From: Methanobacterium sp.
Lineage (GTDB): Archaea > Methanobacteriota > Methanobacteria > Methanobacteriales > Methanobacteriaceae
Length of the DNA stretch: 32,000 bases
Assembly (NCBI GenBank): GCA_019084405.1
Contig: JAHRFX010000006.1
Coordinates: 19,213-51,212, forward strand
Direction of reading: 5' to 3'
Shown piece after piece: positions 1 to 32,000 of this stretch. The notes beneath the pieces are model-generated. The model ran no database searches. It was not told where the DNA came from and saw nothing but the letters and a program-made list of their open reading frames with translations. A program made the translations under genes and the position numbers. Numbering within the stretch: position 1 is the first letter of the stretch; each line of letters opens with the position of its first letter.

Positions 1-1
1 C

Positions 2-955
2 ATGCTGGGAACCCTGGTACTGGCCATCAACCTGCTCCCGGTTCCCCAGGAACTGAACCTGGCCCTGATATTAGTGTTTATAACCATGGCTACCGGATTA
101 TTCTTCATCATCCGCCAGAAAAGAGTTAAAAATCCCTTATTTGATCTTAAAGTAGCCAGTCGGCGTATATTCTGGGTGGCTGCTGCTGCCGGGATAATCG
201 TCTTCGGCTCCCTGATGGGGGCCATGTATATTGGCCAGCAGTACCTGCAGAATGTATTGGCCTACTCCACCCTGGAAGCCGGGGTGGCCATCTTACCCTC
301 GGTAGTGTTCATGGTGGTGGTGGCTCCCCAGTCGGCTAAGCTGGTGGACTCCCATGGCTCCCGCTTCACCCTATTATCCGGCTACTTTTTCTGTCTTCTG
401 GGTTTTTTAAGCATGCTCTTTTTATGGAAAGAAGGGATACCTTACTGGATGGTGGGTTTAACCTATGCCCTTATCGGTATCGGGGTGGGTTTAGCCGGTA
501 CCCCTGCTTCCCATTCTCTCACCGGTTCGGTTCCAGTAAAAAGAGTGGGTATGGCCTCAGGGACTGCTGATTTGCAGCGGGATTTAGGAGGAGCCATCAT
601 GACCTCTATATTCGGGGCCTTGCTCACCGCCGGATATGCCCGGTCTTTTGCCCAAGAAATCAGTGGACTGCCTCCAGAAAAGGAAGCGCAGATATCAGCC
701 AGTGTGGTGGCCACCCTGCAAAAATCATTTTCCAGTGCCCAGGAACTGGCCCGGAGATATCCCGAATATGCCACTCCCATCATGAATGCAGCTAAAAATT
801 CTTTCCTGGCGGGGGAACACTGGGCCCACCTGGCAGGTATCCTGGCCATCCTGCTGGGAGGGGCTCTGGTCTTCTTCATGTTCCCTAAAAAGGAAGAAGA
901 AAAGGAATTACTCCAAAAATACCAGGCCCAGGATAAGGACCGTGCCCATCCCTAA
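2..955 (+). CDS. MFS-type transporter, C-terminal part (5' end lies outside the window)
   Basis: The ORF is open to the window edge. The protein is very hydrophobic with about 7 predicted TM segments, G/A/P-rich helices and a charged KKEEEKE tail. It resembles the C-terminal half of 14-TMS drug:H+ antiporter (EmrB/QacA-like) MFS proteins. Family call is from memory. Confidence 0.75.
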   Translation: MLGTLVLAINLLPVPQELNLALILVFITMATGLFFIIRQKRVKNPLFDLKVASRRIFWVAAAAGIIVFGSLMGAMYIGQQYLQNVLAYSTLEAGVAILPSVVFMVVVAPQSAKLVDSHGSRFTLLSGYFFCLLGFLSMLFLWKEGIPYWMVGLTYALIGIGVGLAGTPASHSLTGSVPVKRVGMASGTADLQRDLGGAIMTSIFGALLTAGYARSFAQEISGLPPEKEAQISASVVATLQKSFSSAQELARRYPEYATPIMNAAKNSFLAGEHWAHLAGILAILLGGALVFFMFPKKEEEKELLQKYQAQDKDRAHP

Positions 956-1086
956 AATCAAATAAAAAGCAGGTTCATCTAATGTGGATACCGCGTATTT
1001 AAAAAAAGGTCCATATAATAATAATTTAAGTAACAAAATAAAAAAAATCATAAAATTAATCATCCCCCAAGGAGTTACACTATATC

Positions 1087-1542
1087 ATGAAAAATCTTAT
1101 CATTTTTTTTGCTCATACTGAGTATAGTATCACTATCAGGATGTGTATCTGAAGCCCCGGATAAGGTGCAAAGAACTGAAACAGAAATGGGGTACCGTAG
1201 TGAGTTTAATGGGCAGTGGTCCGTGGAAGTTATAACCAGTGGTGCTTTGTAGAATCATTAAATGAAACTAAAGCTGAAACAGAAATAAGTGACCTGGAAA
1301 TCTACAATGAAACAGGATACAGTCAGCTTGAAGATTATGGTACTACCCGGATAGCCGGAATTAAAGCCTACTACAATAATTACTACCTGCTTTATGAAGA
1401 TAATACTAAGGTTAGTTTTAATGGAATAGTGCGCTTTGAGAAAAATAATAAATGGTATGCAATTAACTGGATGGATCAATTAGGAAATCCTAATAAAAAG
1501 GAAATAGAGCAGGAAATAGCTTATTATATCAATAGACTTTGA
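1087..1542 (+). pseudogene. Lipoprotein-like gene interrupted by two frameshifts at T homopolymers (longest intact ORF is 1216..1542)
   Basis: ATG at 1087 follows AAGGAG (1070-1075) and encodes MKNLIIFF, then hits a stop at 1150. The +1 frame from 1112 reads LILSIVSLSGCVSEAPDK..., which is a signal-peptide h-region plus an L-S-G-C lipobox, and stays open to TAG at 1250. The original frame reopens at 1210 and runs to 1542. Changing T8 to T7 (1103-1110) and T3 to T4 (1246-1248) would give one continuous ~151-aa lipoprotein precursor. Confidence 0.45.
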
Positions 1543-1567
1543 AATTATATATAAAGGGGGTCTTTTC

Positions 1568-2167
1568 ATGAAAATAGTAGGAATATGTGGAAGTCCAAGA
1601 AAAAAAGCCACCGATTATGCCTTGCATGAAGCATTGAATATGCTGGAAGAAAAAGGTTTTGAAACCGAATTTTTCGCAGTTAGAGGTAAAAAAATTGGTC
1701 CATGCCGCCACTGCGACTACTGCCTGAAAAATAAGGAGTGCGTCCTGAAAGACGATATGCTACCTGTTTTTGAACTCTTAAAAGAAGCAGACGGTATAGT
1801 AATGGCCAGTCCCATGTACAATGGTACTATAAGTGCCCAGTTAAAGGCCATAATGGATCGCTGCCGGGCACTGGGAGCAGAAGACTATGACTCTCTCCGG
1901 GGCAAAATAGGAATGGGTATTGCCGTAGGGGGAGATCGCTCTGGTGGTCAGGAATTAGCCATACAACAGATACACACCTACTACATCCTCTCGGGTATCA
2001 TACCTGTAAGTGGAGGTTCTTTTGGTGCCAATCTGGGGGCGTGTTTATGGTCCCAGGATACCTTAGAGGGATTGAAAGAGGATAAGGAGGGTTTCAGGAC
2101 ACTTAAAAAAACAGTTAATATGTTTGCCCGTTACCTGAAAAGATATGGGGGAGGGGAATCCCCTTAA
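1568..2167 (+). CDS. isf: Iron-sulfur flavoprotein (Isf-like, flavodoxin-fold FMN protein)
   Basis: The start MKIVGICGSPRKK and the compact Cys motif CRHCDYCLKNKEC (CxxCxxCx5C) match, and the sequence is similar throughout to Methanosarcina Isf as I recall it (GFETE, ADGIV.ASP.Y, GGDRSGGQE). SD AAGGGGGT lies upstream. Confidence 0.85.
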   Translation: MKIVGICGSPRKKATDYALHEALNMLEEKGFETEFFAVRGKKIGPCRHCDYCLKNKECVLKDDMLPVFELLKEADGIVMASPMYNGTISAQLKAIMDRCRALGAEDYDSLRGKIGMGIAVGGDRSGGQELAIQQIHTYYILSGIIPVSGGSFGANLGACLWSQDTLEGLKEDKEGFRTLKKTVNMFARYLKRYGGGESP

Positions 2168-2330
2168 TTACTATTTTTTTAAAGGAAAATGGTTAATTTT
2201 TAGAGTGTATTCTAATTTTTAAAGAAATTCAGGAATTAAGTATATAAGCTATTATTCTAAATAATATCTAATTCATATGGTTCTTTTATTTTTATAAAAA
2301 GTAATTATTCTTTCATATTAGGGTGATTTA

Positions 2331-3902
2331 ATGGCTTCATCTAATGGTTCAAGTGCTAGCTCTAAACTGGTTAAGGGAAGTTTCCTTATCATTATCAGTA
2401 ACCTCATTTTCAGATTCGGGGGTTACATCTACCGTATGCTCATGGGCCAACTTTTAGGCCCCCAGGGATATGGTTTATTGGGTTTAACTCTTCCTTTTCA
2501 GGGAATATTTCAGATATTGTCTGCGGGAGGGTTACCTCCTGCTATAGCTAAATACGTGGCTCAGCATAAGGCTCTGGGTGAAGATCAGATGGCCCGTCAG
2601 GTGGTATTTACCTCCTTAAAACTTATGATTTTTCTGGGGATCTTTTTTTCCATATTAATGTTTTTTAGTGCTCCCTGGCTGGCCAATGAAGTCTTTGGAA
2701 AGCCACTGGTGGCTTATCCCCTCCAGGCTGTGGCCCTTATCACCCCCTTTAGTGTGATTGTAGGGGCTTTCCGGGGAGCTTTCCAGGGCCTATATAAAAT
2801 GGAATACATTGTGGCCACCCGGGCAGTAGAACAGATATTCATGATTACCTTTGCCGTGGTACTGGTTATGGCTGGTTTTTATGCTGCTGGAGCAGTTTTA
2901 GGAACCGCCGTAGGATTTGCTGCTTCAGCTCTTAGTGCTTATATCATATTTAAAAAATATCTCTGGAAGTACTTACCAGAGATAGATCCCGAGCACCGCT
3001 TTAGTTTCCGGCAGGAACTGGGTTTAATTAAGACCCTGCTTAGCTTTTCTATTCCCGTTATAATTACCGCCCTATCGGAAATGGCAATTTATGATATTGG
3101 GATTTTTGTGATGGGAGTTTATATGGCTTTACAGGATATAGGTTATTATACTGCAGCTGATCCTTTAGCCCGATTACCTCTAGTAATATCACTTTCGGTG
3201 GCCACTGCGGTTTTGCCGGCAGCATCAGAAGCATTTGCACTTAAGGATAAGGAACTTTTAACCACCTATATGGTGCAGTCCTATCGTATAGTTATTTTAC
3301 TGGTGCTGCCTATGTGTGTGGGAATTGCCCTTTTCTCCCAGCCTATACTGGGACAATTATTTGGTAGTGATTTTACATCGGGTTATGTTGCACTGAGTAT
3401 CCTGGTTATTGGGATGACCTTTTACACCCTTTTTATGGTGGGTTCCAGTATTGTTCAGGGTATTGGCTACCCCCGTCACCCCATGTATATCCTGATAGCC
3501 GGGGCCGGATTGAACCTGGCCTTGAACCTGGCCCTGGTGCCTGTTTATGGTATTGAAGGGGCAGCACTGGCCACTACCATTGCCGCATTTATTATCATGG
3601 TGGCCATACTCATCCAGACTTATAGAATAACCAAAATTAACCCTCCTTTCCGGGCCTTTGGGAAAATAATCGGGGCCTCCCTGGTTATGGGTGCTGCCAT
3701 ATTCTTTTTACCCCAGAACCTCCTGGGACTCGTACTGGCAGTTATCATCTCCCCGGTAGTATACACCGTATCTCTTTTACTCCTGGGGGGTTTTGAAAAA
3801 AGGGATGTGCGTTTACTGCGTAAGGTAACCCGAAAAGCAGGACCGCTATCCGGGTTTTTAGAACGGATTATGGTGGTTATTGATAGATTTACTTCAGAAT
3901 AA
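2331..3902 (+). CDS. MOP-superfamily polysaccharide/oligosaccharide flippase (Wzx/MurJ-like)
   Basis: 523 aa with about 14 TM segments. The N-terminus (KLVKGSFLIIISNLIFRFGGYIYRMLMGQLLGPQGYG) and overall organisation are typical of 'polysaccharide biosynthesis protein' flippases. SD AGGGTGA followed by TTTA precedes the ATG. Confidence 0.8.
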   Translation: MASSNGSSASSKLVKGSFLIIISNLIFRFGGYIYRMLMGQLLGPQGYGLLGLTLPFQGIFQILSAGGLPPAIAKYVAQHKALGEDQMARQVVFTSLKLMIFLGIFFSILMFFSAPWLANEVFGKPLVAYPLQAVALITPFSVIVGAFRGAFQGLYKMEYIVATRAVEQIFMITFAVVLVMAGFYAAGAVLGTAVGFAASALSAYIIFKKYLWKYLPEIDPEHRFSFRQELGLIKTLLSFSIPVIITALSEMAIYDIGIFVMGVYMALQDIGYYTAADPLARLPLVISLSVATAVLPAASEAFALKDKELLTTYMVQSYRIVILLVLPMCVGIALFSQPILGQLFGSDFTSGYVALSILVIGMTFYTLFMVGSSIVQGIGYPRHPMYILIAGAGLNLALNLALVPVYGIEGAALATTIAAFIIMVAILIQTYRITKINPPFRAFGKIIGASLVMGAAIFFLPQNLLGLVLAVIISPVVYTVSLLLLGGFEKRDVRLLRKVTRKAGPLSGFLERIMVVIDRFTSE

Positions 3903-3993
3903 GTAAATTAACGAAGTTTCCATTTTTTTATTTCCAGATAATGCTAAATATTTAATTACTTTAGTACATACAATATTGTTTAGGAGATAGCTT

Positions 3994-4689
3994 ATGGCAA
4001 ATATCAGGAACCAGCCGGAATATCAACTGGAAATAGATAACCAGTATCTATTAATTGATGATAAAAAATTTAATCTTCTAAAAAAAATAGATAGCTGTGG
4101 CTCCATAAGGGGAGCCTCGCAACAGGCCCAGGTACCCTACCGCACTGCCTTGAAGTACATAGAAATTATGGAAAAAGTGGTGGGTTCTCCGGTGGTTCTC
4201 ACCCAGAGGGGAGGTAAAGGTGGAGGTGGTGCTAGCCAGCTTGCCCCCACCGGAAAGTTAATTATTAAAGAATATCAGAAACTGAATGAAATTCTGCAAA
4301 AACACAGCCACATGAATGAAATTGAAGGCCAGGTCATTAGCCGGGATAAAGAAAATCAGGTGATGGTTATTCAGGTGGGGGATCATGAAGTCATACTACC
4401 TATATCCGATGACCTGGAGCTAGGGGATCAGGCCCTGATTTTATTAAGCCCGGAAGATATTTTTATCATGCTCCAGCTGCAGGAGTCCAGTGTACGTAAC
4501 CTGCTCCCGGGAAAGATAGTGGGTATGGAACTTAAAAATAAGATGGTCCGGATTAAATTAGATTTAGGGAATAATATACCAGTTTTAGTGGATATTACTC
4601 GTTATTCCTGGGAAAAACTTAATCTGGATTTAGGTAGTCAGGTTTTTGCTGGTTTTAAGGCCACTTCCCCCAGTGTTATGAAAATCTGA
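3994..4689 (+). CDS. ModE-like regulator: N-terminal wHTH plus C-terminal TOBE (molybdate/tungstate-binding) domain
   Basis: The N-terminal segment FNLLKKIDSCGSIRGASQQAQVPYRTALKYIEIMEKVVGSPVVLTQRGGKGGGGASQLAPTGK matches the ModE-N pattern, including the RGG.GGGGA.LT..G loop. The C-terminus SVRNLLPGKIVGMELKNKMVRIKLDLG...VLVDITRYSWEKLNL..GSQVFAGFKATS is TOBE-like. Confidence 0.7.
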   Translation: MANIRNQPEYQLEIDNQYLLIDDKKFNLLKKIDSCGSIRGASQQAQVPYRTALKYIEIMEKVVGSPVVLTQRGGKGGGGASQLAPTGKLIIKEYQKLNEILQKHSHMNEIEGQVISRDKENQVMVIQVGDHEVILPISDDLELGDQALILLSPEDIFIMLQLQESSVRNLLPGKIVGMELKNKMVRIKLDLGNNIPVLVDITRYSWEKLNLDLGSQVFAGFKATSPSVMKI

Positions 4690-4718
4690 TTAATTATAAC
4701 TTATAAGTTATAACTTAT
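4690..4718. repeat. TTATAA[C/G] heptad array forming nested perfect palindromes (20 bp at 4694-4713, 16 bp at 4703-4718)
   Basis: The direct read is TTAATTATAAC TTATAAG TTATAAC TTAT. TTATAACTTATAAGTTATAA equals its own reverse complement. Positions 4696-4718 are identical to 21978-22000. Confidence 0.9.
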
Positions 4719-4734
4719 CACAAAAAGAGGTAGT

Positions 4735-4965
4735 ATTATCATACAGATTAAAGTAGACGGAAAAAAATGCACCGGTTGTGGAATATGCGTAACAGAGTGT
4801 CCCAAGGGAGGAAAAATTTGGAGTGTGGACCGTAGATCCAAAAAAGCACAGGCCTGTAATTTAGAATTCTGTCATGGGTGTACCATATGTGCTGCCAAGT
4901 GCCCGGTAGAGGCCATAGAAATCATAAGAGATGGTAAAGATGAGAAAAAAAAAGATGAGTCGTAA
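4735..4965 (+). CDS. Small 2x[4Fe-4S] ferredoxin, not in the ORF track, with no canonical start codon
   Basis: The frame is open from 4714 to TAA at 4963-4965. It encodes ..IQIKVDGKKCTGCGICVTECPKGGKIWSVDRRSKKAQACNLEFCHGCTICAAKCPVEAIEIIRDGKDEKKKDES, which has two CxxCxxCxxxCP motifs. SD-like AGAGGT sits at 4726-4731. The only in-frame candidates after it are ATT 4735, ATC 4738 and ATA 4741, so the exact start is uncertain. Confidence 0.6.
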   Translation: MIIQIKVDGKKCTGCGICVTECPKGGKIWSVDRRSKKAQACNLEFCHGCTICAAKCPVEAIEIIRDGKDEKKKDES

Positions 4966-5515
4966 GACCTCGGAAACCGATATCCAGATTATGCTCAATG
5001 TGGATGGTAAGGGCGAATACGACATAGACACGGGAGTGGAGTTTTTCAACCACATGCTGGAGTCCTTTGCCCGGCACGGGTTTTTTGATTTAATGGTAAA
5101 AGCCCAGGGCGATGTAGGGGTGGATGACCACCACACGGTGGAGGATGTGGGATTACTGCTAGGAGATGTCTTTAAAAAATGTTTAGGTGATAAAAAGGGA
5201 ATAAAAAGAATATCACATGCCCTGGTACCCATGGATGAAGCCATGGCCACGGTTGCGGTGGATATAAGTGGCCGCAGCTACTGTGTACTGGATATGGAAT
5301 TCAAAAAGCAGAAGGTTGGTGATTTATCCACCGAGAATGTATCCCATTTTCTTAAATCATTTGCTCAAAATGCAGGCATTAATATAAATGCAAAGCTTGA
5401 AGGAGAAAACGACCACCATCAGATTGAAGCATTATTTAAATCACTCTCCCGTGCACTTAAAGAGGCAGTTGTAGTGGAGCATGATATGATACCCAGTACC
5501 AAGGGTGTACTGTGA
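4931..5515 (+). CDS. hisB: Imidazoleglycerol-phosphate dehydratase
   Basis: Matches IGPD along its whole length (TGV.FF.HML..FARHG, DDHHTVEDVG, LVPMDEA, VGDLSTE, NDHH..EALFK, PSTKGVL). The true start may be ATG 4955 (MSRKTSETDI), which would overlap the ferredoxin ORF by 11 nt. Confidence 0.92.
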   Translation: MVKMRKKKMSRKTSETDIQIMLNVDGKGEYDIDTGVEFFNHMLESFARHGFFDLMVKAQGDVGVDDHHTVEDVGLLLGDVFKKCLGDKKGIKRISHALVPMDEAMATVAVDISGRSYCVLDMEFKKQKVGDLSTENVSHFLKSFAQNAGININAKLEGENDHHQIEALFKSLSRALKEAVVVEHDMIPSTKGVL

Positions 5516-5644
5516 ACAATATTTTTTATTTATTTTTTTTTAAATTAGTAAAAATTAAAGATCTTCTATTTTTAAATTAGATTCTAAAAATAATCCAGTA
5601 TTATTCTCCTAAAAAAAAAAGAAAAAAAGAGAAAATTGTTTTAT

Positions 5645-8600
5645 TTAACTTTTTCTACCAGGTCCAAAGTAGAAACCAGCACCTACCAGAGCCAGAACAG
5701 AAACTATACCAATAATGGTATAAATCATAGAATTATCCTGACTAGTAGAAGCAGATTCAGTTGTACTGACTTCATAGGACTTTGAACTCTCTTCACCAGC
5801 TTCAGCAGATTCTGCAGCCTCTGAAGACTCAGAAGCCACTTCAGCCGAAACATCATGTGAGTGAGCAGACTGACCAGGAGAACTACCAGGAGTAGAACCG
5901 CCAGCAGGAGTCTCACCAGGAGTACCAGGCGTAGTACCAGGAATACCAGGTGTAACACCAGGATCAGATCCACCCGGCGCAAACATGGCATTTTTAGTAG
6001 CCATATACATCTGTTCTTTAAATTGAGAAGCTAAATCCGCATCCATATACTGCATGGCCCATTCCACCATATCCAAATTAGAACAGGTAGGTGGAGAGCA
6101 GGACACACCATTTTGAATAATAGAGTTAGCCCATTCATTAGCCAGATGAGTTTTAGTAGAAACATCAGTCTCCCAATACCCTTTACGACTGGTCTCCATA
6201 AACTGAGCATACATAGATTCCAAAGCATAGGGATTGCTCTGATTAAACCATTCTTTAAGGCCTAAATTGTGTTTATCCAGTACATAAACACTGTAACTTT
6301 CATCCCACATGCTGTTTGTTACTGAGTCCGGCGAAGTGACAGTCCAACCAAATAGATGTTTATGGAAATGCGTCATTTCTCGTGCGCCTGCGGAATTGTG
6401 TTCTTGCATCGCTTTAATCCATCTCGGATTGAAGTATGAGGTTCTAAGATCTCTCCATAGGGAATCAGTTAATGATTCTATCCTTGGGTTAGATGGATTC
6501 TCGACATTCATGAGCCACATCTTTGGATCATTTCCGAAAATGCTTCGAATTGTAAGGCCAAGACCGCCAAAGTATCCAAAGTAGTCATCATCACTAATTA
6601 GGTCATTTACATTACTGACTCTTCTAAACAATGCAATTTCGCTTCCATCTAATGCAAGTTTGTACAGGTCTGGTAAATAAATAGGATCTTTTTCTGATCC
6701 TTGGAATATATGGCCAAACGTTCCAATATAGGTTTCTGCTAACTTTAATTCGTCTTCCCATGTGTCACTCATTAGCAGTGCATGTTGCATGGCATTGTGA
6801 TGGTTTCCAGGTTCTTGGGAAAAAATCCTGCTCATCGAAAGTCTTTTAGCCTCTTCTTCACTGAAACCTAAATCTATTAACGCTTGATACATTGCTTCAG
6901 AGTTTTCTCTTACATAGTTGGGTTGAGTGTCGTCAGTAGCGCCTGATGCAAGCCTAATAGCTTTATCTAGTAAATCTAACCTGCAACGAAACATATTTAG
7001 GTATAGAGATGTGGTAGTTATTACAACATCGATTCTAGGCCTTTCAAGGTCTTCTATCAATTTAACATCTGTGTAATGGAATTTAAATCCAGGGTCTGGT
7101 ACTGGTTCAACACCAAGTAGGTAAAGTATTGCAGCTTCCATGACACCCCTGTCTTGTTGAGTATGGGTTGCCCATAGCATGAATGCTATTTTGTGAGGGT
7201 ATTCGCCAGTTTCCTCAAGATAACGATTAATTAGATCATCGACCAGCTTCACTGCTACATTCCATGCTTCTTGCGTAGGCATTATTCTTGGATCAAATGA
7301 ATAAATGTTTTTACCTGTTGGAAGTACTTCTGGATTGAGTATTGGATCCCCAATATTACCAGGAGTTATGTATTGTCCACTAAGAGCTCTTAAAAGACTG
7401 GTTATTTCTTGATTTGATTGTTTAATGTATTCTGAGTATTTAATTGCGAGAGTTAGGTATTCATTGAGTTTTGAGGTTGATGAACCAAGTACAGCTAATT
7501 GTGCTTCTTCAGGAGTTTTATTTTCAAATATAACCATTTGAAGAAGTTGTTTTACCTGTTCTTGTATCAACTCATGATCATCAACCAGATGGTAATCACC
7601 GATAAATTCTTTATCGAGATATTCCTGGAAATCATGGCCTAATAAAGTCTGCACCAGATACAATAGCCTATCTCCTTCCGGAGCTATACCAAATACATGG
7701 AACCCATTATTAATGAAGGCGTTCTCCAGTTCATGTAAATATTCATGGATATCATCCATAAATGCTTCAAAGTCATCTATAGAATCCAGGTTAATATTCA
7801 AATCTTCATGCAGTCTTAGTTCACGAACCATGTCAATTAAGGTCTTCCGGTATTCTTCCTTAACACTTTCATCAAATGTTGAATCATATTCATGCATTTT
7901 CATGTGCAGTAAAGCCAGATCACCATATAACCCAGCAATGGTTACAGGAGGTATAAGATGGCTGATCATTACCGGTGTCTGCCGTCTTATTGGTAAGAGA
8001 CTTTCACCACCTTCCACTGTGAAGGGGTAGATTACTGGTATGTCTTGGCTTACTATAGCTGGCCAGCAGTTATCACGATCCAGACCAGGTCCAGTCTTAC
8101 CTGGTAACCAGGCCACTGTTCCGTGTCTTCCGAAGTGTATAGCTGCATCAGCATCAAAACCCTGTTTTAGCCAGAAGTAGAAGGCCAAGTATTGATGTGT
8201 AGGTGGAATATAACCACTGTGGTACATTGCCCCATGATCTTGTGTATATCCACGGGAAGGCTCAGGAGCAAGGATTATATTTCCAAACTGGATTACTGGA
8301 AGTATTATCATGTTTTCGTAAACCATGATGTTTCCCGGGGCGTCTCCCCACATTTCGATGACTTCATTTTTCTTTGCTTCGTTTAATTCATTGAACCAAT
8401 TCATATAATCGTCTAGAGGCACTTTAATTACTGGATAGTTCTCTATTAGATTTTCTAATTCTCCTGGAGCCCACAGCCCAATGTTCAGTCCCTGGTTTCT
8501 TATAAGGTTTGTCAGTTCTGTCTCATTTGGGAGAGGGTTGTCACCGAGGTAGTATCCTTCATTTTTCAAGGCTTCCAGAATATTAGCCAAACTGGCATAG

Positions 8601-10141
8601 ACATCTAAATGTCCTGCACCTGCTCCTTCAGCCTTACCCGGACCATGCCAATATATTATGGCAGCTTTTTTTTCCGAATTAGGAGTATATCTCAGATTTA
8701 TCCAGGAAATACTGAGATCCACCAGCCAATTTATCTGTCTTTCAATTGGCTTGTAAAACGTTACTTCAAATGGAAGATGAGAATATCTTGAATCTTCCTC
8801 CCTTGTGGATATCACAATGGAACCAAACATTCCATCCTGTTCTGATGGCACAATAGTGCCCCCAATGGCAGGGGGTTGAAGTCCCAGTTTTCCATTAAAC
8901 CATTCATCATAAGTTCCAGAAAATTTCTGGGCTTTTATGATAGGAACATTTAGTTTCTCAAGTACGTCAATAACATCCTCTGTTGAGGAATCTACAGACC
9001 ATCCAAACATTTTATAATGGACAATTGCATCTACAGCATTTTTACCGTTTATCATAAGAAATTTATCGATATTGGGGTTACCATGATGTTCATAGAAATA
9101 GGGAATCACACTTATACCTTTATTTTCAAAGGCTTTAATTAACGCATCTACTGATTCTAAGTCATTCTTTAGATAGTCAGTCTCGTGGAATAAGATTCCG
9201 ACCGTTTTTTGACCTTCTATTGAGCCATACCAGCTAAGATAATCCTTCAAGTTGTGAAACAGCTCCATTGTATCCGGATGATGAATTCCTGTTTTTATAA
9301 CAGGAACGGGAGGATTTAGTTCTCCTAGGTCTAATCCAAGAAATTTAACTCCAAGATACTTTAGAAGCTCCCTTGAATTTATTGAACTGGCCCTGTTTTG
9401 CCAGTAAGTTCTGATCCATTGATGTTTTGGGTGTCCATTGGCCACTATGACTCCCTCTGGAAGATCTATCCAGGATACAGTTAAAATGACAGGTATACCC
9501 TTTCCTATTGCTTCTGTCATTAATATGCGTATTTGGTCTAGATTTGGTGTATCTCTCCACATCCAGTCTACAAATACAAGATCGTAATCCGTGAATGTGT
9601 CGGGAAGGTTTGTTGTAGTGCGAATGTCACTTTCTAAGAAGTCAGAGTCAACTACAGCGGTCGAAAATATTGGGTCTATGGTGCCTTGAAATAGGATTAA
9701 TACCGTCGGTTTACCAAGTTCAAAATCTGCAGTTCCATAAATATCTGAATCGCCAGATTCACTGGAAGTAGGGCTTACTATAGTAGATGAAGGTTTATGT
9801 CCTTGATAGCTGGCTGTGACTGTAAATTCAGTTAAAAGGCTCTGGAAGATCAATTCATATTTTCCATCAGCAGCCGTGGTAGTGGTGGCTAAAACTTCAC
9901 CATTTCCCTCTGCTTTTATAGTAACATTGGAAAATGGTTCACCAGTTTCACAATCCAGAACCATACCTGAGATCTTTATTTCAGGTAAAACATCATCACT
10001 TTCGGGTAAATCCTCTAATGGAGTATCAGATTGCATCACCTCAGGTGTTATATTTTCTTCTGCGAATGCTGATCCACAGAGAGTAAGTATGAAAACAAAT
10101 GTTATTACTAGTAAAATCACTTGTTTTTTAATACTTTTCAC
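5645..10141 (-). CDS. Exported, C-terminally membrane-anchored CobN/Mg-chelatase-H-like protein (1498 aa)
   Basis: Domain order as read from the protein: a signal peptide (KKQVILLVITFVFILTLCGSAFA|EE); a carboxypeptidase-regulatory-like beta domain (ISGMVLDCETGEPFSNVTIKAEG..DGKYEL); a ~1200-aa CobN-family body (HFGRHGTVAWLPGK, TGKNIYSFDPRIMPT and similar); a P/G/T linker; an acidic S/E/A stretch; and one TM helix (MIYTIIGIVSVLALVGAGFYF) followed by GPGRKS. The GTG called at 10141 lies inside the SD AAGGAGGTGA, so ATT at 10132 is the better-spaced start. Confidence 0.8.
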   Translation of the reverse strand: MKSIKKQVILLVITFVFILTLCGSAFAEENITPEVMQSDTPLEDLPESDDVLPEIKISGMVLDCETGEPFSNVTIKAEGNGEVLATTTTAADGKYELIFQSLLTEFTVTASYQGHKPSSTIVSPTSSESGDSDIYGTADFELGKPTVLILFQGTIDPIFSTAVVDSDFLESDIRTTTNLPDTFTDYDLVFVDWMWRDTPNLDQIRILMTEAIGKGIPVILTVSWIDLPEGVIVANGHPKHQWIRTYWQNRASSINSRELLKYLGVKFLGLDLGELNPPVPVIKTGIHHPDTMELFHNLKDYLSWYGSIEGQKTVGILFHETDYLKNDLESVDALIKAFENKGISVIPYFYEHHGNPNIDKFLMINGKNAVDAIVHYKMFGWSVDSSTEDVIDVLEKLNVPIIKAQKFSGTYDEWFNGKLGLQPPAIGGTIVPSEQDGMFGSIVISTREEDSRYSHLPFEVTFYKPIERQINWLVDLSISWINLRYTPNSEKKAAIIYWHGPGKAEGAGAGHLDVYASLANILEALKNEGYYLGDNPLPNETELTNLIRNQGLNIGLWAPGELENLIENYPVIKVPLDDYMNWFNELNEAKKNEVIEMWGDAPGNIMVYENMIILPVIQFGNIILAPEPSRGYTQDHGAMYHSGYIPPTHQYLAFYFWLKQGFDADAAIHFGRHGTVAWLPGKTGPGLDRDNCWPAIVSQDIPVIYPFTVEGGESLLPIRRQTPVMISHLIPPVTIAGLYGDLALLHMKMHEYDSTFDESVKEEYRKTLIDMVRELRLHEDLNINLDSIDDFEAFMDDIHEYLHELENAFINNGFHVFGIAPEGDRLLYLVQTLLGHDFQEYLDKEFIGDYHLVDDHELIQEQVKQLLQMVIFENKTPEEAQLAVLGSSTSKLNEYLTLAIKYSEYIKQSNQEITSLLRALSGQYITPGNIGDPILNPEVLPTGKNIYSFDPRIMPTQEAWNVAVKLVDDLINRYLEETGEYPHKIAFMLWATHTQQDRGVMEAAILYLLGVEPVPDPGFKFHYTDVKLIEDLERPRIDVVITTTSLYLNMFRCRLDLLDKAIRLASGATDDTQPNYVRENSEAMYQALIDLGFSEEEAKRLSMSRIFSQEPGNHHNAMQHALLMSDTWEDELKLAETYIGTFGHIFQGSEKDPIYLPDLYKLALDGSEIALFRRVSNVNDLISDDDYFGYFGGLGLTIRSIFGNDPKMWLMNVENPSNPRIESLTDSLWRDLRTSYFNPRWIKAMQEHNSAGAREMTHFHKHLFGWTVTSPDSVTNSMWDESYSVYVLDKHNLGLKEWFNQSNPYALESMYAQFMETSRKGYWETDVSTKTHLANEWANSIIQNGVSCSPPTCSNLDMVEWAMQYMDADLASQFKEQMYMATKNAMFAPGGSDPGVTPGIPGTTPGTPGETPAGGSTPGSSPGQSAHSHDVSAEVASESSEAAESAEAGEESSKSYEVSTTESASTSQDNSMIYTIIGIVSVLALVGAGFYFGPGRKS
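5873..5977 (-). repeat. Coding low-complexity repeat (ACCAGG-type units) giving a PG(T/V/I)TPG linker
   Basis: The protein reads PGGSDPGVTPGIPGTTPGTPGETPAGGSTPGSSPG. The DNA shows reiterated ccagg(a/t/c)gt units. Confidence 0.7.
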
Positions 10142-10630
10142 CTCCTTTGTATTTTATAACAAAGTAACGATTGTTCCACTCACTATTTAATACTATTTAT
10201 TACTTTTATATTATTACTTTCTAGGGGAAAATCAAGGAATTATTAATAAATGCCCTTAAAAAGAATACTAATAAGTCAAAAAGCTATAAAAACGTAATAA
10301 TTATCATTTATACTCATCCTGAAAATTCAGTGCCCCCTATAACCTGTTATTACCCTGGAAAACTTATAAAAATAGAGTTATAAATGATTATCAGTTTAAA
10401 GAATCTTTTAAAATAATAACAGCCCTCTAGGTATAATTTATGAAAAAATAAATAATTAATGGTTCCCCATCATTAAAAAAAAAATCGATGGCTGGATTTA
10501 ATCATCAAGTAAAAAGTTTTAAACATCCTGTAAAAATAATACTGGGCCGTATTACTATAAAAAAGCCTGGAAAACTAAATAAGTAATTCTAATTATTCTC
10601 TAAAAAAGATTAAAAAGCCCCTGAGGAGGA

Positions 10631-11143
10631 TTAATCCAGATACCGGGCCACTTCATCCAGCCAGACCAACCATTCCTCATAAGATACATTAGGACAGCTC
10701 ATATCCGCATTAGGGTGCATAAAACGACACAGGGTCAAGGTTTTAATATGGGGAGCAAAGTTCTTCAGGGTGGATAGTCCCTGGGACCCCAGATAATAAG
10801 GAACACCAATAAAACATACCAGATCGTAGTTTCCTTCCCCATCCAGTCCTTTCCAGTGGGGATTTTTCAGGTGGTTTATTATTTCAATTACTCCCATGGT
10901 TTTATCTGGTTTGAACTTTGACCGGTCCATGGCCAGATTTGATCCACCAGTAGCAATAACTGGGATATTCCTTTTTTTAGCTATTTTCAGAGATTTATCA
11001 GTTATATCCCGTGGTATTTCATTTAACAATGACCCCATAATAAATAAGGGTCTTTTGGATTGTTTTAGGGTCAGGGCCGCCATCTTAGAAGGCCAGGCCT
11101 GGGCCTCATTTGCACATGATAGTGCCGGATTCCATGCAGACAT
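10631..11143 (-). CDS. cdhB: CO dehydrogenase/acetyl-CoA decarbonylase-synthase epsilon subunit
   Basis: 170 aa. Motifs SKRPLFIMG, NIPVIATGGS, HWKGLDGEGNYDL and LSTLKNF match CdhB as I recall the Methanosarcina sequence (AKRPLF, IPIAATG, WPGLDGNGNYD, LSGTKNF). Confidence 0.82.
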   Translation of the reverse strand: MSAWNPALSCANEAQAWPSKMAALTLKQSKRPLFIMGSLLNEIPRDITDKSLKIAKKRNIPVIATGGSNLAMDRSKFKPDKTMGVIEIINHLKNPHWKGLDGEGNYDLVCFIGVPYYLGSQGLSTLKNFAPHIKTLTLCRFMHPNADMSCPNVSYEEWLVWLDEVARYLD

Positions 11144-11217
11144 TATATCACCAATACCTTTAAATACGAAGTGTTCTCAGTACTTATTATAATGATTAAT
11201 AATGATAGTATTTAAAG

Positions 11218-13668
11218 GTGATGTTTTTGCCCCCAAGTAACTATAAAGATAGCAGTTCATTTTCAGCTCGAGGGTTGAATGTGGATTTTAATGTGGATTT
11301 TAAGGATATAGACTCTTATATAAAAGAAAAAAAAGAAGTAAGTAAGGAATATGCAAAAAGCATATCCTTAGATTATCCCAAATTACGAGAATGGGATTTT
11401 AAGCTGCTCTCCCATTTTAAGCCGTTTTATGCTCCATTATGTGATATGTGCTGCATGTGTACCTATGGTAAATGCGATTTATCTGAAAATAAAAAAGGAG
11501 CCTGCGGCATAAACCTGGAAAAGCAGCAATCCCGTATAGCACTTCTTACCTCCTGTATAGGTGCCTCCACCCATGCTGCCCATGCCCGGGACCTGGTGGA
11601 TAGATTACTGGAACATAACCCGGAAATGGAATTAAAATACGATAGTTCCATTGATATCACCTCCCCCATCATTACCACCCTCACCGGGATAATACCCCAA
11701 AACGCCGCTGACCTGGAACAGATTATGGGATGTGTGGAAAAGGAATTAACCAATCTCATGGCCTCCACCCATACCGGGCAGGAAGGAAATTACCTGGATT
11801 TTGAATCCAAAGCCCTTCATGCCGGTATGATAGATAACTTGAGCCTGGAGATAGCTGAAATAGCCCAGATTAACCTTTATGATTTGAATAAAGGACAGGA
11901 AGACACTCCCCTTTTAGAAATTGGTATGGGAGTTATTGACCGTGAAAAACCGGTTATACTGGCCATCGGCCATAGTATTGCTCCTGGTACCGAGATAATA
12001 GATTATGCTGAAAAAATGGATCTGGAAGAGGACCTGGAGATATGTGGACTCTGCTGCACTGCCATTGAACTGGGAAGATCATCTGCCCGATCCAAAATAG
12101 TGGGGCCCATATCCCGGCAGCTCATGTTCATCAAATCCGGAGCACCGGATGTGGTGGTCCTGGATGAACAGTGTATCCGGGCAGACATATTTGAATTATG
12201 TGCCGAAAACCATATCCCCATTATTGCCACCAGTGATAAGTGTTCTCTGGGACTTCCTGATAAAACTGGTGAAGCTCCTGCAGTAATTATCAATGAAATA
12301 TTAAAAGGAGAGTTACCGGGAGTGCTGATTAGGGATGTTAAAAAGGTGGGCCAGGTGGCAGTGAAACTCTCCCGCCAGGTTAAAGAGTGCCGGGAAACCG
12401 CCCAGGGAATGAAAACCAATGCTCCAGAGGATGTAAAACTTACCCAGTCCAATGGACGATGTTACATCTGCAGTTCCTGTGGTACGGACTGTGAAGGTGA
12501 AACTCTTTCCCTGACCGACCACTTTGCAGGACAAGAATGTGAGGACCCTCAGGCGCTTATAAAAGAATGTATCGAATGTGGTCAATGTGATCGAGTATGT
12601 CCAGTAATGTTACCCTTAACCCAGGCTTTAAAGGATGCTAAAACAGATGATAAAGAATTAATGGCCAGTTTCTATGGTAAATGTGTGGGCTGTGGTAAAT
12701 GTATGGAAGAGTGCAGCCAGGATATTCCTCTGGTTAATCTGATATGCTGGGCAGCTCAGGATAAAATCGAAGCTGAAAAGTACCTGATAAGATCTGGAAG
12801 AGGCCCTATCCAGGATGTGGAAATACGGCGGGTGGGAGCACCTATTGTCTTCGGGGATATACCGGGGGTGCTGGCATTGGCCGGTTGTTCCAATTATGCT
12901 CAGGGTGAAAAGGAAGTGGCCCTTATTGCCGAAGAGTACTTGAAAAGAGGTTATATTGTGATGGCAGCCGGATGTGCCGCCATGGATATAGCCCTGTATA
13001 AGGACGAAGATGGGGAAACCCTCTATGAGAAGTACAGTGACCGGTTTGATAAAGGCGGTCTTTTGAGTCTGGGGCCTTGTGTGGCCAATGCCCATGCCAT
13101 AGGCAGTGCCATTAAGATTGCCAATATCTTTGCCCGGGTACCCCTGGAGAAGAACTTCGTGGAGATATCTGATTATATCCTCAACCGGATCGGTGTTTGT
13201 GTAATTGCCTGGGGTGCCATGTCTCAGAAGGCCTTTGCCATTGCCACCGGTGCCAACCGATGGGGCATACCCACCATCATCGGTCCCCAGGCCTCCAAGT
13301 ACCGTAGATTGTATCTGGGAAATGAGGAAGAACCCCGAACCATCAAAGATAAAAGGGATGGTAGTACAGTGGTTTCTGAACCAGCCCCGGTGCATCTGGC
13401 CTACTCTGCTGAAAGTATAAACGAATGTATGGCCATGACCGCCAAGATGTGCATTAGGCCCAATGACACACCTAAAGGACGTTTAATAAAGTTAACTAAC
13501 TACGTGGATATCCACCAGAAGTATTATGGAACCCTGCCATCTGATCTGGCCCACTACATCCGGGATGAAAAGGAGATACCCTTTAAAGATAAAGATGAAA
13601 TTTTAAAACAATTAAAAGAAGCAGGTTGGAAGCCCCGGATGGCGGCTCAGGAACCATCCATACTTTAA
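11218..13668 (+). CDS. cdhA: CO dehydrogenase (ACDS complex) alpha subunit
   Basis: Carries the N-terminal Cys cluster PLCDMCCMCTYGKCDLSENKKGACG, an internal 2x[4Fe-4S] ferredoxin insert (CIECGQCDRVCP, CVGCGKCMEECS), and a length typical of CdhA. The called GTG at 11218 lies inside the SD GGTGA (11217-11221). TTG at 11227, at SD-N5 spacing, is the likelier start. Confidence 0.9.
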   Translation: MMFLPPSNYKDSSSFSARGLNVDFNVDFKDIDSYIKEKKEVSKEYAKSISLDYPKLREWDFKLLSHFKPFYAPLCDMCCMCTYGKCDLSENKKGACGINLEKQQSRIALLTSCIGASTHAAHARDLVDRLLEHNPEMELKYDSSIDITSPIITTLTGIIPQNAADLEQIMGCVEKELTNLMASTHTGQEGNYLDFESKALHAGMIDNLSLEIAEIAQINLYDLNKGQEDTPLLEIGMGVIDREKPVILAIGHSIAPGTEIIDYAEKMDLEEDLEICGLCCTAIELGRSSARSKIVGPISRQLMFIKSGAPDVVVLDEQCIRADIFELCAENHIPIIATSDKCSLGLPDKTGEAPAVIINEILKGELPGVLIRDVKKVGQVAVKLSRQVKECRETAQGMKTNAPEDVKLTQSNGRCYICSSCGTDCEGETLSLTDHFAGQECEDPQALIKECIECGQCDRVCPVMLPLTQALKDAKTDDKELMASFYGKCVGCGKCMEECSQDIPLVNLICWAAQDKIEAEKYLIRSGRGPIQDVEIRRVGAPIVFGDIPGVLALAGCSNYAQGEKEVALIAEEYLKRGYIVMAAGCAAMDIALYKDEDGETLYEKYSDRFDKGGLLSLGPCVANAHAIGSAIKIANIFARVPLEKNFVEISDYILNRIGVCVIAWGAMSQKAFAIATGANRWGIPTIIGPQASKYRRLYLGNEEEPRTIKDKRDGSTVVSEPAPVHLAYSAESINECMAMTAKMCIRPNDTPKGRLIKLTNYVDIHQKYYGTLPSDLAHYIRDEKEIPFKDKDEILKQLKEAGWKPRMAAQEPSIL

Positions 13669-13678
13669 AAATTTACCC

Positions 13679-13703
13679 GGGTCGGGTGTGTGCCACCCGG
13701 CCC
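13679..13703 (+). other. GC-rich RNA hairpin between cdhA and the CooF-like gene
   Basis: GGGTCGGGTG (13679-13688) pairs with CACCCGGCCC (13694-13703). That gives 10 bp including one G-U pair, with a 5-nt loop, and no T run follows. It starts 11 nt after the cdhA stop. Confidence 0.6.
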
Positions 13704-13751
13704 ATCACCCCAATTGATATAATCTCCAAAAAAAATAGGAGTTGATAATTT

Positions 13752-14153
13752 ATGAACCCTCATATAGATCTTCTAGATCCCCTTAAATGTTCCAAATGTA
13801 ATATATGTTTTGTTAGGTGTGCTGATACCCATGGCCAGAGCCGTATCAAAAAGGTGGATTCAGTACCCCATATCTGTATCCAGTGTGAGGATGCACCCTG
13901 TGAACAGGCCTGTAATGTGGGCGCCATATACCTCCAGGATGGCATAGCCATCGTTGATCAGGATAAGTGTGTGGGATGTAAAAAGTGTATAGATGCCTGT
14001 CCCCATAAGAGTCTTTATGTTGAAGATTTAATAGCCCGTAAATGTACCCTTTGTCTGGATGCTGATGTTTTAATACCAGCCTGTGTAGAGGCTTGTCCCA
14101 ATAATGCCCTTATCATCAACTGTGATGAAGTAGAAGGAATGGAAAAGGAATGA
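13752..14153 (+). CDS. CooF/HycB-type multi-[4Fe-4S] ferredoxin
   Basis: Four cluster motifs in the CooF/HycB arrangement: CSKCNICFVRC, CIQCEDAPCEQAC, CVGCKKCIDACP, CTLC....CVEACP. It lies directly downstream of cdhA. SD AGGAG lies upstream. Confidence 0.75.
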   Translation: MNPHIDLLDPLKCSKCNICFVRCADTHGQSRIKKVDSVPHICIQCEDAPCEQACNVGAIYLQDGIAIVDQDKCVGCKKCIDACPHKSLYVEDLIARKCTLCLDADVLIPACVEACPNNALIINCDEVEGMEKE

Positions 14154-14156
14154 TAT

Positions 14157-14190
14157 TGTATGCAGGGCTTCCTGCATATATATATTTTTT
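14157..14190 (+). terminator. Hairpin plus T6 terminator after the CooF-like gene
   Basis: TGTATGCAGG (14157-14166) pairs with CCTGCATATA (14171-14180) around loop GCTT, followed by T6 at 14185-14190. Confidence 0.6.
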
Positions 14191-14302
14191 AGTAAATTTA
14201 AAGCCTGTTTTATATTTAAAAGTCCTTAAAATAAGTAAAATCCAATATAAATAGCTATTTTTTAAAACCGATAATAAACCTTGGTATTAATTTTAATAAA
14301 AC

Positions 14303-14330
14303 AAAAAAAGTAAGCAGTCCCTCAAGGGAC
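14303..14330 (-). terminator. Short hairpin plus T7 after mtd (minus strand)
   Basis: On the minus strand, GTCCC-TTGA-GGGAC (14317-14330) is followed by T7 (the A run at 14303-14309 on the plus strand). It starts 16 nt after the mtd stop. The stem is weak, but an oligo-T alone is a plausible archaeal terminator. Confidence 0.45.
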
Positions 14331-14345
14331 CACTTGTTATTTAAT

Positions 14346-15176
14346 TTATTGTGGTTTAGACATTAAGTCTGATTTAGACATGTTCTGTCCTTCTCCACCG
14401 TGTGGGGTTCGAACGACAGTGTCATTAGCTTTTTCGATTTCTCGAGCTTCTTCAGCTAATTTAGCAGCGGTGAAAATCATTTCGTGAGCAGATGCTACAA
14501 TAGGTATGTATTTTTCAGCATCTCGCACCATGAAACAACCTTCTACATCAATATCAGCTACTTTGGTAGCGATTTCGTAGGCAGCCATGGCTTTAGCTTT
14601 AGCATAAGGGCTGGCAAATTGGGCAGCTTCTACAGCTACATCCCGGGAGATTACCACTTTAGGTAATTCGATAGCGTTTCCAGCTTCAACATCTGCTACA
14701 GCAGCGTCAATAGTGTTCTGGACTACCCGGTAGGCGCCAGTTAAAGCTAATACCTTAATTACATCAGCATTGAAGGAAGCCATTTCAGTAGGGTCCAGGA
14801 ATTCTCTTCGGGCACCGATCATAGGGTCGGCTTTAACAATGATGTAACCTAAGCCCTGTTCCTCCATTTCGTCTTTGGATCGTAGTCCAGGAGCATCACC
14901 AATGATGATGGCTGGTACGTCTGCAGCAGATAATAATTCTCTTGCTTTAGCCGGTCCTGGAGCACCAGGGTTTGGGCTTATGAATATGACAAAGTCCCTA
15001 TCCATTTCAAGCATTAATGGTACGGCTTTTTCAATCTCTTCCGGGTTCATCTTGGCCCCGGAGCCTACTACACAAACATCTATATTAGGTCGGTCTGCTC
15101 TCTCATCCAGTAATAAGTCCAGGACAGGAGATGTACCGATATTACCACATTTAATTATACCAATTTTTACAACCAT
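14346..15176 (-). CDS. mtd: F420-dependent methylenetetrahydromethanopterin dehydrogenase
   Basis: The N-terminus MVVKIGIIKCGNIGTSPVLDLLLDERADRPNIDVCVVGSGAKMNP is essentially the Methanothermobacter Mtd sequence as I recall it. 276 aa. SD GGTGA followed by TTTA precedes the ATG. Codon bias is strong and looks like a highly expressed gene. Confidence 0.95.
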   Translation of the reverse strand: MVVKIGIIKCGNIGTSPVLDLLLDERADRPNIDVCVVGSGAKMNPEEIEKAVPLMLEMDRDFVIFISPNPGAPGPAKARELLSAADVPAIIIGDAPGLRSKDEMEEQGLGYIIVKADPMIGARREFLDPTEMASFNADVIKVLALTGAYRVVQNTIDAAVADVEAGNAIELPKVVISRDVAVEAAQFASPYAKAKAMAAYEIATKVADIDVEGCFMVRDAEKYIPIVASAHEMIFTAAKLAEEAREIEKANDTVVRTPHGGEGQNMSKSDLMSKPQ

Positions 15177-15339
15177 TAAATCACCAAAAAATGTTAATAC
15201 TCATATAAGTAAGTACTTTTTGATTTAATTATTTTAATTAAGTTTTTATATGATGACCATTCCGGGATAGGCCTTATATATTTTATCATAAAAACACGGT
15301 TTTTAGGTGAATATTCTCAAACCTTAAATGGTGTATGGA

Positions 15340-15753
15340 CTACTTAACCACCAAAGCATTGCCACTATACATCCGGATAAATGTATCTTTATTGATTTCA
15401 ATTTCACCCAGGGAAGGGTCGGCTAAGAACACTTTATTCCGACTTATTTTTCTTATCACGCTATAATGGGCGGAGCCATTTATTTTAATAAAAACTATGT
15501 TATGTGGCTGGAGATTATCCAGTCCCAGACGCATTCCAACCGCCTCCATGCCTTTTTTTCGGGCTGCCTGAATCAATCCATACATGCTGGTTCCACTTTC
15601 ATCAGTACCAGCCATCTTTGCAATTTCCATTTCAGTACAAGGTACACCCTGGGCCTTAATCACCGTGGCCAGTGCAGCCGGGCCGCAGTTGTAGGTGGTG
15701 CTTTGTTTTACAATATTTTGTTTAAGGAGTTCCTCTAATTTAATACTAATCAC
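15340..15753 (-). CDS. Stand-alone peptidase C39-like (papain-fold) cysteine peptidase domain protein
   Basis: Shows a Q...C...H...D catalytic pattern in C39 order: VKQSTTYNCGPAALA (Gln then Cys), SAHYSVI (His), FLADPSLG (Asp). There is no signal peptide, TM segment or ABC domain. The called GTG at 15753 lies inside the SD GAGGTGA. ATT at 15744, at SD-N5 spacing, is the likelier start. Confidence 0.7.
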   Translation of the reverse strand: MISIKLEELLKQNIVKQSTTYNCGPAALATVIKAQGVPCTEMEIAKMAGTDESGTSMYGLIQAARKKGMEAVGMRLGLDNLQPHNIVFIKINGSAHYSVIRKISRNKVFLADPSLGEIEINKDTFIRMYSGNALVVK

Positions 15754-15866
15754 CTCAAATAGTAATAATAGAAAATAGAGTAAACTACTATTTAATATTA
15801 ATTATTCTAAAATTATTACAAAAATTTAAAGGTAAAAAAAGTCCTGGTAATTAAAAAACATTATTT

Positions 15867-16937
15867 TTATCTAAACTTAGAACGGGCCTTCCCTATCTTA
15901 TTAAAAGTAGACCATCCTGATTTAGAAGTCCCTTCCACCCTGAAATTATTAACCAGATTGACAAATTTATCTACAGCTACTTCTGCATCTTTAATCAGGT
16001 TTTTAGATTGTGGTTTATCCACAGTAGATAAAGTGTGAGGTATATCATCTATATCCACCACCGGAATTCCCATATCCCGGGCCAGATCCACACTGGAGTG
16101 CTCATGGTGGAAACCCTTTATTTTGATAGAGGAAACCTCTAAAACCCCTGCTTCCAGGGTGATGCCCATACCCGCCCCATATACCATAGCCTGGCAGGAT
16201 TTCATAATGGAGGGTAAATCCACAAATCCATCCACCACTTTAATTAAAGGGGACTTGACCATTTTTCTTACCTGTAGCGAATTAAAGCGAAAGGGAACAA
16301 TTAATACGGGTTTTTCTAATGATTCCATGGTTTTTATAAGCCCTGGGATATCGCTTCCTTTTAAATCCCCCCCTAAGGCAAGTAAGATAAAATCATCCAT
16401 GTGGTAAGTATTTTTAACATCTTCTGAGTTTTTTAAAGTCATCTGATTAATGTAAGAGGCCAGCGGGTATCCTCCAATATTTTCAATATTTTTAAGGAGG
16501 TAGTTATCTTCCAGGTATTTCTTATACTTATTAGAAGGGGCGGTGACCTGGTTAGCAAAGGCAATCATTTCTATAGGGTTGTATATATCCTGTTCCAGGT
16601 GTAGAACTGGTATTCTTAAAATATTAGCAGCAGATATTCCCTTTCTAACATCCCCCGCATTGCCACAGGTTAAAATAAGGTCAATATTTTTCCCTTTTAA
16701 GGCCTTTACTGCCTTTAAAGTGTCCCCGGCTACCAGATATGCGATATGGGTTCGGGATCTTTTTTGGAGTGAATTGCCCCGGCCACTCCCTATGGGATAA
16801 ATCTGGCTGCAAAATGGCTTTAAAATTTCAGCTGCTCCGGGACCATGACTTAAACCCAGGCATTCAACTTCCAGTTTTTCTAAAATAGGGGCCAGGGTCC
16901 GGGCAGGAGCAGCTTCAGCAGCCACTGCTATTTTCAT
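15867..16937 (-). CDS. GT-B-fold glycosyltransferase-like protein (MurG/GT28-like), uncertain
   Basis: 356 aa with a two-Rossmann-like layout. The N-terminus is MKIAVAAEAAPARTLAPIL and the C-terminal half has VYGAGMGITLEAGVLEVSS...HHEHSSVDLARDMGIPVV, reminiscent of the MurG donor-binding region. Its start overlaps the stop of the upstream membrane-protein gene by 4 nt (ATGA). The assignment is weak. Confidence 0.4.
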   Translation of the reverse strand: MKIAVAAEAAPARTLAPILEKLEVECLGLSHGPGAAEILKPFCSQIYPIGSGRGNSLQKRSRTHIAYLVAGDTLKAVKALKGKNIDLILTCGNAGDVRKGISAANILRIPVLHLEQDIYNPIEMIAFANQVTAPSNKYKKYLEDNYLLKNIENIGGYPLASYINQMTLKNSEDVKNTYHMDDFILLALGGDLKGSDIPGLIKTMESLEKPVLIVPFRFNSLQVRKMVKSPLIKVVDGFVDLPSIMKSCQAMVYGAGMGITLEAGVLEVSSIKIKGFHHEHSSVDLARDMGIPVVDIDDIPHTLSTVDKPQSKNLIKDAEVAVDKFVNLVNNFRVEGTSKSGWSTFNKIGKARSKFR

Positions 16938-18100
16938 AAATTATCCCCGGAAGTTTTTTCAAGAAAATGATCTTTACGATTGTAGGCAAAAATAAGATAT
17001 ATCATCAGCCCCAGGGCCATTAAAAAGAATATCCATACCACCAAATCTGTGGGTCCGGTCTCAATCCAGACCAGGGTCTGGGCCATCAGGATCCCATAGA
17101 ATGCGGTGAAGATTCCTTTTTTATATTTTTGCAGGGTGTGCATAATTTTTAATATTCCACCTAAAAGAAACATCTGCAGGGCCAGGGCCAGATTTCCATA
17201 GTCCAGTAAGGCCGGTCCAAAGATGGTAGATGTGGTGGAGTGCCGGTAACCCAGCACCACTTCCCCTACCAGGGCCCGGGGATCTGCAGCCTGGAAGTAA
17301 CCAGTAAGAGTGTAATAAAATACTGACCCTTGAGTGGAACCTTTAAGAGGTAAAAGCTGGTCAAATACGCTTAAAGTATAACCTGCCCGGTAAAAAAATA
17401 GTTCCAAAGGATTTAAAGTCCATTGTTGCCATTCAATTGCCTGGACCGCCACATAACCCACCAGGAGACCCGAAATTAATAGAAATGCGGCAAATAACAG
17501 GATATGGGTGGCCTGGAATTTACGGGTGTAGTAGAGGGTAATAAATGATGATAATAAAATGACAATGGGAGTGGTGCGATAACCAGTAAGGGCAAATAAA
17601 AATATTCCCAACCCCAGTAAAAGGTAATATGATTTTTTAGGGTAAATAGCCAGTAACATATTAATTCCAGGTAGAAATAAGACATAAGATAAAAGCCACA
17701 CCCTGGTAACGGAACTGGCCTTTAAGTATCCACTTAAAATGGGAATACCTCCAGAAGAATAAATGTTCCAGAATTGAAAGATTAATCCTATTACAACCAC
17801 CAGGAGGAGTACCTTCTCACCAGGATACTTCTTAATGGTTAATTCTTTCGACTTTTCTAAAAACTCCTTAAATCCCCTATATTTAAAACCATTATAAATA
17901 ATAAAAGGTAGTAGAATGCCCAGTAGATAGAATAGAGACCCATATAAGAAATAGAAATAAACATTATTAGAAGGTGGTTCCAGGCCCTGGATCTGGTAAT
18001 TAAAGGCAGTTAAAGCCAGTAAAAGGTACAGTGCTATCCCCACCAGAACCAGATAAGGGGAGAAGATATCTATTTTGTTAAAAGTGGATTTTAGATTCAT
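16934..18100 (-). CDS. Polytopic membrane protein, oligosaccharide repeat-unit polymerase (Wzy)-like
   Basis: 388 aa with about 10-11 TM segments and an aromatic-rich composition. The N-terminus (..IDIFSPYLVLVGIALYLL) resembles archaeal/bacterial repeat-unit polymerases. It is translationally coupled to the GT-like gene. Confidence 0.55.
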   Translation of the reverse strand: MNLKSTFNKIDIFSPYLVLVGIALYLLLALTAFNYQIQGLEPPSNNVYFYFLYGSLFYLLGILLPFIIYNGFKYRGFKEFLEKSKELTIKKYPGEKVLLLVVVIGLIFQFWNIYSSGGIPILSGYLKASSVTRVWLLSYVLFLPGINMLLAIYPKKSYYLLLGLGIFLFALTGYRTTPIVILLSSFITLYYTRKFQATHILLFAAFLLISGLLVGYVAVQAIEWQQWTLNPLELFFYRAGYTLSVFDQLLPLKGSTQGSVFYYTLTGYFQAADPRALVGEVVLGYRHSTTSTIFGPALLDYGNLALALQMFLLGGILKIMHTLQKYKKGIFTAFYGILMAQTLVWIETGPTDLVVWIFFLMALGLMIYLIFAYNRKDHFLEKTSGDNL

Positions 18101-18147
18101 TTAATCGCATCTTATAATAATTATTTAGAAACCAGATTATAACTTAT

Positions 18148-19494
18148 TTAAAGTTCAGCAGCATTTCGGGTGAAGTTAGATGCAAATCCTGGACAGGCCG
18201 CGGCATGAGTATGCACATAACTGGCCAGGGCATTTTTATCAATTAAACCGTCTTTAGAGTTTGTTATTCCCTTTCCCCTTAATATTTCAAAGGCAAATCC
18301 TGATTCACCAGATAGTTTAATCCGGGAATAGTGGAATTCATGCCCCCGGAACACATCCCCTTTCTGGGTGATGATGTTATCTTTCTGAGCCTGGGCTATA
18401 ACATAACTGAGTCCCTGTACATGAGAAGTCATCTCTGCCGGGTAAGGGAACACTCCACACATCTTATGCTGGTTAATGGAATCCATGAGGTACATTAATC
18501 CCCCGCATTCAGCGTAGATGGGTCGGTTTTCCTGGTGGAATTTTCGGATGGAATTCCGCATGGAATGGTTGGCCTCCAGTTCCCGGGAGAATATCTCAGG
18601 GTATCCTCCTCCAATGTAGATTGCATCCACATCTGGTAATTCCGGATCATGGTAAGGGCTAAAAGGCACTATGCGGGCATTATTATCCTGGAGTGATTCC
18701 AGGTTTTCCTGATAATAGAAGGTGAAGATTTCATCCAGGGCCACCCCGATTTTCACCCCCGGGCCCTTTTCTTTTTTCCAGAGTTCCTCCTGGTGAGAGG
18801 GTATTTTGCCGGCGTTTTTCATGATATCCTGCAGGGCATCCAGGTCTATATTTTCCTGCACCACCTGGCTCCATTTATCAATAAATATCTTCAAATTTTC
18901 TCTTTCCACCGCCGGTACCAGTCCCAGGTGCCTTTGTTCCACCGTTAAATCTGGGCTGCGAGGGATGCCACCAATGACCCTGGTACAGGTAAGGGTTTCC
19001 ACTGCTTCTTTGGCCTTTAGATAATGGCGTTTATTTTTAACCTGGTTTAAGATAACTCCCTCAATTTTAATAGAAGGGTCCAGGTTCTTAAATCCCAGTA
19101 CCACTGCTGCTGCACTTTTAACCAGGCTGCGAGCATTCATAATAAGAACCACCGGCGCATTCAGGGCCTTGGCAATGGATGCCGTATTTCCCACATCTTC
19201 TATGGGGCTGATCCCCTCATAAAGACCCCGGACCCCTTCAATTATGCCTGCTTTAGAGTTAGAAGATTTTAATCCCTGGGTGAACGCTTTTCTTATCTGT
19301 CCTTCGGACATAAAAAATGAATCCAGGTTTCTGGATTTGTTTCCAGCAGCCAGGGTATGATAGGTGGGATCAATGTAATCCGGGCCCACTTTAAAGGGCT
19401 GAATATTCATTTCTTCAGCTAATGCTTTCATTATTCCAGTGGAAATTGTAGTTTTCCCTACGGCACTTCCAGTACCGGCCAGCACTATTCTCAT
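18148..19494 (-). CDS. a,c-diamide synthase of the CbiA/CfbB family (cobyrinate or Ni-sirohydrochlorin)
   Basis: Has the N-terminal P-loop [27 protein letters not shown], and a C-terminal class-I GATase region ([14 protein letters not shown]). 448 aa. I cannot tell CbiA (B12) from CfbB (F430) by eye. Confidence 0.85.
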
Positions 19495-19618
19495 GGTTAA
19501 TAATCATAGCCCATTTTATTTAAGATTTGGTTATTATAAAAAAATAAAATCCAGGAATAATACTTTTCACCTCCTGGGCAAAAGGAGTTATAAGGCCAGC
19601 AAAATAAAATATTAATTA

Positions 19619-20734
19619 ATGAATACCATGCGCAAGATGCAGGTCCTTAGTGATTCTGCCCAGTATGACCTCTGCGATTATGTGAATCACCACACCAGTT
19701 CTTCAGCTAATCTACCAGGAATATACCACAGCACCGTCGGTTCAGGATGTAAAATACCTCTTTTTAAGGTTTTAATGACCAACAAATGCTGTAATGATTG
19801 TAAGTACTGTATCAATAACAGTAAAAGAAATTTCACCCGCATAGAGTTAACTCCCCGTGAGTTAACCCGGGTTTTTCTCAATTACTATCAAAAAAAATAC
19901 GTGGATGGTTTGTTTTTAAGTTCCGGGATTTCAGGAGATATAGATTCTTCCATGGAAAAGATGGTGGAGGTAGCCCGAATACTCCGCCGGGAACATGGAT
20001 ACCAGGACTACATCCACCTTAAGATCATTCCCGGAACCTCCCGGGACATAATTAAAAGGGCCATGGGCCTGGCTGATAGGGTGAGTGTTAATATTGAAGC
20101 AGCCACACCTTCCGGTCTATCTGAGATTAGCTCCACCAAGGATTATCATAAGGACATCCTCCGGCGCTTGAAGTGGATACGGTCTATACATAAAAAAAAT
20201 CTGGAGTGCGCCCCCTCTGGTCAGACCACCCAGCTTATTGTAGGGGCCAATGATGAAAGTGATGCAGATATTCTAAAAAGGGTGAAATGGCTTTATGATA
20301 AGATGGATGTAAGGAGAAGTTATTTCAGTACATTCCAACCCTTAGAAGAAACCCCTCTGGAAAATAGACCAGGTGGTAATCCAATCCGTTCTTCAAGGCT
20401 TTATCAGGCGGATGCACTCCTGAATTCCTATAAATTTAAGGTGGATGAATTAATTTTCCAGGAAGATGGACTCCTGGATTCTACTTTAGACCCTAAATAT
20501 AATGCGGCCATAAATATGGATATTTTTCCGGTGGAAGTTAACCAGGGGCCTTATCAGGATTTAATCCGGGTCCCAGGAATAGGCCCCTTATCTGCCCGGA
20601 GAATAATCTCCATTAGAAAAAAATATCCCTTTAAAAAATTAGAAGAATTAAAAAGAATCGGAGTGGTGGTGCACCGTGCAGAGCCCTTTATCAAACTGGA
20701 AGGAAATTACCAGTCCTCTCTGGATAGTTTCTAA
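19619..20734 (+). CDS. Radical SAM protein with C-terminal helix-hairpin-helix (putative DNA modification/repair radical SAM family)
   Basis: The N-terminus is LSDSAQYDLC and the radical SAM motif is FKVLMTNKCCNDCKYC (Cx3Cx2C). The C-terminal HhH is LIRVPGIGPLSARRIISIR. The pattern matches my recollection of the TIGR03916-type family. Confidence 0.78.
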   Translation: MNTMRKMQVLSDSAQYDLCDYVNHHTSSSANLPGIYHSTVGSGCKIPLFKVLMTNKCCNDCKYCINNSKRNFTRIELTPRELTRVFLNYYQKKYVDGLFLSSGISGDIDSSMEKMVEVARILRREHGYQDYIHLKIIPGTSRDIIKRAMGLADRVSVNIEAATPSGLSEISSTKDYHKDILRRLKWIRSIHKKNLECAPSGQTTQLIVGANDESDADILKRVKWLYDKMDVRRSYFSTFQPLEETPLENRPGGNPIRSSRLYQADALLNSYKFKVDELIFQEDGLLDSTLDPKYNAAINMDIFPVEVNQGPYQDLIRVPGIGPLSARRIISIRKKYPFKKLEELKRIGVVVHRAEPFIKLEGNYQSSLDSF

Positions 20735-20774
20735 GGGTTTGAATAGTTTTTAGAGTCTGAATAGTTTCTAAAGG
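20721..20774. repeat. Three imperfect ~17-bp direct repeats (period 18-19 bp) between the convergent radical-SAM and mini-ParB genes
   Basis: TGGATAGTTTCTAAGGG (20721-20737), TGAATAGTTTTTAGAGT (20740-20756), TGAATAGTTTCTAAAGG (20758-20774). Copies 1 and 3 match at 15/17; copies 2 and 3 at 14/17. Copy 1 covers the stop codon at 20732-20734. Confidence 0.85.
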
Positions 20775-20782
20775 TAAATAAT

Positions 20783-21136
20783 TTATATCTCTGAGAACAT
20801 CTCCCAGATTTCCGGGTACTTCTCCTGGACTGCGTCTTCTATTAGCCTGGAGGCTTCTTTACTGATACTAAATTCTGGACGAGTTTTTTTAAGGTAACGT
20901 AGAACTGCTGCTGATCGGGCGGACCATAAAGTTATCCGTGGATTTTTTTTAACTTCCATGGTCACCACATTCAGGTTTGAATCATCATCAGGACCCTGAG
21001 ATACTTTTTTATCCTTTTTTTCAGGTTTTTCCTGAGGGGATAGTGCTTCACTTTCTGGTTTGTCCCTGGTTTTGGATTTAATTAAGGCCTCCAGCCCCAT
21101 TCCCAACCCGGCATTTTTAGTTTTTTTCCGGGACAT
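20783..21136 (-). CDS. 117-aa ParA partner: ParB N-terminal box plus a charged linker plus a small C-terminal (RHH-like?) domain; SegB-like candidate
   Basis: Its ATG overlaps the parA stop (TAATG), and a GGAGGAGG SD sits inside the parA 3' end. The N-terminus is MSRKKTKNAGLGMGLEALIKSK, matching the ParB/Spo0J box GLGrGLdALl. Residues ~25-60 are K/E/P/D-rich. The C-terminus PRITLWSARSAAVLRYLKKTRPEFSISKEASRLIEDAVQEKY fits a strand-helix-helix pattern. Confidence 0.55.
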   Translation of the reverse strand: MSRKKTKNAGLGMGLEALIKSKTRDKPESEALSPQEKPEKKDKKVSQGPDDDSNLNVVTMEVKKNPRITLWSARSAAVLRYLKKTRPEFSISKEASRLIEDAVQEKYPEIWEMFSEI

Positions 21137-21909
21137 TATTCCTCCTCCCGTTTAAGAAGTTCCTGGGCCAGTTTCATATAAGAAATGGTACCACTACTCT
21201 CCTGGTCATAAAGTATGCAGGGTTTTCCATAACTGGGGGCCTCAGCTAAACGTACATTACGAGGTATGGTGGTTTTAAATATGTACTCCCTCTCACCAAA
21301 GAAGTTTTTAACCTCCTGGTGAACATCCCGACCCAACCGGGTCCGGGAATCATAAAGTGTCATTAAAATACCTTTAATAGGAGATGGACTCTGCAAACGC
21401 TCTTCAATAAGATTCATGGTTTTAATTAAATCAGCCATTCCCTCCAAGGAATAGTACTCCGCCTGTATTGGTATAATAACACTATCAGAGGCCACCAGAG
21501 CATTCAAGGTTAGAATGCCCAGGGAGGGAGGTACATCAATCAGTATGTAGTCAAAAAGATCCTTCACCTCTTTTAAGGTCTCTTCTAAAATGGAATGATA
21601 GCCTATTTCTCTACTCAGTTCCACTTCCGCCCCAGAAAGGGCGATATTACTGGGTAAGATATAGAGACCCTCCACCATGGTGGGGAGTATGGCCTCCGGG
21701 GTGGTGTCTTTACGGCTGAGAACCGTGTATATAGTTTTTTCCAGGTCCGCTTTTTGAATACCAAAACCGGTGGTGGCATTGCCCTGAGGGTCCATGTCAA
21801 TTAGCAGTACCTTTTTATCTAACAGGGCCAGTGCAGTGGATAGATTCACCGCGGTGGTAGTTTTACCACAGCCCCCCTTTTGATTTATTATTGAAATTAT
21901 TTCTCCCAT
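21136..21909 (-). CDS. parA: ParA/Soj-family partition ATPase
   Basis: Has the deviant Walker A IINQKGGCGKTTTAVNL, then LLIDMDPQGNAT, the Walker B-like region YILIDVPPSLG, and the C-terminal IPRNVRLAEAPSYGKP. 257 aa, similar to Soj along its whole length. Confidence 0.9.
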   Translation of the reverse strand: MGEIISIINQKGGCGKTTTAVNLSTALALLDKKVLLIDMDPQGNATTGFGIQKADLEKTIYTVLSRKDTTPEAILPTMVEGLYILPSNIALSGAEVELSREIGYHSILEETLKEVKDLFDYILIDVPPSLGILTLNALVASDSVIIPIQAEYYSLEGMADLIKTMNLIEERLQSPSPIKGILMTLYDSRTRLGRDVHQEVKNFFGEREYIFKTTIPRNVRLAEAPSYGKPCILYDQESSGTISYMKLAQELLKREEE

Positions 21910-21950
21910 CTAAAAATACCTCCCCTGTAATCAATTTATAGAATATATTT

Positions 21951-22004
21951 TTAATTATAAGTTATAAGTTTTTTCTAATAACTTATAAGTTATAACTTAT
22001 AAGA
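21951..22004. repeat. Seven in-phase heptads (TTATAAG/TTATAAC type) upstream of parA, with 16-bp and 22-bp perfect palindromes
   Basis: Heptads start at 21955, 21962, 21969, 21976, 21983, 21990 and 21997. They read TTATAAG, TTATAAG, TTTTTTC, TAATAAC, TTATAAG, TTATAAC, TTATAAG. ATAACTTATAAGTTAT (21978-21993) and CTTATAAGTTATAACTTATAAG (21982-22003) each equal their own reverse complement. Confidence 0.9.
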
Positions 22005-22070
22005 AGAATAATAGTAGATTAAGGTGACAAAATAAATAAAAAAAAGAGAATTTAATTCTTTAAAAAAGAA

Positions 22071-23903
22071 TCAAAATGCTATCCGTTGAGATATTAAAAG
22101 AGGAAGAGGTAGAGCCCGGAAAGGCATATTTTTAGTTTCCTCACGAACCATGACCACCAGACCATCCAGATCTGTGGTCTTTTTTTCCTGAGTTTCACGA
22201 ATATTTATGGTGAGTTTACCACTTTCCACTTCATTATCACCAATAACCGCCACATAGGGAACCCATTCCTGGGCAGCATTCCGGATTTTTTTACCAACCC
22301 GTTCCCCCCGATCATCCACATCCACCCGTATATTCTGATCTTTTAATTTGCGGGCCACATCCAGAGCAAAGTCCAGATGATTTTCAGTTACGGGTAACAC
22401 CCTTATCTGGGTGGGTGAAAGCCATACCGGAAGCATAGGGGCCTTTTCATTCATTTCAATAGCCGTCTTCTCCAGTAAACTACAAATTACCCGTTCAATA
22501 CTCCCGGTAGGACTACAGTGAATAATTATAGGGAATCCTTCCTCTTCGTTTTCTTCCAGATAGGTGATACCGAATCTCTCCCCACTTTCCACATCAATTT
22601 GTATGGTGGGATTTTCAATAGGTCTTCCCAGATAGTCCATAGCAGCAAAGTCCATTTTAGAAATCCAGTAATGTTTTCTCTCAGGTAATATCTCCATTAA
22701 GACCGGTTTACCAATCTTACGGGCAGCCTGATGCATCCAATCCTGGTACTTATCATAGAAATCCGTGGTAGCCCGGAATATCACTTCATAATTTACCTGT
22801 AAATCCACCCCGGTCTGCAGACACATATCAATCTGCCGGTCAAATTCCTCCAGAGATTGTTCCAGATCCCGGCATACTGTATGCAGATCCGGCATGGTGA
22901 ATCCTCTTAGTCTTTTTAATCCAACCACTTCACCTTTTTTCTCCATCCGGAAGCTGTAAGTGGATAGTTCATAAATTCTGGCCGGAAGGTTTTTCCAGGT
23001 CAAAAACGAATCCGATAAAACCCGGAAAGCACCGAAGCAGCAGGCATATCGTAACATTAACTCCTTCTTGTTATTTCCCATACGGTACTGCCGCTCCCCA
23101 AATTTCTCAGCATGCACCCGAATGGCGTCATCAGCCAGGTCATACATAATAGGGGTCTCGACCGGCATGGCTCCTTCTTCTGTAACCAGGAGATATACAT
23201 AGTCCGAGAGTAAATCCCGAATTAATCTACCCTTGGGATACCATCGGAGGTGTCCCACATCAGCTGAAGGTTCATAATCCGCCAAATTTTTCTCCCGCAT
23301 GAGTTTTACATGAGGTGGTTCTTTTCCACTGGACTCGGTCTTTCCCAGTTCATACATGGTTAGTTTGCGCAGTTCCTCATTTTCAAATTTGAAGTCCTCC
23401 GGGGGAGTGAGTTTACCTTCATCCAGGATGTACCATTGGGATTCTTCTTTTTCTTCTTCCTCTTTTTGTGAGGAAACCTTCTGGGTGGTGATGGTCCGGG
23501 ATAATTCAGAAAGGGGATGGCCCTTACAGGATACTTCAAAAGATTTGTACCATCCAAAGGGTGCCCGGGCAACATTGTATCCGTTATTTTTTAATTCTTT
23601 TTCCATTTCCATTAATACTGATTTAGCAGTGTCTGGAGAGCTCAAAGAAGAACTTAAATGAGCATAGGGATATATTACTATGTTTTCAGCTTTTATTTTA
23701 CTAAAAACATCTTCTATTTCTTTTACCACATTTTGCACAATTTCCTGTGGTTTTTCCTCGTCTTCTGCTTCTACCGCAGTGAAAACCACCAGGGAATCGG
23801 TGAAGTATCCTTCCTTTTGATCTTCTCTAAGTTCCTCAGCAATTCGGGTTTTGTTTTTAGTTTGATACTTTAAATAATCAGAATGAATTAACAGTACACG
23901 CAT
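22071..23903 (-). CDS. thrS: Threonyl-tRNA synthetase, archaeal type with N-terminal editing domain
   Basis: The N-terminus [22 protein letters not shown] is the archaeal ThrRS editing-domain start. Class II core motifs and a C-terminal anticodon-binding domain follow. SD GGTGA followed by TTGC precedes the ATG. Confidence 0.92.
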
Positions 23904-24076
23904 GCAATCACCTTAATAAAAATTTGATATAATAATTATTGGTAAGTCCAGATAGAAATATGATTAAATCATATGTGCTACTCTCTTAATTATAAATTAT
24001 ATGGTATAATATTATCCTGGTTTTTAAGTTGATTCCCCTGATGAATTTAATTAAAAAAAATAATTTTTAGTTAAGT

Positions 24077-24865
24077 TTATCCCCGCCGGGGCATATCTTT
24101 TTTCCACATCTCCTCAAATACCTGAGCATAATTTTGGGCTATTTCCTTATACTGATTCCATACCCCAATAGAACTTACCGGTACCGCCTGGTTATCTTCT
24201 GGAGAGAACCTGGAAAAGATTAACATCATTTCCTCTCCATCCCGTACAATCATCTTAACAAAGGGTATCTGATAGGTTCTAACTTCCGCCAAAATCCCGG
24301 AGAGTTCCTGGGCCATATCAACCTTCTGATGATCAAGCATGGTATGGGGAGCAGCCATTATTCTGGTTAAAACCCCTTTTTTAGCTGCCTGGTTAATTTT
24401 TTCAGTTAATAGTTCTATTTCGCCTTTAAACATGAACCCTGCCCGGATATTTATGTTTTGTTTAGCCCTGGAAATAATTTCCAGTTCCTTTTTTATAATC
24501 TTCTCTGGTCCATGTATGAGCCAGATAGGGGCCGGTAGCTGGGAAATCTGGCTTTCGTATATGGCTGTTAGTTCTCTTTCTGCCTCATTCATATCTTCCA
24601 GTAGTCTTTTTTTATTCCTCTGGAATACCTCCAGAGGGGGTACCACTGAATATTTTAAAGGTCTGCCCCTTTCAATTTCCACAAAACCTTTTTTAGCCAT
24701 TTCTTTTAGTATATCATAAATTCGGGATCGAGGCACCTTGGACTGGAGGCTTATCTCGGTGGCAGTTCCAGAAATCATGGAGGTGAGTGCCAGGTAGGTA
24801 CGGGTCTGGTAGTCATTTAATCCCATTATCTGCAGTGCATTCCATGTTTTTTTATCTACTGACAT
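24077..24865 (-). CDS. TrmB-family transcriptional regulator
   Basis: The N-terminal wHTH LQIMGLNDYQTRTYLALTSMISGTATEISLQSKVPRSRIYDILKEMAKKGFVE is a typical TrmB N-domain, followed by a ~150-aa C-terminal effector-like domain. It is divergent from the rubredoxin-hcp unit. Confidence 0.8.
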   Translation of the reverse strand: MSVDKKTWNALQIMGLNDYQTRTYLALTSMISGTATEISLQSKVPRSRIYDILKEMAKKGFVEIERGRPLKYSVVPPLEVFQRNKKRLLEDMNEAERELTAIYESQISQLPAPIWLIHGPEKIIKKELEIISRAKQNINIRAGFMFKGEIELLTEKINQAAKKGVLTRIMAAPHTMLDHQKVDMAQELSGILAEVRTYQIPFVKMIVRDGEEMMLIFSRFSPEDNQAVPVSSIGVWNQYKEIAQNYAQVFEEMWKKDMPRRG

Positions 24866-25050
24866 TTTAATCTCCTTTTAGTCATTGAAGTTCCCCATTT
24901 TTTTTAAAATTTTAAATTATTTTCAAATCCCTTATTTTTAGTAAAAATATCCCTTCCATTATTTGTTTTATTTTATACTCTATTAGTGACAAAAATTATT
25001 TATAGTTTGCTGTTTACATGTTATAATAGGGAAAAATGTGGAGGCATTTC

Positions 25051-25206
25051 ATGAAATATAGGTGCATTGTATGCGCATACATCTACAATCCCCAGGACGG
25101 GGATCCTGAGTCTGGAATCAAACCAGGCACCTCATTTGAGGATTTACCGGATGATTGGCTTTGTCCCTTATGTCTGGTAGGGAAAGATCAGTTCGAACCA
25201 TGCTAA
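25051..25206 (+). CDS. Rubredoxin (51 aa, below the ORF-track size cut-off)
   Basis: [51 protein letters not shown] carries the canonical CxxC...CPxC pairs and the DLPDDW.CP motif. SD GGAGG lies 6 nt upstream of the ATG. Confidence 0.88.
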
Positions 25207-25300
25207 TAAATTTAAAAGAAGATTAAAATGAAGTTTTTAGATCACATACCTGCAAAAATCAAAAGGATGTAATAATCCTGAATTAGATGGAGGAAATAAT

Positions 25301-26611
25301 ATGGAAAAAAAAGATGCTTTAGATATGTTCTGTTACCAGTGCTCCCAAACCGCCCGGGGTACGGGATGTACGGTGAGAGGAGTTTGTGGAAAAGAACCCA
25401 CCGTGGCCCGATTGCAGGATAACCTGTTATTTGCCATAAAAGGAATATCTGCCTATCTATACCATGCCCGGGAACTGGGATACACCGATGAAGAGGTGGA
25501 CGCATTCCTGGAGCGGGGTTTCTACTCCACCTTAACCAATGTTAATTTCGACCCGGGCCGATTTGTGGAAATGGCAGTAGAAGCAGGACACATGAATATA
25601 AAAACCATGGCTTTACTTAAAAAAGCCCATATTGAAACCTATGGTGAACCAGAACCCACCCAAGTACCGGTAGGAGCAGTTAAAGGTCCAGGGATTCTGG
25701 CCACCGGTCACAGTATGAAAGCTCTGGCTGAACTTTTAAAGCAAACCGAGGATAAGGGTATAAATGTTTACACCCACTCGGAACTTTTACCGGCCCATGG
25801 ATATCCGGAACTTAAAAAATATAAGCACCTGGTGGGTCAGCTGGGAGGGCCCTGGTTTGATCAAAGGCAAATCTTTTCCAAATATCCGGTGGCTATACTG
25901 GGAACCAGTAACTGCGTACTCCTTCCCCGGGACGAATACAAAGAAAGAATGTTCACCAGCGGAGTGGCCGAATTACCAGGAGTACAGCATATAGAAGACT
26001 ATGACTTCACCCCGGTAATTGAAAAGGCATTGGAACTGGGGGATCTGGAAGAAGAACCTCGAGATACTGTTTTAACCACTGGATTTGGAGCGTCAACCAT
26101 CCTTTCTCTGGCACCCAAAATTAAGGAACTGGTGGAAGCTGGAAAAATTAAAAGATTTATTCTGGTGGGAGGCTGTGATTCCCCACTGGCCCAGGCCAAG
26201 TACTACACTGAATTTGTGGAAAAACTGCCAGAAGACGTGGTGGTCCTCACCCTGGCCTGTGGTAAATACCGTTTCAATGACATGGACTTAGGGGACATTG
26301 AAGGGGTGCCCCGGCTCATAGATGTAGGACAGTGTAACGACGCTATCGTGGCGGTGGATGTAGCAGTTGCTCTTACCGAACTATTTGGTGTGGAGTTAAA
26401 TGAACTGCCACTCACCATTGTCTGCAGCTGGATGGAACAAAAAGCAGTGGCCATCTTATGGAGCCTGCTGGCCCTGGATATAAAGGGAATTTACCTGGGA
26501 CCCATACTGCCGGGATGGGCTAACGACGACATAATAAAAGTTCTGGTTGAAAATTACGACCTGCGCCCTATAGGTGACCCGGAAGAGGATATAAAACAAA
26601 TTCTAGGATGA
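25301..26611 (+). CDS. hcp: Hybrid-cluster protein (hydroxylamine reductase), short class-III-like form
   Basis: The N-terminus is [23 protein letters not shown] (Cx2Cx7Cx5C), and the sequence resembles Hcp throughout. 436 aa. Confidence 0.9.
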
Positions 26612-26627
26612 AAATATTTCACCTGAA

Positions 26628-26667
26628 TTAAGGCCCTTAGATACAGGGCCTTAAATTTCTTTTTTTT
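26628..26667 (+). terminator. Hairpin plus T8 terminator after hcp
   Basis: TTAAGGCCC (26628-26636) pairs with GGGCCTTAA (26646-26654) around a 9-nt loop, followed by T8 at 26660-26667. Confidence 0.7.
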
Positions 26668-26738
26668 ATTATGTAAATGTGATCAACTTCTGTTTTGCAC
26701 TTGATCATTAACATTGAATCAGACAAGGAATGATTTAA

Positions 26739-27077
26739 ATGAAAGTCTTGGAACTGGAAAAGGTAGCTATATCAGATACACCTCATAAGGTGGATGTACG
26801 TAAATTATATGATACTGAAAATGCAGTGGCAGTACATATTACTCTAAAGCCAGGTGAATCACTAAAAAGACATATAACTCCCGTGGATGTTTTTTTCTAT
26901 GTCCTGGAAGGTAAGGGAATTGTGGAAATTGGAGAGGAAAAAAAAGAAGTTGGAAAAGACTGCTTAATTGAGAGTCCGGCCAACATACTCCACTGCTGGT
27001 ATAATGAAAGTCAGAAAGATCTTAGATTTCTAGTAGTAAAAGTCCCTCGACCAGTGAAAGACACGAGGATTATCTAA
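26739..27077 (+). CDS. Cupin-domain protein
   Basis: 112 aa with cupin_2-like motifs (LKPGESLKRHITPVDVFFYVLEGKG...ESPANILHCWYN). Confidence 0.7.
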   Translation: MKVLELEKVAISDTPHKVDVRKLYDTENAVAVHITLKPGESLKRHITPVDVFFYVLEGKGIVEIGEEKKEVGKDCLIESPANILHCWYNESQKDLRFLVVKVPRPVKDTRII

Positions 27078-27087
27078 AGGTCTTTTA

Positions 27088-27867
27088 ATGAAATTCAAAT
27101 TAAAGTCTATAAAAAGAAAAATAGGTTTTCGCGGTCCAATCATGTTGATATTGGTACTGCTACTTCCTATTTTAATAATTATTTATTCCCCAGTGAAAAT
27201 TATTATGGGTTCATTGAATGGATTGATGACATTTAGTTCTGTGGTTTTCCTTTTATGGATGATATCGGCATTATTTATAGGTCGAGGAGGATCATGTGGT
27301 TATCTATGTCCTTACGGAGCATTATCAGAAGTAATGGGGGGATGGTTAATGAATAAAAAAGCCCGCTCCCCTCTTGCATCAAAAATTAAATATTTATCTT
27401 TTGCAGGTTTTTTAGCGCTAATAATATATTCAAGAAGAGTAATTGAGGGTAATAATGGTTTTGATCCCTTTTTAATAAGTGATCAAGTTAATTTTTTAAA
27501 TATAAATAGTTATGGGATTATGCTTATGGTTATATCTTTTATGATGGTGGTCGGAATATCCAGCATAGCCGGAAATAGGGCATTTTGTCGTTATCTATGT
27601 CCACAGGCAATTTTTTTATATATTGCCCAGAAAGTTTCCAGAATAATTAAAATACCTTCTTTGAACTTAAAAGCAGACCCTGGAAAATGTGACAGTTGCC
27701 AGCGCTGTAATTGGGTCTGTCCCATGGGGCTAGAGATGATGGAACTGGTAAAAGAAATGGAAGATGAACATCTTATTAGTCATTCTGATTGTATATCTTG
27801 TGGTGATTGTATTCGGGACTGTAAAAAAGGTTCTATTAGATATTCCTTTGGTATTCCCCGAGGATAA
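27088..27867 (+). CDS. Membrane-bound 4Fe-4S binding protein (NapH/MauN-like)
   Basis: Has about 4 TM segments and two membrane-proximal Cx3CP motifs (CGYLCPYGAL, CRYLCPQAIF), plus C-terminal ferredoxin motifs (CDSCQRCNWVCP, CISCGDCIRDC). Confidence 0.7.
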   Translation: MKFKLKSIKRKIGFRGPIMLILVLLLPILIIIYSPVKIIMGSLNGLMTFSSVVFLLWMISALFIGRGGSCGYLCPYGALSEVMGGWLMNKKARSPLASKIKYLSFAGFLALIIYSRRVIEGNNGFDPFLISDQVNFLNINSYGIMLMVISFMMVVGISSIAGNRAFCRYLCPQAIFLYIAQKVSRIIKIPSLNLKADPGKCDSCQRCNWVCPMGLEMMELVKEMEDEHLISHSDCISCGDCIRDCKKGSIRYSFGIPRG

Positions 27868-27972
27868 GTGAAGAAATACACTTTTAGTATAAATTTTATT
27901 CAATTTAAGATAATATGAAGATTGATATAGTCTAAGCAAGAAAAGATAATTAAGAATATTGTAGGTGATTAA

Positions 27973-28296
27973 ATGAAGGATGATTTAAAATCCAAAGTAT
28001 TGGCAATTGAAGAATTAATTGACTATCAACCCGGAGCGGTGGTTAGTAGGGAAATTATAAGAAAAGAAACAGGTACGGTGACCATTTTTGCCTTTGATAA
28101 AGGAGAGGGCTTAAGTGAACACACCGCCCCCTTTGATGCTATGGTACAGATTGTGGATGGAGAAGCAGAAATAACCATATCTGGTAAAAAGAATCTCCTT
28201 AAAAAAGGGGATATGATTATCATGCCTGCAAATGAACCCCATGCCCTGCATGCAGTAGAAAAATATAAGATGATTTTGACCATGATCCGGTCTTAA
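27973..28296 (+). CDS. Cupin-domain protein (second copy)
   Basis: 107 aa with cupin_2-like motifs (FDKGEGLSEHTAPFDAMVQIVDGEA...MPANEPHALHA). SD AGGTGA followed by TTAA precedes the ATG. Confidence 0.7.
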   Translation: MKDDLKSKVLAIEELIDYQPGAVVSREIIRKETGTVTIFAFDKGEGLSEHTAPFDAMVQIVDGEAEITISGKKNLLKKGDMIIMPANEPHALHAVEKYKMILTMIRS

Positions 28297-28322
28297 AAAT
28301 TATAAAATTTATTTTTTTTGGA

Positions 28323-29585
28323 TTAAATTAATATAACCGCCGCTATACCTGCGGTAACAATAACTGCAAATAGGATCCCTACATTCCTGGCAAAATGGCG
28401 GGTTCCCAGTAAGAGTGCAATGGCAAATTTAACCGCGGTATTGGATATGGTGGCCAGGGTTATGGCTGTAACAGCAGTATCTGATGATAAAGTGGAACTT
28501 CGAGCTAAAAACGCCATGCTGATGGTAATGGCATCCACATCAGCCACCCCGGAAATTATACTGGCCAGATAAACACCCCTGCTACCCAGGTATATATTGG
28601 CAATTTTACTTAAAAATAAGATGGCAATAAATAAGGCTCCGAATATAAGGGCTGGTTTAAGGGTAAAGGGGTTATCCAGTTTGATTTTTGAATCAATTCC
28701 TTTAACTGTGGATCTGCGCCATACCAGCCAGCCCAGTAAAATACCCAGTACCCCCATTATGATCATAGGGGCGGCCAATGAAGGTGCCAGGGCAGGATTT
28801 ATTACCAGTACTTCAAAGAAAACCCTTAAAAACATCATAGAACTGGCCACCACCGTGGCGAAAACACCTGCCCTTAATAGATAAGGTGATTCTTTAACTC
28901 GGGCGGCCATGGCAGTTACCACCGCAGTGCTGGATACCAGTCCCCCGATAATCCCGGTAATCCCCAATCCCCGCTGGGGTCCCAGAAACCTCATGGCAAT
29001 ATATCCGGCATAGCTGATTCCAGATATAAATACCGCCATTAGCCAGGCCTGGTACGGGTTAAAAACATCCCAGGGTCCCAGGGTCTCATTGGGAAGCAGG
29101 GGCAAAATAACAAAGGCTATGATTAAAAATTTCAGGGTATCAATCATTTCCTTTTCACTGATTTTTTGGGCCAGTTTATGTAAAACTGGTTTTAACGCCA
29201 GTAAGGTGGTTACCACAATGGCCAGTACTACTGAGAGTGTGTATCCTTCCTCATAGTAGCATAAAGCCCCTAATATAAATGTTAATAATGCTGCCACCTC
29301 GGTGGTGAGACCTAAATCCTTGGTATCTTTTACAGTAAGCCAGTACCCCAGGCCAATCAATACTGAAAGTGCCATAAAGGCTACCAGGATAAAATAAGGA
29401 AATGATTCTGAGAGATAGGCAGAAAGGATACCCCAGAGTGCTATTAAAATAAAGGTTCTTACACCTGCAAATTCTGTTTTAGTGGATTTCCTTTCCCTTT
29501 CAATTCCAATTAATGCCCCTATGGCCAGGGCAGTAATAAATTTTATAAAAAGGAGAGCATCCATGTGTAAATATATAAGTTTCAA
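28323..29585 (-). CDS. MgtC/SapB-family membrane protein with DUF4010-like extension
   Basis: The N-terminus LFIKFITALAIGALIGIERERK is the MgtC signature. 420 aa with about 10 or more TM segments. Confidence 0.72.
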   Translation of the reverse strand: MKLIYLHMDALLFIKFITALAIGALIGIERERKSTKTEFAGVRTFILIALWGILSAYLSESFPYFILVAFMALSVLIGLGYWLTVKDTKDLGLTTEVAALLTFILGALCYYEEGYTLSVVLAIVVTTLLALKPVLHKLAQKISEKEMIDTLKFLIIAFVILPLLPNETLGPWDVFNPYQAWLMAVFISGISYAGYIAMRFLGPQRGLGITGIIGGLVSSTAVVTAMAARVKESPYLLRAGVFATVVASSMMFLRVFFEVLVINPALAPSLAAPMIIMGVLGILLGWLVWRRSTVKGIDSKIKLDNPFTLKPALIFGALFIAILFLSKIANIYLGSRGVYLASIISGVADVDAITISMAFLARSSTLSSDTAVTAITLATISNTAVKFAIALLLGTRHFARNVGILFAVIVTAGIAAVILI

Positions 29586-29759
29586 CTATTAAATAATATT
29601 CAAAAAGGATTATAAAAAGTAATATTAATTTCAAAGTAAAAAGTATTAAATATAAGATGGTGAGATAATAATCTGTAATGGACTTAAATTATAAAATATT
29701 ATATCCACCATTACTGGAATCTCCAATTACATTAATGATATTTAATCAGGGTGATTTAA

Positions 29760-31415
29760 ATGAGAAGTGATAATATTAAAAAAGGACTCCAAAGGGCCCC
29801 TCACCGATCCTTGTTAAGGGCCTGTGGTGTGGTTGATGAGGACATGGAAAAACCATTTATTGGAATAGCCAATAGTTTTACCGACATTGTCCCGGGGCAC
29901 ATCCACCTTAGAGAACTGGCTGAAGCAGTTAAAGGAGGTATAGACCAGGCCGGAGGTGTTGCATTTGAATTCAACACCATGGCCATCTGTGATGGTATTG
30001 CCATGAACCATGCCGGGATGCGTTTTTCACTGCCCTCCCGGGAAATAATTGCCGATACCGTGGAAAGTATGGCCCAGGCCCATAGCCTGGATGGTCTGGT
30101 ACTCTTACCTACCTGTGATAAAGTGGTGCCCGGGATGTTAATGGCTGCTGCCCGACTTGACATTCCCTGTATAGTGGTTACCGGAGGCCCCATGCTTCCT
30201 GGTAAATTCAAAGGAAAGTCAGTGGATCTCATCAATGTTTACGAGGGAGTGGGTGCGGTAACAGCAGGTAAGATGAGTCAGGAAGAATTGGATGAACTGG
30301 AACGTTGTGCCTGTCCTGGAGCCGGATCATGTGCTGGTTTATTTACCGCCAACACCATGGCCTGTCTAACTGAAGGTCTGGGAATGAGTCTGCCTGATTG
30401 TGCCACCACACACGCAGTGGATGCGCAAAAAATGAGGATAGCCCGATCTTCCGGGGCCCGGATTGTGGAAATGATTGCTGAAGACCTCACACCCTCAAAA
30501 ATAATGAATCAAACTGCTTTTGAAAATGCAGTGGCCCTGGACATGGCCTTAGGTGGTTCCAGTAACACTGCACTACATATACCTGCCATAGCCAGTGAAC
30601 TGGAGGATAAGGGAGTCAAAGTGGATCTATCCCTTTTTGATAAGATGAGTAAAAAAATACCCCACCTCACCCCTATTAGTCCTGCCGGTGAGCATATGAT
30701 TATCGACCTGCACCAGGCCGGAGGAATACCCGCTGTTTTAAAAGTGCTGGAAAGTAAACTGGACCTGGAAACCATCACCTGTACAGGTAAAACCCTCCAG
30801 GAAAATATTAAAACCGCAGAAGTTAGAGACGAAAGTGTTATAAGACCTTTAGATAATCCTTTCCATAGAGAAGGAGGTATTGCAGTTTTAAAAGGTAACC
30901 TGGCACCAGATGGATCTGTGGTAAAACAAGGTGCGGTTTCAGAAGATATGATGACCCATAGTGGACCTGCCCGAGTATTTGAATCAGAAGAAGATTGCGT
31001 GGAAGCCATATTCCAGGGAAAAATCAAAGAAGGCGACGTTATTGTTATCCGGTATGAAGGTCCCCGGGGTGGTCCTGGAATGAGAGAGATGTTGAATCCT
31101 ACTTCAGCCATATCTGGAATGGGGATTCAGTCCGTGGCCCTTATTACCGATGGCCGGTTTTCAGGAGGTACCAGGGGGCCGTGTATCGGGCATGTTTCTC
31201 CCGAGGCCATGGCCGATGGACCCCTGGCTGCAGTTAGAGAGGGAGACATGATACATATAGATATCCCTGCCAGACTGTTAGAAATAGAACTATCACCCCA
31301 AGAGATTGAAGATAGGATTGCATCCTCCCAAAAACCTCACCGGGAATTAAAGGGTTGGTTAGCACGATACCAGAAACTGGCCACCTCAGCTGACAAGGGA
31401 GCTATTTTAAGGTAA
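29760..31415 (+). CDS. ilvD: Dihydroxy-acid dehydratase
   Basis: Resembles IlvD along its whole length ([56 protein letters not shown]...GHVSPEA). Confidence 0.95.
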
Positions 31416-31450
31416 TATTTACGGATCTAGAAGTCCAAAAAGGTGAATCA

Positions 31451-31876
31451 ATGAACATCAGCCGGGAAATAATCATTTATATAATCATAATAGTGGTGGG
31501 TATAATTGCCGCCCATCACATGAATGTAGTGGTATCCGGGAGCATGGAGCCGGTTTTCCACCGGGGAGACATCGTAATTATCCAGAAAACTAACTTCCTT
31601 GGAATCCAGGAATTTGATCCTGCACAACTAGATGTAGGGGAAATAGTGATTTATAATGCCACCTGGTTCCCTGAACCAGTTATACACCGTATAATAGATG
31701 TGAGAACCGATGCAGATGGGAGAAAATTTTATGTGACCCAGGGAGATAATAACCCCACCCCTGATCAGGGCCCGGTATATCCCGAACAGGTTAAATCCCG
31801 GGTGATAGCCATTGGTAATCAACCTGTATTCTTACCTAGAATCGGATACCTTACCCTGTGGATTAGAGGATTATGA
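31451..31876 (+). CDS. Signal peptidase I, archaeal/Sec11 type
   Basis: One N-terminal TM segment followed by the catalytic Ser motif [16 protein letters not shown]. Also has HRII and GDNN.PD motifs. SD AAGGTGA followed by ATCA precedes the ATG. Confidence 0.8.
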
Positions 31877-32000
31877 ATTTCTAATCCCCCTATTTATTTA
31901 TCACGCATTTTGCTACTGGTTTTAAAATTAATTTCAATTTTACAGATAATACTTTAAATTTTTATAATGTGAAACTATGTATTCGGAAATAGAAAAGGAA

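Follow-up and report, generated by a model that had tools for sequence, protein, structure and literature searches.

[quoted passage not shown] The name 'hybrid DNA partition machine' dates from 2012, and the system is on record in Methanobacteriales (PMC5120986, PMC12139799, PMC12284271). The segA and segB genes overlap, an arrangement typical of segAB (PMC12284271), and SegB combines a ribbon-helix-helix (RHH) domain and a 'variable middle' (PMC12139799) with a conserved N-terminal tip needed for stimulation of the SegA ATPase. Residues 1-21 of Sulfolobus SegB are needed for a ~1000-fold stimulation, but the mode of activation was left open in the study concerned (PMC8682754). The same study describes SegB as confined to archaea and without sequence identity to bacterial proteins, and denies a kinship with ParB.

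Bacterial ParABS (Soj-Spo0J; M. xanthus, PMC12462528; Thermus, 1WCV/1VZ0) has the gene order parA then partner gene. Its ParB bears an L-G-(R/K)-G-L-x-A-L-(L/I) box after a short basic leader and possesses a ParB/Srx CTPase domain, an HTH domain that binds the 16-bp parS and a C-terminal dimerisation domain. In M. xanthus the ParA-binding motif consists of the hydrophobic residues L11, L15, L18 and I19 around a central R13, and the R13A exchange abolishes ATPase stimulation while binding remains (PMC12462528). Type Ib plasmid systems (TP228 ParF-ParG; pSM19035 delta-omega) pair a small ParA with a small dimeric RHH binder. [quoted passage not shown] The AspA-ParB-ParA cassette of the Sulfolobus plasmid pNOB8 is archaeal and brings together a bacterial-type ParA, a ParB N-terminal region and an archaeal DNA binder. 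These are distributed over three proteins, with a real ParB N-terminal domain and with AspA as a separate winged-helix site-specific binder.

The window studied here, a stretch of 32,000 nucleotides, very probably holds the segAB partition operon on the chromosome of a methanogen of the Methanobacteriaceae, equipped with a ParB-type activation module and a heptad-array candidate centromere. It is both chromosomal and archaeal, unlike the type Ib plasmid systems, and it unites within one 117-aa protein the peptide and the DNA binder that are separate in pNOB8. Its host is a rod-shaped methanogen whereas Sulfolobales are spherical.

The gene pair and its proteins

The coordinates of all features are collected in Table 1. 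SegA has a Walker A motif of the deviant type with the signature lysine (KGGCGKT) and, at ~250 aa and without an N-terminal HTH extension, the build of a chromosomal Soj-type ParA. The original prediction had assigned it to this type, in agreement with its match to Pfam AAA_31 (E 5e-64) and its identity to M. xanthus ParA (47%) and Thermus Soj (45%), which are also its best PDB matches (8RAY, E 9e-72, and 1WCV, E 2e-59). Sulfolobus SegA is a weaker match (7DUT, only E 3e-20): the protein is ~40 aa longer than SegA of Sso and Saci and scores 244 bits against M. xanthus ParA compared with 76 against Sso SegA. The ParA gene precedes its partner, as in bacterial ParABS. The segB ORF starts MSRKKTKNAGLGMGLEALI and the N-terminus of its product reads MSRKKTKNAGLGMGLEALIKSK. 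The TAATG overlap of the two genes and the strong Shine-Dalgarno sequence within the 3' end of segA, both noted at the outset, are read directly in the sequence; segA and segB of Sso and Saci overlap too.

Table 1. Features of the segAB locus and of the associated repeats in the window.
Feature	Position	Strand	Description
segA	21136..21909	-	257-aa Soj-type ParA/MinD-family ATPase; ORF call
segB	20783..21136 (stop codon included)	-	117-aa putative centromere-binding protein: box, disordered linker and RHH
TAATG stop/start overlap	21134-21138	-	segA TAA and segB ATG, one base in common
segB Shine-Dalgarno GGAGGAGG	21141..21148	-	within segA 3' end; read from sequence
Box GLGMGLEALI, residues 10-19	21080..21109	-	ParB-type ParA/SegA-binding box, predicted
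K/E/P/D-rich disordered linker, residues about 24-50	20987..21067	-	pLDDT <50 (AF2)
SegB-type RHH domain, residues 51-117	20786..20986	-	alignment to Sso SegB 7DV2 RHH domain, residues 56-113
Seven heptads in unbroken 7-bp register	21955..22003		upstream of segA; candidate segS centromere/operator
Second heptad array	4687..4721		intergenic, after TOBE-domain gene; candidate distal SegB site
Triple 18-19-nt repeat	20719..20775		downstream of segB; probably outside the system

SegB matches Sulfolobus SegB both as a single sequence (phmmer; 7DUV, E 4.8e-8, query residues 15-113) and as a family profile (E 6.2e-13). Its K64-N-P-R-I-T-L-W-S72 stretch fits 9 of the 11 positions of the published C-terminal signature K/R-D/N-P-K/R-I-G/T-V/L-W-S-Y/P-P/E (PMC12139799), and the two mismatches (A73 and R74) fall at positions that are likewise divergent in all Methanobacteriales homologues. 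This homology and the signature identify the pair as euryarchaeal SegAB. Judged by its sequence, it is a methanogen copy of the archaeal SegA/SegB chromosome-partition system, and as a gene pair it is an ordinary representative of an established family. The original prediction had presented it as a newly recognised hybrid, a claim that has to be given up since the pair is archaeal SegAB with a crystallised SegB homologue. The likeness to the Sso and Saci proteins extends to the variable linker: among homologues this region is hypervariable in sequence and in length (0 to >100 residues), in agreement with the variable middle described earlier.

The 117-aa protein matches no family in Pfam and NCBIfam, and neither ParB/Srx (ParBc) nor HTH domains are found at E<=10, as had been anticipated for the CTPase and HTH domains. 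A bacterial ParB/Spo0J CTPase clamp was therefore rejected as an identity for SegB, which has no ParBc (GxxR) or HTH domain and is only 117 aa long. It also has no counterpart of the ParB dimerisation domain, and no CTP clamp, nor sliding or spreading by such a mechanism, is to be expected. The Pfam profiles ParG and Omega_Repress do not match SegB at E<=10 either; the likeness to type Ib systems is architectural only, with no detectable sequence relation to ParG or omega. The activation peptides also differ, being of chromosomal ParB type in SegB and an arginine-finger tail in ParG.

The C-terminal domain of SegB is predicted to be a dimeric ribbon-helix-helix by homology to the crystal structure, which is consistent with the small archaeal DNA binder initially proposed for this part of the protein. 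The AF2 monomer of full-length SegB (pLDDT 65) shows helices without the ribbon strand, and in an alignment-based model of the C-terminal 70 residues (pLDDT 76) a short helix takes the place of the ribbon; Foldseek searches of the PDB returned nothing significant in either case. Because a monomer model is unreliable for an obligate-dimer RHH, the fold assignment relies on the sequence homology to 7DUV. The K/E/P/D-rich linker is predicted by AF2 to be disordered.

Searches for SegB homologues yielded 939 sequences, and the family comprises 292 representatives (50% clustering, 1.84 billion proteins). The survey of gene linkage proposed alongside the original prediction found a ParA gene directly upstream of segB in 79/79 testable loci of species genomes.

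The ParB-type box of SegB and the pocket of SegA

The extreme N-terminus of SegB carries, after a short basic leader, a box similar to that of bacterial ParB. GLGMGLEALI shares 8 of its 10 residues with GLGRGLEALL of Thermus Spo0J, which is also located at the extreme N-terminus. L11, L15, L18 and I19 occupy the same positions as in M. xanthus ParB, and both glycines are present. Residues L11, G12, G14, A17, L18 and I19 are invariant in an alignment of 29 diverse SegB homologues (alignment A1), and the family consensus is L-G-x-G-L-D/E-A-L-I. When a profile of SegB N-termini is compared with all PDB sequences, residues 1-18 of Thermus Spo0J are the top match (E 0.006) and residues 1-18 of Caulobacter ParB the fifth, both aligning on profile positions 1-18. 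The 30-residue SegB N-terminus alone gives no phmmer match in the PDB because the query is too short. The invariance of the box in the 29 homologues while the linker drifts, together with the retrieval of ParB N-termini by the profile, argues that the resemblance is not due to chance. AF2 places a short helix at residues 15-23, with low confidence.

The box foreseen in the original prediction is therefore present, with one correction: its central residue in the SegB of the window is Met and not Arg or Lys. Among 211 family sequences this residue is R or K in 145, M in 46 and L in 15. A grafting of the peptide onto this protein, as originally proposed, is only one possible origin; the box is family-wide and occurs in a truncated form, LDFLLKKK, in Sso SegB, in contrast to the full ParB-type LGxGLxALI found here. 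In view of the R13A phenotype of M. xanthus ParB, the Met suggests that the SegB of the window may bind SegA without activating it or may use another basic residue. K20, K22 or the K-rich leader may provide such residues. No covariation was seen between the SegA residues of the R13 site and the central box residue (R/K vs M/L); the M/L state is mostly clade-specific, so that this test is confounded by phylogeny.

SegA retains the pocket that receives this peptide in bacterial ParABS. Y81 and E117 (M. xanthus ParA numbering) are kept in 83/83 SegA sequences, and positions V116, L150, L152, L155, L187 and L192 are hydrophobic in 81/83; R or P stands at position 116 in two SegA loci. In the SegA of the window the pocket is composed of V96, L130, I132, L135, L167 and L172, with Y61 and E97 kept. 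The R13 site of M. xanthus ParA consists of Y81, E82, D110 and E117; the two acidic residues termed 'functionally conserved', E82 and D110 (PMC12462528), are not conserved and correspond here to T and A. Both the ParB-type box in SegB and the retention of the ParB-peptide pocket in SegA appear to be unreported in the SegAB literature searched. A search combining LGRGL with ParB found no paper; the 2012 PNAS paper on SegAB, outside this search, might treat the N-terminus.

Heptad arrays, proposed mechanism and alternatives

Upstream of segA the seven heptads read TTATAAG TTATAAG TTTTTTC TAATAAC TTATAAG TTATAAC TTATAAG, and the distal array reads TGATTAA TTATAAC TTATAAG TTATAAC TTATCAC. A 23-nt core, ATAACTTATAAGTTATAACTTAT, is identical in both. 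Two consecutive TTATAAS units with at most one mismatch occur as 14 overlapping matches in the window (0.13 expected) and at only two sites; calculated on the local 83%-AT composition, 8 are observed for 0.008 expected. The distal array is the sole other strong heptad site in the 32 kb. The repeats originally delimited at 21951-22004 and 4690-4718 are thus highly non-random and have the 23-nt core in common. TTATAA[G/C] arrays lie within 200 nt upstream of ParA in 70/81 related loci, base identity peaks at lags of 7 and 14 (76 loci), and in most related loci heptad arrays are also found downstream of segB.

The architecture of these arrays is like that of the Sso SegB ChIP-seq motif TCTAGA-S-TCTAGA (PMC12284271). 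Their 7-bp phasing agrees with the Sso and Saci SegB sites, in which a hexamer palindrome plus S recurs every 7 bp, both close to the operon and at other places. The candidate unit is however TTATAAS here and TCTAGAS in Sso and Saci, and in Thermococcus no site close to segAB emerged when the Sulfolobus motif was used for a published search. Conserved heptad arrays as putative segAB centromere or operator appear to be unreported in the SegAB literature searched. A scan of the region for sigma-70 promoters and intrinsic terminators gave background levels only; these are bacterial signals and irrelevant for an archaeon.

The triple repeat downstream of segB is of a different nature. Over the whole window its motif gives 3 matches for 1.5 expected, no excess over chance. 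The repeat shares sequence with the 3' end of the convergent radical-SAM/HhH gene. The closest relative (L001, 98% identical) carries a single copy of the unit at the same place, which points to a recent local triplication. In many of the more distant relatives this position is occupied by canonical TTATAAS arrays instead. As a local, non-conserved triplication whose motif is unlike the heptads, the repeat at 20721-20774 was rejected as a conserved centromere element. Of the centromere repeats expected on both sides of the operon, those upstream of parA and at ~4.7 kb are thus retained and this one is not.

In the proposed mechanism SegA, by analogy with the ParA family, would dimerise with ATP and coat the nucleoid non-specifically. 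SegB most likely binds TTATAA[G/C] arrays: the one just before segA, the one at 4687-4721 and, for the majority of relatives, also one just behind segB. The RHH domain would thus recognise heptad arrays, whereas bacterial ParB reads a 16-bp parS. Several SegB dimers on the arrays would form a nucleoprotein complex, the putative centromere segS, whose position next to or on the promoter suggests that it may also be an autoregulatory operator. [quoted passage not shown] This insertion would stimulate ATP hydrolysis, release SegA from DNA and so drive the SegB-bound loci to segregate. We infer the activation step from the mechanism of M. xanthus ParA and ParB and from the result obtained with the Sulfolobus SegB N-terminus.

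The resemblance of the box to ParB might instead be convergent or superficial, the N-terminus forming a β strand on the RHH domain and making a SegAB-specific contact with SegA without a helix entering a pocket. In the crystal of full-length S. acidocaldarius SegB the SegA-binding N-terminal region is indeed strand β1, paired with β2, and not a helix. The Sulfolobus SegA dimer is moreover atypical and non-sandwich (PMC8682754). A motif of ten residues may converge under the same binding constraint, and some family members have M/L where others have the central R/K, with no compensating change in SegA. However, the match includes both glycines and the extreme N-terminal position in addition to its 8 of 10 residues, the SegA of the window shares 47% identity with M. 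xanthus ParA and keeps Y81, E117 and the hydrophobic pocket, Sulfolobus SegA being far more divergent, and AF2 gives a helix at SegB residues 15-23, if at low confidence. This reading is considered unlikely.

It is quite improbable that the pair has a mainly transcriptional or nucleoid-organising function, with SegB as an RHH autorepressor or nucleoid-associated protein, the arrays as operators and SegA tuning DNA occupancy. The RHH partition proteins ParG and omega do double as repressors. The heptads are themselves TATA-like and AT-rich, compatible with a purely promoter or operator role, and the arrays lie on or beside TATA-like sequences directly upstream of segA. Sulfolobus SegB has ~40-50 sites, mostly intragenic, and compacts DNA (PMC12284271), and a 2016 review considered SegB sites as possibly regulatory regions. 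However, arrays also occur behind segB, a position that calls for no promoter, and in a distal intergenic region, and a plain repressor requires neither a strictly conserved ParA partner nor a ParA-activation box. PMC12284271 further reports chromosome-partition defects on segAB deletion in Sulfolobales. An integrated type Ib partition module of plasmid or mobile-element origin, with no role in chromosome segregation, is the least probable reading and a very remote one. The combination of a small ParA, a small RHH protein and flanking iterated repeats is that of type Ib plasmid par loci, and one divergent relative, in which ParA is split, adjoins restriction-modification genes. Against this, segAB is present in one copy per genome in 231 species-representative genomes with conserved chromosomal synteny, and the convergent radical-SAM/HhH gene lies downstream in many loci. 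The neighbours here are housekeeping genes (ThrRS, Mtd, CODH/ACS, CobN, IlvD and HisB), and no integrase or mobile-element gene was seen among the ORFs scanned around the cassette.

Origin of the box and divergent members of the family

The box ties archaeal to bacterial partition systems and bears on the direction of the proposed horizontal transfer. Ancient chimerism, convergence and common ancestry are all possible origins. One possible scenario, which we put forward tentatively and with some doubt, is that the SegB activation peptide is the ParB ParA-binding motif by descent and that the operon stems from a bacterial-type soj-parB operon in which the ParB body was replaced by an RHH binder. 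The CTPase, HTH and dimerisation domains of ParB would have been lost, and only the ~20-residue ParA-activating tip retained. The full box and Soj-like SegA of Euryarchaea would then be the ancestral state, and the truncated LDFLL box and shorter SegA with its atypical dimer in Sulfolobales would be derived. If true, this would reverse the published proposal of a segAB transfer from Sulfolobaceae to Methanobacteriales, and the ParA-activation peptide would be a portable module, swappable between unrelated centromere binders. Following the 2025 work on M. xanthus, the box and its matching SegA pocket provide a concrete activation hypothesis amenable to mutational analysis. The conserved TTATAAS arrays flanking segAB in Methanobacteriales may represent the first chromosomal centromere of Euryarchaea.

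Of four divergent family members examined, three are immediately preceded by an intact gene for ParA (AAA_31). In the fourth (L081/L082) the upstream region contains only two short ParA-like ORFs, of 95 and 77 aa. Most of the divergent box-bearing members are metagenome proteins, and the labels recovered among them are Archaeoglobales and Thermococci only.

Identity and linkage of the gene pair

Judged by its genes, the window is a methanogen chromosome, with neighbours encoding archaeal ThrRS, Mtd, CODH/ACS subunits, CobN, IlvD and HisB. The nearest genome is a Methanobacteriaceae MAG (98% identity for SegA and 91% for SegB). The segA product is a ParA/MinD-family ATPase (Pfam AAA_31, E 5e-64) with a deviant Walker A motif, KGGCGKT. 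Both genes meet at a TAATG junction in which one A is common to the segA TAA stop and the segB ATG, and SegB starts with MSRKKTKNAGLGMGLEALIKSK. The original prediction had its coordinates and sequence features right, including this junction, the start of SegB and the GGAGGAGG element within the parA gene.

Features of the segAB region (window positions; the ORFs and the ribosome-binding site were read from the sequence)
Feature	Position	Strand	Remark
segA ORF, 257 aa	21136-21909	-	
segB ORF, 117 aa	20783-21136	-	directly after segA
segB ribosome-binding site	21141-21148	-	GGAGGAGG, within segA
Upstream array, seven heptads	21955-22003		unbroken 7-bp register, TTATAAG TTATAAG TTTTTTC TAATAAC TTATAAG TTATAAC TTATAAG
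Second heptad site	4687-4721		23-nt core identical to segA-upstream array
Triple 18-19-nt unit, downstream of segB	20719-20775		operon strand TTAGAAACTATYCAGA-like

SegB has no significant match in Pfam or NCBIfam and therefore lacks, as predicted, both the ParB/Srx CTPase domain and an HTH domain. A sequence search of all PDB chains returned only two matches, both to Saccharolobus solfataricus (Sso) SegB: 7DUV (E 4.8e-8, residues 15-113 covered) and 7DV2 (E 2.6e-6). The former improves to E 6.2e-13 with a profile built from 29 homologues. SegB is thus homologous to a crystallised ribbon-helix-helix (RHH) protein, the centromere-binding partner of the ParA-type ATPase SegA. Moreover, the segment K64-N-P-R-I-T-L-W-S72 agrees with 9 of the 11 positions of the published SegB signature K/R-D/N-P-K/R-I-G/T-V/L-W-S-Y/P-P/E (PMC12139799). 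SegAB, named 'a hybrid DNA partition machine' since 2012, is known from Thermoproteota and Euryarchaeota, Methanobacteriales included. Its published traits are strict synteny, overlap of the segA 3' end with the segB 5' end, a euryarchaeal SegA about 40 residues longer and a hypervariable middle of SegB between conserved N- and C-terminal parts (PMC5120986; PMC12284271; PMC12139799). The pair is an ordinary representative of this family. The hybrid segrosome originally proposed therefore stands as a ParB-type box on an RHH body but not as a new kind of system: its headline is not novel, and a known system had been rediscovered from raw sequence.

When one genome was scanned for each species, 231 genomes proved to encode a relative. 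A survey of co-occurrence, suggested with the original prediction, shows strict operon linkage: ParA lies directly upstream on the same strand in 79 of 80 fetched loci, the 80th being cut by a contig end. Four divergent metagenomic members are likewise located downstream of ParA-type genes; for one of the four (L081/L082), the ParA consists of two short, separate ORFs. Only 292 relatives emerged when 1.84 billion representative proteins were searched exhaustively with an HMM. The family is small and, wherever labelled, archaeal (Methanobacteriales, Thermococci and Archaeoglobales).

The N-terminal box of SegB and its partner pocket

Aligning 29 diverse homologues reveals no variation at L11, G12, G14, A17, L18 and I19 and almost none at L15, while the residues after the box are unalignable over 25 to >100 positions. 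The consensus of the box in 211 family sequences is [GA]-L-G-[R/K/M/L]-G-L-[D/E]-A-L-I, and in many members it is exactly LGRGLDALI. This matches the motif with which bacterial chromosomal ParB binds ParA, defined experimentally in M. xanthus: L11, L15, L18 and I19 are each essential for ParA binding, and at the central position R13 gives way to Lys in roughly half of all ParBs (PMC12462528). L11, M13, L15, L18 and I19 of the window SegB have the same spacing and residue numbers. Similarly, Thermus Spo0J (PDB) starts with MSRKPSGLGRGLEALLPK, compared with MSRKKTKNAGLGMGLEALIKSK here.

A box profile (22 columns, 35 SegB-family N-termini) was searched against all 177,635 distinct PDB sequences at E<=10. 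The best of the five matches was Thermus Spo0J residues 1-18 (E 0.006), and Caulobacter ParB residues 1-18 were also retrieved (E 0.6). The remaining three represent one chance match repeated among related lumazine synthases. For a 10-residue motif this result is strong because few PDB ParB constructs keep the native N-terminus. HMMER aligns LEALIKSK of the window protein with LDFLLKKK (residues 4-11) of Sso SegB; Sulfolobus SegB therefore appears to retain only the second half of the box.

The partner is a Soj-type ATPase, with 47% identity to M. xanthus ParA and 45% to Thermus Soj (bit scores of 244 and 204, against 76 for Sulfolobus SegA). The fetched loci supplied 83 SegA sequences onto which M. 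xanthus ParA residues were mapped. As in bacteria, Y81 and E117 (M. xanthus numbering) are invariant, and the peptide pocket positions V116, L150, L152, L155, L187 and L192 (V96, L130, I132, L135, L167 and L172 in the window) are hydrophobic in 81 of the 83, both exceptions occurring at 116. Conservation does not extend to the acidic pair E82 and D110, described as 'functionally conserved' (T62 and A90 in the window), and no covariation of SegA residues with the central box residue was seen among the 83 sequences.

The specific insight of the original prediction, a ParB N-terminal box on a small DNA binder, is correct; the box on an RHH body is a family-wide trait, supported by the unbiased search and the conserved pocket. 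It may have been grafted from ParB, be ancestral or have arisen by convergence. SegAB papers describe SegB as having no sequence identity to bacterial proteins and as 'evolutionarily unrelated to ParB'. In the accessible ones, which do not include the 2012 PNAS paper, no mention of the resemblance was found, and the box seems to be the part of the finding that stands as new.

Heptad arrays and a possible route to SegA activation

Double heptads (unit TTATAAS) occur only at 21955-22003 and 4687-4721 in the 32 kb (14 overlapping matches against 0.13 expected; 8 double heptads against 0.008 expected from the local 83%-AT composition). A three-heptad search of the window added only a weak site at 23990-24009 (TTATAAATTATATGGTATAA, 3 mismatches), intergenic between the genes for ThrRS and a TrmB-family regulator. 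Of 81 related loci, 70 carry such arrays no more than 200 nt upstream of the ParA start, and this holds for ParA identities as low as 58%. Base identity in the segA-upstream DNA of relatives peaks at lags 7 and 14 (0.43 and 0.41 against ~0.32 elsewhere), with no such peak in control DNA 500 nt farther upstream. Most Methanobacterium-type loci show a second concentration immediately downstream of segB, about +1100 to +1500 from the ParA start. A few loci have further arrays within a few kb (L015, +3719; L051, +4819; L064, -2084; L076, -1343/-769). This pattern resembles the ChIP-seq clustering of SegB sites around Sulfolobus segAB.

The arrays share the plan of the Sso SegB ChIP-seq motif TCTAGA-S-TCTAGA (hexamer palindrome plus G/C, 7-bp period) and are consistent with the S. 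acidocaldarius [AGNGTNN]x3 site. The ChIP-seq authors also looked for the Sulfolobus motif in euryarchaeal genomes; their search gave no site close to Thermococcus segAB, and they concluded that euryarchaea have a more degenerate motif. The TTATAAS arrays are therefore a good, and apparently undescribed, candidate for the euryarchaeal segS. Of the centromere repeats originally proposed, those at 21951-22004 and 4690-4718 are non-random arrays, the former conserved in relatives, but the one at 20721-20774 is different: its motif is no more frequent in the window than chance predicts. Where the near-identical relative L001 (98%) has a single copy, the window has three, and the expansion extends into the final codons of the radical-SAM/HhH gene (19619-20734), which is convergent. 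This repeat arose by a recent, local triplication and is distinct from the arrays.

With conserved arrays flanking the operon and a conserved box on a disordered tether, SegB dimers probably coat the arrays, which would serve as both centromere and operator. The tethered boxes probably fold into short helices (AF2 places one at residues 15-23, with low confidence) that would dock at the SegA dimer edge, triggering ATP hydrolysis as in M. xanthus ParAB. Residues 1-21 of Sulfolobus SegB are required for triggering SegA ATP hydrolysis. The main caveat is the Met at the central box position of the window SegB, since M. xanthus ParB R13A keeps ParA binding and loses activation. A second is the full-length S. 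acidocaldarius SegB crystal, where a beta strand formed by the N-terminal region packs against the RHH. Box and arrays provide testable hypotheses for SegA activation and the euryarchaeal centromere.

Divergent relatives and annotation

The split ParA of L081 (1643-2169) and L082 (3491-4017), called as ORFs of 95 aa (AAA_31) and 77 aa, lies upstream of the divergent SegB-like P0276 (box LGRGLEALL), adjoins EcoRII-C and DNA methylase genes and may be a decayed or frameshifted segA. In the divergent, mutually unrelated metagenomic loci L083 (1998-2882) and L085 (3425-4261), a DUF8128 (PF26449) gene adjoins segB, oriented oppositely in the two; in these lineages it may represent a conserved neighbour or a third component, comparable to SegC beside Sulfolobus segAB. 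A box-less SegB-like subgroup (P0196, P0199, P0207, P0210, P0211, P0213, P0220-P0222, P0233-P0235, P0258-P0260, P0264) carries an RHH-like segment at its extreme N-terminus (e.g. '...KITLYS...LRYL') followed by a ~100-aa C-terminal extension.

SegAB is near-universal among the fetched Methanobacteriales genomes, and most of these organisms are rods. The correlation of SegB with spherical cell shape in Thermoproteota, reported in a preprint (PMC12139799), therefore cannot be extended as an argument to this euryarchaeal clade. A Methanobrevibacter-type segAB occurs inside a bacterial MAG (L056, CAVDAS010000003.1, 43 kb, labelled Bacteroidaceae bacterium), with heptad-like repeats upstream and a SegA 62% identical to that of the window; an archaeal contig that was binned wrongly is the most likely explanation, not a bacterial SegAB. 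Finally, many SegB homologues of 120-190 aa without an ATPase domain or any Pfam entry (P0020, P0024-P0026, P0070, P0073, P0077, P0094, P0119) are labelled 'AAA family ATPase' by NCBI, probably a spillover from annotation of the adjacent or overlapping ParA gene.

Follow-up and report, generated by a model that had tools for sequence, protein, structure and literature searches.

SegB of S. solfataricus recognises imperfect palindromes that immediately precede segA, and its ChIP-seq consensus, TCTAGA-S-TCTAGA, marks 46 sites, most of them intragenic and the best ones near segAB; for Sulfolobus SegB sites the intragenic share is ~83% (PMC12284271). The corresponding element of S. acidocaldarius, segS, is a set of three 7-bp repeats (AGNGTNN) directly in front of segA (PMC12139799). 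The crystal structure of SegB with DNA shows each ribbon-helix-helix (RHH) dimer on one half-site; residues K52, W56 and K75 of the Sulfolobus protein contact bases, P72 makes the dimer-dimer contacts that are needed for spreading, and euryarchaea are reported to have Arg in place of K52 (PMC8682754). A ChIP study published in 2025 detected nothing convincing close to segAB in a euryarchaeon, and suggests that the sequence recognised there is quite different (PMC12284271).

The stretch of DNA that we analysed (the window) comprises 32,000 nucleotides of the draft genome of a Methanobacterium (G000:C3:19213-51212; 2.17 Mb, 36% G+C), and coordinates are window positions unless a contig or another genome is named. 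On the minus strand the window encodes a ParA/Soj-type Walker ATPase of 257 aa (21136-21909; Pfam AAA_31 5e-64, CbiA 2.9e-24), with one orthologue in 39 of 41 relatives, and the stop of this gene overlaps the start of a 117-aa gene on the same strand (20783-21136), base 21136 being common to both. In the 117-aa protein a disordered linker joins an N-terminal GLGxGLxALI peptide to a C-terminal domain of the ribbon-helix-helix type (KNPRITLWS...). The protein matches S. solfataricus SegB (PDB 7DUV) with E=4.8e-8 when searched by itself and 1.2e-13 when a profile built from 28 homologues is used, and its relatives in the PDB are SegB only; a Pfam search returned no family, and neither a ParB/Srx CTPase nor an HTH domain. 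The KNPRITLWS stretch also fits the C-terminal signature of SegB, K/R-D/N-P-K/R-I-G/T-V/L-W-S (PMC12139799). Because the gene that follows parA encodes a SegB homologue, the operon is segAB, and we call its first gene segA. R67, W71, S90 and P87, the equivalents of K52, W56, K75 and P72 in Sulfolobus, are invariant in the 28 homologues, and the strand NPR(I/V)(T/S)LWS is unvarying across the lineages compared. An AlphaFold2 model of the SegB monomer (pLDDT 67 overall, 70-91 in the C-terminal domain) has helices where they are expected and no strand, and a Foldseek search of the PDB with this model gave no match with E<1. The RHH strand, which needs a dimer, is thus not reproduced by the monomer model and the fold search is uninformative, so that membership of the SegB family rests on the sequence-profile match.

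We found 939 SegB homologues, and those with a named source come from methanogen genomes, almost all of them Methanobacteriales. Many database entries for the Methanobacteriales protein are mis-named 'AAA family ATPase', and others are unnamed. SegB is present in 119 of the 121 Methanobacteria genomes searched. Apparent absence of segAB from G069 and G072 reflects assembly gaps: the former also lacks the essential thrS and has its radical-SAM neighbour cut at a contig end, and in the latter segA is cut at the contig start. [quoted passage not shown] The existence and role of the ParA-binding peptide of ParB have been described (PMC12462528). A ParB-like peptide on SegB would fit the Soj-like character of SegA, and a PDB search with the 31-residue N-terminus of SegB gave no match. 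The likeness to bacterial ParABS lies in this peptide, in the close relationship of SegA to Soj-type ATPases, and in candidate sites that are few and origin-proximal (in this genome and in G003, G033 and G037). The differences are that there is no ParB/Srx CTPase or HTH domain here and no 16-bp parS, and that the putative DNA reader is a protein of the RHH type.

Between the thrS stop (22071) and the segA start (21909) there is a 161-bp spacer, both genes being on the minus strand, with archaeal-type thrS (22071-23903) facing the segA start with its stop. This spacer holds an array of TTATAA(C/G) heptads at 21955-22003, to which we assign no strand and which we call site A. An initial annotation of this DNA had described seven consecutive heptads that stay in register here, and they do: the array reads TTATAAG TTATAAG TTTTTTC TAATAAC TTATAAG TTATAAC TTATAAG, and Tandem Repeats Finder returned 7.0 copies with a period of 7 and no indels. 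It can be divided into a promoter-proximal pair (21955-21968), two degenerate heptads (21969-21982) and a distal triplet (21983-22003), and it lies 46-94 nt upstream of the segA ATG. The T-rich spacer past the thrS stop, between the array and thrS (22004-22070, minus strand), is probably the terminator region of thrS, to judge from the sequence.

The initial annotation had also pointed out two nested palindromes, and perfect palindromes of 16 bp (21978-21993, ATAACTTATAAGTTAT) and 22 bp (21982-22003, CTTATAAGTTATAACTTATAAG) are indeed present in site A. The order of C and G at heptad position 7, however, differs among the three arrays of this genome (described below) and among species. We therefore regard the long palindromes as incidental by-products and reject them as cruciform or dyad sites, and the idea that the alternating orientation is itself functional is not borne out. 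The conserved feature of the arrays is the 7-bp phase of TTATAA plus S.

Site A resembles the segS sites of Sulfolobales in several respects. In both cases the sites lie directly upstream of segA, a 6-bp palindrome and a G/C recur every 7 bp, the reader (a putative one here) is a SegB of the RHH type in which the tryptophan and the loop proline are conserved, and further copies occur elsewhere on the chromosome, with the best near segAB. However, the half-site here is TTATAA as opposed to TCTAGA, which amounts to transitions at hexamer positions 2 and 5, and the arrays are longer, with 4-8 heptads or more. There are three sites here compared with 32-46 motif sites in Sulfolobus; the methanogen arrays examined lie outside long ORFs, whereas most Sulfolobus sites are intragenic; and in several genera the methanogen arrays cluster on one side of oriC. 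The base-contacting residues K52 and K75 of Sulfolobus SegB are replaced by R and S in the protein that would bind here, and a conserved SegB reader with changed base-contacting residues fits a changed half-site. The Sulfolobus consensus (TCTAGASTCTAGA, core AGA-S-TCT) has no match in this genome at one mismatch or fewer, and 12 matches at two mismatches, none of which is on contig C3 or C52.

A second precedent comes from bacteria, where omega, an RHH protein of plasmid pSM19035, acts as repressor and centromere-binding protein on contiguous 7-bp WATCACW heptads (cited in PMC8682754). Its heptads follow one another in direct and inverted orientation, one RHH dimer binds to each, and the array doubles as an operator and as the centromere of a ParA-type ATPase, much as is proposed here. 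In contrast to the present case, the omega system belongs to a bacterial plasmid, its heptad sequence is unrelated, there is no detectable sequence homology between omega and the SegB described here, and its few sites are carried by the plasmid, not by a chromosome close to the origin.

We propose, with a probability of roughly 80%, that the array is a segS-type SegB binding array of a Methanobacteriales SegAB partition system, serving as segAB operator and as origin-proximal centromere. The initial annotation had put forward a centromere or autoregulatory site of a par or segAB operon, and this gains support from the SegB homologue, from the order-wide occurrence of the array and from its Sulfolobus-like build.

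To determine how unusual the array is, we scanned the whole 2.17-Mb genome with a tolerant definition, in which a good heptad has at least 6 of 7 matches and up to two poor heptads can be bridged. Four or more good heptads in phase occur in only three arrays: site A (6 of 7 heptads good), site C (6 of 7) and site B (4 of 4). Loci with at least two adjacent in-phase TTATAAS heptads also number only three genome-wide. Third-order Markov simulations of the genome (n=3) gave 1-4 arrays of three heptads, once an array of four, and none larger; the array at site A is far beyond chance. The doubled form TTATAA-S-TTATAA occurs at 10 positions in the genome, 8 of them on contigs C3 and C52, whereas the same palindrome-S-palindrome construction for each of the other 63 six-bp palindromes occurs at most twice, so that TTATAA alone is in excess. 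AATATT, AAATTT and TTTAAA are commoner than TTATAA as single hexamers, yet show no excess of the doubled form.

Site B (4694-4721, no strand assigned; TTATAAC TTATAAG TTATAAC TTATCAC) is 17.2 kb from site A, and its positions 4696-4718 are identical to 21978-22000 of site A. Its neighbours are a TOBE-domain gene (3994-4689) on one side and a small ferredoxin/hisB unit on the other, and it has a syntenic counterpart in G003, a complete genome of the same genus. The ORF for a 2x[4Fe-4S] ferredoxin that follows it (4714-4935; Pfam Fer4, 2.9e-11) has no in-frame ATG, GTG or TTG; there is a Shine-Dalgarno sequence, AGAGGT, at 4726-4731, and the only start candidates are ATT 4735, ATC 4738 and ATA 4741. 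The G003 orthologue of this ferredoxin is 88% identical. Site C is on another contig (C52:9883-9931; TTATAAG TTATAAG TTGTAAG AGATAAG TTATAAC TTATAAC TTATAAC) and occupies the ilvE-uppP spacer, where it is followed by a canonical TATA box (AAAAATTTATATGC); it is syntenic in G003 and in the Methanothermobacter-type genome G033, and has thus been kept across families.

The setting of these sites bears on whether the arrays could be operators of a different regulator, such as a TrmB-family, TOBE/ModE-like or other small RHH protein, with a small regulon that includes segAB. Several features would suit such a regulator. Each of the three arrays is intergenic and precedes a gene read in the same direction, and a good TATA box adjoins site C. 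The TOBE-domain gene stops 5 nt short of site B, and there is a TrmB-type gene at a distance of 2 kb from site A. However, the genes downstream (segAB at site A, the small ferredoxin and hisB at site B, uppP at site C) have no common function, segAB is the only association seen in nearly every genome compared, and the one G033 array tested in this respect (L036) has no TOBE, ferredoxin or hisB match. The build of the motif, moreover, equals that of the experimentally defined SegB motif (PMC12284271). Regulation by another protein is also at odds with an array in G037 that has 3' gene ends on both sides, those of a GAF-domain gene and an AcnX gene in convergent orientation, and we consider it improbable.

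The same G037 array is informative about promoters, since no promoter is expected between convergent gene ends and the array there is therefore not a promoter element. TTATAA is TATA-like, resembling the archaeal TATA element, and TBP/TFB may occupy the heptads. At segAB itself a core promoter can be predicted from the sequence at 21926-21968 on the minus strand (TATA/BRE-like TTATAATTAAAAATATATT), overlapping or abutting the two proximal heptads, and the Shine-Dalgarno sequence of segA (GGGGAGGT) reads at 21925-21918 on the same strand. The proximal heptads, which are TTATAAC TTATAAT on the coding strand, are AT-rich and stand where the TATA/BRE of a leadered segAB mRNA is expected, at TATA-box distance from the Shine-Dalgarno sequence and the ATG, and the arrays of relatives end 20-48 nt from the segA ATG. 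These observations favour the proposal that the heptads are reiterated TATA-like boxes, making up a strong or multi-start promoter for TBP/TFB with no dedicated partition role. The initial annotation had named TBP occupancy as a competing explanation, which scattering of the motif over hundreds of promoters would have favoured; with only three arrays in 2.17 Mb, the element cannot belong to promoters in general. It had also noted that a single TATA box or BRE does not need a 7-bp period with alternating orientation. TBP needs neither a strict 7-bp phase over 50-130 bp nor the conserved G/C at position 7, and site C has its separate canonical TATA box past the array. A generic TATA-box element is rejected on rarity and on the convergent-end array of G037, and we judge it very unlikely that the arrays as a whole are promoter elements of this kind.

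We then considered the segA loci of 30 relatives, the closest of them in the same genus and the most distant in a different family of the class, where SegA identity is down to 65%. At least three good in-phase heptads are present within 260 nt upstream of segA in 27 of the 30, across the order, and a typical relative has 7-8 heptads of which one or two in mid-array are degenerate. As a motif-free measure of this periodicity, we calculated base autocorrelation over the 150 nt upstream of segA in 19 representatives, obtaining 0.43-0.44 at lags 7, 14 and 21 compared with 0.32-0.34 at other lags. A control of 565 AT-rich upstream regions of this genome gave 0.32-0.33 at lags 6-8, 13-15 and 21, with no lag-7 peak, and 13 of the 19 representatives exceeded the 99th percentile of the control. 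The unbiased heptad consensus in most lineages is TTATAA followed by c, g or a. The exact 14-mer TTATAASTTATAAS, a double heptad, has 367 matches in 40 Methanobacteria, from a few to a few tens per relative, against 41 for the reversed control, and none in an outgroup without segAB.

The pattern has exceptions. G056 and G014 have segAB and degenerate arrays only, with the exact double heptad absent, and in G010 the double-heptad motif is at the control level. G039 has no array upstream of segA, its six arrays lying 30-93 kb from segAB. G008 (complete, 1.68 Mb) is the sole genome with a broken segB and with no segA that we could find; its segB reading frame is frameshifted behind a long low-complexity N-terminus: a 211-aa ORF ends ...KKNPRITLWSPRSAAVLRYLRKTSPNLVLV, and the remainder, SEFSISKEAS..., is in another frame. 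One 8-heptad array persists directly upstream of this segB remnant (L051, C1:24200-25400), which we count in favour of a SegB site, and the exact double heptad occurs nowhere else in the genome; G008 may represent a decaying SegAB system or a sequencing error.

Such conservation has to be set against the possibility that the arrays are simple-sequence repeats under no selection, or the remains of a mobile element. They are short AT-rich tandem repeats in AT-rich spacers, as neutral repeats would be, and five arrays of G039 lie inside a repeated module of ~90 bp. However, position, phase and sequence are kept from Methanobacteriaceae to Methanothermobacter, where SegA identity is ~65-77%, the site C array is syntenic across families, and the three sites of this genome showed neither transposase genes nor repeats on their flanks. 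Neutrality is in our estimation highly improbable, the least probable of the explanations considered.

The downstream side of the operon provides some further observations. In some genera segAB is bracketed by arrays, one before segA and one just past segB (G015 L022, C56:75709-75761; G019:C295:5973-5993); the one just downstream of segB in G015 is a true TTATAAS array, whereas the present genome has the upstream array only. Here the convergent spacer from the radical-SAM/HhH gene to segB is filled by three direct repeats of ~17 bp at 20721-20774 (GAATAGTTTCTAAGGGT-like, period 18-19). A 9-mer from these repeats was not found in the same-genus loci L002-L004, and they may be terminator-region sequence.

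In order to place the arrays relative to the origin of replication, we located oriC by clusters of the ORB-like 13-mer TTACACTTGAAAT adjoining orc1/cdc6. The probable oriC of this genome is at C52:31225-32160, where eight such 13-mers (at one mismatch or fewer) lie beside orc1/cdc6, and C52 carries 9 of the 14 matches genome-wide; the Cdc6_C match is at C52:29871-30128 on the minus strand. Three minus-strand boxes at 31229-31378 and four plus-strand boxes at 31873-32148 face each other across a spacer of ~500 bp. We reject the arrays themselves as origin-recognition boxes, as the ORB element is a different sequence and is clustered at oriC. Site C is 21.3 kb from oriC. Alignment to G003 shows C52 abutting the end of C3, and on this basis sites A and B are ~46 and ~64 kb away. 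By synteny, then, the three arrays lie within ~64 kb on one side of oriC, with one in the segA promoter, in answer to the initial annotation's call for a genome-wide search for enrichment near the par locus or the origin.

ORB clusters also mark oriC in G003, G033, G037 and G028. The G003 arrays are 22, 45 (the segA promoter) and 62 kb from oriC and hold all nine exact matches in that genome, and the G033 arrays are at 18, 41 and 60 kb. In G037 (1,751,377 bp) the arrays lie 9, 40, 59 and 84 kb from oriC (at 1,286,882, about 1,318,000, 1,337,241 and 1,362,086), the 40-kb one being upstream of segA and not an exact 14-mer match. However, not every genome shows origin proximity. The segAB genes of G028 lie ~306 kb away from the ORB cluster, though one array is 5 kb from that cluster, and in G005 and G057 the arrays are spread across hundreds of kb. 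G039 (1,243,342 bp) also departs from the pattern, and no ORB cluster was found adjoining its cdc6 gene (position 2,743).

The G039 arrays are unusual in another way. At C1:1,073,572-1,098,068 (L038-L042), five of its six four-heptad arrays (GTTATAAGTTATAACTTATAAGTTATAAG) are 20-30 bp from an exact ORB box (TTACACTTGAAATTTAC). Array and ORB box together form the repeated ~90-bp module, three copies in one orientation and two in the other, which hints at a possible link between Orc1/Cdc6 sites and candidate SegB sites.

Taking the preferred reading of a SegB binding array, the following mechanism can be envisaged. Each heptad would offer one TTATAA half-site and accept one SegB RHH dimer. Dimers on successive heptads, 7 bp apart, would touch via the conserved loop proline P87 (P72 in Sulfolobus SegB), and the contacting dimers would build a short nucleoprotein filament, from which the disordered N-terminal GLGxGLxALI peptides could engage the nucleoid-bound Soj-like SegA ATPase.

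Two roles would follow. In the operator role, SegB on the two promoter-proximal heptads, on or next to the segAB TATA/BRE, would repress its own operon. We infer autoregulation because SegB bound there would compete with TBP/TFB, and we consider it fairly probable that site A is also the segAB operator. In the centromere role, site A would act together with 4694-4721 and C52:9883-9931 as a small set of sites ~21, 46 and 64 kb from oriC, in a parS-like layout. That sites A, B and C make up an origin-proximal centromere is a reading that we favour by a little over even odds.

A wider generalisation, which we offer tentatively and think doubtful as it stands, is that several Methanobacteriales genera possess a compact parS-like centromere of 3-6 SegB-bound arrays at conserved distances on one side of oriC (~20, 41-46 and 60 kb, in two families), which would organise the origin domain in rod-shaped, low-ploidy archaea, with the arrays fused to ORB boxes in G039. 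If this were true, the fusion of array and ORB box in G039 would point to a direct coupling of replication-initiator binding and the segregation machinery.

A literature search found no paper that describes the site or gives the motif string in an archaeal context; the 2012 PNAS paper on SegAB, which may mention euryarchaeal sites, was outside the coverage of the search. Systems of this type have been described before. Compared with the literature searched, the new features are a different half-site, long arrays in phase, a low number of extragenic sites and the closeness of these sites to oriC.

Apart from SegAB, no system dedicated to chromosome partition is known in archaea, and Sulfolobales are the only group for which the cis sites of SegAB have been defined. 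The TTATAA-S heptad array is a concrete candidate for the SegB site of a whole order of methanogens, including M. thermautotrophicus, which is genetically tractable. The candidate arrays predict a handful of ChIP peaks near oriC, and the changed half-site (TCTAGA to TTATAA), paired with changed residues (K52R, K75S), may amount to a recognition code, which can be tested. Most Methanobacteria are rods. The presence of SegB in 119 of 121 genomes of this group is relevant to a recent proposal that links SegB with spherical cells (PMC12139799).
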